Assembly (NCBI GenBank): GCA_963716725.1
Contig: CAVQUB010000009.1
Location: 32,001 to 96,000 of the forward strand
Direction of reading: 5' to 3'
Length of the DNA stretch: 64,000 nt
Source of the DNA: an uncultured delta proteobacterium
GTDB lineage: Bacteria; Myxococcota_A; Polyangia; Polyangiales; Polyangiaceae
The notes under the pieces were generated by a model, which did no database searches, was not told the DNA's origin, and saw only the letters and a list, made by a program, of their open reading frames with translations. The position numbers were made by a program, and so were the translations under genes. This document shows, one piece after another, positions 1 through 64,000 of this stretch; position 1 is the stretch's first letter; every line of letters begins with the position of its first letter.

Positions 1-65
1 AGAGGAAGCCTTCCTCGCTCGCCCCGCGACTGGCAAAACGTCCTTCCGGCGCCTACCATTGACCC

Positions 66-557
66 ATGAGCGATCCGCCGTCGGTCAGTCGTCGCGCTCT
101 GCTGAGCTATGTCAGCGCGGGAGTCGCTGCGGCGGGAGCTGCGCCCAGCAGCGCCCCACGGCTCGCCCCAGAGGGAGTCACGGCCGCGCCCCTAGCGTCG
201 CTGCTGGCGCCGCTCGGGCCCGGCTCGGTGCTCGGTCGTTGGCGAGTCGAACGCCTGGTCGAGCCGAGCGGAGGCGCCGCCAGCATCGTGCTCTCGGATC
301 GCTCGGGGACCGAGTTCCAGCTCGACCTCTGCGCGCGCGACGGGTCCGCGCTGGCCAGTCATGGCCCCGCCTGCACCGAGCACTTCGAGCTCTTCGTGGC
401 GAACCAAGGCGACGGCGCCACCGGCACCCACGAAGATCATGGGCTCTGCGCGATGGCGGTCGGCGAGATCATCCGAGCCAACGAGGCCGAGGCCGATCGC
501 GGCGCCTTCGTCAGCTTGGCGGATTGCAGCGACGCTCGACGCCACGTGCGCTCGTGA
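66..557 (+). CDS. Hypothetical exported protein with twin-arginine-like signal
   Basis: SRRALL followed by a hydrophobic/Ala stretch; stop overlaps the next start (GTGA). Confidence 0.7.
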   Translation: MSDPPSVSRRALLSYVSAGVAAAGAAPSSAPRLAPEGVTAAPLASLLAPLGPGSVLGRWRVERLVEPSGGAASIVLSDRSGTEFQLDLCARDGSALASHGPACTEHFELFVANQGDGATGTHEDHGLCAMAVGEIIRANEAEADRGAFVSLADCSDARRHVRS

Positions 558-979
558 TCGTCGAAGCGACCGCCGAAGAGCTGAGCGGCGCGAGCGCGCT
601 GCCTCCCCATGGCATCTGGGTCGAGGTCTTCGGCGTGAACGCACCGATGCACGACTATCACGCGCCGGGCTTCAAGCAGATCGTGCTGGGCCTCCGGCGG
701 GCACGGGTGCGACGGGTGCCCTTCGCGCTCGTGTATCGCACGACGCGCTCGAACTACCGGCACGCCGTGGAGATGGTTCAGGTCGCGCACGCGCTCGGTG
801 CCCGCGCCGTCGGCTTTGCGCCGCCGGAGCCGGCCTGTCGAGTGCCCGCCGCCCAGCCCGAGCTCGCGGCGCCCTTCCTCGAACGCGCGTTCCAGGCCGC
901 TCGTGTCCTGGGCATGCCCATCGCCACCCGAGACCGCGCAGAGCCCAGCTCGGCGCTCGACTGGCTGCCGGAGCTCTGA
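554..979 (+). CDS. Radical-SAM-barrel-like fragment (C-terminal half, no CxxxCxxC)
   Basis: GTG at 554 overlaps the upstream stop; MHDYH..GFKQIVLGL..TTRSNYRH resembles the barrel strands of the rSAMs at 27183 and 56557. Confidence 0.5.
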   Translation: MIVEATAEELSGASALPPHGIWVEVFGVNAPMHDYHAPGFKQIVLGLRRARVRRVPFALVYRTTRSNYRHAVEMVQVAHALGARAVGFAPPEPACRVPAAQPELAAPFLERAFQAARVLGMPIATRDRAEPSSALDWLPEL

Positions 980-1052
980 GGGGCGGCACGGATCTTTCAT
1001 TGCTGGAGTAGAACCCCGGCATTCAGCCCGCGGGTGGCACAGGAGTGCGCCA

Positions 1053-1811
1053 ATGCCGACAGCACGATCATGGTCCGCGTCCCTTCTCTTCGCAGTCTTC
1101 GCCGTCGCTTGCGGCGGTTCGGTCGCCGCTGACAAGGACGGCACGGGTGGCGCGTCGGGCTCCGGCGGCAACGCCGGCTCCGGGGGCAGCGCAGGTTGCG
1201 GCGGAGCGGGCGCTGTCGCTTGCGGCAGCTGCGAATACGGCGGCAAGGTATACCAGGACGGGGCGGCATTTCCGGCAACCGACGGATGCAATACCTGCAA
1301 TTGCTCGAAGGGCTCGGTGGGGTGCACCTTGATGTTGTGCACCAACGGCTGCGACTTCAACGGTGCGCACTACGAGCCCGGCGAGTCCTTCCCGGCCGGC
1401 GACGGCTGCAACAGCTGCATGTGTCAGTCCGACGGCTCCATCGCCTGCACCAAGGCCTTCTGCGCTCCGGTCTGCACCTATGCGGGCAAAGACTACCAAC
1501 TGGGCGAGACGTTTGCGGCCATTGACGGTTGCAACAAATGCACGTGCACCGATCAGGGCGTCTCGTGCACGGAGATGGCCTGCGCCTGCGACGCCAGCAA
1601 AGAGTGGTGGCGCGACTACGTCGGCAAGAGCCCGCAGGAGTGCATGACCATCAAGTACGCCTGCCCGATGAACACCACACCGTTCAGCAATGCCTGCGGC
1701 TGCGGCTGCGAGCAAGACGCGAGCTGCCCGCAGAGCATCGACTGCATGCCGCCAGCGCCGAACTGCGATGCCCTGCAGAAGAAGTGCCCGTACTCAGGCG
1801 TCGCCTACTGA
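1053..1811 (+). CDS. Cys-rich lipoprotein with three pacifastin/VWC-like repeats
   Basis: AGGAG RBS; lipobox-like AVAC; Gly linker; 3x DGCNxCxC..G..CTxxxC. Confidence 0.8.
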   Translation: MPTARSWSASLLFAVFAVACGGSVAADKDGTGGASGSGGNAGSGGSAGCGGAGAVACGSCEYGGKVYQDGAAFPATDGCNTCNCSKGSVGCTLMLCTNGCDFNGAHYEPGESFPAGDGCNSCMCQSDGSIACTKAFCAPVCTYAGKDYQLGETFAAIDGCNKCTCTDQGVSCTEMACACDASKEWWRDYVGKSPQECMTIKYACPMNTTPFSNACGCGCEQDASCPQSIDCMPPAPNCDALQKKCPYSGVAY

Positions 1812-1922
1812 TCCGCCGAGTTCAGGGGTACGGGCGCTCCGACGGCCCGTCGCCGGGTCGCTTCGCCGCGGGGCCGATGAAATAATCCGGCGCCGCTCTG
1901 CGAATGGCCCCTCGGAGGCATC

Positions 1923-2465
1923 ATGCAGGCTGTCATCGATCAGTGGAACGGGCTGAGTTCTTGGGGCTATCGCGTCATGAGCGAGATCGGGGACGCTTTT
2001 TCAGGGGCGTTGGTCGTGTTCGTGCTCGGGCTCGTGCTGATGGCCCTGGCGGGCGACCGGATGGAAAAGCTCGAGGGCGAGATCGCCGCGCGGCCCGCGC
2101 GCTCCTTTGCCCTGGGCCTGATCGGCGTGGTCGGCGCGGTGGTGATCGGCATCACCCTGTGCGTGACCGTGATCGGTATCCCCTTTGCCATCGTGGGAGC
2201 CATGGTGGCGGTTCTGCTCACCTACGCCGGCGTCGTTGCCGTGCTCCGGACCCTGGGGGCAGCGCTGATTCAGCACCGGACCACGAACCGCTACCTGCAC
2301 CTGGCCCTGGGCTGCCTGCTCTTCTTCGTCGTGGGCTGCATCCCTTGGCTCGGGGGGTATCTCACTTTCGGCGTGCTCGCGACGGGCCTGGGCTCGGTGC
2401 TCGCAACGCGCGTCGCGGGGCTGTGGGGGCGGCCAAAGAACGGGGGCTCGTACGCCGCCGTGTGA
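1923..2465 (+). CDS. Integral membrane protein
   Basis: GGAGG RBS; four to five hydrophobic segments. Confidence 0.75.
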   Translation: MQAVIDQWNGLSSWGYRVMSEIGDAFSGALVVFVLGLVLMALAGDRMEKLEGEIAARPARSFALGLIGVVGAVVIGITLCVTVIGIPFAIVGAMVAVLLTYAGVVAVLRTLGAALIQHRTTNRYLHLALGCLLFFVVGCIPWLGGYLTFGVLATGLGSVLATRVAGLWGRPKNGGSYAAV

Positions 2466-2484
2466 CGCACTAGCCTCACCATCG

Positions 2485-3213
2485 ATGGAAGAGCTGATCA
2501 AGAACGCGAGCGAAGCGGACCTCTTGGGATTCTCCAAGACCTTCCTCGGCACCTACGGCGCCCACGGCTTTCAGTCTCTCGCCAAGCGCGACGCGGATCT
2601 GTTGCTCTTCTACGCGCTGGAGCACAGCGGCGTCGTGGACTCGCGCGAAGGCAACCACCAAGTGGCGCGCCGGCTGCGCCTGACGCCCACCCGTGTCTCG
2701 AACCTGCGTCGCGATGCTTGGGCGCGGTGGGCCGAGCCGAGCGACGTGCGTGAGCACCTGGCCCACACCTTCCGTGAGATCTTCGCGGCACCGGCCCTCG
2801 AGCGCGTGCTGCGACAGAACCGCGCGACTTGGAAGACCGATCGGCTCTTGCCTTTGTTGCTCGAGCACCCGAGCGATCGCAGCGAGGTCGAGCAGTTCCT
2901 CAAGGCGGCCAAGGACATCCCCCACCGCGCGCGAAACTCCGAGGTGCTCTTGATCCCACAGGACCAGGTCATCCCGCTGGTGGACTTCGCCGCCGAAGGC
3001 CTGGACAAGGCCGGTCAGAATCTGATCAAGAAGGCCTTCGCTTCCAACAAGAAGCTGAGCGACTTCCTGACTGAAGACATCTCCAGGATTTCTGCCACCG
3101 AGGCCCGGGCGGTCCTCAACAACACGGTGGGAGCGATCCTGGAGAAAGCCAGCGTGGATCTGGCGGCGAAGGGGCTCAGCGCGCTGGTGCTGGGCTACTT
3201 TGGGACTTCGTAG
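2485..3213 (+). CDS. Hypothetical protein, possible N-terminal HTH-like segment
   Basis: Protein-like 242-aa ORF; NHQVARRLRLTPTRVSNLR. Confidence 0.7.
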   Translation: MEELIKNASEADLLGFSKTFLGTYGAHGFQSLAKRDADLLLFYALEHSGVVDSREGNHQVARRLRLTPTRVSNLRRDAWARWAEPSDVREHLAHTFREIFAAPALERVLRQNRATWKTDRLLPLLLEHPSDRSEVEQFLKAAKDIPHRARNSEVLLIPQDQVIPLVDFAAEGLDKAGQNLIKKAFASNKKLSDFLTEDISRISATEARAVLNNTVGAILEKASVDLAAKGLSALVLGYFGTS

Positions 3214-3256
3214 TGAGCGTCTCGCCGGCAGACGAAGCCCGAGCTAAGCTGCGCCG

Positions 3257-3706
3257 ATGGCTGAAGCCACCGTGAGCGAATCCGCGGATGGATTGCTGGT
3301 CGAGCTCGACGAGAGCTTGTACCCAAAAGACGCGATCTACGGCGCGGCGTACGTGTTCATCGACCGCTGCTACGTACGCCTCGATCGACCCGCCCCCGGC
3401 CGCATCTCGCTTCGACTCAAACCGAAGGCCCACGTAGAGATCCCGCTCGCCACCCTGGCCGGTGAGCTCGAGAACGAGCTGCTCGGTCAGGCTTGGCGCC
3501 GACTCTTGATCGACGAGAATCGACGGATCGTCGAGACGGTGACGACCCAAGCGCTCGCCGGCGCGGCCGGTCCGCCGGGACTCGACGAGCTGCTCGAGAT
3601 GGATCTCGACGAGAAGGCCTTCGAGGATCCCCTTGGCATCGCCATGAGCTGGGAGGAGAAGTACAAGAAGCGCCCAGCGAAACCCGAGGGCGAAGGCGAG
3701 CCTTGA
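3257..3706 (+). CDS. hxsD: His-Xaa-Ser system protein HxsD-like
   Basis: LYPKDAIYGAAYVFIDRCYVRLD...LAGELENELL...ENRRIVE matches the HxsD pattern as I recall it. Confidence 0.8.
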   Translation: MAEATVSESADGLLVELDESLYPKDAIYGAAYVFIDRCYVRLDRPAPGRISLRLKPKAHVEIPLATLAGELENELLGQAWRRLLIDENRRIVETVTTQALAGAAGPPGLDELLEMDLDEKAFEDPLGIAMSWEEKYKKRPAKPEGEGEP

Positions 3707-3918
3707 TCACGCTGTCGTTTCCCCGTGATCTGTACGTGGGCGCCGCCGTCGACGCGGCCGCGAAGGCCTACGCCGAGCACGCGACGATCGAACTCGAGCA
3801 AACGCCCGAAGCGTACGTGCTGCGAGTCGTCGCGATCGGCGAGGCCAACGAGGAGCTGATCGCCGACGAGTTGGCGAACTACGCCCTGGGCGCCAGCGTC
3901 GAGCATCACGGCGAGTGA
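3703..3918 (+). CDS. Short HxsD-like protein
   Basis: TTGA overlap with hxsD; LY..AVDAAAKAY...IADELANYAL parallels the HxsD core. Confidence 0.65.
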   Translation: MITLSFPRDLYVGAAVDAAAKAYAEHATIELEQTPEAYVLRVVAIGEANEELIADELANYALGASVEHHGE

Positions 3919-3922
3919 GGCC

Positions 3923-4834
3923 GTGCCGCTCAGGTCGAACTCCTTCAACTTCGAGCCCGTCCGAGACGTGATGCGCCCCCGGGGGGCGGTCTGCCCCCTC
4001 GCGTCGGAGGCGGGCGTGGTGCCCGGCGCGCCCGATCCTGATCGCGCGGTCTTCCTCCGGCTCAAGGATCGAATGCGCCTCTTCGAGACTCGGACAGGAG
4101 ATTTCGACGACGGCGAAATCTCCCGGACCAAGGCCCTGGGGCAGATCTACGTGGACCGCAGCCTGAAGCAATGGCCCGACGACTTTCCGGACGATCTCGC
4201 GGCCCTCACGCCGGCGACAGAGTGCGTGACTTGTTCGCGACGCGAAGATTGTCCCGGCGCGTACCGCGCGTCTTCCCAAGATGTCTTCACCGCTGACGAA
4301 GCTCGCACCCGCGAGATCCTGCGTGGGCTCGAGGGCGCCGTGCTCGACATCGGCGCGGGTGACGCTCCCTACTTGGGCGATCTGGCACCTCGCGTGGAGG
4401 CGGGTCTGGCCAGCTACCTGGCGATCGATCCGGACGCGGAGCGGCTCGCGCTGCTGCGCAGCCGACATCCCTGGGCAGAGATCTTCGCTGGTGACCTCGA
4501 GGCTCTGCCGGCAGGTCGCCGGTTTGCTCATGCGCTGCTGCTGCGCAGCCTGAACCACGTGGCTGATCCCGCGCACTCCCTCGCGGTGATCTGCGAGCGG
4601 CTCGACGCCGGCGGCACACTCTCGATCGTGGACGACGTCGCCTTCGGTCTGATCCGCAGCGTCGAACAAGTGGAGCGCGCCTCCGCCGTTGGCCCGCGCT
4701 TCGAGCACCACCGCAACGACTCCGCCGCGGAGGTGATCGGCGTCGCTGCTGGGCTGCCGCTCCGACTCGTCGAGCGACGCGACGTGGGACCAGGCAGCAG
4801 CAATCAGTGGCTCTTGCGCTTCGAACGGGCGTGA
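3923..4834 (+). CDS. Class I SAM-dependent methyltransferase with N-terminal Cys-motif domain
   Basis: VLDIGAG motif I, AIDPD, SLNHV; CVTCSRREDCPG before the methyltransferase domain. Confidence 0.8.
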   Translation: MPLRSNSFNFEPVRDVMRPRGAVCPLASEAGVVPGAPDPDRAVFLRLKDRMRLFETRTGDFDDGEISRTKALGQIYVDRSLKQWPDDFPDDLAALTPATECVTCSRREDCPGAYRASSQDVFTADEARTREILRGLEGAVLDIGAGDAPYLGDLAPRVEAGLASYLAIDPDAERLALLRSRHPWAEIFAGDLEALPAGRRFAHALLLRSLNHVADPAHSLAVICERLDAGGTLSIVDDVAFGLIRSVEQVERASAVGPRFEHHRNDSAAEVIGVAAGLPLRLVERRDVGPGSSNQWLLRFERA

Positions 4835-4885
4835 TTCAGGCCGGTGGGGCTGTTCTCCGCACGGAGAGCGACGTAGTCTCGAGAG

Positions 4886-6004
4886 ATGAGGCGGCGTTCT
4901 CGTCGACATGAATGGGTCGCGCTCGTGTGCACGCTGTCGGCTGCCGCGCTCAACCTGCGCTGCGGTTCCAGCTCTGACACCACCGGCTCGGGGGGCCAGC
5001 CGTCCGGAGGCAGCGGCGCAACCAGCGGCGCCGGCGGCGCAGCCGGCCAAGGCGGCGGAGGCTCGACAGGAGGCGGCGGCAGTGCGGGCTCGGCCGGGAC
5101 GGGAGGAACCTCTGGCGGCGGCGGCACAGGTGGCGGCGGCGGCGCAGGTGGCGGCGGCGGCGCGGGTGGCGGCGGCGGCGCGGGTGGCGGCGGCGGCGCG
5201 GGTGGCAGCGGCGGCGCGGGTGGCAGCGGCGGCGCGGGTGGCAGCGGCGGCGCGCCAATGCCAAGTGGCGTCCCGGGCGCGTGGAAGCTGGTCTTCCAAG
5301 ACGAGTTCGAGGGCACCCAGCTGGACACCACCAAGTGGCGCCCGAACTGGTTCGGCTCCTCGGACACTGCGCTGACCAAGCCGCCCAACGATCTCGAGGT
5401 GAGCTGCTACGACCCGGCGCAGGTGAAGGTGACGCAGGGTTCGCTGGAGCTGACGGCAGTCGCCACGACGAAGTCAGGTTGCGTGAAGAAGGACGGCAGC
5501 AAGGCTCCGTATGCTTCTGGTCTGGTGATGAGTGATGGCCGCTACAACTTCAGCTACGGCTTTGTCGAAGCGCGCATCTGGCTGCCGCCAGGCACCGGCA
5601 CTCCGGAGAACTGGGCGGCCTTCTGGGTGAACGGCAAGACCTGGCCGGAAGACGGCGAGATCGACATCATGGAAACGTTGGGTGGCGGTAGCTCCACGCG
5701 CTGGACCTACCACTACGACGCCGACCCGACCGCCGGCGTCCTGCACAAGTTGATCACGGGCACCCCGACCAACATGATCAGCGACTCCGGGTGGCATGTC
5801 TTTGCCGCCAACTGGCAGCCGGACCAGATCAGGTTCTACTACGACGGAAAAGACGTCGGCGGGGTGACCTCGGCAGGTCTCGCGGGCGGTGCGAAGACGG
5901 CGAGCAGCCCGCACTACTTCATCCTCAATCACGGTTTGAACGGGAGCCATCCGGTCAAGGTGCCTTCCACGTTGAAGGTCGACTACGTACGGCACTGGCA
6001 GTGA
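4886..6004 (+). CDS. GH16 glycoside hydrolase, probable lipoprotein, Gly-rich linker
   Basis: WKLVFQDEF, WPEDGEIDIME (ExDxxE), VDYVRHWQ. Confidence 0.9.
   Translation: MRRRSRRHEWVALVCTLSAAALNLRCGSSSDTTGSGGQPSGGSGATSGAGGAAGQGGGGSTGGGGSAGSAGTGGTSGGGGTGGGGGAGGGGGAGGGGGAGGGGGAGGSGGAGGSGGAGGSGGAPMPSGVPGAWKLVFQDEFEGTQLDTTKWRPNWFGSSDTALTKPPNDLEVSCYDPAQVKVTQGSLELTAVATTKSGCVKKDGSKAPYASGLVMSDGRYNFSYGFVEARIWLPPGTGTPENWAAFWVNGKTWPEDGEIDIMETLGGGSSTRWTYHYDADPTAGVLHKLITGTPTNMISDSGWHVFAANWQPDQIRFYYDGKDVGGVTSAGLAGGAKTASSPHYFILNHGLNGSHPVKVPSTLKVDYVRHWQ
5113..5252 (+). repeat. 15-bp coding tandem repeat (GGAGG/GGAGS linker)
   Basis: Repeated GGCGGCGCGGGTGGC-type units. Confidence 0.85.
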
Positions 6005-6049
6005 GCGCCGGCTCTGCCGCCCCGCTTCCGATACGACCAAGCTGCCGGA

Positions 6050-6913
6050 ATGAAGACGCTCTTCGACACCGCCTGGACCCTCTCCAAGGACGCAGCGCGG
6101 ATCTTCTCGCAGCGCGGCGCACGACTGATGAGTGGGTCGGTCGCCTTCTACGCGTTGGTCTCCGTGGTGCCGATGCTGGTCATCGCCCTGGAACTGGCCG
6201 CGCTCTTCGTCGATGAGAGCCAGGCGCGCTCCGCCGTGTCGTCGGAGCTCGAGCGCTGGGTCGGTCCGAGCGGGGCCGCAACCATCGTATCGTTGGTCCG
6301 CGCCGTGCGGAGCCAGCCCCACTCCGGGATCACCAGCGTCATCGGCACGCTGATCCTGGCCTACGCCTCGACGCGCCTCTTCTCGCAGCTGACCACCGCC
6401 CTCGATCTACTCTGGGAGACCCCCCCGGAGCCCGAGGCCACCAGCTTCGGCGAGCGGGTCCGACGGCAAATCGCGCGACGCGGCCTTGCGTTCTCGATGG
6501 TGCTCCTGGTGGGGATCTTGCTGACCGCGACCGTGCTCTTGCATGGCGTGCTGGCCACCGGACGCCGAGTCCCGGGCTTCGACGCGCCCATCTCGCGCCT
6601 GATCGAGGCGCCGGTCTCGCTGCTGCTGACCTCGTTGCTCTTCGCCGCGATGTTTCGGCTCTTGCCGCGCGCCCAAGTGAAACTGCTCGACGCGCTGGTC
6701 GGCGGCGCGGTCACTTCCGTGCTCTTCACCGCCGGCTCGCTCGTCGTCAGCGCCTACATCGCGCGGCGCGACACCTCGGTCTACGGCGCGGCCGCCAGCC
6801 TGGTGGTGCTGTTGCTGTGGATGCACTACTGCGCGCAGGCCTTCTTTCTCGGGGCGGCGTTCACGGCCGCCCACGCCCGGCGGCGGGACCTTCTCGCGAA
6901 CGCCGAGGGGTGA
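6050..6913 (+). CDS. YihY/BrkB-family inner membrane protein
   Basis: SVAFYALVSVVP, YGAAASLVVLLLW.Y.AQ.FFLGAAF. Confidence 0.9.
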   Translation: MKTLFDTAWTLSKDAARIFSQRGARLMSGSVAFYALVSVVPMLVIALELAALFVDESQARSAVSSELERWVGPSGAATIVSLVRAVRSQPHSGITSVIGTLILAYASTRLFSQLTTALDLLWETPPEPEATSFGERVRRQIARRGLAFSMVLLVGILLTATVLLHGVLATGRRVPGFDAPISRLIEAPVSLLLTSLLFAAMFRLLPRAQVKLLDALVGGAVTSVLFTAGSLVVSAYIARRDTSVYGAAASLVVLLLWMHYCAQAFFLGAAFTAAHARRRDLLANAEG

Positions 6914-6962
6914 GACGCTGCGCCGCCCAGGTCTACCCCCGACAGCCGTTTCGAACCGGGGT

Positions 6963-7662
6963 CTAACACCCGTCTGGGCCGCACGCCGCGCCCTCGGGGA
7001 GCTCGGTCCCGTCGCCGCGCTCGCTCCAAGCCTTGGCGAGCACATCGAGCAGGACCGCGGGCGACTGGGCGCCGGAGACCCCGTAGCTGCCGATGACGAA
7101 GAAAGGCACGCCGCTGATGCCAAGCGCGTGCGCCTCCGCTTCGTCCGCGCGCACGTCGTCGGCGTAGCGGTCGCTGCCAAGCACCGAGGCCACTTCGTCC
7201 GCGTCCAACCCCGCTTCACGGCTGAGGCGAATGAGCGTCGAACCATCGCCGATGGCTTCACCCTCGGTCAGGTAGCCCCGAAGGAAGCGCTCCTTGACCG
7301 CGTCTTGCACGCCGCGGAGTGCAGCGAGGTGCAGCAGTCGGTGCGCATCGAAGGTGTTGCCCGGCCGAATGCGATCGAATCGAAAGTCGAGCCCGACCCC
7401 GCGGGCGACCCCCGTCATGCGGTCGATCATGGCCTGCGCCTGCTCCGCAGTGGTGCCGTACTTTCGTCCCAATCGCTCGGCGTAGTCCGCCGGCTCTCGC
7501 AGCTTGGGCGCCGATTCCGTCCAGCTCGAAAGCGCGCCAGGTGATTTGCACCCGCTGGCTCTCGGGGAACTGATCGAGCGCCGCTTCCAGCTGCCGCTTG
7601 CCCACGTAGCACCACGGACAGGCGATGTCGGACCACACGTCGATTCGAAGTCGCTCGGTCAT
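6963..7662 (-). pseudogene. DsbA/FrnE-family oxidoreductase with a +1 frameshift near 7517
   Basis: DVWSDIACPWCYVGKR..FELD in one frame; NTFDAHRL..GISGVPFFV..SGAQ in another; removing one base joins them. Confidence 0.85.
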
Positions 7663-7844
7663 GCCCGGCCTTCAATGTCGGACCGGAGTGGGACGACGTC
7701 CACCCCCACTCGGGCGCCGCGGTCGCTTCGAGCTGATGCGCGAGGGAAAGTCGATCCGGGGCTTCCGTCCGTGAGGCGTCGCAGGCACGCTCCCGGTCGG
7801 GCTTGGGCCCCCGCGTCGGGCCATCCATCGTCGAGAGCCGAGCA

Positions 7845-8675
7845 ATGAAACAGATCGAGCAACACAACAGCCTTGGCGGCAGCCAAGAGGTCTGGCAGCA
7901 CGCTTCCAGTACGCTGGGCGTGCAGATGAACTTCGCCGTCTACCTGCCGCCGCAGGCCAAGCAGGGGCCGTGCCCGGTGCTGTACTGGCTGTCGGGGCTG
8001 ACCTGCAACGAGCAGAACTTCATCACCAAGGCCGGGGCGCAGGTCTATGCGGCCAAGCACGGCGTGATCCTGGTCGTGCCCGACACCAGTCCGCGCGGTG
8101 AGCATGTCGCCAATGACGAAGCCTACGACCTCGGCCAGGGCGCGAGCTTCTACCTCAACGCGACCCGCGAGCCCTGGGCGCCGCACTATCGGATGTACGA
8201 TTACGTCGTGCACGAGCTGCCCGCGCTGGTGGACGCGCATTTTCCGACCACCATCGCGCGCGGCATCAGCGGCCACTCGATGGGCGGTCATGGCGCACTG
8301 GTCATCGCCCTGCGCAACCCGGGCATGTTCCGCAGCGTGTCGGCGTTCTCGCCGATCGTCGCACCCAGCCAGGTGCCTTGGGGCGAGAAGGCCTTCAGCG
8401 CCTACCTGGGCGATGACCGGGAGGCGTGGAAACAGTGGGACGCGACGGCGCTGGTCGCCAAGGCCGGCGAGCGCTTACCGCTGCTGGTCGACCAGGGCGA
8501 TGCGGACAACTTCATCGAAGAGCAGCTGCGCCCACACCTGCTCCGCGAGGCCTGCGAGGCAGTGGCACATCCGATCACACTGCGGATCCAGCCCGGCTAC
8601 GACCACAGCTATTACTTCATCGCCAGCTTCATCGGCGACCATCTGGCGCACCACGCCAAATTCCTGCGCGGCTGA
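7845..8675 (+). CDS. fghA: S-formylglutathione hydrolase
   Basis: [32 protein letters not shown]. Confidence 0.95.
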
Positions 8676-8727
8676 TCCCGGGCGGCGATGTCTTCTCGCG
8701 AGCGCCGAGAGGTGAGAGGCTCGGGCG

Positions 8728-9747
8728 GTGAGACGCATTCTGTTGATCGGTAACCCGACGGCCCAGAGCGGCAAGAACGCGGCTCGCATCGAGCGCGCGC
8801 GGGCTCTTTTCGCAGAGCGCGGCGTCGAGGCCGAGCTGTTTCCGACCTTGCCAGCCGGCCGCACCGTCGCTGCGGTCACGGCTCGCGTCGCCGAGGCGCG
8901 AGACGCGACCCTCGTCGCCATGGGCGGGGACGGGACCTTTCGCGAAGTCGCCGCCGGCATCGTGGCCTCGGGCCGCGCCGACCATGTGGCCATGGGCATG
9001 CTGCCGACCGGGACGGCCAACGATCAGGGCAAGAGCTTCGGCCTCGCCGCCAGCGAAGATTCCCTCGAGCGCAACGTCGAGGTGGTGGTCGCGGGCCACG
9101 AGACCCGCCTCGACGCCGGCCTGCTCGAGTCCCTGGACGAGCGCGGCGCGCCGATCGAAGCGTGGCACTTCTTCGACTCCGCCGGCTGGGGACTGTCGGC
9201 GCGGGTCTTGGCGGTGCGCAACCGCGACCGCGAGCTGGTCGCCCAGCTCGGCCCGCTCAAGGAGCTGTACCGCGATCAGCTCGTCTACGCGGGAGCCCTG
9301 ATCCGCACCTTCCTCGAAGCCCAGGTGATCGACGACAAGTTCAGCGCGGCCGTCGACGTCGACGGCGCCTCGCACACCTTCCACGGGCTCACCGATCTGG
9401 TGATCAAGGGCACGCGCATTTACGGCGGAGCGTGGGTCTTCGACCGCACCAGCCGCCACGACGACGGCGAGTTCGAGCTGATCGCCTTCCGCGGCAAGCG
9501 CGAGTGGGCGAGCAAGGCCATCGTCGATCTCGACGGCAACCCCGTCACCGAAGAGATGCTGAATCGAATCGGAGTCGAGCACATGAAGCCGATCCGGGGC
9601 GCGCGCTTCGAGCTCAGCTTCGCGCGGGAGGGCGAGGTCCCGGTCTTTGCGCAGGTCGACGGCGAGGAGATCGCCTGCTCCGATCACATGCGCGTCAGCG
9701 TCTTGCCGCGGGTCATTCGCCTGATTGTGCCGGAGACGGCGCCGTGA
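8728..9747 (+). CDS. Diacylglycerol/lipid kinase family protein
   Basis: NPTAQSG, GGDGT, LPTGTAND, QVDGE. Confidence 0.9.
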   Translation: MRRILLIGNPTAQSGKNAARIERARALFAERGVEAELFPTLPAGRTVAAVTARVAEARDATLVAMGGDGTFREVAAGIVASGRADHVAMGMLPTGTANDQGKSFGLAASEDSLERNVEVVVAGHETRLDAGLLESLDERGAPIEAWHFFDSAGWGLSARVLAVRNRDRELVAQLGPLKELYRDQLVYAGALIRTFLEAQVIDDKFSAAVDVDGASHTFHGLTDLVIKGTRIYGGAWVFDRTSRHDDGEFELIAFRGKREWASKAIVDLDGNPVTEEMLNRIGVEHMKPIRGARFELSFAREGEVPVFAQVDGEEIACSDHMRVSVLPRVIRLIVPETAP

Positions 9748-9796
9748 ACCACAGCTTCGCGCCAGCTTCGCGCGACCTTCGCGCGACCAGAGCCCA

Positions 9797-10120
9797 ATGA
9801 ACCGATCTCGACAGCGTGTGAGCTTTCGCGAGACCGACGACGCACGCTACCCCTACGCGGCCGTGGTCGACGGAACCACGTGGACAGTGCGCGTGAACGA
9901 GTTTCCCGAAGCGGAGTCCCTGTACTCGCTGATCATCAACGGCGAGGTCGTGGAAGAGCTGATGGAGTGGCCCGCCGCGTGGGTCAAGCTGGTCCGGGGC
10001 CCAGAAACGCCCGGCGGACCGGCGAACGAGGACGATCCTCACGAGCGCGCCGAGTTCGAGCGTGAGCTCGCACACGCGGAGCGCACTGCCAAGATCCGAC
10101 CGTCGAAGCTGGTCAAATAG
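9797..10120 (+). CDS. Hypothetical protein
   Basis: Protein-like ORF (WTVRVNEFPE..LYSL...WPAAW). Confidence 0.65.
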   Translation: MNRSRQRVSFRETDDARYPYAAVVDGTTWTVRVNEFPEAESLYSLIINGEVVEELMEWPAAWVKLVRGPETPGGPANEDDPHERAEFERELAHAERTAKIRPSKLVK

Positions 10121-10484
10121 CGCGGGAGCAGAGGGGACCACCCCGAGCTCGGAGTTTGGAGACCAGCGTTGGCCGCACGGAGGCCGAAGGCACGACGGAG
10201 ACCCTCGACGGGGACCGCGTTGCTCGCGCGTCGGCGCTGGACGGCGCCTGGTGCGCAGCCTAGTGAACCGGCATGCCCGAACTGGCGCCACGGAGCCGCG
10301 TGATGGTCGGCGGGGCGCTTGGCATGGGCCCCGCTTCGGTGCAATTCTCGCTCCGATTCGCCACCAAGTGAGAGACGGCCTGTCGACGAGGGGCGACCGC
10401 AAAACTTCCCGGGGTAGAAATCCGCCTCCGCGCCGTAAAGGACGTCGCTCGAGCGCATGCACGCTCGCTTCCGCCGGAGACCCC

Positions 10485-11720
10485 ATGAATACTTCCGCCA
10501 GGCGTATATTCGCGCTTTCCTTGGTTTTGGCCGCTCCGAGCGCCGTGATTCTGACAGCAGCTCCCGCCGCCCAGGCCGCGGATGCCTCGGCCAGCCCGGC
10601 AAAGGACGACATCGCGCTCACCGGGGGCCAGGTGATCGGCCTCGAGAAGAAGCTGAAAGACCCCACGGACTGGGCGTCGGACGCCGGCAAGCGTGACAGC
10701 GCCAAGACCGCGGTCGAAGGCGTGGAGTCCGGGCTCAAGCGCATCAAGTCGAAGGATCCGAAATGGGATGTGTCCGCCTGGGAGAGCCTGGTCAAGACCG
10801 GCCGCGTGCGCCTGAAGAAGGCCCAGGACGCGGCGTCCGCCAAGGAGGCCGCCGACCAGGCGAACGAGAGCGCCTACCGCGACTACGTCGCAAAGCTCTC
10901 GGGCGTGCGCGAGGGTTTCGACCTCTTGGTCAAGCTCGACGGCAGTCCGAGCAGCGTGAAGGTGTTCAGCAAGAATCAGATCGTCGGAAACATGGCCAAG
11001 GCCCTCGCGGGCGTCGACGCCCTCGACAAGGCTTGCAAGCAGAAGTCCTACGAGAAGCTGACGGTCCCCTCGTTCTACAAGAATGAGCCGGTGGCCGCGG
11101 GGGCCTGCAAGCTCGCCGCAAAGTGGAAAGACCTCGGCAAGATCTACCTCGATCATCAGGTGAAGGGCGGCGTGCCCCAGGAGGTCGCGCGCCTCGAGGC
11201 CGTGATGGCCGCCGCCAAGAAGGGCGCTTACGTCGAGGTCAACGACCACAACAACCTGACGAATCCCGACAAACACATCGAGCGGTACCGGAAGGACTAC
11301 GACGCGGCCGCGAAGCTATTCGGCGCGACGGTCGACAGCGCCGCGTTCGAGCCAATCACCGCGGCCGCCAAGAGCTACGCGGACACGCTCGCCGAGGCCC
11401 AGAAGACCTCCCGCTTCGACACCAAGGCCAAGTTCGTCGACGCGGGATCGACCGCCTCGGTCACCAAGCACCACAAGAAGGGCGGCCCCGTCGAGGGGCA
11501 GGTCATCAAGGTGGCCTCCGCCTACGATTGGTCCGTCAAGACCAACATCCTCGGCACGCCCCTCTCACGCGAGCGCGACGTGACCGTGCTGGTGAAGCTC
11601 AAGGGCGAGTCGTTCTGCCGCGTCTACTTCCGCAACGCGTTCCAGTCGTACAAGGGGGCCTGGAAGCCCGTCATCGTCAGCGGTGGCGAGTCCAAGTTCC
11701 GCGTCTCGGCCTGCAAGTGA
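10485..11720 (+). CDS. Secreted Lys/Ala-rich protein of unknown function
   Basis: GGAG RBS; signal peptide ending AQA; strong codon bias. Confidence 0.8.
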   Translation: MNTSARRIFALSLVLAAPSAVILTAAPAAQAADASASPAKDDIALTGGQVIGLEKKLKDPTDWASDAGKRDSAKTAVEGVESGLKRIKSKDPKWDVSAWESLVKTGRVRLKKAQDAASAKEAADQANESAYRDYVAKLSGVREGFDLLVKLDGSPSSVKVFSKNQIVGNMAKALAGVDALDKACKQKSYEKLTVPSFYKNEPVAAGACKLAAKWKDLGKIYLDHQVKGGVPQEVARLEAVMAAAKKGAYVEVNDHNNLTNPDKHIERYRKDYDAAAKLFGATVDSAAFEPITAAAKSYADTLAEAQKTSRFDTKAKFVDAGSTASVTKHHKKGGPVEGQVIKVASAYDWSVKTNILGTPLSRERDVTVLVKLKGESFCRVYFRNAFQSYKGAWKPVIVSGGESKFRVSACK

Positions 11721-11755
11721 CCGCTGCAGGGTGCAGGGCCGGCACCGAGAGCACG

Positions 11756-12151
11756 GTGCTGCCGGTGAGCACCCTCTTCGGAGCGGCCCTCGTGCTCGCG
11801 CTGACGGTGGTGGGCTGCGCTTCCGCTCCCGCGTCGCACCCGCCTGCAGCCTCGGGGCCCGCGCAGCCAACCCTCGCGGCGGAGGTCGACGAGGTGGATG
11901 GGCCGACCGCTCCGCCGTCGGAGTCGAGGGACGAGCCCCAGAGCATCATTGGCGTCGCAAGCTGCGACGAGTACCTCGCGCTCTATGAAAAGTGCGAGGC
12001 GCGTTTGCAACCGGAGATCGCCGCCGGAGCTCGCCGAACGTACCAGGCAGAACGCGTCGGGCTGGAGTTCATGAAGGCCCAGTCGGCGGGGGCGGAGCTA
12101 GAAGCCGGGTGTGAGTCGCTGCTTTCGCAGCTCGAGAAGGACTGCGACTAG
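11756..12151 (+). CDS. Small lipoprotein (start uncertain, 11717 possible)
   Basis: Hydrophobic segment + VVGC; IGVASCDEYL..YEKC...C motif. Confidence 0.7.
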   Translation: MLPVSTLFGAALVLALTVVGCASAPASHPPAASGPAQPTLAAEVDEVDGPTAPPSESRDEPQSIIGVASCDEYLALYEKCEARLQPEIAAGARRTYQAERVGLEFMKAQSAGAELEAGCESLLSQLEKDCD

Positions 12152-12377
12152 CTCGGCATCGCCGCATGATGCTATTTCGCACTGCTGGAGCGCGCGCTGG
12201 AATCGCGGTTTGGGATTCGCGCGTCGCATGGCTTGCGCGCCCGGCGCGTGCCCTCGTCGCGCGGTCGCCATTGCTCCAGCACCGCCAGCGCCTCGGGAAA
12301 GGGATGCATCCAGCAGCATGCGAACTCGCGTTGCACGCGCCACTCCACTGCGACGGTCTTTGTGGCAAGGGAAGTCC

Positions 12378-12500
12378 GGACAACGATTCGGGCGCTGACC
12401 CCCGCCCTCCGAGCACCGTCGTATCAGACCGCCGAGCGGTGTTCGCGCGGGCGAGTGCCGCATCAGAGCCGAGCCCATCAGCGCCTGCCACCTGTCCACA
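12378..12500 (-). mobile_element. attC-like remnant (right end plus shared internal segment)
   Basis: Minus strand ends GGTCAGC-GCCCGAATC-GTTGTCC; 12422-12468 matches 21948-21994 at 37/47. Confidence 0.4.
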
Positions 12501-12612
12501 AAGCGCCCGGCAGCTGGTTCGAGGGCCACCCTCGACCAGAACGCCACCGCCGCGTACCCTCGGGCTCGCTGGTTTTGGCAATTCATTCCCCCTGCGCGCT
12601 TGACAAATTGCC

Positions 12613-13812
12613 GTGCTTCGTGCTCTTTCAGGCTTCGTGCGGACAAGTGCGTGCGCGAGGGTTCTCGCCACTGCTCTCGCTCTTACGAGCATGAGCGCAC
12701 CGGTACGCCTGGCGCAGGCCACTCCTCAGAGCGACGCCGCAGCGCTGAAAAAGTTCGAGGGCGGTCGAAAGGCGTACGACGCCGGCAGCTTCGAAGAAGC
12801 GCTCCTGGCGTTCAAGGGCAGCCTCGAGCTTTTGCCCAGCCCCAACACGCGTCTCTACATCGCGCGCTGCTATCGCGCGTTGAGCAAGCCCGCGAGCGCA
12901 TACACGACGTTCCGGCTGGCTTCCAAGGAATCTCAGGACCGGCTCAACGCCACGGGTGAGAAGCGCTACACCGCAACTCGCGACGCGGCGACCGCAGAGG
13001 CTGCCGAGCTCGAAGCGAAGGTGCCGCGCGTGACATTGGCCCTGCCATCCGACGCCCCTGAAGACACCCAGGTGAAGCTCGACGGAGATGTCGTTCCGCG
13101 CGGGGGCTGGGGCGTCGCCACCGAGATCGATCCGGGTCCCCACGAAGTGACGGCGGTCGGCGCTCGCCGCAAGCCCTACGCGCAGAAGTTCATTCTTGCC
13201 GAGGGTGAGCAAAAGCGAATCGACGTGAACCTGGTGAAGCTTGCGACCGCATTCGTGAACATCAAGCTCGCGAGTCGTCCGGCCGGGCTGTCCGTCGAGT
13301 TGGCGGGAAAGCCCCTGGATCCAGCTCTACTGGGCAATGAGCAGGCGGTGGACGCGGGCGCATTCCAGCTGGCGGTGCGCGCGCCTGGTCACAAGGAGTT
13401 TCGCTGGAAGAAGAACCTCGCCGACGGTGAGCGCGCGACGGTCGACGTCAAGCTCGTCGCTCAAAAGTTCGTCGGGAAATCCAGAGGCACACCCGCTTGG
13501 ATGTTCTTCACAGTGGCTGGCGGGAGCGTCGCAGCCATCGCGGGCGGCACTTACTTTGCAGTTCGCGCCAAGTCCTTGTCGGACGACGAGCAAGACAAGA
13601 ATCTGCTCCTGCGCGATCCGGCAGAACGTGATCGGGTCGATTCGCTCTCGGGCACGGCGAACCTGCTCTTCATAGCGGGCGGCGCGCTTGCGGTGGGGGC
13701 TGGCGTCCTGGCGTTCACGACACAGTGGGGCGACTCGAACGAGAAGGCCGCGGCAGTCGCACCCTTTGTCGGGGTTGGTACCGCTGGAGTCGCCGCCCGG
13801 GGAAGGTTTTGA
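12613..13812 (+). CDS. TPR + PEGA-domain exported protein
   Basis: Signal peptide; TPR-like PSPNTRLYIARCY; two PEGA-like segments (DPGPHEVTA, RAPGHK); C-terminal ARGRF. Confidence 0.8.
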   Translation: MLRALSGFVRTSACARVLATALALTSMSAPVRLAQATPQSDAAALKKFEGGRKAYDAGSFEEALLAFKGSLELLPSPNTRLYIARCYRALSKPASAYTTFRLASKESQDRLNATGEKRYTATRDAATAEAAELEAKVPRVTLALPSDAPEDTQVKLDGDVVPRGGWGVATEIDPGPHEVTAVGARRKPYAQKFILAEGEQKRIDVNLVKLATAFVNIKLASRPAGLSVELAGKPLDPALLGNEQAVDAGAFQLAVRAPGHKEFRWKKNLADGERATVDVKLVAQKFVGKSRGTPAWMFFTVAGGSVAAIAGGTYFAVRAKSLSDDEQDKNLLLRDPAERDRVDSLSGTANLLFIAGGALAVGAGVLAFTTQWGDSNEKAAAVAPFVGVGTAGVAARGRF

Positions 13813-15290
13813 TGCGTTCCGCTTTCGCGCTCGGACTTCTCGCGCTCGCAGGCGCGTGCACCTTCGGCGGTCTCGCCGATTACGAAATCGGCGAGTGCAA
13901 TCCATCCGCCCCGAAGGCGGACGATCCCTGCGACGCCCTCAACGACGGCGATGACACCACTTGTTCGCCGTATCGGTGCAGTCCCGACACCCGACGCTGC
14001 GCGAAGCTGCCCCGCGACGACGACCGCGACGGGGTCGTCAGCGCCGCTTGCCAGGGTGGCGACTGCGACGACACCGACCCTCGCAAGGCGCCGGGCCACC
14101 CAGAGGAATGCGATCTGATCGACAACGACTGCAACGGTCTCGCGGACGATGGCGTCGCGGCAAAGTCGCCGACACTCGTGGCTTCTGCCGGCGAGGAGCT
14201 CGAAGATCCCCAGATCGTTGGCGAGTCATCCAACGACATGTTCGGGCTGTGGATTGGAAAGGCGGAAGCAGCCGGCAAGTGCATGTACACCGTGCCTTTG
14301 CCGGCTGGCGCGGCCGGAACGCTGTCTTGCGCTCTCCTCGCTGGTGAAACGAATCTCGAGCCGCGTCAACCGCATGCCCGTCCTCTGCCGGGAGGCGGCA
14401 CGGCGGCCGTGATGTTGAAGACGCTCCAATGCGCCACGGGCGAGCTCATCTATAGATTTGCGATCCCAGGGAAGGCCGCTGGGGCTTCGCTCGGGTGTCA
14501 GGCCAAGGGTGCCGCGTTGCCTGCAATGGCCGTTTTGTCCAACGACAGCCAGGCGATCACCGCCTACTACGAGGTCTCGTATCTCGCGCGGAAAGACGAT
14601 CCGGTCCAAGGCTGTCCAGTAGCGGGTCCGGCGCCGTTGATGGTTGCACTCATCGACGGCGCCAAGACGAACGCGGTGAGCATTCTACCGCCACAAGCAC
14701 TGGCGCCTGACGCCGTCAGCGTGCGACGACCCGCGCTGATCACGAGCGGCGGCCGAACCCTGCTCGGATCGCCATCTGGCGCAGATGTCGGGCTCTGGCT
14801 GCTCGAGCCGGGCAGCGGCGCGGTCACCATCGCGGCGGAGACCACCATCCCGGGTCTCGCGGGTGCTCGCGCAGTCAGTCTCGGCGCTCGTCCGAACGGA
14901 GGCGGTCTCGAGGTAGCCGTGGCTGCCGAGATCGGCTGTTCGCCGGAACGGATCGCGCTGGCGCTGGTGCCAGTGGACGCCGCCGGAAAGTTTGGTGCAG
15001 CCACACTGGTGGAAGTGGCCGCGCCTGGCAGCGGTCCTGCAACCGGGACCAGCGTCGCGTGGCAAGCCGAACTCGGGGAATGGATGGTCGCCTGGACGGT
15101 GACGGGGCCGACCGCGCGCGTACGGCGTGTTCGTGCGGCCGACCAGGTGCTCGGTGACACCTTCGACGTGTCCGGGTTCACCGAAGCGCGCGCTGTCGTG
15201 AACGGCGACCTGCTTCTACAGAAGGCGATCCCACAGGGCGGTACCACTTCGCGAGAGTTCTGGTTCGTGCCTGGGGCGTGTAGTCAATGA
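13812..15290 (+). CDS. Lipoprotein with putative metal-binding Cys/Asp motif
   Basis: LAGAC lipobox; DCDDTDPRKAPGHPEECDLIDNDCNGLADDG. Confidence 0.8.
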   Translation: MRSAFALGLLALAGACTFGGLADYEIGECNPSAPKADDPCDALNDGDDTTCSPYRCSPDTRRCAKLPRDDDRDGVVSAACQGGDCDDTDPRKAPGHPEECDLIDNDCNGLADDGVAAKSPTLVASAGEELEDPQIVGESSNDMFGLWIGKAEAAGKCMYTVPLPAGAAGTLSCALLAGETNLEPRQPHARPLPGGGTAAVMLKTLQCATGELIYRFAIPGKAAGASLGCQAKGAALPAMAVLSNDSQAITAYYEVSYLARKDDPVQGCPVAGPAPLMVALIDGAKTNAVSILPPQALAPDAVSVRRPALITSGGRTLLGSPSGADVGLWLLEPGSGAVTIAAETTIPGLAGARAVSLGARPNGGGLEVAVAAEIGCSPERIALALVPVDAAGKFGAATLVEVAAPGSGPATGTSVAWQAELGEWMVAWTVTGPTARVRRVRAADQVLGDTFDVSGFTEARAVVNGDLLLQKAIPQGGTTSREFWFVPGACSQ

Positions 15291-15301
15291 GGGAGTCAGC
15301 G

Positions 15302-16528
15302 ATGAAAACGGCGATCACTGTTGGTTCGGTACTGGCTGGTTGCATGATTGCAGCGGCGTGCGGCGGCGGCGGTGATTCCAGCGATGCAGCCAAGGACGGC
15401 GGAAAGAGCGGCGGGGCGGCTGGTGGTGGTGGCACCACGACAGGCGGAACGGGCGGCAAGGGCGGAACGGGCGGAACCGACGCGGGCGCGGGGAGCGGCG
15501 GTGTCGCGGCTTCCGGCGGTGCCGGAACCGGAGGCGCGACCGGTGAGTGCAGTACCAACAAGGACTGCGAGGCGCTCTTGCCCGCCACCGAGCCTGCTGG
15601 CTGCGCCGAAGGCAAATGCGACATCCTGCTGAACGCCTGCACCTTCAATGCCAAGGACAGCGACGGTGACGGACACAGCGCCCAGGTCTGCACGCCAATC
15701 GGCGCCGGATCGATCAAGAGCGGCGACGACTGTGACGACGGAGACCCGAGCACGTACCCCGGTGCACCCGACTTGTGCGACGGCAAGATCCACACCTGCG
15801 CGACCAGCGCGTGCTCCTGCACGAATGGCGAGACCCAGGCGTGCGGCAGTGCGACCACGTGCAATTCCTCGGCGGTCAAGACATGCACCAACGGCAGTCT
15901 CGGAGTCTGTGATCCGCCACCCAAGACGACGTGTGCGCCCAACTCCATCACGGCCTGCACCACGTGCAGCACGTTGAGTCAATTTTCGAGCGGCACTCAC
16001 ATCTGCAATTCGAACTGCGACTACGCGGGAGCCTACTGCACGCCCACCGGCGGCAGCTGGACCGCGAACTCCGTCGACTCGGTTTTTCAACACGAATGTG
16101 GCTCCAAGTACACGCAGACCGGCATGCCCGATGTCTGGATGGTGTTTCCCAGCTCGGGTTCCGCCTGCTGGATGCAGAAGGGTCCCAACTTCAAGCTGCC
16201 TCGTGGCCGCTACAAGTGGACGTTCAAGGTCACGATCAACTCCAGCAACGGTGGGCTTTCGGCCGACGTCGCGCGGAACGGAACCACTGTGGGCCCGCCG
16301 GATGGGCCGCAGCCGGACTTCACTTGCCCGTGGAATGGCCCCGGCTACTGCCCGCCAGGCGTGATCACCATCACCAAGTCCGAGGCCGACGTCACGCAGG
16401 TCTACTCGATCGACTTCGGCGTGCCGGACGATTGCGGCGCGAGCTACGAGCTTCGCGTGCGGGCCTACGGCCCGGGCGGATGGATGATGCTCCACTACTC
16501 CACCGTCTCCTGGGCCGGGACGTACTGA
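15302..16528 (+). CDS. Cys-rich lipoprotein, metal-binding motif, beta-rich C-terminal domain
   Basis: AAAC lipobox; Gly linker; DSDGDGH..GDDCDDGDPSTYPGAPDLCDG. Confidence 0.8.
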   Translation: MKTAITVGSVLAGCMIAAACGGGGDSSDAAKDGGKSGGAAGGGGTTTGGTGGKGGTGGTDAGAGSGGVAASGGAGTGGATGECSTNKDCEALLPATEPAGCAEGKCDILLNACTFNAKDSDGDGHSAQVCTPIGAGSIKSGDDCDDGDPSTYPGAPDLCDGKIHTCATSACSCTNGETQACGSATTCNSSAVKTCTNGSLGVCDPPPKTTCAPNSITACTTCSTLSQFSSGTHICNSNCDYAGAYCTPTGGSWTANSVDSVFQHECGSKYTQTGMPDVWMVFPSSGSACWMQKGPNFKLPRGRYKWTFKVTINSSNGGLSADVARNGTTVGPPDGPQPDFTCPWNGPGYCPPGVITITKSEADVTQVYSIDFGVPDDCGASYELRVRAYGPGGWMMLHYSTVSWAGTY

Positions 16529-16562
16529 GTACTGAGATCACCACGTACTGAGTGAGGACTGG

Positions 16563-18074
16563 ATGAACGGACTAAGGATCACCCTGGGGATGCTGTTGGC
16601 GGCGACGGGTTTCGCCGCGGCGTGCAGCACGAGCTCGGATGACGAGAGCAAGAGCAAGTCCAAGACGTGCACGCTGGCGGCAGACTGTGCCGCCGCCCCC
16701 GCGACCAGCCCGCCGGGATGTGCGGAAGCCGCGTGCGAATCCGGTGTCTGTGCGTTCAAGGCCAAGGATGCCGACGGCGACGGTCACTCGAGTTCGCAGT
16801 GCGCCGCGGTCGGTAGTGTGGACATCTCGGTCGGCGACGATTGTGACGACGCAGATCCGGCGATTCATCCTGGTGCGTGGGATGGTCCAGCCAACTCCAC
16901 GACGGGAGATCCCGACCAGTGCGATCTGAAGGACCAGGACTGTGACGGAACCAGCGATGACGAGGCAGTGGATGGAAAGTCCTGCTCGTGCGACACGGGG
17001 GCGAGTCAGCTCTGCGCGACCGACGAGCTGGGTCAGCCGATTCCCGGGCTGGACGGGACGAAGCACGAGGTCGGGATCTGCAAGCTCGGCACGAAGCAAT
17101 GCGCACCCGGCAAGCCCGTCAAGTGCGTGGGAGCGGTGGGTCCGAGCGCGAAGGACTGCACGTCACCGCTCGACAACGACTGCAACGAAAAGCCCGACAA
17201 CACCGAGCTGACGTTTTGCGCGTGCAACCTGGGCGAGACGAAGAGCTGTCCGACCGGGAATATCGGTGAGTGCGCAACGGGCACCAAGACCTGTCAGTCG
17301 TCGGGCGCGTCTGCGGTCTGGGGACCTTGCGTTTCGCCCAGCGCGGGTGCGCCGGATTGCTCACAATCGCTGGACAAAGACTGCGACGGCGTGCCCGACA
17401 ACGCGCAGGAAAGCTGCAAGTGTGATCAAGGCGGAACGAAGTTTGGCATCGGGCTCACTGCCCAATGCGACGCGCATCCGGGTCTCGACGGCACCGGAGC
17501 GTGCAAGGCAGGACAGCAAACCTGTGTCTTGAACGGCAGTTCAGCACAGTGGACAACTTGCGCCGGGTCCGTTGGGCCCGCAGCAGATATGTGCGATCCG
17601 ACGCAGGACCTGAACTGCGACGGAAAGGGCGGCAACGGCACGAGTTGCTTCGTGATGATCTATACGCTGATCCCACCGAATCAACAGTTCGGTCCCTGCG
17701 ACTTTCAGTACGTTCAAGACGCAATGTGGAGCCCAGTCGCCAACGAAGCGGGCTGGAAACAAATCGCGCAGATGAAGATGTACAAGACTCAGCAGCCGGC
17801 TACGGTTGCCGCCGTTCGCTGCAACAGCGGCACCAAGCACGGGAGTTTCTTTGCCAGCTGTCCGGTAGGGTGGGCGCTGGAACAAACCGTGGGATGGGTA
17901 AAGACGTCGCCTGGCCTCGGTTTCGAGCAACTCAAGTCCTTCCCGCTGCCGTCGGCGCCGTCCACGCATGTGGTGTTCCCGGACTACCAGGGCATTTACC
18001 CTTGGTGCGCCTCTGGCTGCGCGCAGAACGGCTGTGCCGTAACGGGTAAGTACCACTACTACCTTGCCAACTGA
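16563..18074 (+). CDS. Cys-rich lipoprotein (tandem paralog A)
   Basis: GAGGA RBS; AAAC lipobox; repeated G.CK.G...C and D.DCDG motifs. Confidence 0.85.
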   Translation: MNGLRITLGMLLAATGFAAACSTSSDDESKSKSKTCTLAADCAAAPATSPPGCAEAACESGVCAFKAKDADGDGHSSSQCAAVGSVDISVGDDCDDADPAIHPGAWDGPANSTTGDPDQCDLKDQDCDGTSDDEAVDGKSCSCDTGASQLCATDELGQPIPGLDGTKHEVGICKLGTKQCAPGKPVKCVGAVGPSAKDCTSPLDNDCNEKPDNTELTFCACNLGETKSCPTGNIGECATGTKTCQSSGASAVWGPCVSPSAGAPDCSQSLDKDCDGVPDNAQESCKCDQGGTKFGIGLTAQCDAHPGLDGTGACKAGQQTCVLNGSSAQWTTCAGSVGPAADMCDPTQDLNCDGKGGNGTSCFVMIYTLIPPNQQFGPCDFQYVQDAMWSPVANEAGWKQIAQMKMYKTQQPATVAAVRCNSGTKHGSFFASCPVGWALEQTVGWVKTSPGLGFEQLKSFPLPSAPSTHVVFPDYQGIYPWCASGCAQNGCAVTGKYHYYLAN

Positions 18075-18118
18075 GTACGTACTCCCAGCTTTCTGTGTCA
18101 GCAGCTACTGAGGACGCT

Positions 18119-19627
18119 ATGAACAGACTGAAAACCACTCTGGGAACGGTCTTGGTGGCGACGGGTTTTGGCGCAGCGTGCAACTCGGGCTCGGATGACG
18201 AGAGCAAGAGCAAGTCCAAGACGTGCACGCTGGCGGCAGACTGTGCCGCCGCCCCCGCGACCAGCCCGCCGGGATGCGCGGAAGCTGCGTGCGAATCCGG
18301 TGTCTGTGCCTTCAAGGCCAAGGATGCCGACGGCGACGGTCACTCGAGCTCGCAGTGCAGCGCGGTGGGTAGTGTGGACATCTCGGTCGGCGACGATTGT
18401 GACGACGCAGACCCGGCGATTCACCCGGGGGCGTGGGATGGTCCAGCCAACGCGGCGACTGGAGAGCCCGACCAGTGCGATCTGAAGGACCAGGACTGTG
18501 ACGGAACCAGCGATGACGAGGCAGTGGATGGAAAGTCTTGCTCGTGCGACACGGGAGCGAGTCAGCTCTGCGCGACCGACGAGCTGGGTCAGCCGATTCC
18601 CGGGCTGGACGGGACGAAGCACGAGATCGGGATCTGCAAGCTCGGCACGAAGCAATGCGCACCCGGCAAGCCCGTCAAGTGCGTGGGAGCGGTGGGTCCG
18701 AGCGCGAAGGACTGCACGTCACCGCTCGACAACGACTGCAACGAAAAGCCCGACAACACCGAGCTGACGTTTTGCGCGTGCAACCTGGGCGAGACGAAGA
18801 GCTGTCAGACCGGGAATATCGGCGAGTGCGCAACGGGCACCAAGACCTGTCAGTCGTCGGGCGCGTCTGCGGTCTGGGGACCTTGCGTTTCACCCAGCAC
18901 GGGTGCGCCGGATTGCTCACAATCGCTGGACAAAGATTGCGACGGCGTGCCCGACAACTTGCAGGAGAGCTGCAAGTGTGATCAAGGCGGAACGAAGTTC
19001 GCCATCGGTGTCACCGCACCGTGCCAGACGCATCCGGGTTTCGACGGCACCGGAGCCTGCAAGGCCGGGCAGCAAACCTGCGTTCTGAACGGAACTTCAG
19101 CGGAGTGGACCGCTTGCGGCGGATCCGTTGGGCCTCTGGCTCAAGATACGTGCGACCCGACGAAGGATCTGAACTGTGATGGAAAATCCGGGAATGGAGT
19201 CGGCTGCACGGTCGCGGTCTACACGTTGATCCCGGCGAGTCAGCAGTTCGACCTGTGCGATTTCGACCACACCTCGGACGTGAAGTGGAGCTTCTCGATC
19301 GAAGCCGGCTGGCAGCACGTCGCGCAGTTCCAGGTGTACAAGACGCAACAGCCGGGAACGATTGCTGCCGTGAAGTGCATCAACGGCAAGCATGGAAGCT
19401 TCTTCGGAAGCTGCCCCGCCGGCTGGACGTTGGAGCAGACGATGGGGTGGGTGAAGACCACGCCCGGCCTGGGTTTTACGCCCCTTCAATCCTTTCCGCT
19501 CCCCGGCTCGCCATCCACGCTCATCGTGCTCGAGGTGGGCGGGGGTGTGACCAGCAGCATTCTGTGTAGCCCGTCTAGCTGCAAGAAGTCCTGCTCCTTG
19601 CTCGGCTACCACGCCCCTCTGTTTTGA
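18119..19627 (+). CDS. Cys-rich lipoprotein (tandem paralog B)
   Basis: Near-identical to paralog A over about 0.8 kb (offset 1556), diverged C-terminus. Confidence 0.85.
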   Translation: MNRLKTTLGTVLVATGFGAACNSGSDDESKSKSKTCTLAADCAAAPATSPPGCAEAACESGVCAFKAKDADGDGHSSSQCSAVGSVDISVGDDCDDADPAIHPGAWDGPANAATGEPDQCDLKDQDCDGTSDDEAVDGKSCSCDTGASQLCATDELGQPIPGLDGTKHEIGICKLGTKQCAPGKPVKCVGAVGPSAKDCTSPLDNDCNEKPDNTELTFCACNLGETKSCQTGNIGECATGTKTCQSSGASAVWGPCVSPSTGAPDCSQSLDKDCDGVPDNLQESCKCDQGGTKFAIGVTAPCQTHPGFDGTGACKAGQQTCVLNGTSAEWTACGGSVGPLAQDTCDPTKDLNCDGKSGNGVGCTVAVYTLIPASQQFDLCDFDHTSDVKWSFSIEAGWQHVAQFQVYKTQQPGTIAAVKCINGKHGSFFGSCPAGWTLEQTMGWVKTTPGLGFTPLQSFPLPGSPSTLIVLEVGGGVTSSILCSPSSCKKSCSLLGYHAPLF

Positions 19628-19628
19628 C

Positions 19629-21107
19629 ATGCTCGAGCCTGCGACCCTGCCCTTGATTGGTGGCCGCTATCGCGTCCTGCGCGAGCTCGGTCGCGGTGGG
19701 ATGGGCGTGGTCTACGTGGTAGAGCACGTGAACACCGGCGATCACCTGGCGCTGAAGCTGTTGCTGGCCCACGCCAACGCGTCGCCCGAAACTGTCGTGC
19801 GCTTCAAGCGCGAAGCGCGCGCACCGGCGAAGATCAAGAGCGAGCACGTCGTTCGCGTCACCGATGCCGACGTGGCGCCGGAGCTGGACCATGCGCCGTT
19901 TCTCGTCATGGAGCTCCTGGACGGACAGGATCTGGAGAAGCTCGTCGAGACCTGCGGCATGCTCCCGCCGGATCAGATAGTCGACATGCTGGCGCAAGTG
20001 GCGCGAGCGCTCGACAAGGCGCACGCTGCCGGCATCGTGCATCGGGATCTCAAGCCGGAGAACCTGTTCTTGCACAAGCGCGAGGATGGCTCGCAGATCG
20101 TGAAGATCCTCGACTTCGGGATCAGCAAGGTGATGGGTGGCGAGGGTCTCGGTTCGACCGACCAGTCTGGCGGCGCCACCAAGACCGGTTCTGTCTTCGG
20201 GACGCCGCTGTACATGGCGCCAGAGCAAGCGAAGGGACAACACGCGCAAATCGGCGCGGGCACGGACATCTGGGCGATCGGGCTGATTGTTTATCGTCTG
20301 GTCACGGGCCAGATCTACTGGCGCGCGAATACCATCGCGGAGCTCCTGGTGGCGATCATCGCCGAGCCGATGCCGGCGCCCTCGACGCTGAGCCCGCTCG
20401 CGCTCACTCCGGCCTTCGATGGCTGGTTCGCTCGCTCCTGCGATCGCGATCCAACGCTCCGTTTCCGGACGGTTGGCGACCAGGTGCGCGCGCTGGCCGA
20501 GGCGCTCGGCGTTCCGGTTCCGGCTGGGCTGGCCTCGCTTCCCATCGTCGCGGCTCAGCCAGGATTCGCGGTGGCGGCGACCGCGCCGGAGGGTGTTCGC
20601 ACTTCGTCGCCCCAGCTCGGTTACGCGCCGATGATCCAGGGCCAGTCCGCGCCCGGTGAATCCGTCAACCGTTCCAATGCTTCGGTGTACAGCACGGTGC
20701 CAGAAGCGACGTCGGCTCCCAAGCGCTCCAAGCTGCCGGTCGTGGGCGCGGGTGCACTCGTGCTCTCGCTCGCCATCTCCGGAACGGTGTTTGCGGTCAT
20801 GCGCGCGAGCGGAGGCGCAACACCGGAAGCGAGCGCCTCCGTCTCGGCCGACAGCCTCGTTGGCGTCGCTCCCACGCTCGTGGAGCCACCAACGCCGCCG
20901 GCCGCGCCAGCGACGCCTACTCCAAGCACCGAGCCAGTCGTGCCAACGGAGCCGCCAGCGGCGAACCACAAACGTCCCACCACGGGCTCGAAGACGACGA
21001 GTGGGAAGTCGGATGCCGGGACCGCCAGTGCCGCGCCTGTGCGCGCACCTCCAGCGACAGCCAAACCCAGCGGAAAGCCCGGAGACTACAGTCCCGAAGC
21101 TCCCTAG
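19629..21107 (+). CDS. Hanks-type Ser/Thr protein kinase with TM and Pro/Thr-rich tail
   Basis: GRGGMG, ALK, HRDLKPEN, DFG, YMAPE. Confidence 0.95.
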   Translation: MLEPATLPLIGGRYRVLRELGRGGMGVVYVVEHVNTGDHLALKLLLAHANASPETVVRFKREARAPAKIKSEHVVRVTDADVAPELDHAPFLVMELLDGQDLEKLVETCGMLPPDQIVDMLAQVARALDKAHAAGIVHRDLKPENLFLHKREDGSQIVKILDFGISKVMGGEGLGSTDQSGGATKTGSVFGTPLYMAPEQAKGQHAQIGAGTDIWAIGLIVYRLVTGQIYWRANTIAELLVAIIAEPMPAPSTLSPLALTPAFDGWFARSCDRDPTLRFRTVGDQVRALAEALGVPVPAGLASLPIVAAQPGFAVAATAPEGVRTSSPQLGYAPMIQGQSAPGESVNRSNASVYSTVPEATSAPKRSKLPVVGAGALVLSLAISGTVFAVMRASGGATPEASASVSADSLVGVAPTLVEPPTPPAAPATPTPSTEPVVPTEPPAANHKRPTTGSKTTSGKSDAGTASAAPVRAPPATAKPSGKPGDYSPEAP

Positions 21108-21302
21108 CCTCGCACCAGGGTCGCGACGCGCTTTCTGCGCATCGCCCTTCGGGCCCGGCTTCGGTTCACGACCGCGAGTCTAGCAAGACACCGGGCTTCA
21201 ACACGCCACTCGAATCGATCTCGCGCTTGCCGGCGCGGAGGGCATGCGCATGCGGCGCATGGGTGGAATGAAGGGGGCAGGCAACGCGCTCGTCCATGCG
21301 TT

Positions 21303-21380
21303 GAATGACCACTGCGGCAAACGCCAGACGGAGGCCGAAGGCCGACCTTGGCGGCTGTCCGCAGCAAGGCCTTGTCATAC
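21303..21380 (-). mobile_element. attC-like site with non-canonical core, short deletion at the right end
   Basis: GTATGAC-AAGGC-CTTGCTGC-GGAC...CGCCA..GGCCTTCGGCC..TGGCG..GCCGCAG-TG-GTCATTC; the upstream ORF stop lies inside GTATGAC. Confidence 0.6.
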
Positions 21381-21893
21381 AGGCTTCCGCACACTGGCGA
21401 CTCGGTCAAGGACGGCTCGGGCAGTCGTCGACTCTGCCACCGCGCGGCTGATCATTGGGTGATCGATGAGTTTCAGGCGAACGATCTCCTCGGCTGCGTT
21501 CGCAGCGAGTTCGGCATCCCGAACAAGTGCCTCTGCGAGGATTGCCACCGTGCCCTCATCGGAGGAAGCGATGTGGGTGAGCGCCACAAGTGCCTCCCAC
21601 GCGGCCGCCCCCGACCCCTGGCGAAACGCTGAGACGATCAGGGGAACCAATGGGTGGGCATCGTGCCCGATTAGCCGAGCCGTGATTAGGGCACACCGGA
21701 ATGGTTCGCTCATGACTCCGTACGGATTCACTCCGAAGGCGTTCCGCGCCGACCCGTCGAGAATGGCACGAATGGCAGGGATGGCATCAGGCCCGCGAGC
21801 GGCCGCGAGGTGCGTCGCTGTTGCGCGACGGCTCGGCTCTGCGAAAGCTTCGAGGAGGTGGTCGAGTAGATCCGATTGGTGCGGAAGCTCCAT
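21375..21893 (-). CDS. Helical (HEAT-like) hypothetical protein, probable gene cassette
   Basis: LAAARGPDAIPAI, IGHDAHPLVPLI; bounded by attC-like sites; no clear RBS. Confidence 0.65.
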   Translation of the reverse strand: MELPHQSDLLDHLLEAFAEPSRRATATHLAAARGPDAIPAIRAILDGSARNAFGVNPYGVMSEPFRCALITARLIGHDAHPLVPLIVSAFRQGSGAAAWEALVALTHIASSDEGTVAILAEALVRDAELAANAAEEIVRLKLIDHPMISRAVAESTTARAVLDRVASVRKPV

Positions 21894-21902
21894 GGTGGCG
21901 CC

Positions 21903-22069
21903 GTATGACGATTGAGGCTTTCAGCAGCGAACGCCGAGACCAAGAGATACCAGAGCGCGCGGCGTTGCACACGCGGGCGAGTGCCGCGTCAGAGTGGTCG
22001 CCCACGGGCGTGGAACGAACTTCCACGCGCGGGAGACCGGCGATCGTCGGGTGCAACGACCAGTTGTGC
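21903..22069 (-). mobile_element. Long attC-like site (~167 bp, possibly chimeric)
   Basis: GCACAAC-TGGTC-GTTGCACC-CGA-CGATCGCCG ... CGGCGTTCG-CT-GCTGAAA-GCCTCAATC-GTCATAC. Confidence 0.6.
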
Positions 22070-22106
22070 GGCTGCCGGGAGGACGGAATCGAGTTATGCT
22101 TTGTGC

Positions 22107-22291
22107 ATGGCGCAGTCACCCCCCGACGGGTTGTTGCGGCGCGCGCTGGCGCTCCCTCCGGACAAGCGGCTCGCCCCGGTGTCGGTGGTCTCCGGCTCTC
22201 GCGCATGGCCGGTGAAGACCGCGGGGAAGACAAGCTCGAGGACTGGGCGACCGTGAAGGCCAGACTGCGCGCCGAGTTGCGCGGAAGGTGA
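22107..22291 (+). pseudogene. Addiction-module antitoxin, internally deleted/frameshifted
   Basis: LLRRALALPPDKRLA in one frame and EDWATVKARLRAEL in another; GTGA overlap with the toxin. Confidence 0.65.
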
Positions 22292-22544
22292 TAACCCGCC
22301 TTTCCGACGGCGCGCAGGAGGACCTGCGGCGCGCGATCCTGCAGTACGAAGAGGCTCGCACGGGGCTTGGCGGTGAGTTCCTCGACGAGCGGACCGGCCA
22401 TTGGAATTCCCGGTTTGGCAGGACGACCGACCGCACCGAAAGGCCGTGATGCTCCACAGGTTCCCCTTCGTCATCTACTTCCGTCTCAGCGAACGCGAGG
22501 TCCACGTCTTGGCTGTCGCCCACGGGAAACGCGAACCCGGTTAG
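22288..22544 (+). pseudogene. RelE/ParE toxin remnant
   Basis: AQEDLRRAILQYEEARTGLGGEFLDE, then frame change, then LHRFPFVIYFR..VHVLAVAHGKREPG. Confidence 0.8.
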
Positions 22545-22732
22545 GCGGAGCAGAGCGCGCTGAATCGGTTACACGACAAAGGCAAACTGTGCGGGTCCTG
22601 CTGAATCCGCTCGAAGATGACGTCCAGCTCCGCGAACAAGCGCTGCGCGACGGTCGGGTCTCGTTGGTAGTACCAAGATAGCGCTTCGTCGATGTCGAGC
22701 AGCGCGCTCGGGCGAACAATGAGCGTCGTCAC
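22541..22732 (-). pseudogene. RelE/ParE toxin, 3'-truncated
   Basis: IVRPSALLDIDEALSWY...LFAELDVIFERIQQDP; only 63 aa. Confidence 0.75.
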
Positions 22733-22734
22733 CG

Positions 22735-22907
22735 TCAGCGACCGGCCGGATACTTCTGCTGAAGTTCGGCGCGCAACTCACCCCAAGCGCGTCCGGCAGT
22801 CGGGTCAGCACGATAGGCTTCGAGTTGTTCGCGGAGAAGCTCGCGATGCCAGTCTGGAATGGGGACGTCCGCTCGCTCGACGATTTGGTCCCACAAAGAC
22901 TCGACGT
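22735..22907 (-). pseudogene. Addiction-module antitoxin, 5'-truncated
   Basis: Manual translation: VESLWDQIVERADVPIPDWHRELLREQLEAYRADPTAGRAWGELRAEL. Confidence 0.75.
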
Positions 22908-22927
22908 GCTTCAACAGCTTGTTGGGC
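22908..22927 (-). mobile_element. Left half of an attC-like site
   Basis: GCCCAAC-AAGCT-GTTGAAGC 16 bp after the stop of the 23513-22944 ORF, then fused to the antitoxin remnant. Confidence 0.55.
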
Positions 22928-22943
22928 GGCGCTGTCAGAAACG

Positions 22944-23513
22944 TCAGTCAGGGAGGAGGAGCGTGCCGTTCCTAGCGGCGGCCTGGGCTCCCGGAAGAAC
23001 TGACCGTGACCCGAGTCGCTGGACTGAGAGTTTGTTGCGAATGTAACGATTGATCTTGCCGGAAATGCTCGAGACAACCCGGAAGTCCCAGTCGTCAACA
23101 GATGGCAGGTCAACGTACGTGTCGGACCAGGTCATGGCGCGCTGCCGACTGTTGTGATTTGTAAAGGACTCGCGAAGACGGCCAATCTTGTCGTTCGTGA
23201 AGTCGAGTTCGATTTGGATTAGCCCCCACCCTTGAACGTGTTCGCGGGTGGACTTTCCGGGGATCGCGTTGGGCAAGAGCTTGATGTGCTCAATGGTGTA
23301 CCTTCCGCGCATGGTCGGCGCGTAGAGCATGAACCCCAGGTGGTAGGGCGCCGTATCGACCGCCTGGCCGATCTCCTCGACCGAGGTAAACCGACGCAAC
23401 GGACGGTCTGGTACGGAGTAGCTTTCCAGGACCTCGCACTCGGTGTTTGAAAGGACGAACTCGAAGATCGGTCTCGCGTCGGAGCGAACCGCGAAAAAAC
23501 CGTGATGCGGCAT
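22944..23513 (-). CDS. Hypothetical protein, probable gene cassette
   Basis: GGAGG RBS; visibly lower GC than flanks; followed by an attC-like half site. Confidence 0.75.
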   Translation of the reverse strand: MPHHGFFAVRSDARPIFEFVLSNTECEVLESYSVPDRPLRRFTSVEEIGQAVDTAPYHLGFMLYAPTMRGRYTIEHIKLLPNAIPGKSTREHVQGWGLIQIELDFTNDKIGRLRESFTNHNSRQRAMTWSDTYVDLPSVDDWDFRVVSSISGKINRYIRNKLSVQRLGSRSVLPGAQAAARNGTLLLPD

Positions 23514-23571
23514 GTCAGTACCTCCGCCCGGCTCCCATTCTACCTGCAGCAGCTCGCCGACTGCGCTGGAT

Positions 23572-23692
23572 CATTCCCCCCGCCCGAGCGGCGCGAGGGC
23601 TTGGGGGGAATCGCCCGCCGCGAGGGGCGCCGACGGTGAGTCGTCGAGCGTCGTGGCGAAGCGAGGCCCCGAGCGCCGGGCGATGGGGGGCA
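23572..23692. repeat. ~120-bp structured intergenic repeat, copy 1
   Basis: CATTCCCCCCGCCCGAGC...GGGCTTGGGGGGAATCGCCCG...CGGGCGATGGGGGGCA. Confidence 0.9.
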
Positions 23693-23704
23693 ACTCGGAC
23701 TGAC

Positions 23705-24571
23705 TCAGCGGCGGCGGCGCGTCGCGGGGCCGGTGGCCCAGCGCCAGCGCACGCCGAGGTGAGCGAAGTCCGCGCCGGCGAGGCCGATGCTGTCGGGGCT
23801 GTGGATCACCGGCAAGAACGAGAGTTCGACGTCGGCATGTTCCCCGATGGCCACGCTGCCGAGCACGCCGGCGCGGATCACGTAGCCAGCACGCCCGGGG
23901 TTCTCGAGGATCTCTTCGGCCACGCCGAGCCGGATCGCGTCGTTTCGGCCGAAGCGCCAGGCGTAGCCGACTCGCGCGCGCCACAGCCACGGAGGCGCGA
24001 TGATCACGTTCCGGTACTCGTCGTAGAGGTGGTGACCCGGCTCGAGCTGCGTGGCGTAGTACACGCCGAGCAGCCAGAAGGGACCGCCGCCGGGGACCGC
24101 GACCGCGCCCGAGAGCTCGCTCTCGAGCGTGACCGGCTCGGCCTCGGGCCCGTCCGGCAGGTCGAGATCGGCGCTTTCGTGCTGTTCCTTGGGCGGCATG
24201 AGCGTGCGCCCGAAGGTCTCGAACTTGCGCACTCCCGCCCGGAGCTCCAAGAACGGAACTGTTGCGCGCACGCCGCCGTAGAAGCCCGCGCCGGACATCG
24301 TCACCAGCGGTTCCAGGTCCAGGCTCATGGCACGATAGAAGGGACGCCCGAAGCCCACCTGGAACGCGGGGCGCACGTAGGGCAAGCCGATGGCGAGGGA
24401 CGCGCTGACGAAGGGACGCGGCTGACCGCGCGACCAGTACGGCGCATCGACGGCTCGCGCGGTCATGCTTGCGTCGGGCCAGGCTTCGCTCGGCAGCGCC
24501 TCCGCCCGGGCGGTCGTGCCGCTGGTGAGGCTCGCAGCCAGAGCGGCGACGCTCGCGAGGGTGCGTGTCAA
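23705..24571 (-). CDS. Exported protein, probable outer-membrane beta-barrel
   Basis: Signal peptide ending ARA; alternating amphipathic strands; HLGVRWRW near the C-terminus. Confidence 0.7.
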   Translation of the reverse strand: MTRTLASVAALAASLTSGTTARAEALPSEAWPDASMTARAVDAPYWSRGQPRPFVSASLAIGLPYVRPAFQVGFGRPFYRAMSLDLEPLVTMSGAGFYGGVRATVPFLELRAGVRKFETFGRTLMPPKEQHESADLDLPDGPEAEPVTLESELSGAVAVPGGGPFWLLGVYYATQLEPGHHLYDEYRNVIIAPPWLWRARVGYAWRFGRNDAIRLGVAEEILENPGRAGYVIRAGVLGSVAIGEHADVELSFLPVIHSPDSIGLAGADFAHLGVRWRWATGPATRRRR

Positions 24572-25509
24572 AACGCACCTCCTACGGCGATGCCCGTGGG
24601 ATGCGGCACGAGGTGCAGACTCGGCTTCGGCGCGAAGCGCTCACCTTGGGGCTTCCGATAGTGGAGCAACCAAGGCACCCCGAGGCCGGAGAGCGTGCCC
24701 CAGGCCGCGCCCATCATCACGTCGGAGGCGTAGTGTACGTCGCCCATGACTCGCAGCGCGGCGGTCGCGCCCGCTGCGGCGTACCCTGCCGCGCACGACG
24801 CGACCTCCGGCGCACCACCGCCATAGAGCGGCAGGTGCGCGTGGTGCATGCACGACACGCTCGCCGCAGCGAACGCGCCGGTGGTGTGTCCGCTGAAGAA
24901 GCTGCGGTAGCGATCGCCGCCGGTGCACTCGCGAAGCTCCGAGTCGAGACCCTGGCCACACTCCGCGCCGTAGGGTCGCTCGCGGCTCGCGAGGGAGGTG
25001 ACGGTGGCGAGCACCGCGAAAGTGACCGCGAGGGTCTCGGCGTTGATGAGCAGGATCTGCTCGGTGACCTCGGGGCTCTGGTGGTACCAATAGCTGGTGA
25101 TCAGACCGTCGCCGAGCGTCGGGCCGGCGAAGCTGAGCGCAAGCAACACGTCGCTCGCGTCGCGGGCGCGGCGGCGCTGCCGGTCGGTGCCCAGTCGCGT
25201 CGAACGGCGCAGGTCGTCGTCGAACAAGACGCCGCCTCTCCAGTGGTCGCCGCGGGAGCCCGCCGCCACCGCCGCGACCGCGCTCAGCGCGAGGCCACCG
25301 GTGAGGTAGAGTTCCCAGGTCTGCACGGGGTGGTACCGCCACCGCAAGCGCGCGGGCCGGTCGGGTGCCGGTGGGAAGAGCACGACGGGAGGCGGCGCTG
25401 CGCCCGACTCGGAGCTCCAATCCGGCGCCGGCGGTTGCGCAGCCCCGGCGCCGGTCGCCACCAGCGAGATCGCCAGCGCTGCTGCGAGAACGGTGGGGGC
25501 ACGGCGCAC
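24568..25509 (-). CDS. PAP2-family phosphatase
   Basis: RERP, SFFSGH, LRVMGDVHYASDV. Confidence 0.9.
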   Translation of the reverse strand: MRRAPTVLAAALAISLVATGAGAAQPPAPDWSSESGAAPPPVVLFPPAPDRPARLRWRYHPVQTWELYLTGGLALSAVAAVAAGSRGDHWRGGVLFDDDLRRSTRLGTDRQRRRARDASDVLLALSFAGPTLGDGLITSYWYHQSPEVTEQILLINAETLAVTFAVLATVTSLASRERPYGAECGQGLDSELRECTGGDRYRSFFSGHTTGAFAAASVSCMHHAHLPLYGGGAPEVASCAAGYAAAGATAALRVMGDVHYASDVMMGAAWGTLSGLGVPWLLHYRKPQGERFAPKPSLHLVPHPTGIAVGGAF

Positions 25510-25563
25510 GGACGGCAGTCTAGTACAGCGCGGCGGGGGTCTGCTCGGGCGCGACGCCTGCCG

Positions 25564-27033
25564 TCACGCGGTGCGAGGAGTTCGGGCTCTTCGGGCGCCC
25601 AGCAGTGCGAGCGCGAATAGCGCGGCGTAGCCTGCCACCCCGCCGCGCGGCTGCGTGCCACAGCCGCAGCCACCATCGTCCGAACTGCCGCCTGCGGCAC
25701 CCGCACTGCCGCCGGCACCCGAGTTACCGTTGCCGCCGCTGCCGCCCACGTTGGGGGTGCCCCCGGAATTGCCGTTGCCGCCGGCACCCGAGCTGCCACC
25801 GGCACCCGAGCTGCCGCCGGCACCCGAGCTGCCGCCGCTTCCCCCGCCATCTGAGCAGAATCCAGTCACCGGATCGCAGATCGGACCTTGCGGCGGCTTG
25901 CAGTCTTGGTCGGAGTCGCAGTTGTCTGGATCGTCGCCCAGATCCACGATGGAGGGGATGCCGTCGTTGTCGTAGTCGTGCTGACCCTCGACACTGTCGG
26001 GGATGTTGTTGTTGTCGGAGTCAACGTCGATCCACGCGGGCTGTTTGTCGTCGTCGGCGTTCGGCTTCGCCTGTTCGGCGGCTACTTCGTACTTGGTAGG
26101 GATGCCGTCGTTGTCGTCGTCGTCGTCGAGCGGATCGATCTTGCCGTCTTTGTCGTGGTCCTCGTAGATGCTCTCCCCCGGCACGCACACACCAGTCACG
26201 GTGCCGTAGCCGTCGCAGAGGCCGTCGTTGTCGCTGTCGGGGTCGGTGGGGTTGGTGCCACCTTTGGCTTCGCCCACGTCGCTCACGCCGTCCCCGTCGC
26301 CGTCTGCGCAGTCGCCAAGGAAGGTCTGGATATTCTCGGTGAGGGGCACCTTGTTCTGCTCGGGGTGGACAGACGTGAACCACCACGACAGGTCCATCGC
26401 GACGTAGACGCACCCCCCCGCTTGCTCGAGCTCCTCACCGGCCCAGGCCGCGGCGCCCGTCCCCGAAACGGGATGGTCGTAGACCCGGTTCTCCACGGGA
26501 ATGGATTTCATCACGCCGGCCTCGCCGGCAAGCCAGGTCGGCACCGCGTTTGGCTTGGTGGTGATCGACCAGGTGTCGTTCGCGACAGCTTTGAACAGAT
26601 CGCCAGCTTCGCCCAGCTGGCCGATCTGGGTGGTGTCCGGCGTGAGCTGGTTGAGGATGGCCTGCACCGAACCGTTCACGTTCTCGCAGCAGGGGCGTTC
26701 GCCGGTCAGGTACAGGCCGCCACCAGCACGCACGTACTTCACGAGCGCCGTCTGCTGGACACCAGTGAGTGGAACCAGGCTGATGACCCAGATCGTGTCG
26801 AAGCTGGTCAAGTCGGCAGGCAAGGTGGCACCGAGCGAAATTTGAGACGTGACGTTGTGCCCGAGCCCAGTCAGGATCCCGGCGGCCGCGGGTCCCGCCG
26901 TGTCCCCCTGGGCGGGGTCCTTGTTCTGCACTTGGTAGACGAGGATCTTGTCCGCTCGCGCCTCGGACGCATGCAGAGCGACGAGAGCTGAAACGACAAG
27001 GAGGCTGCGGAGCCATGGCGATACGCGGCGCAT
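25564..27033 (-). CDS. Cell-surface protein with GATase-like domain, Asp-rich Ca-binding repeats and MYXO-CTERM-type tail
   Basis: Signal peptide; YVRAGGGLYLTGE; DxDxDG repeats; DDGGCGC + hydrophobic segment + Arg cluster. Confidence 0.85.
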   Translation of the reverse strand: MRRVSPWLRSLLVVSALVALHASEARADKILVYQVQNKDPAQGDTAGPAAAGILTGLGHNVTSQISLGATLPADLTSFDTIWVISLVPLTGVQQTALVKYVRAGGGLYLTGERPCCENVNGSVQAILNQLTPDTTQIGQLGEAGDLFKAVANDTWSITTKPNAVPTWLAGEAGVMKSIPVENRVYDHPVSGTGAAAWAGEELEQAGGCVYVAMDLSWWFTSVHPEQNKVPLTENIQTFLGDCADGDGDGVSDVGEAKGGTNPTDPDSDNDGLCDGYGTVTGVCVPGESIYEDHDKDGKIDPLDDDDDNDGIPTKYEVAAEQAKPNADDDKQPAWIDVDSDNNNIPDSVEGQHDYDNDGIPSIVDLGDDPDNCDSDQDCKPPQGPICDPVTGFCSDGGGSGGSSGAGGSSGAGGSSGAGGNGNSGGTPNVGGSGGNGNSGAGGSAGAAGGSSDDGGCGCGTQPRGGVAGYAALFALALLGARRARTPRTA

Positions 27034-27182
27034 GAGCGGCAGGATTTCACGCTCGGGGAGGCGAAGCAAGTCTCGCCGCTCGGCCAAGGCGCTGTCGCGC
27101 TGGCTGTACGCTCCGGTGGTCGGGAGCGCAGACTGAACCTGCACACTACCCACCCGCCCGGCCTGCGCTATGAAGGTGCACG

Positions 27183-28793
27183 GTGGATCTGGGGCACGAC
27201 ACGATCGCGCTGCGTCAGGACGCGGCTCACGAGCAGCGCAACTGGGTGCGGCTCACGAGCGACTGCAACAACCACTGCGTGTTCTGCCTCGACACGCTGG
27301 TGCACGACGGCAGCATGCGCTCGGCGCTGGAGGTCAAGATCCAGATCGTCGAGGGCCGAAAGCGGGGCGCGACGCGGCTGATCCTGTCGGGCGGCGAGCC
27401 GACCATGCACCCGCAGTTCTTGGAGTTCGTGAAGCTCGGGCGGCGCTCGGGCTACCGACGGGTGCAGACGGTGACCAACGGGCGCATGTTCGCCTATCCC
27501 GAGTTCTTGGGGCGTGCCGCCGAGTGCGGGCTCGACGAGATCACCTTCAGCGTGCACGGCCACACCGCCAAGCTGCACGACGCGCTGGTGGGCGCACCCG
27601 GCGCCTTCGAAGAAGAGGTGACGGGGCTGAAGGCGGCGCTCGCCTCGGGTCGCTTCATCGTCAACGTGGACGTGGTCATCAACAAGATGAACGTGGCGGT
27701 GCTGCCCGAGATGCTCGAGACCTTCATCGAGTGGGGCGTGCGCGAGTTCGACCTGCTGCAGGTGATCCCCTTCGGCAACGCCTGGGGCAAGGCCAAGCAC
27801 AGCTTGTTCTACGATCTCGAGGGGCATGAGCAGGTGCTCGCGCGGGCCTTCGAGATCTCGCGGCGACCGGGCATTCAGATTTGGCTCAACCGCTTCCCGC
27901 CGGCCCACGCCGAAGGCTTCGAGGATCTGATCCAGGATCCGCACAAGCTCGAGGACGAGGTGCGCGGGCGGCGCGAGGAGTTCGACCGCTACCTGAGCCT
28001 GGGCGAGAAGCTGGACTGCCGAGAGCCGGCGCGCTGCAAACACTGCTACCTCGAGCCGCTCTGCGACGGGCTCGACGCCGCGATCGCCGATCGCGCGCTG
28101 CCCGGGGTCGACGTGTTGCGGCTGGTGGAGCCCGGATCCGGCGCCACGAACCTGCCGCGGGCTCGGATCGCGCACGTGGTCGCGAGCGGCGCGCAGCGCG
28201 CGATGGAACTCGCCGCGATCGCGCCCGACGCGGAGCTCTGGCTCGAGCTCGACTCCTACGCCGAGCTGTCAGCGCCGGAGCTCGACGGCCGCGCAGTGGC
28301 GCGGGTGTTCGTGCGGGACGCGGCGGAGATCGAACGCGTCCGCGCTTGGCCCGGCGACTTCGAGATCGTGGTGGCGCTCCGGCGCGAAACTGCGCCGCTC
28401 TTGACCGCCCTCGCGCCGCTCGGCTCACGACTGTTGGTGCAGCAACCGACCTACGAGCGCCTCACCGATCAGCGCCGCGAAGACGTCGACGTCCGAAGCG
28501 TCTGCGAGGGGCTACCGCCGAGCGTGCGCACGTTGAACGTGCCGGCGTGCTTGGGCGGACGTGATCCCGAACGGCACACGCCGTGCCTCGACGGCGCCAT
28601 GCTGGGTGGCGATGGCCGCGTCGACATTTCGCGCTACACCCAGCGCTTCGTCGCGGCGGGGTTCATGACCAAGAGTCGACGTTGTCGCCAGTGTGTGCAC
28701 GACGCGAGCTGCGAGGGCGTTCACATCAATTTCGTTCGCGCGCACGGCTACGGGGTGCTCGAGCCCATCGGGGAGAGGGACGCGACGCCGTAG
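27183..28793 (+). CDS. Radical SAM protein (HxsC-like) with extended C-terminal region
   Basis: CNNHCVFC, SGGEPT, TNG; CKHCYLEPLC and CRQCVHDASC. Confidence 0.9.
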   Translation: MDLGHDTIALRQDAAHEQRNWVRLTSDCNNHCVFCLDTLVHDGSMRSALEVKIQIVEGRKRGATRLILSGGEPTMHPQFLEFVKLGRRSGYRRVQTVTNGRMFAYPEFLGRAAECGLDEITFSVHGHTAKLHDALVGAPGAFEEEVTGLKAALASGRFIVNVDVVINKMNVAVLPEMLETFIEWGVREFDLLQVIPFGNAWGKAKHSLFYDLEGHEQVLARAFEISRRPGIQIWLNRFPPAHAEGFEDLIQDPHKLEDEVRGRREEFDRYLSLGEKLDCREPARCKHCYLEPLCDGLDAAIADRALPGVDVLRLVEPGSGATNLPRARIAHVVASGAQRAMELAAIAPDAELWLELDSYAELSAPELDGRAVARVFVRDAAEIERVRAWPGDFEIVVALRRETAPLLTALAPLGSRLLVQQPTYERLTDQRREDVDVRSVCEGLPPSVRTLNVPACLGGRDPERHTPCLDGAMLGGDGRVDISRYTQRFVAAGFMTKSRRCRQCVHDASCEGVHINFVRAHGYGVLEPIGERDATP

Positions 28794-28998
28794 CCCGCCT
28801 CGCGCGCGATTTCCTCCATGGTCGTGCCAAGGGATCCTTTGCGAGCGAACGCAGGTCCGGCTGCATCGACGATGTCCTCCCGCGAGCGCGTGTGGTCTTG
28901 GTGATCGACATGATGGCGCAGCGGCCACGGCCAACGCTCGTGAACGGTGGCGGTGCTCGTGGGGACGACGCCATCCCGCCACGATGCTAAGAGGGGTC

Positions 28999-30597
28999 AT
29001 GCGCGTTCGAAGGTTGCCGGCCGACGTCGTCGCGGCGCTCGTCGGTGCCGCAGCCCTGATGCTTGCTGGCCCGGTGTCGGCCCAGGCTGTCGCGCCGCTG
29101 ACGGGTGGAGAGCCAACGGTGCCACCCGAGGTCGAGCAAACTGAGCCAGCACCCGAAGCAGCGGCCGCGCGCGAGCCTCCGCCGGCGCCGGCGCCCGAGA
29201 CTCCGGAGCCGGCAGCGCCGGTGCCTGCCGAGCCTGCGTTTCCGGGTTCTGGGTCCCAGGCGGGCTCGCCGCTGCAGGCCTACGGCGAACCAGCACCTGA
29301 CGGTGCGGAAGCGCCCGAGCGTGCGCGCGGGTGGAAGGTGGAGCCGGGTGCCGAGGGCGAGGACTACGTGCTCTTCCCGCCGCGAGCGCTGCTGTTTCTC
29401 CCCAAGCTCGCCCTCGAGTTGGTGTTCACACCGCTCGAAGTCCTGCTCGCTGGGATCGACCGCAACAAGCTCGTCCCCCGGGTGATCGATTTCTTCTACT
29501 TCGACCAGGCACACACCACCGGGTTTTACCCGACGGCGTCTTCCGAGAGCGGATACGGGTTCAGCTACGGCGCCAAGGTCTTCCACAACGACGTCCTCGG
29601 GCACGAGGAGTCCGCCTCGATCAAAGGCACCTTCGGAGGCCGCTACGTGCAGGCGTACGAGCTCGCGTTCGAGGGGGATCGAGTCGGGGGCTCGCGCCTG
29701 TGGCTCGAGTCGCGCGCGCGCTACGAAGTCCAACCGGCACGCCTGTTCTTTGGGCTGGGAAACCGGGAAATTCAAGCGACGCCGGGTGATCTGGGCCCCC
29801 GCGATGCGAGCATCGCCACGCGCTTTCGCCAGGAGCGTGCCCTCGGCATGCTGCGCATCGGTGGGACGATTGGAGGATTGGGGGATCTCACCAAGGTCGG
29901 CGTCAGCGCGATCTACAACCATCGCGTCTTCGGCCCCGAGGAGCGAAGCTTTGCCGAGCCGTCCATCGAGACGGTCTACGACACCCGGAAGATCACAGGC
30001 TTTCGTGGCGGGGCCGACACGTTCGAGCTCGACCTGAATCTGATCCGCGACACCCGCGACACTCAGGGTCTGGCATCGAGCGGAACGTATCTCGAACTGC
30101 TGGCCGGCGGCGTACCGCCCATCAATGGCTACCAGTTCTTCCACTACGGCGGGGAGCTCAGGCAATACTTCGACCTCTACGCGAAGACGCGGGTGCTCGT
30201 GGTCAGGGCCGCGCTCGAGGGGGTGTCGGGAGGCGAGGACGAAATCCCCTTCGCCGATTTGCCGCGGCTGGGCGGTGTCCACGACCTGCGGGGGTACTTG
30301 TCGGACAGGTTCCGGGACAAGCTGGCAGCGGTGGCAACCGCCGAATACCGCTATCCGATCCACGAGCTTCTGTCCGGCAAGCTCTTCGTCGATGCGGGCG
30401 ACGTGGGGCGCACCTACGACGATCTCTTCGGTCCGGGTCCTTTCGAGCGCTGGGAAGTCGGCGCTGGTGGTGGCTTCTTGTTGCACTCCAAGGACAGCAT
30501 TCTGCTCAGCGTCGACGTCGCTTATGGCGATCAACTCACCGTGTTCTTCACGACCGCCCCCCTGGAGTTCTTCCACAACCGGAGCCAACAGCTATGA
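28999..30597 (+). CDS. Omp85/BamA-TamA-type outer membrane barrel with Pro-rich N-terminus
   Basis: Signal peptide; LGGVHDLRGY..RFRD, AEYRYPI, LFVDAG. Confidence 0.8.
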   Translation: MRVRRLPADVVAALVGAAALMLAGPVSAQAVAPLTGGEPTVPPEVEQTEPAPEAAAAREPPPAPAPETPEPAAPVPAEPAFPGSGSQAGSPLQAYGEPAPDGAEAPERARGWKVEPGAEGEDYVLFPPRALLFLPKLALELVFTPLEVLLAGIDRNKLVPRVIDFFYFDQAHTTGFYPTASSESGYGFSYGAKVFHNDVLGHEESASIKGTFGGRYVQAYELAFEGDRVGGSRLWLESRARYEVQPARLFFGLGNREIQATPGDLGPRDASIATRFRQERALGMLRIGGTIGGLGDLTKVGVSAIYNHRVFGPEERSFAEPSIETVYDTRKITGFRGGADTFELDLNLIRDTRDTQGLASSGTYLELLAGGVPPINGYQFFHYGGELRQYFDLYAKTRVLVVRAALEGVSGGEDEIPFADLPRLGGVHDLRGYLSDRFRDKLAAVATAEYRYPIHELLSGKLFVDAGDVGRTYDDLFGPGPFERWEVGAGGGFLLHSKDSILLSVDVAYGDQLTVFFTTAPLEFFHNRSQQL

Positions 30598-32198
30598 CCG
30601 CGCGCCCTCTGACCTTGCTGCCGGCTTTGATTGCTCTGGCCGGGTGCGCGTCCCAGAGCCCTCGATTCAAGGACCAGCCCATCGTGTGGTCGGTGAACGA
30701 TACCAAGGACATCGAGCCACCTGAGGAACGAGAGTTCCTGCCAATGGTATTCGGTGCCGATGTCTTCGCGACGGGCCGCTTGGTTCACGTGCTCGGCCTC
30801 CCCGATCGCGAGCCCGCGTGGAACACCAACGCGCTCGACGAGGTTCCGAATTCAACCTGGTTCGTGAACCGGATCGGCGTGCGACAGGTGCGGCCGAGCG
30901 AGGCTGCCCGAGGCACGTCGGACGTGGGGCCGCCAACGGCACCGCTCACGGTCGTCCGCGGCAAGCAGGGCGGCGGGAACCCAGGGTTTCTGGTCAAGGA
31001 CGCGCGTGGCAAGACCTTCCTGGTCAAGTTCGACACCAAAGAGAACCCAGAACTTCAGACCTCGGCGAGTGTGATCGTCAATCGCATCTTCTGGACGCTC
31101 GGCTACTTCGTCCCAAACGACGACGTCTTCGTCTTCGACCGAAGTGACCTCGCGATCGGTGCAAAGGCGAAGCTCGAGGACGAGTTCGGCCGCAAGCGCA
31201 GGATGACCGCGGCCGACGTGGACGAGGCGCTTCGCAGCTCGCCGCGGCTGCCGGACGGCCGCTACCGGGCGTCGTCGAGCGAATTCCTCAGCGGCACTCC
31301 CAAGGGAGGGTTCCCGGCCAAGGGCGTGCGTGGGGATGACCTGAACGACACCGTTCCACACCAGCATCGCCGCGAGGTGCGCGCGATCCGAGTGTTTGCC
31401 GCGTGGGTCAACCACTCCGACATGAAGGAGGACAACACCCTCGACATGTACGTGGAGGAGGGCGGACGGCGATTCCTGCGCCACTACCTGCTGGATTTCG
31501 GCGAGGCGCTCGGGGGCCATCCGGCGGAGAAGGGGCGCCACGAAGACGGCTTCGAACACTTCGTGGATTGGGAAAGACAAGGGCGCGCGCTGGTATCGTT
31601 TGGGTTGTGGAAACGCCCCTGGGAAGACGTGAAGGACGCGCCCTGGCCGTCCATCGGCCCCTTCGCGGCGACGCCCTTCGACCCACGAAACTGGCGCGAA
31701 GCCTACCCTTACTGGCCCTTCTTCGAGACCGATGCGACCGACGCATACTGGGCGGCGAAGCTCGTGATGCGCTTCGACCGCCCGATCCTGGAGGCCATCG
31801 TGGCCAAGGGCCGCCTCAGCGATCCCGACGCGCGAGCCCACCTCGTCGATACGTTGCTCGCGCGGCGCTGGAGCATTGGCCGCGCGTACGTCGAAGCTCT
31901 CTCACCCCTCGACGACTTCCGTATCAGTGAAGGTTCCTTCTGCGCGGTGGATCTGGGCGTCGCCTACGGGCTCGCGAAGTTCGGTGTCGTGCAGGTCCTC
32001 GACGCCGACGAGCGGGTGCAGCGTGAATACACGGTTCCAAAGAACGGACGCGTTTGCATCCCGATCGGTTCAGACGACCGGTACACCATCTACCGATTGC
32101 GAGTCGCCCGCGGGCTCGACATCAAGCCACCGTTGCAGGTGCACCTCAGGGCCGGCGACCGCCCGCGGATCTTGGGAGTGATTCGCGAAGAACGGTGA
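30594..32198 (+). CDS. Lipoprotein with atypical (HipA/CotH-like) kinase motifs
   Basis: LAGC lipobox; GKQGGGNPG..LVKFD; NHSDMKEDN; LLDFG; ATGA overlap with the barrel gene. Confidence 0.7.
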   Translation: MTARPLTLLPALIALAGCASQSPRFKDQPIVWSVNDTKDIEPPEEREFLPMVFGADVFATGRLVHVLGLPDREPAWNTNALDEVPNSTWFVNRIGVRQVRPSEAARGTSDVGPPTAPLTVVRGKQGGGNPGFLVKDARGKTFLVKFDTKENPELQTSASVIVNRIFWTLGYFVPNDDVFVFDRSDLAIGAKAKLEDEFGRKRRMTAADVDEALRSSPRLPDGRYRASSSEFLSGTPKGGFPAKGVRGDDLNDTVPHQHRREVRAIRVFAAWVNHSDMKEDNTLDMYVEEGGRRFLRHYLLDFGEALGGHPAEKGRHEDGFEHFVDWERQGRALVSFGLWKRPWEDVKDAPWPSIGPFAATPFDPRNWREAYPYWPFFETDATDAYWAAKLVMRFDRPILEAIVAKGRLSDPDARAHLVDTLLARRWSIGRAYVEALSPLDDFRISEGSFCAVDLGVAYGLAKFGVVQVLDADERVQREYTVPKNGRVCIPIGSDDRYTIYRLRVARGLDIKPPLQVHLRAGDRPRILGVIREER

Positions 32199-32245
32199 GT
32201 TCTTCGCCCTATTTTCGCGCGACGATGCCGCCAGACGAGACGACG

Positions 32246-32365
32246 CATTCCCCCCGCCCGAGCGGCGCGAGGGCTTGGGGGGAATCGCCCGCCGTGAGGG
32301 GCGGCTTCGTGCAACGTCGAGGGTCGTGTCGAAGCGACGCCCCGAGCGCCGGGCGATGGGGGGCA
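32246..32365. repeat. ~120-bp structured intergenic repeat, copy 2
   Basis: Same element as 23572. Confidence 0.9.
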
Positions 32366-32496
32366 CCTCGAGCCGATGCGGCGAGCGGCGAGCGGCCGGC
32401 CTCTCGCGCCGCTTGCTGCGATGGACGCTTCCGGCAGATACTCCGCGCCCCTTGGGAATACACGGTCGTTTTGCGGCGTACTGCGACGGGCACAGG

Positions 32497-32851
32497 ATGA
32501 TCGAAACGGCGATTCGAGGGCTGGGGTGCGCGCTGTTCGCGCTCATGACGGTCGCATGCGCGGCGACGCCGCCGGCTCGGGGACCCGGACCGGACGCGCC
32601 GGTTCCCGCGAGCGAGCCGCGCGGCACGGTGCGCTACGAGCTCGAATCTCGAGCCCGGCCAAGGCTGTGAGCGCGAGTTCGACCTAGCGCTGTACGAAGA
32701 CCGCAGGATCGATCTGCTCGAGTGGGACGACCGAGACGGTTGCCGCGAGCGGCGGCTGAGCGTGCGCTACTTCGAGCGAAAGATTTCCAAACAGCAGGTT
32801 CGAGCCCTGGTCGACGACCACGCGACCAAGGTTCGGGAGCTTTCCAAATGA
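32497..32851 (+). pseudogene. Small lipoprotein with a +1 frameshift near 32647
   Basis: TVAC lipobox; removing one base continues as LEPGQGCEREFDLALYEDRRIDLLEWD...ELSK* with an ATGA overlap to the next gene. Confidence 0.65.
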
Positions 32852-34884
32852 TGAAACTAAGATTCCGCATCGGGCTGTCGCTGCTCTTGGCAACGGGGGC
32901 ACTCTGGCCAGCCGCGCGCGAAGCCTTGGCCAACGACGAGGTCGCGGAGTCGCCAGCGCGGGTCGTGCTGCGCAAGTTGCCCAACGACCCCACCGTGTTG
33001 ATCAACGTGGCGGGGTACGAGATGCCGGGCAGCCCCGACATCCTGAACTTGGGCAAGCGCGCCACCGCCGCCCTCGAACGCTGTCTGAGCGACAACACCG
33101 ACACCGGCCTGCGGGTGGTCTGCGCGCGAGTGCTCAACGATCTAGGCGATCCGCGCGCGCTGCCGACCTTGCGCACCGCGCTCGACGATTGGGAGGAGCC
33201 CGTCCGTTACGAGGTCGCGCGGGCGCTGGTGAGCCTGCCCGATGCCGCGTCGTACGATGCGCTGGCCAAGGTGTATCGGCGCAAGGACGAGACGGATCGG
33301 GTGAAATCCGTGGTGCTCTCCGCCCTCGGAGCCCTTGGCAGCCAGAAGGCGGTGCGCTTCTTGCGCGGCGAGCTCACGAAGGTGCCGAAGAAGGACGAGC
33401 CGGACAGCCGAGCGGAGGTCTTCCGCGCGCTGTGGCAGAGCCGGGCGCTGATGGCGCGGACCACGCTGGTCGGCGACACCGTGATGGCCCTCAAGAGCGG
33501 CAATCAATCGCTGGTCTACGCGGCGGTGGAGGCCGCCACCGAGCTTCGGGACCGCGCGCTCTCGCCAGCGCTGGTGCCGCTGATGGATCACGCGGACGCC
33601 GAGATCCGTAACAAAGCCGTGTACGCCCTGGGGCACATCGGGGATCCGGCGGCGAGCCGCGCGCTCTTGGCGCATTTGCCCAAGGTCCGCGAGTCGCGCA
33701 TGCTCAACAACATCGCGTTCGCGCTCGAGCGCCTCGATCGCAAGGCGTTCTACGCCGCTATCGACAAGGTGGCGCAGCACAAGCAGGCGATCATCCGGCT
33801 CAACGCGGCGTTTGTGGTCGGCGACGTGCGGCGGCCGGAGGGCCTCGCCATCTTGGAGCGGGCCGCCAAGGACGCGAGCGATCTCGTCCGCACCAGCAGC
33901 GTGGCGGCGCTCGGCAAGCTCGACACCGCGGCGGCGGTGCCCGTCGCGGAGAAGTACGTGAGCGACGCAAACTGGTCGATCCGCCAAGAGGCGGTGTACG
34001 CCATCAGTGCGCTCACCAGCGGTCAGAGGAAGGATCTGATCTACGACCAGCTCTTCGCCGGCAAGCTGCCGCGGGACGGCGAAGGGATCCGCCGACGTGC
34101 GGCGATTGCCCTCGGCGAGCTCGGGGACGCCCGCGTCCGCGACTATCTGGTGACCTGCTACGAGCAGCGGGCCTGCTCCCTGGGCGACGTGAACGAGTTC
34201 TTCGAGGCCGACAAAGACGCAACGGTCGCCAGTCGGTTGCTGCTCGGGTGGGCTCAAGGGCGCCACGAGCTGACGGATCTCTTGGGCCTGAAGCAGCCGA
34301 CCGGCGCCGGCGCCCTGGCGGCGAGCAGCTTTGACCAGGCCCGCTCGCTGCGCAACGTCTCGGGTCTGCGCAAGAGCGCCGATTTCTTGGGCTCTGTGGG
34401 GGAGAAGACCGCGACCAAGCGCTTGAATCAGGTGCGCAAGGACCCGAGCACCTGGACTCGGCTTCACGTGCTCGTCGCGAGCGCGCGCCTCGGCGACGCA
34501 GCCGCCGTGAAGCAGGTTCTTGCAGAGCTCGACAACGCGCCGCAGGCGTGGATGTCCGGCATCGTGAAGGTCCTGGCTCGCGTGCTCGAAGCCCAGGCGC
34601 GACAGGCGTTCACGGCCGAGCTCACGGCGCGAGCCCGCGGCGCGGATATCGATCGTGGCATGGCCGCCGCCGCCGTGCTCCTGGCCTGGGATCCAGATCC
34701 GCAGTTCTTCCTGTTCTTGGACGCGCTGGGCAGCACCTCGCCGCGAAAGCAGGAACTGGCGCGTCGCTACTTGTTGCGCGATCGATCCAAGAAGGTCACC
34801 TGGCTCATGCGGCGCGCTCTGGCCCGCGAGTCACGGACCTTCGTGCGTGACGAGCTGCGCGTATTGCTCGACGACCGCAGCTGA
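32848..34884 (+). CDS. Exported HEAT-repeat protein
   Basis: Signal peptide; repeated VR..A..ALG.LGD units. Confidence 0.85.
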   Translation: MMKLRFRIGLSLLLATGALWPAAREALANDEVAESPARVVLRKLPNDPTVLINVAGYEMPGSPDILNLGKRATAALERCLSDNTDTGLRVVCARVLNDLGDPRALPTLRTALDDWEEPVRYEVARALVSLPDAASYDALAKVYRRKDETDRVKSVVLSALGALGSQKAVRFLRGELTKVPKKDEPDSRAEVFRALWQSRALMARTTLVGDTVMALKSGNQSLVYAAVEAATELRDRALSPALVPLMDHADAEIRNKAVYALGHIGDPAASRALLAHLPKVRESRMLNNIAFALERLDRKAFYAAIDKVAQHKQAIIRLNAAFVVGDVRRPEGLAILERAAKDASDLVRTSSVAALGKLDTAAAVPVAEKYVSDANWSIRQEAVYAISALTSGQRKDLIYDQLFAGKLPRDGEGIRRRAAIALGELGDARVRDYLVTCYEQRACSLGDVNEFFEADKDATVASRLLLGWAQGRHELTDLLGLKQPTGAGALAASSFDQARSLRNVSGLRKSADFLGSVGEKTATKRLNQVRKDPSTWTRLHVLVASARLGDAAAVKQVLAELDNAPQAWMSGIVKVLARVLEAQARQAFTAELTARARGADIDRGMAAAAVLLAWDPDPQFFLFLDALGSTSPRKQELARRYLLRDRSKKVTWLMRRALARESRTFVRDELRVLLDDRS

Positions 34885-34896
34885 GCGCGGGCGACC

Positions 34897-36576
34897 GTGA
34901 AGCTCGCTCCGTGCCTGGTCATCGCCGCGACCTGCGGGGCATTGGTCTACGATCCTTCGGCGCTGGCGGCGCAGCCGAAGGCCGTCGCGCTCTTGGTCCT
35001 CGCAGCGCTCCTCTCCGTTCTCGCCGTCGCGTGGCGCGTGAAGGTCGCGCTGTCCGCGCCGCTGGCGCTCTTCGGCGCCTTCGCGCTGTGGAGCTTCATC
35101 CGCGGTGAAGTCTCGCTCTCGGCCGCCTGCCTCGCGAGCTTCGTGATCGCGGCGCTGGCGCAGGGCCTGGGGCCAGCAGAGCGTCGCCGAGTCGTGCTGC
35201 TCTCCTGCGCCGGCGTCGGAGTGGGCGCCGCGGTCATCACCTTGGCAGCGTGGGCTCGAGGGGGACGCGGCATGGCGCTGCACGGCGGGATGGGAAATCC
35301 CAACGCGCTCGGGCTGCTGCTGGCCGTGACGCTGGTGCCGAGCGTCGTCGCGGCGCTCGCTGCGGCTCGCGGTCGGTCGCGCGCTTGCTGGTGGTGGCTC
35401 GCTGCGCTGGGGTTGCAGGGCGCCGCGTGGATCCTCGCGGAGTCGCGGGCGGCGTGGCTCGCGCTGCCCGTCGGCCTGTCGATCGCGTGGCTATCGACGC
35501 GCTGCCGAGTCGGTCGTGCGCTCACTCTCGGTCGTGCGCTCTGCGTCGGCCTCGCCCTGGCGAGCATCGCCGGCGCGTATTGGGGCGGCCCGATCGCGAG
35601 CGGCGGCGCGAACGGAGCGATCGGCGCGCTGGCGGGGCGGTTCTGGATCTGGAAGCACAGCCTGGGCGTCGCGCTCCGATCGCTGCCGTGGGGCAGCGGC
35701 GGCGGGCGTTTCTCCGACGAGTTTCTGGTCGAGCAAGGCAGGGCGCTCCAAGCGATCGATCTGGTCGAAGCGTCCCGCGCGTTTGTGCATGCCGAGAGCG
35801 CGCACAACGAGTGGCTGCAGGCGCTTGCCGCCACCGGCCCGGTCGGACTGGTCCTGCTCGCGGCCTTCTTGGCTGTCGGCATCGATCACCTGTCACCGCA
35901 TTTTGCTGCGGGAGCCGGCGCCTTGGCCGCGCTCGCGGTCGGCGCGAGTGCCGACGTGCCGTTGCATGCGCCGGCCGTCGCGCTCTTGACGGCGCTCTTG
36001 TTGGCGACCGCACCGCGACTGCGCTGGCCCGTGGGTTCTTCCTGGGTGCATCGAGCCGCCGCGCTCGGCGCGCTGGCGCTGTGCGCGTTCGCCTTGACCC
36101 ACGAGAGTCGTCAATGGCGTTCCACTCGCTATCTCACCGAGGCGCGCGATGCGGATCTATCTCGACGGGCCCAGCTGCTCGCCCGCGCCGCGGCGCTCGC
36201 GCCGAGCTCCGCCGAAGCCCAGTTTGCGCTGGGCATGGACCAGGTGGAGCGTGGCGAGATCACGGCGGGGTTGGAACGATTGCAGATCGCCCGCGCCATT
36301 TCGCGGACCGTCAGCACCGAGGTGGCGATCGGCAACGCGCTCTCGGAGCTGGGGCGCTGGCCAGAGGCGCGCGCCCGCTTCGAGTCCGCGCTGCTCTTGA
36401 ATCCGGGGTCGTTCCGCGCGCGCGCGAACCTCGCCGCCACGCTCGGCACGCTCGGAGAGCCGGACCTCGCCGTCGCGGAGCTAGCGCGAGCTCGGAGGCT
36501 CTTCCCCGGCCACCCCAAGCTCGCGCTGATCGCCGAAGCCATCGAGCGTCAGCGTCGCGACCGGGAGACACGCTGA
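34897..36576 (+). CDS. O-antigen ligase (Wzy_C)-family membrane protein with C-terminal TPRs
   Basis: GNPNALG, SRAAWL, R..IW, PWGSGGG.F, AHNEWLQ; TPR tail. Confidence 0.85.
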   Translation: MKLAPCLVIAATCGALVYDPSALAAQPKAVALLVLAALLSVLAVAWRVKVALSAPLALFGAFALWSFIRGEVSLSAACLASFVIAALAQGLGPAERRRVVLLSCAGVGVGAAVITLAAWARGGRGMALHGGMGNPNALGLLLAVTLVPSVVAALAAARGRSRACWWWLAALGLQGAAWILAESRAAWLALPVGLSIAWLSTRCRVGRALTLGRALCVGLALASIAGAYWGGPIASGGANGAIGALAGRFWIWKHSLGVALRSLPWGSGGGRFSDEFLVEQGRALQAIDLVEASRAFVHAESAHNEWLQALAATGPVGLVLLAAFLAVGIDHLSPHFAAGAGALAALAVGASADVPLHAPAVALLTALLLATAPRLRWPVGSSWVHRAAALGALALCAFALTHESRQWRSTRYLTEARDADLSRRAQLLARAAALAPSSAEAQFALGMDQVERGEITAGLERLQIARAISRTVSTEVAIGNALSELGRWPEARARFESALLLNPGSFRARANLAATLGTLGEPDLAVAELARARRLFPGHPKLALIAEAIERQRRDRETR

Positions 36577-36621
36577 CGGGGAATGACGCCGTACACGACG
36601 CTGCGAAGTCCCGGGGACCGG

Positions 36622-36939
36622 GACGCCAAACGCCTCGCCGGAGCGCGTTGCGACGTGGCGGCGTCACGGGGTGCGGCGCCGGAGCGCGTTGCGACGTGGT
36701 GAATGGCGCCGTAGACGCCAAACGCCTCGCCGGAGCGCGTTGCGACGTGGCCGATGGCGCCGTAGACGCCAAACGCCTCCGGGCAGCGCGTTGCGACGTG
36801 GCCGATGGCGCCGTAGACGCCAAACGCCTCCGGGCAGCGCGTTGCGACGTGGTGAATGGCGCCGTAGACGCCAAACGCCTCCGGGCAGCGCGTTGCGACG
36901 TGGTGAATGGCGCCGTGGGCGCCAAACGCCTCGCCGGAG
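36622..36939. repeat. 51-bp tandem repeat array (about 5-6 units)
   Basis: Unit starts at 36714, 36765, 36816, 36867, 36918 (GACGCCAAACGCCTC...), plus partial units from 36622. Confidence 0.95.
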
Positions 36940-36953
36940 GAAGGCGGACGACG

Positions 36954-37073
36954 CATTCCCCCCGCCCGAGCCTAGCGAGGGCTTGGGGGGAATCGCCCGC
37001 CGTGAGGGGCGGCGGCGGGCGACGGCGCGGGTCGTGTCGAAGCGACGCCCCGAACGCCGGGCGATGGGGGGCA
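36954..37073. repeat. ~120-bp structured intergenic repeat, copy 3
   Basis: Same element as 23572. Confidence 0.9.
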
Positions 37074-37134
37074 GATCGTGATCGTGTGTCCGGGAGCCGC
37101 ACCCGACGCGACGCCGCGACGCGATCCGCTGGCG

Positions 37135-38037
37135 CTACTGGTAGTAGAACGCCGCGTACACGAAGCCCGTGGTCGACTGGAGGAGTCGCTCCGGTGACGC
37201 GATGGCGTTCTCGCCGCCGAGCCGGATGCTGAAGGGGCCTTGGGGCAGGAGCTGGGAGTAATCGTAGGGCAAGGTCGCGGACTCGCCGGGCTTCAGTGCC
37301 TTGGGAGCCCCCCAGGGCTCGTAGTGATTGCCGGCGCCGTACTTGGTGGAGACGTCGAGCACCACGTTGCCGGTGTTCTTCACTGCGATGGTTCCCGAGG
37401 TCGGACCCGGAGTCATGGCGTAGGGCCCCTCGCCCGTGAACTGGTCGCTGTCGTTGATCAGTCCAGGGTGCGCAAGATCGACCGGCTTGCCGTCGATGCT
37501 GATCTCCGCGTCCATCACCTTGGCGGTCACCTTCATGTCGGCGTCCAGCACGACCGTCGCTCCCGCGGATTGACCTTCGACGTGCAAGGTCGCCGTGCTG
37601 TCCCCAGGGGTGAGCAACGGCGCCAAGCCCACGCCGTCCAGCGCGACGCCGTGCAGCACGCCGAGGCGTAAGATCGGCACCGTGGACGCACCGCTGGCCG
37701 GCAGGACGGCGATGCTCGCGGGTGAGATCGTGAATCCCGGGTTGTTGATCGTCAGCGCGATCTTCGTCACATCTGCGCTGCCGCCATTTTGGAGCAGGAA
37801 GAAGTGGTTCTGGCTGACCTTCACCGGACCCAGGTCGAAGGACTCCGTCAGCGCCTGTTGGCTGGTGCCGGTGGCCGGCTCCGCTGCCGATTTCGCGCTG
37901 CCCAGCCCGTCCAAGCGACTCAGGGAGAGCTGACCGCCACTCTTCGAGCGGGCGTCCTCGGGTCCACTACCGCAGCCCAGCACCGTGGCGCCACACGCGA
38001 TCCAGCAAAGAAGATGTCGCACGTTGCAGCGAGACAT
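37135..38037 (-). CDS. Lipoprotein with Ig-like segments
   Basis: GGAGG RBS; VLGC lipobox; LQNGGSAD and VKNTGNVVL motifs. Confidence 0.75.
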   Translation of the reverse strand: MSRCNVRHLLCWIACGATVLGCGSGPEDARSKSGGQLSLSRLDGLGSAKSAAEPATGTSQQALTESFDLGPVKVSQNHFFLLQNGGSADVTKIALTINNPGFTISPASIAVLPASGASTVPILRLGVLHGVALDGVGLAPLLTPGDSTATLHVEGQSAGATVVLDADMKVTAKVMDAEISIDGKPVDLAHPGLINDSDQFTGEGPYAMTPGPTSGTIAVKNTGNVVLDVSTKYGAGNHYEPWGAPKALKPGESATLPYDYSQLLPQGPFSIRLGGENAIASPERLLQSTTGFVYAAFYYQ

Positions 38038-38122
38038 AGCACGTGCCTCCTGCATTGCCCCTGGCCCGAATGCTCGGTCGCGGGGCGGCGGGCCACTGGC
38101 GCTCACTCGCCCGCGGCTCGCC

Positions 38123-38656
38123 TCAGCGGGACAGTTCGTCGAGATCGACCCTCAGGCCGCGTGACAATTCGAGCACGCCGCCCGTTCGTTCTTCGGACCT
38201 CCAGCTTCCGTCGGGGTTGCGCGAATGGACCTCCGCCCTCGCGCCCTCTTGATGCAGCAGCACGTACGTCTCGAGGGAGGGCAGCCGCCGGTAGGCGTCG
38301 AGCTTGGTCGTCCGGTCGTGAGCTTGGGTGCCGGGGCTCAGCACCTCGAACACGATCGTCGGATTGGTCACGCCGCCAGGCTTCCCATCGGCTTCGATGG
38401 GCGGACCACACACGACCGTGAGGTCTGGCAGAAACCCACGGTCGAGCTCGGCGACGTACACGACGAGTCCCGCGGCGTAGGCTGAGCACTCGCCCCGGAC
38501 CGGAATCAGGCCTGCGAGCCGCGCGCAGAGCTGTGCGTGCCGCGGAGTCGTTGCGCCCATTGCGTAAGCTACGCCAGCTGCCCACTCGTGCGGCCAATCA
38601 AGCGCCAGAAACTCATCCCAGCTGATCACCGGCAGGTTTGCGACAGCGTTCACCAT
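38123..38656 (-). CDS. Uma2-family endonuclease
   Basis: PDLTVVC, NPTIVFEVLSPGT..HDRTTKLDAY. Confidence 0.9.
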   Translation of the reverse strand: MVNAVANLPVISWDEFLALDWPHEWAAGVAYAMGATTPRHAQLCARLAGLIPVRGECSAYAAGLVVYVAELDRGFLPDLTVVCGPPIEADGKPGGVTNPTIVFEVLSPGTQAHDRTTKLDAYRRLPSLETYVLLHQEGARAEVHSRNPDGSWRSEERTGGVLELSRGLRVDLDELSR

Positions 38657-38712
38657 GGTGGTACCGCGCTCGGCACGACAAGCTAGCACGGCGGCGACGG
38701 CGGCGGCAGCGC

Positions 38713-39708
38713 TCACTCGCCGGCGGCGACCGCCTTCGCTCCCGCGACCGCTGCATGAACGTCGAGGGCCAGGGCGCAGCTGTCGATCCCGCTCGCGTAT
38801 TCGGCGCGGGCGGCCACCGAGATCCAGCTCGGGTCGACGCGGCGGCGCAGGCTGAGCAGCACCTTGCGTTGGCGCAGATCCACCAGGCCGACGCGCACGT
38901 CGTGGGGCCGCTCGCCGTCGAGTTCCGTCGGTCCCGGCTCCGGGTTGGGCTCATCCACCACGACGAGCAGCACGGTCGCGCGCGAAGCGGCTTGGGCGCG
39001 GGCGATGGGCGCTCGCTCGAAGTCCCGCGTCAACCGCCCGAGTTCTTCACGGGAGGACGCGGATTGGATCTTCTTCTGCCATTCCGGATTCAAGAAAGGC
39101 AGACCCACCAGCGCGTCGTGGAGGCGCTCGACGTGGGCGATGGGCCGCATGCCCTCGCCCCGCCCCGCGAGCGCCGTGCGGGCTTTGGCCTTGAGCGTCG
39201 GCTCGGTTCGGGAGGCTGGCGGGGCGTTCAGGCAGAGCACGAACGCGTCTTTCAGTGAGCTGGCCGCGGCCTCGTCGACGCGGCCGGCCACGGCCGGGAG
39301 CGCGCCGCGCAGGTAGATCGTCGGCTTCGCCAGGACAGCAGCAAACGCGCCGGCGGGGCGGAGCTCGTCAGCCACCGTGTCTCCGGAGAACGCGCCGGAA
39401 AAGAGCGGAAGCCACGGCAGAGCTCTGATCGCAGCGTCCAAATCGTCGGGGGCGACATCGGCGGACGCCTTGGCCACCCGCTCGTTCAGCTCGGCGCGTC
39501 GCGCCTCGAGCTCACGGTTCGCGCGGCGATACGAGACGCCGATCCACACCAGACAGACCACGGTCAGCGTGAGCGCGGTGATGCGGAACAGCGACATCGC
39601 GCGGGGCACGAGCTTCGCGCCGGGGGCGGCCCGGCGACCGTCGACGCTCGCCTGAACCCGAGCGGCGAGCTGGGGCGACATCTTCTTGGTGACGAGCAGG
39701 GTCGGCAT
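38713..39708 (-). CDS. Hypothetical protein with N-terminal membrane anchor
   Basis: 331-aa ORF with one TM segment; follows the MutS-like gene. Confidence 0.75.
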   Translation of the reverse strand: MPTLLVTKKMSPQLAARVQASVDGRRAAPGAKLVPRAMSLFRITALTLTVVCLVWIGVSYRRANRELEARRAELNERVAKASADVAPDDLDAAIRALPWLPLFSGAFSGDTVADELRPAGAFAAVLAKPTIYLRGALPAVAGRVDEAAASSLKDAFVLCLNAPPASRTEPTLKAKARTALAGRGEGMRPIAHVERLHDALVGLPFLNPEWQKKIQSASSREELGRLTRDFERAPIARAQAASRATVLLVVVDEPNPEPGPTELDGERPHDVRVGLVDLRQRKVLLSLRRRVDPSWISVAARAEYASGIDSCALALDVHAAVAGAKAVAAGE

Positions 39709-39732
39709 GGACGTAGCTCCGCTCAGCTCAGC

Positions 39733-41385
39733 TCAGCTCTGCTCGGTCGGATGTTCGCGCTGGAAGCGCTGGACGTTGCGCTCGATCAGGGAGAGGAGCT
39801 GCTCGCCCGTGACGCCCAGCCGCTCGGCCGCGTGCCCGGCGAGCGAAGTCGTGGCGACGCCGGGGACGAACTGGTACGTCGCGCGGCGATCGGCGCCGAG
39901 CTCGACCTGCACGAAGCTGAGATCTCGGATCTTCTGCTCACGCTCGAGACGCCCAGCGAAGGTGAGGAAGTGGGTGGTGATGAAGGCCTGGGGCGAGAGC
40001 TTGCTGAGCATCTCGACCACCAGCTCGAAGATCTCTTCACCCTCGGAAGGGTTCGTGCCCGAGCACAGCTCGTCGAGCAACACCATCGCGCCGGGCGGCA
40101 GGCGCTCGAAGAGCTCGCGGATGCGCACCAGCTCCGTGCCGAGCCGCCCCTCGGCCGCATCGGCCCGCGTCTCTTGGATCAACGACACGACCAGCGCGGA
40201 GGTGAGCGCGACGGCGCCCGATCGCGCGGGGATGAAACATCCGGCCTGGGCGAGCAGCTGCGTGAGGCCGACGGACTGCAGCAGTCGGGTCTTGCCGCCG
40301 GAGTTGGGTCCGGTCACGAGCACCGTCGTGGCGAGGCGGCTCGAGCCGAGATCACAGGGGATGGGCTCGATGCCACTCATCAAGAGCAGCGGGTTGAAGA
40401 GACCCGAGAGCGCGCGGGGGGCCTCGGGTCGAACCAGCTCCGGCAAACAGACCTGGAGCCCCGCGGCTCGTGCTTGGTCCGCAAACGCCAGGGCGCCCAG
40501 GTAGAACTCCAGATCTCCGAAGAGCTGAAGCAGCGCGACGATCTCGCTCTCGATCCCCGTGAACACCGCGTCGACCAGGCGGGTCATGACTTCGCCATCG
40601 CTGAAGCGATAGCCGCGGACGAAGAGCTCGACCTTGGCCAGCCAGCGCCGCCACGGCGGGCTCACGAATGGGTTGTCGGAGTCCTCGGCTACCGACACGA
40701 CCTCGAAGCCGCGGATGTGACCATCGGCCCCGACCCCCACCTTCAAGCTCAGGGTGGCCAGGCGATCGTCGTAACGCAACAAGTCCGAGAGCGAGCGGTA
40801 GGGTTCACTGGTCAGGATGCGCCCCCCGAAGACCGACAGCACCGAGAGCCCCGAGCGACAGGAGACGAACCCGCCCGCCATCAGGTCGAACACCTCCTTG
40901 ACGATCACGAGCATGTCGAGCTGTCGGCGACTCGGATCCCAGTTGCGAACTCCGGATGCGTTCTCGAGCAGCACGCGCAAGCGTCGGAGCGCGCGGTAGA
41001 TCTCCTGGACTCGCCCGCGCAGCTCGGGAGAGTCGTCGAGCTCGGCCAGGATGGCCCGGCGATGCTCGACGGTCGCGCGGTCGCTCGGCGGGTGGGTGAG
41101 CAGCCGGACCAGATGGTTCCCCGCCACCAGTCCCTCCTCGCGCCCGACGCGGATCTTGAAGCAGCCGGCGACGAAGCGGCGCAGGAAGAGGTCGTTCTCG
41201 AAGGCGGCCGGCTCCCAGGAGGATGGCTCCAGGGTCGCCGCTGCCAGCGTCTCTTCGAACAGGCCGCCGGACACGCCGCCGGCGAAGGCCATGCTCAGGG
41301 CGAGGCGGGTCTTTTCGGGATCGATTCGCAGCTTGGCTGCGGGGTAGAGCAGGTCCGGCTGGGCGGTGGGGTCCATCGCGGGCAT
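39733..41385 (-). CDS. MutS-related ATPase (ATPase domain only recognisable)
   Basis: TGPNSGGKT, LLDELCSGTNP.EG, ITTHF. Confidence 0.85.
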   Translation of the reverse strand: MPAMDPTAQPDLLYPAAKLRIDPEKTRLALSMAFAGGVSGGLFEETLAAATLEPSSWEPAAFENDLFLRRFVAGCFKIRVGREEGLVAGNHLVRLLTHPPSDRATVEHRRAILAELDDSPELRGRVQEIYRALRRLRVLLENASGVRNWDPSRRQLDMLVIVKEVFDLMAGGFVSCRSGLSVLSVFGGRILTSEPYRSLSDLLRYDDRLATLSLKVGVGADGHIRGFEVVSVAEDSDNPFVSPPWRRWLAKVELFVRGYRFSDGEVMTRLVDAVFTGIESEIVALLQLFGDLEFYLGALAFADQARAAGLQVCLPELVRPEAPRALSGLFNPLLLMSGIEPIPCDLGSSRLATTVLVTGPNSGGKTRLLQSVGLTQLLAQAGCFIPARSGAVALTSALVVSLIQETRADAAEGRLGTELVRIRELFERLPPGAMVLLDELCSGTNPSEGEEIFELVVEMLSKLSPQAFITTHFLTFAGRLEREQKIRDLSFVQVELGADRRATYQFVPGVATTSLAGHAAERLGVTGEQLLSLIERNVQRFQREHPTEQS

Positions 41386-41480
41386 CTGAGCCGCGACACT
41401 ACGGCCGGGAGAATGTTCCCGCCAGGGTCACTTTTGCTCTGAGTGCGTTGCTCACGCTCGGGCCAGCACAGGTGGCACCC

Positions 41481-43118
41481 TCACGAGCCCAGCGCGACCT
41501 GCCAGTCCGCGTGCGCGCGCGCTGGCGGCATCACGCCCCGCCGCGCCGACAGCAGGGTGCCCCGTGCCGTGAAGTGGCGCCACAAGCGTTCCGTGCGCGA
41601 ACGCCAGGCGAGGTCCTTCCGCCCGAGCTCGAGCGCCTCCGCCACCGCGAAGCGTCGCACTCGCCGGGCGTCGGTGATGGCATCGGTCGCTACGAATTCG
41701 AGGCTGCGGCGCAACGACGCCACCGTGTCCGCGCGCACCGCGCTGCCGAGCTCGGTCACCTCGCGGCTCAGCGCGTCCGTGGCGCTGCCGGGGAAGAAGT
41801 GCTGGTGGATCTGCCTGGCAAACGACAGACTGATCAGCCGATTGAGCAGGCTCTCCATTTCGAAGGCGCGCTCGTGCAGGCTGACGCGCAGGATGCGGAA
41901 CATGACCTCCGCGCGCGTGTCGCGCATCAGGTAGCCAAAGCTCCGATAGTCGCCGCGCAGTCGCCCCTCGGCCTCGAGCCGCGCCCGGAGAGCAGTGCCG
42001 GAGTAGATCTCGGTGCGACAGACGTTCCAGGGGAGGTCAAGGTGCTGCGCCGCAAGGTCGAGCGTGGCCGACACATCGTCCAGCGAAGTGTCCGGATCGA
42101 AGAGCATGAAGTTGAAGCTCGGGACGATGCCGTGCTCCCGGCAGTGCGCGATGGCCGAGTCGTTGTGCAGTGGCAGATGCGTGCGGCCGAGGTACGCGAG
42201 GCGCGCCGCGGAGGCGTTTTCGATGCCCAAAAACAAGTGGACGGCGCCCATTTCGCGGAGCGCGACGCACACCGCGGGCGTCACGGTTTCGGGCCGCGCC
42301 TTGACCCAAAACGCGATATCCGGAGCGCCTCGCTGCAGCAGCTCTTCCCGCAGCGCGTGCACGCGCTCGACGGTGCGCTTCTCGCTCGGCAGCACGAAGA
42401 GATCGTCTTGCACGAACATCACGCGGGCGTCGCGCCGGTGGTAGAGTTCCGCAATCTCGTCGGCCACGGCTCGCGTGCTGCGCAGGCGATAGCGTTTCTG
42501 CTGCTGCTGCGTATAGGCGGCGATGCTGCAATAGTGGCATTCGCCGACGCAGCCCCGAGCCGCGATCACGAAATCCACCACTACGCCCCCCACGCTGAAG
42601 GGTTCGGCGCTACGCGCGGCGGTGGGCAGGCTGTCGAGATTGGCAACTGCTGGTCGAATCGGGCCGACGACCACCCGATCTCCGTCGCGCCAAACCAGAC
42701 CCGCGATGTCGCGCGGGGCCCTGCCGTCACTGACGGCGCCGAGGACGGCTGCGAAGGTCTCTTCGCCATCGTGACGCACCACGCTGTCGAGCGCTGGAGC
42801 GTCTCGCATCAGCTCCGCGTAGCAGAACGTCGGCACGTGCCCGCCGGCTGTCAGGTAGCCGCGATAGCCCCGGGAGCGGAGCTGGTTCAGAAACAAGAGG
42901 TAGTCGTCGATGTTGTTCTGGAACGCGATCCCCAGTCCCACGATCTGCGGGTCGAGCTCGAGCACCTGCCGAAGCGCGCGGTCGACCTCCACGCGTCGCG
43001 AGTAGGCGATGACCTCGGCCTGATGTCCCGCCGCACGCGTCACCGCGGCAAGGTACGCGAGCGCCAGATTCTCCTGGTAAATGGGCCCGACCAGAGCGAC
43101 GCGCAGCCCGGGGCTCAC
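41481..43118 (-). CDS. B12-binding radical SAM protein
   Basis: NLALAYLAA, AGGHVPT, HDGE; RGCVGECHYC; QDDLF; LGIE. Confidence 0.9.
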   Translation of the reverse strand: MSPGLRVALVGPIYQENLALAYLAAVTRAAGHQAEVIAYSRRVEVDRALRQVLELDPQIVGLGIAFQNNIDDYLLFLNQLRSRGYRGYLTAGGHVPTFCYAELMRDAPALDSVVRHDGEETFAAVLGAVSDGRAPRDIAGLVWRDGDRVVVGPIRPAVANLDSLPTAARSAEPFSVGGVVVDFVIAARGCVGECHYCSIAAYTQQQQKRYRLRSTRAVADEIAELYHRRDARVMFVQDDLFVLPSEKRTVERVHALREELLQRGAPDIAFWVKARPETVTPAVCVALREMGAVHLFLGIENASAARLAYLGRTHLPLHNDSAIAHCREHGIVPSFNFMLFDPDTSLDDVSATLDLAAQHLDLPWNVCRTEIYSGTALRARLEAEGRLRGDYRSFGYLMRDTRAEVMFRILRVSLHERAFEMESLLNRLISLSFARQIHQHFFPGSATDALSREVTELGSAVRADTVASLRRSLEFVATDAITDARRVRRFAVAEALELGRKDLAWRSRTERLWRHFTARGTLLSARRGVMPPARAHADWQVALGS

Positions 43119-44209
43119 AACGGCTCCCAGTCGAAGCTGGCCACCGCTGCACCGTGCTCGTGCTCCAGAGCCACCTGCAGCAGCCCGGGGTCTGCGCCCG
43201 GCTCGGCGGTCCAGAGCACGAGATCGGGGGCGAGCTGCTCGATGCACCCTCGGCTCGCGTGCCACTCGTAAGCGGCTTCCGGTCCAGCGTCGTTTTCCGC
43301 GAAGAGCACCACGCTCCGGCCCGCCCGAGCCAGTTCGAGCACCCTGAGCCGGAACGCCCGAGCGAGGGGCAGGCCGTCTGCGAGCTGGTCGGGAAGGATG
43401 GGCGTGGGCGCCATCTCGGCGATGGTCTTGCACACCGTGCATTCATCGCCGGAGCTGACCCAGTCGAGATCCGACGCACCAATGCACAGGTGGACCTCGG
43501 TGCGTGAGATGACCGTGCGCGAATCGCTGTCGTTCGGAGCGCAAACGATCTCGAGCTCGACTTCGATTTGCATCATCACCCAGCCTTCGGGCGACAGGTT
43601 CAGGGGCCCCGGCCACGTCGCGTGGAACGCGAAGCCGCCGGCCACTTGGGTCATCAGGCTGATCTGCATCTGCTCGAGCTGCGCCGGGCTGGCGGTCTTG
43701 ACAGTGACCTTCGGTGGCCCGATCACCAGGTTCTCGAGGGCCGGCGCGACGGCGATGAAACCCTGAGCCAGGTCGATGGCGGGCGAGTATTTGGTCAAGG
43801 TGACCCGCGCCGCGGAGTTGCTCTCGACGGGTTCGATGGACGCCGCGCAGAGCTGCCCCGGCTCGGCGGGCACCCCGGGCGGCGGCACGCTCACGGTGAA
43901 GGTCTCGAGCTTGCTGTAGGTCGGGCACCAGGCGCCGCCTCCGCTGCCGCCCAGGCCTCCGCTGCCACCCAGCCCGCCCGTGCCGCCGATCAGGAGCCCT
44001 CCGCTGCCCCCGCTGCCCCCACCTCCCACGGCCCCGCCGGTTCCAGCAGACGTGCCGCCCGCGCCGCCGGTGCTCGCGCCGGCGTCGGCGTCCGGGGATA
44101 GAAGGCCCGAGCGTGACCCGCAACTCCCGAGCACTGGAATCAAGCTGACCGCGGCGATGGCCGGGGCCATCCGTGGCGCGCGACCGATCACGATTCGCAG
44201 GCGGCGCAT
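43115..44209 (-). CDS. Gly-linker lipoprotein coupled to the B12 radical SAM gene
   Basis: LGSCGSRSGL; Gly linker; SSGDECTVC; GTGA overlap. Confidence 0.75.
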   Translation of the reverse strand: MRRLRIVIGRAPRMAPAIAAVSLIPVLGSCGSRSGLLSPDADAGASTGGAGGTSAGTGGAVGGGGSGGSGGLLIGGTGGLGGSGGLGGSGGGAWCPTYSKLETFTVSVPPPGVPAEPGQLCAASIEPVESNSAARVTLTKYSPAIDLAQGFIAVAPALENLVIGPPKVTVKTASPAQLEQMQISLMTQVAGGFAFHATWPGPLNLSPEGWVMMQIEVELEIVCAPNDSDSRTVISRTEVHLCIGASDLDWVSSGDECTVCKTIAEMAPTPILPDQLADGLPLARAFRLRVLELARAGRSVVLFAENDAGPEAAYEWHASRGCIEQLAPDLVLWTAEPGADPGLLQVALEHEHGAAVASFDWEPL

Positions 44210-44279
44210 GCCGGCAGGGTCTCACGCCGCGGCGCTGAGCGCGAGGGTGCCAGCGAGCCTCAACCGGGCGCGGTCGGGC

Positions 44280-45464
44280 TCAGCTCACCGCGCATTGACT
44301 CCGCAGCTCGGCAGCGAGCTGCCGCCACCCGGCGAGCTCGCCTTCGAGGCCGAGTTCGGCCACCAACGTCGAGTCGAGCGGGACCTCGAGCTGGAGCGAG
44401 TCGCCACCGGCCGCGGCAGCGAGCGCGTCGGCGATGTGCACTGTGGCCAACAGGTCGAAGCCTCGATTGCCGACGATCGCCCGCGGAGTGTGGTGGAGCG
44501 TGACCGCCTCCGAGATTGGGTACGGCAGCCCCCATAGGCCGAGCAGGTACCCGCCGACGCAGGCGTGCGGAGCCACGCCGGACGCCGCTTCGGCCTCGGC
44601 GAGCGAGCAACCCTGCTTCTGCAGCTTCGAGATTTGCTCGACCTGATCGGGTTTGGCCTCCGCGAGCACCAAGAACCCGATGTCGTGCAGCAGCCCGGCC
44701 AAGAAGGCATCTTCGGCGATGGGCTTGCTCGGCGCGATGCGCGCCGCAAGGCGCGCCGTGAGCAGGGAGTGAGCCTGGAGCGCCGCGATTCGAGCGTCGA
44801 CACTGGAGGCCCCGAAGACCTCGGCGGCGAGCACCAGGTTCTCGATCGTCCGGATGCCCAGCAGCGAGACGGCCTGATCGATGCTCGAGACTCGCCTCGC
44901 CACCCCGAAAAAACCCGAGTTCACGAGCTGCAACAGCTTGGCGCTCATGGCCATGTCGCGCTCGACCAGCCGGGCCACCGCGTCCGTGCCAGACTTGGGG
45001 CTGGCGATCAGGCGCTGAAGCTCTTGGTAGACGCTGGGCTGGCTCGGCAGCTTGTCGATTGCCCCCAGGTAGGCCCGCAACGCCTCGTTTTCGAGGGCAT
45101 CGCGGAGGGCGAGCGCACGTTCGACGGCGCACTCGATCTGGGCCGCGTCGCAGGGCTTGCTCAAGAACTGGTGTGCCACCGGCACGGCCCGCATGCGCGC
45201 CTCCGCCTCCGCGAAACCGGAGAGGATGAAGCGCACGACCGATGGATGGTGCTGGTGAGCGTGCCGCAGCAGGGCCACTCCGTCGACCCCCGGCATGCGC
45301 ATGTCGGTCACCAGCACGTCGACCCCGCCGGCGTCGAGCACTCGGATGCCCTCTTGCCCACCCAGGGCAAAGTGCATGTCCCACTTCTTGCGGTGCTTTC
45401 GCAGCATGTCGCGCAGTCCGTCGAGCACGCGCTGCTCGTCGTCCACGAAGAGGACGCGTCTCAT
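44280..45464 (-). CDS. Response regulator, REC + HDOD
   Basis: FVDDE, TDMRMPG, KP; KLLQLVNS.FFG, GLLHDIG, LWGLP. Confidence 0.9.
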   Translation of the reverse strand: MRRVLFVDDEQRVLDGLRDMLRKHRKKWDMHFALGGQEGIRVLDAGGVDVLVTDMRMPGVDGVALLRHAHQHHPSVVRFILSGFAEAEARMRAVPVAHQFLSKPCDAAQIECAVERALALRDALENEALRAYLGAIDKLPSQPSVYQELQRLIASPKSGTDAVARLVERDMAMSAKLLQLVNSGFFGVARRVSSIDQAVSLLGIRTIENLVLAAEVFGASSVDARIAALQAHSLLTARLAARIAPSKPIAEDAFLAGLLHDIGFLVLAEAKPDQVEQISKLQKQGCSLAEAEAASGVAPHACVGGYLLGLWGLPYPISEAVTLHHTPRAIVGNRGFDLLATVHIADALAAAAGGDSLQLEVPLDSTLVAELGLEGELAGWRQLAAELRSQCAVS

Positions 45465-46948
45465 GGGCTCTCCGGACCTCCGACGGGAAGCCGGATGAAG
45501 AAGGTGGTCCCCTTCCCGCACTCGGTCTCGAAGCTGAGGCTGCCGCCGTGTTGCTGGACGATGCTGCGCGCAATGACCAGCCCCTGGCCCGTGCCGCGAC
45601 CGACCTCTTTGGTGGTAAAGAACGGCTCGAAGATGCGGTCGCGGACGGCCTGTGGAATGCCGCAGCCCGTGTCGGAGATGGAAATCACGACGCTGTCGCC
45701 ATCGCTGGCGGTGCGCAGGGTGATGGTGCCTCGAAGCTCCGGATCGCCGCGGTCCGCGATGGCGTGGGCGGCGTTGACGATGAGGTTCAAGAACACCTGA
45801 TTGAGCTCCCCCGCGTTGCTGGTGACCAGCGGGATCTCCTCGAGCTCGAGCACGACGTCGGCCACGTATTTGTACGCGTTGCGCGCCACCGTGACGGTGT
45901 TCTCGATGCCGCGGCGCAGGTCGGCCGGCGCCAGCTCGCGCTGGCCGGGGTGCGCAAACTCGTTCATCGATCGCACCAGCGTCGCGACGGTCTCCAGCCC
46001 AGCGAAGACGCGCTGCATGGCCTTGGGCAATGCTTCATCCACGTACTCGAGATCGGCGGCGTCCTCGGCGTCGGACAGGCGCGCGAGGGCCTCGGCGCCG
46101 GCCGGAGCGGCCTCGATGACCGCGCGCTCGGCACGGTAGGCTTCGATCAGCGCGCGCATGTCGCGGCTGGCGCTCTGGAGAAAGTGCAAGCTGTCGCTGA
46201 CGTATTGGATCGGGGTATTGATCTCGTGGGCGATGCCCGAGGCGAGCTGCCCCACGGCTTCGAGCTTGTGGGACACCTGCAACTCGACCTCCATGCGGGC
46301 GCGCTCGGCGGCTTCGCGCTGCAGGCGCTCCGCCAAGAGTTCGAGCTCGACGTTGCGGGCCAAGAGCCGGCTCTCGAGCTCGTGAATGCGATCGGCGACG
46401 GCTGAGTTGAGCTCCCACTTGCGGGCCAGCGCCTGGACAATCTGTCGAACTTCGACGGGTTCGAAGGGCTTCTTCAGGACCAAGAAGTTGTCACGGAAGC
46501 CCACTCGCCGGCGGATTTCGGCCCATGGCACGTCGACGCTGCCCGTCACCAGCACCACCTGCAAATCGGGATCAACTTCCCAAACTCTCTCCGTCGTCTC
46601 GACGCCATCCCACCCAGGCATGCACAGATCGATGAATGCGATGGCGAAGCGCCGGCCATCGCTCATCGCGCGGCACACTTCCTTCAGGCCGTCTTCGCCG
46701 CAGCGGGCGCCGTCGACGACGAATGCTTCTCCAGCGCTCGAGCCGAACAGCTCACGCTCGCACACTCCCCGCTCGGCAGACCTACCCCGCCCGCCCGCGC
46801 GCAGCAGCGCACGCAGCGCCAAGTGGATCTTCTCGTTGTCGTCGATCACCAGCACGCGGGTGCCGGGCGTCGGAGTCGCCGGCGCGGGACTGGAGCCCGA
46901 GGTCTCCGGAGCTAGCTGCATCAGCGCCAGGTCGCGTTCATCAAGCAT
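45461..46948 (-). CDS. Cytoplasmic REC + histidine kinase
   Basis: IDDN..D..MPG; GIAHEINTP; NLIVNA, DTGCGI, FFTTK, GTGQGL. Confidence 0.9.
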   Translation of the reverse strand: MLDERDLALMQLAPETSGSSPAPATPTPGTRVLVIDDNEKIHLALRALLRAGGRGRSAERGVCERELFGSSAGEAFVVDGARCGEDGLKEVCRAMSDGRRFAIAFIDLCMPGWDGVETTERVWEVDPDLQVVLVTGSVDVPWAEIRRRVGFRDNFLVLKKPFEPVEVRQIVQALARKWELNSAVADRIHELESRLLARNVELELLAERLQREAAERARMEVELQVSHKLEAVGQLASGIAHEINTPIQYVSDSLHFLQSASRDMRALIEAYRAERAVIEAAPAGAEALARLSDAEDAADLEYVDEALPKAMQRVFAGLETVATLVRSMNEFAHPGQRELAPADLRRGIENTVTVARNAYKYVADVVLELEEIPLVTSNAGELNQVFLNLIVNAAHAIADRGDPELRGTITLRTASDGDSVVISISDTGCGIPQAVRDRIFEPFFTTKEVGRGTGQGLVIARSIVQQHGGSLSFETECGKGTTFFIRLPVGGPESP

Positions 46949-47520
46949 GAATCCTCCCCTCGGGTTCGGCACTTCACCTCTGTCGCGCGGATGTCGGTGC
47001 GCGGCCCTTGCTCGAGCGTGCCGCGCGCCCAACCTGCCATCGCCCGGCAGTGCGCCGGGTGTGGGGCGGGAAAGCCGTCGATGGTGATGAGCATGGCCGT
47101 GGGACCGGTGATCGTCATCCGGAGCGCGCCGCCATTGCGGTAGTAGTGGGACCACAGGCTCGGGAGGACCCGGGCCATCAGCGCCGGCGGCACCGTGCGC
47201 ATGAACAGGGTCTTCCAGACCCCCGCGTCTTGGGTCGCGGCAAACGCGCCGATCTCCTCCGCCAGCGCCAGGTCCCCGGCGCCGAAGAGCTGATCGATCA
47301 GCAGAGTCCCCTCGATTTGCAGCGCGAAGGGCACCCAACCGCCGCCGCTGCAGCGACCGTCCAGCGCCTGTCGCAGCGCCGGAGAGGCCGCCTCACGAAA
47401 GCGGCGCAGCCCGTCCGGTCCGAAACGCTGCTGCACGAACGCACCGCGGATGCGAATGCTCGCCGCCTGGACCTCAACGCCCGCGGCCTGCGCGTGAACC
47501 CCGGGACAAGTGACGGTCAT
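46921..47520 (-). CDS. V4R/HNOB-like myxobacterial (TIGR02265-like) protein
   Basis: W.PF, LWSHYY..G, HC.AMAGW, C..RGEDSC. Confidence 0.6.
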   Translation of the reverse strand: MTVTCPGVHAQAAGVEVQAASIRIRGAFVQQRFGPDGLRRFREAASPALRQALDGRCSGGGWVPFALQIEGTLLIDQLFGAGDLALAEEIGAFAATQDAGVWKTLFMRTVPPALMARVLPSLWSHYYRNGGALRMTITGPTAMLITIDGFPAPHPAHCRAMAGWARGTLEQGPRTDIRATEVKCRTRGEDSCLMNATWR

Positions 47521-48650
47521 GCCACCCTCGCGCGCGCGGACGGCTCCGCCTTGACCAACACCAGCGCGGGCTCGCGCACGGCCCCCGGCGGAAAGTTCTT
47601 CACGCGTTCGAGAAACGAGACGGTCACTTCGTAGCCGCGCGGCACCAGCAGCGCACCGCTTGCCAGTAGCAGGTCTTCGGCCAGCACCATTCCCCGTCCC
47701 AGCGCCCTGAGGGGCATGCGCTGGAGCTCGTCGGTACCGCAACGCACGCGGGCCAAAGCGTCGAGCAACTGGGGCTCGTGAGCCGGCTGGGCACGCAGCC
47801 GTAGGACCACCTCGGCCGCGCTGACTCCGGGGGAATCGAGGCGATCGAAGTCCGAGGCAAGCCGCAAGATCTCGGCGCCGCTCGCCACCTCGGGCGAGTC
47901 TACGCGGCGCCCCGGGGCCGCGACGGCGGCCATGATTTGCAGCACGCGCTCCAGCCGCGGGATGCCGGAGACCAGCCTCTCGGCGACGGCGGGCGCCCGC
48001 GCGACCATCTCTTGCTCGTGATCGTCGAGGGCGGCGCCGGCCCGCGCTTTCGCCAACAGCTCTGGCGGCAGCGCAACGGCGCCCAGCTGCGAGAGAATGG
48101 CCGCGACCTCGATCTGCCAGATGGGCTCGTAGCCTACTTCTCGCGCGATCTCCGCCGACAGACGCTCGAGGCGCTTGGCGGTGCCGAACGCGACGGGGCT
48201 AGTCAGCGCCAGCACCTCGGCGAGCGCGCGAATCGCGCCGGCCAGAGTCTGTTCGAGCAATACGCGCTCGGAGGTGATCAGACGGTTCTGTTCCACGGCC
48301 GCAGCCAGCGCCTGCGCGAGCGTGTCGGGAGGGCAGGGCTTGGTCAGAAAGCGGAAGACGCGGCCTTCGTTCACCGCGGCGATGGCGCTCGCCATGTCAG
48401 CCTGACCGGTGAGCAGGATCCGCGTCGCATCGGGCAGCACGACGCACATCTTGGCCAAGAGCTCGGCCCCCGACATGCGCGGCATGCGCATGTCAGACAC
48501 GACGGCGACGATGTCCAGGTTCGCCGCCGCGAGCTCGAGCGCCTCCGCGGCGCCGCCAGCGGGCAGCATCTGGTAGCGTCGACGCAAGTGGAGCTCGAGG
48601 CCCGCCAGGACCTGAGGCTCGTCGTCGACGCAAAGAACTTTGGGTTTCAC
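47517..48650 (-). CDS. Response regulator, REC + degenerate HD-GYP-like domain
   Basis: VDDE, SDMRMP, FLTKP; AAILSQLG in place of LHDIG. Confidence 0.85.
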   Translation of the reverse strand: MKPKVLCVDDEPQVLAGLELHLRRRYQMLPAGGAAEALELAAANLDIVAVVSDMRMPRMSGAELLAKMCVVLPDATRILLTGQADMASAIAAVNEGRVFRFLTKPCPPDTLAQALAAAVEQNRLITSERVLLEQTLAGAIRALAEVLALTSPVAFGTAKRLERLSAEIAREVGYEPIWQIEVAAILSQLGAVALPPELLAKARAGAALDDHEQEMVARAPAVAERLVSGIPRLERVLQIMAAVAAPGRRVDSPEVASGAEILRLASDFDRLDSPGVSAAEVVLRLRAQPAHEPQLLDALARVRCGTDELQRMPLRALGRGMVLAEDLLLASGALLVPRGYEVTVSFLERVKNFPPGAVREPALVLVKAEPSARARVA

Positions 48651-48739
48651 GGCTTCCTGAACGGTCGGTGCGACGGTGCCTTGAGTCCGTCTCCAGGCCT
48701 CGCCTCAAGACTCGGCAGCAAGACCCGTTCCTGCCGGGC

Positions 48740-49105
48740 ATGTCCCACACGCTACCGACCACGGCCGAGCAACGATCGAACCCGCGGGCGGCCTTCGACG
48801 CGCTGGCCGTGCTGTCGCGCGACGGCGCCCGAATTGGGGCTTTTCAGGTGGAGAACCTGTCAGCGGGCGGCGCCTACGTCACGGGCCAATCGCTGCCTCC
48901 GCCTCTGGGCGAGCGAGTGGACGTGCTGCTGAAGGCCAGCCAGTTGGGCGTCATCAGCTTGCGGGCAAAGGTCGTGCGCTGCTCCGCCTCACCCCAGGGG
49001 CTGGGCATAGGCCTCGAGTTCTGTCGGGCGGAGTCGCACATCGAAGACCTGATCGTGGACGCAGTGGTCGGCGAGCTGCGCAAGCTGCATATCGGCGCCG
49101 CGTGA
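48740..49105 (+). CDS. PilZ-domain protein
   Basis: QRSNPR (RxxxR) and NLSAGG. Confidence 0.85.
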   Translation: MSHTLPTTAEQRSNPRAAFDALAVLSRDGARIGAFQVENLSAGGAYVTGQSLPPPLGERVDVLLKASQLGVISLRAKVVRCSASPQGLGIGLEFCRAESHIEDLIVDAVVGELRKLHIGAA

Positions 49106-49221
49106 GCGAGGATCGAGCCGCGACGTCATCCGCCTGACGCTTCGCGCGCCAACCGGTCACTGATCCACGAGTGACCCGAGACGGTCTCGCGGCTACACTG
49201 CCGCACTGAAGGGTGGTTCCC

Positions 49222-50439
49222 ATGAGGCGTTTCGCGACACTCGCGGTGGTGACAGCGATCTTCGGCTGCGGCTCGGACGACGGAGGCGGCTCGTCCGGTA
49301 CCGGCGGCACGTCCAGCGGCGGTACTTCCAGCGGCGGCACGTCCAGCGGCGGCACGTCCAGCGGCGGCACGTCCAGCGGCGGCACGTCCAGCGGCGGCAC
49401 GTCCAGCGGCGGTACTTCCAGCGGCGGTACTTCCAGCGGCGGCACGTCCAGCGGCGGCTCGTCCAGCGGCGGTACTTCCAGCGGCGGCTCGTCCAGCGGC
49501 GGCGGTGGCGGCACCGGAGGTTCGAGCGGATCGGGCCCGGGCCTCTCGGCGAAGTATCCGGGCGACGTCGGCATCGACAAAGATCCCGACGTGGTCTGGG
49601 TCGAGAATTTCGAAGAAGGCAGCGTGAGCGCGCTGCTCCAGCGCTACGAAGACAAGAAGGCCAGTGGGATCGCGCTCGACGCCGACGTGCCCGCAAAGAG
49701 CGGCGGCAAGGCCAGCGGCAAACTGACGGCAAACGGCGGCGGTCCGAACGCCGTGGACTTCTACAAAAAGCTCTCGCCCGGCTACGACGAGCTCTTCGTG
49801 CGCTACTACGCCAAGTACCAGAGCGGAGTGCAGTGGCATCACACCGGAGTCTGGATCGGCGGCTACAACCCGGCGGCGAACTGGCCGAGCCCGCAAGCCG
49901 GACTCAAGCCGAACGGCGACGATCGCTTCCATGTCTCTCTCGAGCCCATGGGGAGCGGCGCGACCCCTCGCATGGACTTCTACAACTACTGGATGAAGAT
50001 GCACTCGTGGATGGACCAGCCCTCGGGCAGCACGGCCTACTACGGCAACTCGCTCGTGCACGAACCCACGCTGACAGCGAAGGAGCAATGGCAGTGCTTC
50101 GAGATCCACATCAAGCTCAACCCGTCGGGGGCCTCGGGCAGCGGCGCCGAGCTCGGCTTGTGGGTGAACGACCAATCGGTGATCCAGTTCACCGACAGCG
50201 CTCCCCTTGGCTACTGGGTCAAAGACAAGTTCTGTCCGAACAGCGCCACCGGCAAGGAGTGCACGGACTACAAACCCTCGAACCCGACCCTAGTGCCCCT
50301 GGACTTGCAGTACCGGAGCACCACCAACTTGAAGCTCAACGCGTTCTGGCCGCAGAACTACATCACCAGCGGCGGCGCCGGCAGCGTCTGGTACGACGAC
50401 ATGGTGATCGCCAAGAGTCGCGTTGGTTGCATCCAGTGA
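49222..50439 (+). CDS. Lipoprotein with (GGTSS)n linker and polysaccharide-lyase/LamG-like beta-sandwich
   Basis: IFGC lipobox; ELFVRYY, WQCFEIHIKLN, LWVN, VWYDDMVIA. Confidence 0.75.
   Translation: MRRFATLAVVTAIFGCGSDDGGGSSGTGGTSSGGTSSGGTSSGGTSSGGTSSGGTSSGGTSSGGTSSGGTSSGGTSSGGSSSGGTSSGGSSSGGGGGTGGSSGSGPGLSAKYPGDVGIDKDPDVVWVENFEEGSVSALLQRYEDKKASGIALDADVPAKSGGKASGKLTANGGGPNAVDFYKKLSPGYDELFVRYYAKYQSGVQWHHTGVWIGGYNPAANWPSPQAGLKPNGDDRFHVSLEPMGSGATPRMDFYNYWMKMHSWMDQPSGSTAYYGNSLVHEPTLTAKEQWQCFEIHIKLNPSGASGSGAELGLWVNDQSVIQFTDSAPLGYWVKDKFCPNSATGKECTDYKPSNPTLVPLDLQYRSTTNLKLNAFWPQNYITSGGAGSVWYDDMVIAKSRVGCIQ
49303..49503 (+). repeat. 15-bp coding tandem repeat (GGTSS, about 13 units)
   Basis: GGCGGCACGTCCAGC and variants. 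Confidence 0.9.
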
Positions 50440-50465
50440 GCGCGCGCCCGCTGCCCGCTCGATCC

Positions 50466-51776
50466 TCAACTGCCCAAGCAGCCCAGCGAGATGTTCACCT
50501 TGCTGCCGGGATCGGCCTGGACCTTCGTGCACGAGGCCGGGCAGAGCAAGAGCTTCGATGGCGTGACGGCGTTGTCGTAGTACCAGCCCTCGGACGTGCC
50601 ACAGGCGGTCGCGTCCTTGACGCGCTGAATCACGACGGGCGCCCCGCTGGTTGGCGTCCATTCCAGCTCGACCTTGCTCGGATCGATGATGCCGGCATCG
50701 GTCTTTGGCATCTGATATTCGCAGCCCAGCGTCTTCTTGCGGATGTCGTTCAAGGCCTGGATGAACTGTTGCGTCACGTTGGCTCCGGCACTGACCAGAT
50801 AGGCCTTGGTAGTGCCGCCGGCCGCGGCGATCGCGTTGAGGTTAGTGAGTGAGGTGCCAACGCCGATGACGAAGGTGAGTACCTTCGGGGTGCCCGCTGC
50901 CGCGGAGGAGGCGATCGCGGAGATGGACGGGATGTCCGCCGGCGCGCAGCTGTACGGATCGCCGTCGGTCGCCAGCACGACGACGGTGCTGTGACCCGGG
51001 TGGGAGGACGCCCACGCCTTGGCGTAGCTCACCGCTCCCTGGAGCGCCGGTCCGGTGGGAGTGCCGCCGAAGGGAGTGATGGCATTGATCGAGTTGGTGA
51101 TGGCCGCGACCGCCCCCGGCAGCACGGTGATCGGCACGTCGGGGGTCGAGTAGTGCGTCACCGTGCAGGCGCGGCAGTAGCTGAGCCAGCAGGGCCCGTA
51201 GCCACCGCACTGGCTGTCGTTGCTGCAGGTGCTCGTGTACTGAGCAGGCAACTTGGGGAAGTACTGAATGCCAACGCCGATCCCCGCCGAGGCGGGGTCA
51301 TTCGAAAAGCCGATGATGGCCTTCTTCACGTCGTTCCAGCGGGTGCCGATCATCGACGACGATTTGTCCGTCATGATGTACATGTCGAGAGGGATCAGAT
51401 CGGCCTTGACCACCGTCGCTGCGCAGCTGGCGTCGGGAGTGAATGCGTCGGGTTCGCTCGCGTCGTAGGTGAAGCTCACGTCCGGCATCCCGGCGTCGCT
51501 CGTACCACCGCCTCCGTCGCTCGCGCCCGCGCCGGCGGCACCGCCGCTCGCGCCCGCAGCGCCGCCGTCCGCCGCGGAGCCTCCTGACGCTGAGCTGCCT
51601 CCGGCTGAGCTGCCTCCGGCTGAGCTGCCTCCAGTGGAGCTGCCTCCAGTGGAGCTGCCTCCGGTGGAGCTGCCTCCGCCGCTACCCGAACTGTCTCCGT
51701 TCGAGCCGGCCGAGCAAGCCATCGCCGCCAGCGTTCCGAGAACGAACCACACCGACCGCTTCGCAATCAGGGACAT
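50466..51776 (-). CDS. VWA-domain lipoprotein
   Basis: AMAC lipobox; DKSSSM MIDAS, TPTGPAL, LATDG, FVIG. Confidence 0.9.
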   Translation of the reverse strand: MSLIAKRSVWFVLGTLAAMACSAGSNGDSSGSGGGSSTGGSSTGGSSTGGSSAGGSSAGGSSASGGSAADGGAAGASGGAAGAGASDGGGGTSDAGMPDVSFTYDASEPDAFTPDASCAATVVKADLIPLDMYIMTDKSSSMIGTRWNDVKKAIIGFSNDPASAGIGVGIQYFPKLPAQYTSTCSNDSQCGGYGPCWLSYCRACTVTHYSTPDVPITVLPGAVAAITNSINAITPFGGTPTGPALQGAVSYAKAWASSHPGHSTVVVLATDGDPYSCAPADIPSISAIASSAAAGTPKVLTFVIGVGTSLTNLNAIAAAGGTTKAYLVSAGANVTQQFIQALNDIRKKTLGCEYQMPKTDAGIIDPSKVELEWTPTSGAPVVIQRVKDATACGTSEGWYYDNAVTPSKLLLCPASCTKVQADPGSKVNISLGCLGS

Positions 51777-52313
51777 GGTTCGGTCATTTCACCTCACTTC
51801 ACGTGACAGGGCAAAGCGCTTCTGCGCGCGCACTCAGACCTACATCTATGTGTCGGCACGCTTGGCCGCAGGTGCCCGTGCTGCCTCGCGGACGTTCGAG
51901 TGCGCGAGCGAGGCAGGCGACGAGGTGTTGATGGCTCCGCCCGCGCATGGCGACAGGCGTTCTCGGACGCGCCCTCGCTGGTCGACGCGCTCGCGTTCAG
52001 CACACCCAGGTTCACCAGCGACGAACGGGTGGCCATCCGCAACGGGGGTATCGGTCGTGCTGCGACACGGCCCCGGACCCGCGGCGCCGCGCTTGACGGT
52101 TTGGGCGCTCGGGCGCATAGTTCGTCCCGTCATGCACGTCTGAGCCGCCGTTTGTTTCGCCGGGGTCTAGGCCCCGAGCAGCAAACGCGCACGCCGATAG
52201 CACCTCAACCCAGCGTTCTCGCGGGTTTCTGCGCATTCTGTCGTTCCACGGGGGTTTCTAGGCGTAGCGCGTAAGACGCGCGCTGCGTCGTCACAAGTTC
52301 TGCGAGGTTCGTT

Positions 52314-53888
52314 GTGTTCCGTCGCGCCTTCGTCGTTGTCGCAGCTGTGCTCTTCGTTGCGTGGCTCGTTGATCTACGTGAGAGGAGCATCCCCCTCGCG
52401 CTGTGGTGGATCGGCGGCGCAGTGCTCGCGCTTGGCGTCCGGGACATGCTGCAGCGGCGCCACGCCTTGCTGCGCAACTACCCGGTGTTCGGGCATTTCC
52501 GCGCGTTCTTCGAGCTAATCCGTCCGGAACTTCGCCAGTATTTCGGCGAGAGCGACACCGACGGAGCGCCGTTCAACCGCGAAGCGCGCTCGCTCGTCTA
52601 CCGGCGCGCCAAGGGCGTGCAAGACACGGTCCCCTTCGGTACCAAGCGCGATGTGTCGGTACCCGGCGTCGAGTGGATCGCGCACTCCATGTACCCGAAG
52701 CCAGCGCCCATGGAGGAATCTCGGGTCTTGATCGGCGCAGGCAGCGCCGCAATGCCCTACTCGGCTTCTCGCTTGAACATCGCGGCGATGAGCTACGGCG
52801 CCCTGAGTGGGACAGCGATTCGTGCGCTCAGTACCGGAGCGCGCTTGGGCGGATTCGCCCACAACACCGGAGAGGGGGGCGTGAGCACGCACCATCTGGA
52901 GGGCGGCGGCGATCTGATCTGGCAGCTCGGCACCTCGTACTTCGGGTGTCGTACTCCTGACGGTCATTTCGATCCGCAGAAGTTCCGCGAACTGGCTCAG
53001 CACCCTCACGTCAAGATGATCGAGGTCAAGCTGTCCCAGGGGGGAAAGCCCGGCTACGGCGGCGTGCTGCCGGCGGCCAAAGTCAGCGCTGAAATCGCGG
53101 CGATTCGCGGCGTGCCCGTCGGAACCCGGGTCGTATCGCCGCCGAGCCACCCTGGCGTCGATTCTGCGCACGACCTGCTGCACTTCGTTCAGCGCCTGCG
53201 AGAGCTCTCGGCCAAGCCCGTTGGCGTCAAGCTCTGCGTCGGCGCCGAGCGCGACGTCGTGGAGTTGGTGGAAGCCATGCGCGCGACCGACATTGCGCTG
53301 GACTACGTGGTCGTGGACGGCTCGGAGGCCGGGACGGGCGCTGCCCCCGTCGAGTTCGCAAATCACGTCGGCGCCCCCCTGGAGCAAGGGCTCGTTCTGG
53401 TCGTCGACGCGCTGGAACGCTTTGGGCTGCGCCACCGCACCAAGGTTTTTGCGTCGGGACGCATCTTGAGCGGTTTCGACATGTTCCGCGCGCTCGCCCT
53501 CGGCGCGGACGGCTGCTTTTCGGGTCGGGGCATGATGTTGGCGCTGGGCTGCCTCCAGGCGTTGCGTTGCAACACCAACGATTGCCCGGTGGGCATCGCG
53601 ACGCAGGACCCCGCACTTGCGGCTGCGCTCGACGTCCCGGACAAGTCGCGGCGCGTACAGCGCTACCATGCGGCAACGCTCGCGAGTCTGCATGCATTGG
53701 TGGGCGCCGTGGGTGCGCGCAGTCCGACCGAACTCACTCGCGGTCACGTGCAGCGAAGGATCTCGCTCACCCAGCGCCCTCTCCCGTTCCCGTGTCCAGC
53801 CCCGCCCACTTGTCCTATGCTGGTCCGAACAATGGCGTCGAACACCACTGACAGCGCCGGCTTGCGCAGCGTCAGCAGGCATCCATGA
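52314..53888 (+). CDS. FMN-binding glutamate synthase family protein
   Basis: AMSYGALS, NTGEGG, EVKLSQGGKPG, CLQALRCNTNDCPVG. Confidence 0.92.
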   Translation: MFRRAFVVVAAVLFVAWLVDLRERSIPLALWWIGGAVLALGVRDMLQRRHALLRNYPVFGHFRAFFELIRPELRQYFGESDTDGAPFNREARSLVYRRAKGVQDTVPFGTKRDVSVPGVEWIAHSMYPKPAPMEESRVLIGAGSAAMPYSASRLNIAAMSYGALSGTAIRALSTGARLGGFAHNTGEGGVSTHHLEGGGDLIWQLGTSYFGCRTPDGHFDPQKFRELAQHPHVKMIEVKLSQGGKPGYGGVLPAAKVSAEIAAIRGVPVGTRVVSPPSHPGVDSAHDLLHFVQRLRELSAKPVGVKLCVGAERDVVELVEAMRATDIALDYVVVDGSEAGTGAAPVEFANHVGAPLEQGLVLVVDALERFGLRHRTKVFASGRILSGFDMFRALALGADGCFSGRGMMLALGCLQALRCNTNDCPVGIATQDPALAAALDVPDKSRRVQRYHAATLASLHALVGAVGARSPTELTRGHVQRRISLTQRPLPFPCPAPPTCPMLVRTMASNTTDSAGLRSVSRHP

Positions 53889-54427
53889 CCTCATCTCCGG
53901 ACTTTGCTCAGAGGCTGAGAGTCTGTCGTTGGGGCGCGATTCTGGCCCTCTTCACGATTCTCTTTGGGTTCGCTCTGGGCGGTGTGTTCGGGGCCTTCGA
54001 GGACACACTGAAGGCCGACCTGTCCGCGCTCGCCGAAACCGGGCGGGACAGCGTCTACGGCGGCGACGCCGCGAAGATGAAGAGCGTCGTTGAAAAGAGT
54101 TGGGCTTACTACAAGCGCGCGCATCTGCACGGCGGCGGCATTGGCGCAGCTGCGTTGAGCGCGATTCTCCTCCTCGCGTCCCTGCGCCGGCCAAGAGCCG
54201 TGGCGCGCCGCGGGCTGGCGCTGGCCCTGGGTCTGGGCGGCCTCGGGTACACCACGTTCTGGCTGCTCGCCGCTCGCCGCGCACCTGGATTGGGAAGCAC
54301 CCACGCGGCCAAGGAATCGTTGTCTTGGCTGGCGGTGCCATCCGCAGGGCTGCTTCTGCTCGGACTGACCGCCGTACTGGTGCTGACCGCGATGGAGCTG
54401 TTCGCTCCCGAGCCACCGACTCGATAG
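53885..54427 (+). CDS. Membrane protein
   Basis: Four TM segments; RAHLHGGG; ATGA overlap. Confidence 0.75.
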   Translation: MTSSPDFAQRLRVCRWGAILALFTILFGFALGGVFGAFEDTLKADLSALAETGRDSVYGGDAAKMKSVVEKSWAYYKRAHLHGGGIGAAALSAILLLASLRRPRAVARRGLALALGLGGLGYTTFWLLAARRAPGLGSTHAAKESLSWLAVPSAGLLLLGLTAVLVLTAMELFAPEPPTR

Positions 54428-54454
54428 GCCTACCAAGGGCTCGCGGCGTCGCTG

Positions 54455-55006
54455 TCAGCCCGCCGAGGCACCGGCCGACAGCGAGGGCCTGGCGATGACT
54501 GCGTTCGCGACGCGAATGTCGTCGATGGTGTAGAAGCACTCGGGGTCAACGGCGCGCACGACGCGCACCAGGGCACGTGTTCGGGCACGCCGTAGCTGGA
54601 TGAACAGCATCGACACTTCACCATCTCGGCCCACTCCCTGAAACCGCGTCACTCGATAGTCGTGACTCTGCAGATCGTCGAAGAGCGCGCCGCCCCGTCG
54701 GGTGAAGACACGGACCACCTGATCGCCGAAAGGAAGCCAACGCTGCAGCACCACTCCAACGTAGTTGCCGGTGGCGGCCCCAAGCGCAAACGCGACGCCA
54801 TAGACCGGCTCTCTCTGGATTTGCGCGATGACCGCGGACACGACAAACACCCAGATGCCCACCTCGAGCAGCCCAAAGAGCCAGGCCAGTCCGCGGTGAC
54901 CACTCACCACCGCCACCGTGCGCATCGTTCCGAGTGAAACGTCGGCGACGCGCGCGACGACGATGATTGTGCACCCGATCAAAATGTCCCACGTCATGTT
55001 GCCCAT
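54455..55006 (-). CDS. UPF0316/DUF2179-like membrane protein
   Basis: ARVADVSLGTMRT, G.ATGNYVG, G.GRDG, VDP.CF. Confidence 0.85.
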   Translation of the reverse strand: MGNMTWDILIGCTIIVVARVADVSLGTMRTVAVVSGHRGLAWLFGLLEVGIWVFVVSAVIAQIQREPVYGVAFALGAATGNYVGVVLQRWLPFGDQVVRVFTRRGGALFDDLQSHDYRVTRFQGVGRDGEVSMLFIQLRRARTRALVRVVRAVDPECFYTIDDIRVANAVIARPSLSAGASAG

Positions 55007-55156
55007 TTCCCGTCTTTGTCCTCAACGCGCCGTGATCGATCCACCGGATGCGCTGATTGCTGTGGCATTTCATCGCCTCCAGCGCGCCACTGCCACACCC
55101 ATTTGGCTCGGCCGTCAAACCTTGACATCCGCACGGACACTCGCGACATTGTTGCG

Positions 55157-55561
55157 ATGAGCACCCTGCCGCGGATCGTCCTGTCTCGCTTCGATCACAA
55201 GCGACTCGACCAGCTTCTCGAGAAGCTCGGTCCGCGCCCCGAGCTCGACGCGCTGCGCGAGGAGCTGGAGCGAGCCGAGATCGTCGAACCCGAGGCCGTG
55301 CCCAATGATCTCGTAACGATGAACTCGACCGTGCGCTTCACCGACGAGGAGACCGGAAAAGAGAGTGAGATCACGCTGGTCTTCCCCGGCAGTGCAGACG
55401 TCGACCGCCAACGAATCTCGGTGTTTGCTCCGCTAGGGAGTGCCCTGCTCGGCCTGTCCATCGGAGATTCGATCGACTGGCCGGTGCCGAACGGTCGCGC
55501 GCGACGGCTGCGTGTGGTCGGCATCACATACCAGCCGGAGGCTGCTGGCGATCCGATCTGA
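55157..55561 (+). CDS. rnk: Nucleoside diphosphate kinase regulator (GreA/GreB-like)
   Basis: EELERA, VTMNSTV, ISVFAPLGSALLGL, YQPEAAG. Confidence 0.92.
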   Translation: MSTLPRIVLSRFDHKRLDQLLEKLGPRPELDALREELERAEIVEPEAVPNDLVTMNSTVRFTDEETGKESEITLVFPGSADVDRQRISVFAPLGSALLGLSIGDSIDWPVPNGRARRLRVVGITYQPEAAGDPI

Positions 55562-55649
55562 TGGTTGTGCCGTTCGAGCGCTGACGCTTCACCGCCGAAC
55601 CAAGACTGGCCAACCCCGTAGCGCGCAATTTCGGGCGGTTTGCTGGGGA

Positions 55650-56039
55650 CTACGGGCACTCGCACGCGAGCAAGTCCCCGCCCGGCACGACGCCTTGCTT
55701 GCCACACGCAAGATAGAACGGCGCGCTGGTACACATGCCGTCGGAACGGCAAGCGGAGTACATTTCGACACACTGCGTAGGATCGCTCGGCAAAGGGTGG
55801 ATGGCTCGGGGCTTCTCGCCCGGGCGCGGCGGGGGCGGAGCTGGCCTTGCGCTGAATAGAGCAGGCGGGGACACCGTGGACGCTGCGACGGGTGCGCTTG
55901 GTTCAGGGGTGTCGCGAGGTGCCGTCCCGGGTTGGACTGACTTCGCAGACGCCGCAGCCGGCGGTTCGTCACGCGCCTTGCAGGAACAGCACGCGCTCAG
56001 CATCCCGATTAGGGCTATCGCTTTGTGCACGGGCCACAC
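55650..56039 (-). CDS. Small Cys-containing exported protein (start uncertain)
   Basis: Hydrophobic N-terminus with Cys; Pro-rich linker; six-Cys C-terminal domain. Confidence 0.55.
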   Translation of the reverse strand: MWPVHKAIALIGMLSACCSCKARDEPPAAASAKSVQPGTAPRDTPEPSAPVAASTVSPPALFSARPAPPPPRPGEKPRAIHPLPSDPTQCVEMYSACRSDGMCTSAPFYLACGKQGVVPGGDLLACECP

Positions 56040-56188
56040 TCTACCCCCACTGCATGACTTTGCCGAGTGGCTCCGCGCCTGTTGACGCGCGGCCACGACC
56101 GCCTTGGCCGCTTACAGCCTCGACCCGCGGTCGCCCTGCACGCGAGTCGCCTTGCGCCCCCACCCGCGGAGTGGGAAATTCTCTGCGC

Positions 56189-56420
56189 ATGCCCCGACTC
56201 CGCGTCCCGTTTGCCGCGCTCGCGTTGGTCGGGGCGTGCTCTGGCGCAGATCCATAATCTGGCGCAAACGCCGACGCAGGCGCTGGCGGGAACGACGCGG
56301 ATGGCGGGGAGGTCGCCGACGCTTCGGGTGCTCAACGGGCCGGGCTGCAACTACGCAACGAAAGCCCACGACGTGAAGCACTTCGACTACTCGACGGGGT
56401 TTCGCTGCTGCGCGGACTGA
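56189..56420 (+). pseudogene. Collapsed FGE-sulfatase-family lipoprotein remnant
   Basis: MPRLRVPFAALALVGAC signal then stop; downstream frame ends CNYATKAH...DYSTGFRCCAD. Confidence 0.6.
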
Positions 56421-56465
56421 CGACCATCCCCATGCGGTGCGTTGACGGCGCGCTGGCCCGCCCCG

Positions 56466-56575
56466 GAGTGACCTGCAGCTTTTTCGGGGCTAGACTGCGG
56501 TGCGGAAGGGCGGTTCCCGTGCAGCGCTTCGAGATCCACTGCGTCGGTTGCATCCAGTGAGCGCGCGCCGGCTGC
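56466..56575 (+). pseudogene. Collapsed duplicate of the 49222-50439 locus; leaves mini-ORF 56519-56560 (MQRFEIHCVGCIQ)
   Basis: 48/66 identity to 49169-49234, 18/19 to 50091-50109, 33/35 to 50420-50454 (counted by hand). Confidence 0.8.
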
Positions 56576-57450
56576 GTTGGCTGGAGGTCTCGGCGGACAA
56601 CCGCTGCAACAACCACTGCGTCGGTTGCTACTCGGTATCGGAGGGCGGTCCGAGCATGAGCACGCGGGAAATCGCCGAACACCTGGTCGCGGCGCGGCAG
56701 CGCGGCGCGACGGCTTTCTGGCTGGGCGGCGGCGAACCCACGCTGCGGAGCGACGCCGTGACCGTGGTCAAGATGGCGCGCCGGCTCGGCTACGAACGGG
56801 TGTTGCTCCAGACCAACGGCATGCTGCTAGCGTATCCCGCGGTGGCAGGCCGTTTCGCCGACGCGGGCGTCACCGAGGTGAGCTTTGCGATCAAAGGCGC
56901 CAGCGCAAAAAACCACGACGGCTTGACGCGCACGCCGGGGTGCCACGCGGCAATGGTGAAGGGCATCAGCGAAGTCGCACGCCTCGGGCTGCCGATGGCG
57001 GGAGACATCTTGCTCTACGCGGACACCGTCGGCGAACTGCCGCTGATGGTGCGCACGTACGCGGCGATGGGGCTCGCACGCTTCGCCGTGTCGAGCCTGT
57101 CTTCGGCCCATCAGCGAACCGAGGACGTCTCGGCTCGGGTACCGAGGCTCAGCGACGTCGCGGTGGCGGTTGTGACCGCCATCAACGAAAACGCGGACGT
57201 TGGAGTGACCTCCCTGCACACGCCACCGTGTGTGGTGCCCGAATCGCACTGGGCCGCGCTGTTTCACGCTGCGGATCTCCAGCTCTTGATCGCCAACCCT
57301 GGTGGACAGGGCTTCATGCTCGAAGACTCCCCGCTCGAAGGCGGCACGTATTTGCCCCGCTGCGAGAGCTGCCGGGCGCGACCGCGCTGCGGCGGCCTGC
57401 GGCAGGACTACCTGGCTCAGTTCGGTGATGGTGAGTTCGTGCCTCGCTGA
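56557..57450 (+). CDS. Radical SAM protein (HxsC-like)
   Basis: CNNHCVGC, GGGEPT, QTNG, PPC, CESCRARPRCGG...Y...FG..EF.P; start at 56500 also possible. Confidence 0.9.
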   Translation: MSARRLRWLEVSADNRCNNHCVGCYSVSEGGPSMSTREIAEHLVAARQRGATAFWLGGGEPTLRSDAVTVVKMARRLGYERVLLQTNGMLLAYPAVAGRFADAGVTEVSFAIKGASAKNHDGLTRTPGCHAAMVKGISEVARLGLPMAGDILLYADTVGELPLMVRTYAAMGLARFAVSSLSSAHQRTEDVSARVPRLSDVAVAVVTAINENADVGVTSLHTPPCVVPESHWAALFHAADLQLLIANPGGQGFMLEDSPLEGGTYLPRCESCRARPRCGGLRQDYLAQFGDGEFVPR

Positions 57451-57493
57451 GTCGAGGTCTGTTGACGCGGGCGGATGCTTCAGTTTCGGGCAC

Positions 57494-58234
57494 CTAGGTG
57501 CACTTGCCCGACGCGCAGTGGCCGGGGACGCCGGCGTCGACCGCGGCCGCGGCCGCGTCGCTCGGTTTGCAGTAGCCGGTCAAGCACTGATCGTCGAACT
57601 TGCAGGCATCTCCGACGCGAAGCGGATTCTTGCAGACTCCCTGCGTGCACGAGAGGCCAGCCTGGCACGCGGGCGCCAGGCCCAGGGTTTGAGCAGCCTT
57701 TGCAGCGCAGGCCTCGCCCACCGTGGGAAGCACGCTGCAGGTGGAGACGGTGTTGAAGTAGGAAGCGCCGCAGTAGGCGTTCGGGCCGCAGCCGTCTGGT
57801 AGCGCGAGGCGGCACGCCGACTGCGCCTTGTCCGCCTTGCAGGTGCCGCCGGACAAGTAGGGCAGTCCCTGAAACTCACAGGCCAACCCCGCCTGGCAGA
57901 GAGACCCGCTCGAGTAGCACGAGAAACCAGCCGCGACGGTGAACATACCGGTCGCGGCCTTGCACGTGCCGGCGACGCAGAGGGTCCCCGGCTCGCAGTC
58001 GGGTGTAGTGCCAAAGCCGCAGCTGCTGTCTTTCTGGACGTAGGGCTGACACGTGCCCATCGGCGTCGTCCCCGCATCCGAGGCACCCGCGTCGAGCGAG
58101 ACAGGAATGAAGCAGGTCAACCCCACGCCGCACAAGGTCGAGTCGGCGCACGGAGCGTTCGTCCCAAGGAGAGCCGTACACTTGCCGGGACACTGGGCTG
58201 CCGTGTCGGAAGAGACTTGGCTTCCCGCCCTCAC
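57494..58234 (-). CDS. Cys-rich repeat protein, probably 5'-truncated
   Basis: Repeated C..GL.C..G.C modules; no signal peptide. Confidence 0.6.
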   Translation of the reverse strand: MRAGSQVSSDTAAQCPGKCTALLGTNAPCADSTLCGVGLTCFIPVSLDAGASDAGTTPMGTCQPYVQKDSSCGFGTTPDCEPGTLCVAGTCKAATGMFTVAAGFSCYSSGSLCQAGLACEFQGLPYLSGGTCKADKAQSACRLALPDGCGPNAYCGASYFNTVSTCSVLPTVGEACAAKAAQTLGLAPACQAGLSCTQGVCKNPLRVGDACKFDDQCLTGYCKPSDAAAAAVDAGVPGHCASGKCT

Positions 58235-58257
58235 ACAAATGTGGGATCCGGGACCCG

Positions 58258-60903
58258 ATGGACTGGAAAGCGCGCGCAGGGTTGCCGTTGGTGGCGGTGA
58301 CGGTTTGGATCTCGGGCGGCTGCCGGCCAGGAGCCGGCGGCGAGGCGGTGAGGCCAGATCCGCCCAAGGTCCAGAGCTCGCTGTGCGACTCGGTGGCGGA
58401 CTTCGGTCAACCGCTGATCGTCGATCTGAAGGCCCACGAGAGGGCGGTCTACGAAGCCGTGATGAAGGACGGCGTGGCCGTCGTGAGCTACGACTGCAAA
58501 CAGCTCCGCATCCTCAAGGACTGTAAGATCGAGGGCGACTACGGCTTCGTGGGCGTCAGCCCCAAGGAAGAGGTCGTGCGCCTCGAGGGCGCCGACGAGA
58601 TCCAGCTCAACCTGCCGACCTTCGGCGCCAAGATCGCCGCAGAGGTGCAGCGGGACGCTTCGCTCGACCTCGGGCTGATCCTCGTCGGCATGCGTCGCAC
58701 GACGGTCGACGCGGCGGACAAGAAGCGGCTCAGCGGCAAGGGTTGCCAAGAAGCGACCCACTTCGTGCGCGGCGCCTTCGTCGGCGCCTTCGCGCTAAAG
58801 CAGGGATCGTCGGGATCGACGCGCGGAGCGGTGGAGATCATGGGCTCGGGAGCCAGCGCCAAGAGCACGAGCAGCAAGCGCACCGAGAACCGCGACGGCG
58901 ACGCCAAGGCGTGCAGGAGCTTCAATTCGAGCGCTGCCAGTCCCGACCCGAATTGCGCTGCCCTGCTTCGACTCGAGCTCACCGCCCTCGAAATCGCGTC
59001 GAAGGACCAGGGCGGGACGGTCGACGTCTGCCCGCGAGGACTGGTCTTGGTCCAGGGCAAGTGCGCGCCGCCGACTTCCGAGGAAGCGTTTCAGTGCCGC
59101 GAAGGCCAGATCAGCGAGTGCGTCGCCCAGTGTGACAAAGGTCACGCTGGCAGCTGCGCCGCAGCGTCGTTCATGCACTTCGGCAACCACGGCGTGCCCG
59201 CCGATCCGGAGAAGGCTGCGACGCTCGCCGACAAGGCCTGCAAGGGCGGGAGCGCTCGCGGCTGCGGCAACCTGGGCCACGCCTACGATCGCGGCGACTC
59301 GCTGCCCAAGGACATGGACAAGGCTCGCGCGCTCTACTCGAAGAGCTGCGAGGCCGGCTGGCCCCGCGGCTGCAGCAACCTGGGCGTGCTCACCGAAAAG
59401 GACGGCGACGCGACCGCCGCCAACGTCTTGTATGGACGCGGGTGCAGCGGGGGAGAAGCGCGCGCATGCCATTTCTTGGCATTGAATCTCGACAAGGGTA
59501 ACGGCACGGCCCCGGATGCCGCCCGCGCCAAGGCGCTGTTCACGCGGGCCTGCCAGGGGGCTCACGAAGACGCCTGTGGATTGCTCTCGTCGCAGCTCCT
59601 GGGCGGCACCGACGAAGAGCGGGCCAAGGGGCTCAAAGGGCTGGAAGACAGCTGCGCCAAGGGATCGGCCAACGCTTGTCGATTCATGGGGACGCTGCGG
59701 CTCTCCGGGACGAAGGTGCCGAAGGACGTCGCGCGGGCGGCACAAGACTTCGAGCGTGCCTGCGACGCGAAGGAGCTCAAGAGCTGCGTCGACGCTGCGA
59801 CGCTGATGTTCGAGGGGCGCGACGGCATCACGCAGAACGCCGAAAAAGGCGCGCAGCTGGCCAAGAAGGCCTGCGCGGGCGGCTTCGGACCGGGCTGCCG
59901 CTTGGTTGCGATCTCGCAGCTGCAAGGCGCGGGGCAGTCGCGCGACGACGCAGGGGCGTTGAAGCTGCTCGAGAAGGCCTGCGCCGACGGGGATGGCGAG
60001 AGCTGCGCAGGCACCGGGCTCCTGTACCGACATGGCCTCGGAACCGCGCCGAACCCTAGCTTTGCAGTGGGCTTCTTCGAGAAGGCGTGTCAGGCGAGAT
60101 ACGGCTACGGCTGCGCGCTGCTCGCCTCTGCGCGCTACGATGGTCTGGGCAGGTCGAAGGACATCGAGGGCACTCGCGCCGCCCTGACCCGAGCGTGCAC
60201 CACGGGGTACTCGCCGGCGTGTGGGCTGTCGTATACGCCGCCGATTGTCTTCACGGTCACTCCGCGCGACGATCCCTTTGGTGGCAAGAACACGGCTCCT
60301 GCCGCGACCAAACCCCACCACGGACCGCAGCCCGAAAAGACCGCCGACACGCCCAGCGAGCTCGAGAAACGCCGCATTAGCCTGGGAGACAAGTTCAAGG
60401 GCAAACTCGGAGCCATCATGGCCTGCCCGAGGGACGAATCCGTCTCGTCGCGCGTACAGCGCGTTGGGTTTGCGGTCGGACCCGACGGCAAGACCCAGGT
60501 GATCCAGCGCGCGCGCGGCGCGAGCCGCACCTTCAACGCCTGCCTCGACAAGGTCGTGGCTTCGATCAAGATCGCCGCCGGGGAGCACAGCATCCGGGGC
60601 ATTGCGATGGTGGGCTTTCCCAAGAAGGACGCGGCAAACGTCCGTCTCTCGATCCTCGCCGACGCGAGCGATCTCGATCTTCCGGCCAATGTGCGGCGCC
60701 TGGTGGGTTGCGCGTGCACGGGCACGTCGCTGGCTGTGGCCTGCGCCGTCGAGTGCCGGTCGGGCGTGGGCCCGCAGGGCTACTTCAGCGGCGGGGACCA
60801 GGGCCAAGGGAACGGCGGATTCGGAGCCGACAAACCCACCGATGCCGCGGAGCCTTTCGAGAAAAAGAACACGCGCCCCGCCCCGAAGCAGAAAGGCTTC
60901 TAG
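58258..60903 (+). CDS. Lipoprotein with Cys-rich Sel1-like repeats and TonB-C/AgmX-like C-terminal region
   Basis: SGGC; about 8 KAC..G...GC..LG repeats; FAVGPDG...FNACL..V. Confidence 0.85.
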   Translation: MDWKARAGLPLVAVTVWISGGCRPGAGGEAVRPDPPKVQSSLCDSVADFGQPLIVDLKAHERAVYEAVMKDGVAVVSYDCKQLRILKDCKIEGDYGFVGVSPKEEVVRLEGADEIQLNLPTFGAKIAAEVQRDASLDLGLILVGMRRTTVDAADKKRLSGKGCQEATHFVRGAFVGAFALKQGSSGSTRGAVEIMGSGASAKSTSSKRTENRDGDAKACRSFNSSAASPDPNCAALLRLELTALEIASKDQGGTVDVCPRGLVLVQGKCAPPTSEEAFQCREGQISECVAQCDKGHAGSCAAASFMHFGNHGVPADPEKAATLADKACKGGSARGCGNLGHAYDRGDSLPKDMDKARALYSKSCEAGWPRGCSNLGVLTEKDGDATAANVLYGRGCSGGEARACHFLALNLDKGNGTAPDAARAKALFTRACQGAHEDACGLLSSQLLGGTDEERAKGLKGLEDSCAKGSANACRFMGTLRLSGTKVPKDVARAAQDFERACDAKELKSCVDAATLMFEGRDGITQNAEKGAQLAKKACAGGFGPGCRLVAISQLQGAGQSRDDAGALKLLEKACADGDGESCAGTGLLYRHGLGTAPNPSFAVGFFEKACQARYGYGCALLASARYDGLGRSKDIEGTRAALTRACTTGYSPACGLSYTPPIVFTVTPRDDPFGGKNTAPAATKPHHGPQPEKTADTPSELEKRRISLGDKFKGKLGAIMACPRDESVSSRVQRVGFAVGPDGKTQVIQRARGASRTFNACLDKVVASIKIAAGEHSIRGIAMVGFPKKDAANVRLSILADASDLDLPANVRRLVGCACTGTSLAVACAVECRSGVGPQGYFSGGDQGQGNGGFGADKPTDAAEPFEKKNTRPAPKQKGF

Positions 60904-60910
60904 CAATTCC

Positions 60911-61270
60911 ATGTGGATCCGCGTCGCCGCCCTTCTCGGTTTCCTGGCCGTCGCGCTCGGCGCGTTCGGCGCGCACGCGCTGCGCGGCAAGGTCACCGAC
61001 TCCCAGCTCGGCGTGTGGCACACGGGCGTGCTCTACCACGCACTGCACGCAGTCGTGATCTTGGCCATCGCGCTCTACGGTCGTTCGACGCGCGTCGACA
61101 TTGGGCTCCCGGCCGCGGCCTTCACCCTCGGCGTGCTTCTGTTTTCGGGTAGCCTCTACGCGATGGTGCTCACCGGCGTCAGCAAGCTCGGGATCGTCAC
61201 GCCCTTCGGCGGCGTGGCGTTCTTGGTGGGCTGGGTGCTGGTGTTCGTGCGGCTGGGACGTGGCACATGA
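60911..61270 (+). CDS. DUF423 (YgdD-like) membrane protein
   Basis: ALGAFGAH, LFSGSLY, TPFGG. Confidence 0.92.
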   Translation: MWIRVAALLGFLAVALGAFGAHALRGKVTDSQLGVWHTGVLYHALHAVVILAIALYGRSTRVDIGLPAAAFTLGVLLFSGSLYAMVLTGVSKLGIVTPFGGVAFLVGWVLVFVRLGRGT

Positions 61271-61292
61271 CCGTGGCGAGCGACGTGTTCTG

Positions 61293-62684
61293 ATGGCCCG
61301 CGACTTCGCGGCCGGCGACGTGCTCGCGCAGAAGTTCCGCTTGGTCTCGCAGTTAGGGGCCGGCGGCATGGGCAGCGTGTGGCGCGCCGATCATCTGGTG
61401 CTCAAATCGCCGGTCGCGATCAAGCTGATCCACGATCGCGTCGCGAGCGCGCCCGGCGCCATCGATCGCTTCTTGCGCGAAGCCCAGGCGGCCGCCGCGA
61501 TCCGCAGCCCTCACGTGATTCAGGTGCTCGACTACGGAGTCGAAGGCTCGACGCCGTATCTGGTGATGGAGCTCCTCGAGGGAGAGAGCCTGGCCGCGCG
61601 ACTGAAGCGCCTGGGGCGCCTGGCGCCCGAAGAGACCTCGCGCATCGTCAGCCACGTCGCGCGCGCGCTGGCCCGCGCCCACGAAGCAGGCGTGGTGCAC
61701 CGCGATCTCAAGCCCGACAACGTCTTTCTGGTGCACAACCAGGACGAAGAGCTGGCCAAGGTCTTGGACTTTGGCATCGCCAAGACGCTGGCGACGAGCG
61801 ACGCCACCACCGACGCCGGCAGCGCCCTCACCCAGACCGGCGCCGTGCTCGGGACGCCGCATTACATGAGCCCGGAGCAGGCGCGCGGGCGCAGCGACGT
61901 GGACCACCGGAGTGATGTGTGGGCGCTGGGAGTCATCGCCTTCCAGTGCATGACCGGGCGCCGGCCCTTCGACAGCCCCATCTTGGGGGATCTGCTGCTG
62001 AAGATCTGCGCAGACCCGGTGCCTTCTGCGGCTGCGATCGCCGGCGTGCCGGCGGGCTTCGACCCTTGGCTCGAGCGAGCCTTGGCGCGCGATCCGCAGC
62101 AGCGCTTCCAATCCGCGGTCGAGATGGCGGACGCGCTGCGGGCGCTGGTCGGCGGCACGGGGCCGGTCGCGGTGCTCGCCCACGCTCCGATCCATTCGCT
62201 GCCCGCACCGCCCAAGTCGAGCTCGGCACCGCTGTGGATCGCCGTTGGGGCCGGCGGTCTCTTGATCGTGCTTGGCGTGCTCGGCGTGGGCGCTGCGTTC
62301 ATCTTCGGCGGCTTCGGTGCATTCGAGGCGTCCCCGGCGCTGAGCGCGAGTGCGCCGTCGATCGCCGTGGCGACGGAAGCCACAGCGGAACCGACGCTCG
62401 CGCCCCCAGGCAGCTCATCGGCCGCGGCAACGCCGATCCCAAAGTCCACTCGACCGACCGGGAGCGGCGTCGCAGCCACTGCGCCGACGGCCACCGCCAC
62501 GCCGACGGCCACCACCACGCCGACGGCCCCGGCCGCTTCCGATGTGTGCCAGAGAGCCTGCGCTCGCCTCCAGAGCTGCGGGCAACCCTGCAAGTTCAAG
62601 AGCGCCTGCGACGGGGCCTACAAAGCCCTCGCCAACTGCATCAACGGCAAGAAGACCTGCCTCGACATCCTCGAGTGCGGCTAG
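61293..62684 (+). CDS. Hanks-type Ser/Thr protein kinase with TM and small Cys-rich C-terminal domain
   Basis: GAGGMG, HRDLKPDN, DFG, YMSPE. Confidence 0.95.
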   Translation: MARDFAAGDVLAQKFRLVSQLGAGGMGSVWRADHLVLKSPVAIKLIHDRVASAPGAIDRFLREAQAAAAIRSPHVIQVLDYGVEGSTPYLVMELLEGESLAARLKRLGRLAPEETSRIVSHVARALARAHEAGVVHRDLKPDNVFLVHNQDEELAKVLDFGIAKTLATSDATTDAGSALTQTGAVLGTPHYMSPEQARGRSDVDHRSDVWALGVIAFQCMTGRRPFDSPILGDLLLKICADPVPSAAAIAGVPAGFDPWLERALARDPQQRFQSAVEMADALRALVGGTGPVAVLAHAPIHSLPAPPKSSSAPLWIAVGAGGLLIVLGVLGVGAAFIFGGFGAFEASPALSASAPSIAVATEATAEPTLAPPGSSSAAATPIPKSTRPTGSGVAATAPTATATPTATTTPTAPAASDVCQRACARLQSCGQPCKFKSACDGAYKALANCINGKKTCLDILECG

Positions 62685-62694
62685 AGGTGCGCGC

Positions 62695-63989
62695 TCAGTG
62701 CGCGCCCTTCTTCGGTCGGAGCGCGGCGCCCTGAGTGACGTGGTCGTTCCAGGTCGCCGGCGCGAAGCCGTTGTCGACCGCGACCATGCTGATGCAGTCC
62801 GGCACCGGGCAGACGATCTGGCACAGGTTGCAGCCGACGCACTCCGCCTCGTCCACGACCGGCACGCGGATCTCGCTGCCGCCGTTGGTCTCCTTGGCGG
62901 ATGGATGCACTGGTGGGCGCCGTCGTGGCAGGCGACCACGCAGAGCTGGCAGCCGATGCACTTCTCGGCGTCGATCTTGGCGATGGTCTCGTAGTTCAGG
63001 TCGAGATCGCCCCACTCGGAGTAGGCCGGGCACGGCCTTGCCCACCAGCTGGTCGATGGTCTGAAAGCCGTGCGTCGCCATGTACTCGTCGAGGCCCTCG
63101 ATCATGTCTTCGACGATGCGGTAGCCCTGGAGCATCACCTCGGTGCAGACCTGCACGCTGGAGGCGCCCAGCAGCATGAACTCCACCGCGTCGCGCCAGT
63201 TGGTGATGCCGCCGATGCCGCTGATCGGGATGCCGAAATCGCGTGATCGCGCGCAGGCGCGCCACCATGTGCAGCGCGATGGGCTTGACCGCCGCGCCGC
63301 AGTAGCCGCCGTTGGTGCTCAGGGCTGCCGACCCGGGGCTCGGGCACGAAGCGATCGATGTCCACGCCGATGATGCTCTTGATGGTGTTGATGAGCGAGA
63401 CGCCGTGGGCGCCGCCCGCTTGCGCGGCGAGGCCGTGGGGCACGATGTCCGACGACGTTCGGCGTGAGCTTCACCAGCACCGGGCACCGTGGAGTACTCG
63501 ACGGCCCAGGAGGTGATGCGCTCGTTGACCGTGGGCTCCTGGCCGACCGCGGAGCCCATGCCGCGCTCGCACATGCCGTGGGGGCAGCCGAAGTTCAGCT
63601 CGAGCCCGTCGGCGCCGGCGTCGATGGAGCGCTTGATGATGTCCTTCCACTCCTCCTGGGTCTCGACCATGAGCGAGACGATGACGGCGTGCTTGGGGTA
63701 GCTTCTTCTTGATCTCGTCGATCTCGCGGAAGTTCACCTCGAGCGGGCGGTCGGTGATCAGCTCGATGTTGTTGAAGCCGATGGCTCGCGTGCCGCGCGT
63801 AGTTCGAGCGCGCCGAAGCGGCTCGACACGTTCTGGATCGGGTGCGCCGAGCGTCTTCCACACCGCGCCGCCCCAGCCGGCGTCGAAGGCGCGCTGCATC
63901 TGCGCGCCGGAGTTCGCGGGCGGCGCCGAGGCGAGCCAGAACGGGTTCGGCGAGCGGATGCCCGCGCAGTTGGTGGACAGATCAGGCAT
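62695..63989 (-). pseudogene. preA: Dihydropyrimidine dehydrogenase subunit PreA, several frameshifts (probably sequencing errors)
   Basis: NPFWLASAPP, WGGAVWKT, ELNFGCPHGMCERGMG, SLINT, CVGCNLC..VCP spread over several frames. Confidence 0.9.
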
Positions 63990-64000
63990 CGTTGCCTCCC

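Follow-up and report, generated by a model that had tools for sequence, protein, structure and literature searches.

A gene cassette with complementary GTC/GAC core changes in a decayed attC array of a Polyangiaceae genome

The stretch of DNA that we have analysed, referred to below as the window (64,000 nucleotides, positions 32001-96000 of contig C9 of host genome G000), carries a 2.2-kb cluster of integron gene cassettes that has a kinase gene on one side and an unrelated gene on the other, Table 1. The cluster is made up, in order, of an attI-like head, a 189-aa ORF, a piece of an addiction module similar to one in the main integron array on host contig C8, the remnant of a toxin-antitoxin cassette similar to one on host contig C7, a chimeric attC site and the cassette that is the focus of this work. 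Just upstream of the array (23572-23692) is a repeated C-run/G-run hairpin element of ∼120-145 nt, with copies that are 87-88% identical at C9:64246, C9:68954, C2:64596 and C8:368489 of the same genome. Elsewhere in the window, 13725-19627 on the + strand is occupied by four genes in tandem (413-521 aa), all of them with a weak Cu-binding_MopE motif, and then by a gene for a Ser/Thr kinase.

Table 1. Features of the cassette cluster, with positions counted from the first letter of the window.
Feature	Position	Strand	Details
Probable array head: attI-like 11-mer, then G↓CCGGGC in attI register	23526-23545	-	GCC core, uncompensated with respect to R'' GCCCAAC
First cassette ORF, 189 aa	22944-23513	-	No Pfam match
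Stub of the attC of the first cassette (R'' GCCCAAC + L'')	22908-22927	-	Cut off by deletion
Internal fragment of addiction-module cassette (antitoxin + truncated ParE)	22545-22907	-	98% over 363 nt to C8:391013-391376; PF09720 E=1.9e-9, PF05016 E=0.003
Remnant of reverse-oriented toxin-antitoxin cassette	22070-22544	+	BLAST pieces 84-87% to C7:150055-150240; weak ParE match, E=0.045
Upstream attC, 167 nt, long family of the host	21903-22069	-	R'' GCACAAC canonical; chimeric, L'' of CACCCG type and L' of CTGCTG type
5' cassette boundary GTCATAC (G↓TCATAC), R' box with T3>C	21903-21909	-	From sequence; canonical form in host genome GTTATAC; C8 siblings GTATAAC/GTTATAC
Cassette ORF P0001, 172 aa, HEAT-repeat-like helical protein	21375-21893	-	Pfam and relatives
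R'' box GTATGAC, A>G, stop TAA to TGA	21374-21380	-	From sequence
Attached attC of the cassette	21300-21380	-	Left arm intact except L'' CTT for GTT; L' cut after GCCGCAG; 6-9 nt missing; from alignment to intact C7:151713 sibling and folds

Both 7-mers pointed out in the first-pass annotation, GTCATAC ahead of the ORF and GTATGAC at its end, were confirmed on the minus strand. The ATG (21893) lies nine bases 3' of GTCATAC, the remnant of the R' box of the cassette, and the R'' box GTATGAC, which holds the TGA stop, is the exact complement of that remnant at 7/7 positions, the two ends being 530 bp apart in the chromosome. The GTT/AAC triplet of the R boxes is absent from this cassette, which reads GTC/GAC instead. 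The 7.9-Mb genome has 67 occurrences of GTCATAC, with ∼2e-4 expected within 40 nt of a given start, and the copy at this locus is preceded by the end of an L' box and spacer like that of host attC sites that continue with GTT. Because of both its frequency and this context the placement of GTCATAC is not a matter of chance. The focal ORF and its bounding 7-mers are a genuine integron gene cassette, and the earlier description of a cassette with complementary changes at core position 3 on both arms is borne out.

Against Pfam HEAT_2 (PF13646) the cassette protein scores 17.5 bits (E=0.005) with a gathering cut-off of 27.7, while its homolog P0009 is above the cut-off at 31.1 bits; 72 relatives of P0001 are found at E≤1e-3 and its Atlas neighbours are HEAT_2. 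A word-index search for the cassette gene gave one relative, and three of 300 order-level genomes hold a match, G298 and two weaker ones. The G298 homolog (locus L010, G298:C68) follows an intact attC and starts at a canonical GTTAGGC cassette boundary, in what is a single case. A site near this HEAT-like cassette reads GGCTCAC..GCTAGCC, and the cassette is cut at its 3' end by a sequence that is presumably transposase-like. No second copy of the cassette gene was found by tblastn in the genome or metagenome contig collections, and no copy of the focal cassette with a GTT/AAC core was found by tblastn of genome and metagenome contigs or in the 300 order-level genomes, so that we infer the ancestral state of its core from sibling sites. 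Contigs from four runs, which cannot show absence, contained no joint in which the focal cassette had been excised or moved, and small-share matches in eight runs were uninformative with regard to habitat.

All three attC sites of the array are damaged. The site attached to the focal cassette has a left arm and an inner stem that clearly belong to the same attC family as the sibling on C7 and has lost the final part of L' along with the greater part of the spacer. The motif GTCATTC (21309-21303) is found 2 nt past GCCGCAG as opposed to 11 nt in the intact sibling, and the downstream attC is therefore truncated. GTCATTC had been read as the next boundary, and the motif is indeed present, but its distance from the L box is 9 nt too short for a clean one. 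In an alternative parse the boundary is ATTCAAC (21306-21300), and the TGGTC ahead of it is what remains of a spacer, comparable to the GCCTGGTC spacer of locus L020. For the upstream site a fold that started one base short (22068, not 22069) gave zero R-box pairing, a value that is indicative only, as compared with pair probabilities of 0.7-0.8 for an intact C8 sibling. This site (22069-21903) and a second one at G000:C34:145251 are chimeric, each with a CACCCG-type left arm and a CTGCTG-type right arm that have apparently been joined via a shared GGCGTTCG stretch, and a non-GTT core is found in three of the four sites with the right end of the chimeric type. Judging from the sequence, the focal cassette is probably immobile now, through loss of part of L' and the spacer and not through its GTC core.

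Every recognisable R' core in the array has changed (GCC, GTC, and ATT or GTC), and two R'' boxes still read AAC. The attI-like 11-mer at the array head occurs three times in the genome, at the two attI sites of the host and at the head itself, with the crossover register also in common. A shorter 8-mer of this head is present 26 times, for which reason a promoter box has to be considered as a rival reading, and the head would probably be either an attI remnant or a promoter-like box that was used as an insertion site. A search with TIGR02249 (integron integrase) gave no match on contig C9, and Rfam returned nothing relevant over 20500-25000 (one chance match). No empty insertion site was found in the same-genus genomes G093, G138 and G244, where the flanking genes are not adjacent.

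The host genome encodes one full IntI, on C8, and one that is 5'-truncated, on C7, each with cassettes located 3' of, and co-oriented with, intI, in a layout that we take to be that of the group known as inverted-integrase chromosomal integrons. The window array draws its attC family, its cassette pieces and its attI-like motif from these host integrons, and differs from them in having no intI and only a possible attI remnant. The array fits a decayed CALIN derived from the inverted-type integron of the host. What it has in common with a CALIN (Cury et al. 2016, PMC4889954) is that cassettes accompany at least two attC sites, that the window contains no intI and that an IntI is encoded elsewhere in the genome; it differs in that none of its three attC sites is intact. 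The origins listed by Cury et al. are rearrangement, loss of intI and insertion at secondary sites. Orphan cassettes away from the integron platform can also arise by insertion at attG sites (Loot et al., bioRxiv 10.1101/2022.09.11.507474). The attG consensus, however, is GWT, in contrast to the GCC and GTC cores of the focal array, and had attG been the route the cores would have changed after insertion.

To establish how common such cores are, 39 regions of the host and its family were surveyed, 28 of which gave 215 paired sites. Of these sites 190 were called AAC/GTT and four more proved to be GTT on inspection, while GAC, the commonest R'' variant, was seen in five and GTC in three, the focal boundary being among the latter. 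None of the 157 adjacent family pairs had GTC followed by GAC, the focal downstream site being too broken to be called, and 136 were GTT/AAC with 0-1 mismatch between the variable positions of R'' and R'. Scans with a GAC-core pattern gave at least 120 matches in genomes and at least 120 in metagenomes, spread over many phyla; 79 of the matches listed for genomes and 98 distinct ones among those listed for metagenomes passed the pairing filters. A sample of 401 genomes contained nine GAC sites versus one AGC site, the position-2 control, or seven versus one (p=0.07) when two preselected genomes were left out, and the single AGC site in 401 genomes is too few to test. A core-agnostic structural grammar applied to the whole genome gave 3186 mostly chance matches and was useful for seeding only, and of the 77 matches to a left-arm profile those outside arrays were mostly noise. 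The best candidate for an array made up entirely of GTC cores is L042 in G383, an all-GAC/GTC pair of sites on a contig other than those that carry intI and the main arrays; of the matched sites of that genome 38 of 41 are AAC..GTT, and its IntI motifs are normal. The first-pass annotation had called for a count of these variants in the host and related genomes; other GTC/GAC sites do exist, so that a situation with no other GTC-core sites does not apply. We found no paper on natural GTC/GAC attC cores in the literature searched, most subscription journals and supplements being outside its scope.

Several further sites came to light in the course of these searches. A lone attC left arm in the host (G000:C5:376758, + strand) has R'' GTTCGAC, a second GAC-like host core, and is cut off by a hairpin repeat element. 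Locus L171 (G244:C2, ∼4147-4310, - strand) is a same-genus copy of the reverse toxin-antitoxin cassette, with an attC that reads GCATGAC..GTCATAC in one hairpin and an upstream boundary GTTATTC. Eleven IMG/VR viral contigs (L299-L309) match the GAC-core attC pattern, and the same-genus integron at G138:C1 ∼669000-730000 has ∼80 long (165-nt) attC sites behind intI, with more arrays on other contigs.

In the first-pass annotation it was suggested that the compensated core may point to an integrase of relaxed or altered specificity, and the reading that such an enzyme made GTC/GAC sites, or uses them, is one that we consider very improbable. The core itself, and nothing else, speaks for it, along with an assembly that is 84% complete, from which a further integrase could be missing. 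The host IntI, however, is canonical. It aligns over its full length with VchIntIA (PDB 2A3V, E=3.5e-81), keeps T22, Y26, R135, K160, H267, R270, H271, H293 and Y302 (positions counted by eye on the VchIntIA alignment) and is 49-66% identical to IntIs of the family, in all of which the GKG lysine is kept. Both host attI junctions are G↓TT and 21 of 26 paired host sites are AAC/GTT, one C34 site of the GCC type being included among the five that are non-canonical, and the IntIs of three other genomes with GAC sites have the same motifs as that of the host. The lysine in question, K171 in IntI1 and K160 in VchIntIA, makes the only base-specific contact at the core position 3 pair (Frumerie et al. 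2010, PMC2811028). In that study the same compensated change as at our locus, T3>C and A>G on the two R-box arms, was engineered in attCaadA7 and VCR and assayed with IntI1, whereas the focal site is natural, belongs to another attC family and is broken around the core. With wild-type attI1 as partner the compensated sites recombined at relative frequencies of 1 (attCaadA7) and 0.044 (VCR) (PMC2811028, Table 4), as compared with 0.0056, a 150-fold drop, when both partners were GTC, and an unpaired core lowered the frequency from 2.2e-3 to 6e-6; VCR-GTC showed no detectable in vitro cleavage in an attC x attC complex (PMC2811028). Recombination of a compensated GTC attC is thus within the reach of wild-type IntI1 and calls for no special enzyme, and the suggestion of altered specificity is not sustained.

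The question of whether matched arms reflect compensation or drift can be addressed by comparing two boundaries of each GAC site. The partner of the R'' box of a GAC cassette is its own upstream (5') boundary, with the non-partner downstream boundary as a control. Among the matches listed the partner boundary could be found in 22 of 52 loci with enough flank in genomes and in 22 of 63 in metagenomes, giving 28 GTT and 4 GTC calls, with 12 that were other or doubtful dropped; sample sizes are thus limited, and any duplicates across the two collections were retained. Considering only cases that are GTT or GTC, again among the matches listed, the partner is GTC in 4 of 32 (95% interval 4-29%) and the non-partner downstream boundary in 25 of 154 (Fisher p=0.79), and neither does the partner rate differ significantly from the 3/46 obtained for AAC neighbours in the same loci (p=0.44). 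It is, among these same matches, raised relative to healthy arrays of the family (∼3/200 GTC, p=0.008), and the argument for drift therefore rests on the control for local decay. Downstream of GAC sites the ratio of GTC to GCT is 11:3 among the matches listed (p=0.057), an excess that could reflect either compensation within the hairpin, in which case the control is inflated, or a bias towards position 3 of the kind observed on the other arm. GTC is enriched near GAC whether or not the boundary is the partner, as local decay predicts, and double changes that do not match are found as well (L178 GCT>GAC, G138 GTC>ACC and L237 GCT>GAC). Compensated pairs are not seen more often than would be expected from local decay. 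The first-pass argument, that the same change on both arms marks a real variant as opposed to decay, thus finds no support, since the match rate equals that of independent drift and non-matching double changes occur.

We consider it likely that an ordinary cassette entered with a GTT/AAC core and that both of its ends subsequently drifted, separately and by the same favoured transition, in a decaying array without an integrase. The anatomy of the cassette, the three damaged attC sites, the pieces common to the C8 and C7 arrays and the canonical IntI of the host are all observed directly. Insertion would have occurred with a normal GTTATAC/GTATAAC core, and each end would later have acquired, as TAAC>TGAC on one strand, the change seen most often at that position. 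For the gene this change is silent at the 3' end, TAA>TGA, with the stop kept. Such cassettes may persist because the intact IntI that is encoded elsewhere in the genome would be unable to remove damaged sites by excision. A truly compensated core, moved by ordinary IntI as a circular cassette and followed only later by the deletions, is a doubtful alternative. The R' change T>C would have produced a G-T wobble on the recombining bottom strand, converted to G-C by the R'' change A>G, or else one arm would have been copied from the other. This alternative draws on the exact 7/7 complement, on the efficient use of attCaadA7-GTC by IntI1 described above, on further natural partner-matched cases among the matches listed (L042, L099, L180, L221 and L278) and on the fact that R'' and R' are as a rule complementary at the variable positions, as in 136 of the 157 adjacent pairs. 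However, partner matches are not in excess over controls, VCR-GTC is the site that was not cleaved in vitro, and the matched cases that were examined lie in short or degenerate clusters.

Two other readings concern the motifs themselves. That the downstream site has GTCATTC as its genuine R' box, corrected so as to pair with GTATGAC in a chromosomal hairpin and giving two linked GTC boundaries in the array, strikes us as extremely improbable. ATGAC does pair with GTCAT in the predicted fold (pair probability ∼0.7), and GAC..GTC in the same hairpin is what is found in the 25 of 154 sites among the matches listed, and also in same-genus G244. This reading requires, however, a 9-nt deletion that destroys the geometry of the L box, as against a 6-nt deletion plus G>A for the ATTCAAC parse, the ATT variant being common (5/98 among the matches listed), and the excess of GTC over AAC neighbours is not significant (p=0.14). 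An artefact of sequencing or assembly is hardly conceivable. The genome assembly is incomplete, but GTCATAC is matched without a single difference by short-read contigs from two runs, X1 (study P1) and X5 (study P2), and the same is true of GTATGAC and the downstream site for contigs of X5; either run may be the source sample. The agreement of contigs from two studies refutes the artefact.

As it stands the focal cassette is one more decayed orphan cassette, of little consequence, and it is already known that a compensated GTC core works, since one was engineered and assayed in 2010 (PMC2811028). What the present work adds is a first count, by which GAC-core attC sites are widespread and mostly uncompensated, and this bears on attC detection and on PCR primers that assume AAC/GTT. 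It appears unlikely to us that GTC/GAC is a natural, still-functional minor class of attC core, generated via a wobble intermediate or by arm-to-arm copying and moved by ordinary integrases. If it were, the class would represent in nature what the Frumerie mutant is in the laboratory, and would mark a process by which the arms of attC are kept complementary when cassettes are made. Arm-to-arm compensation, if real, would thus offer a handle on how attC arms stay complementary, with a bearing on the creation of cassettes.
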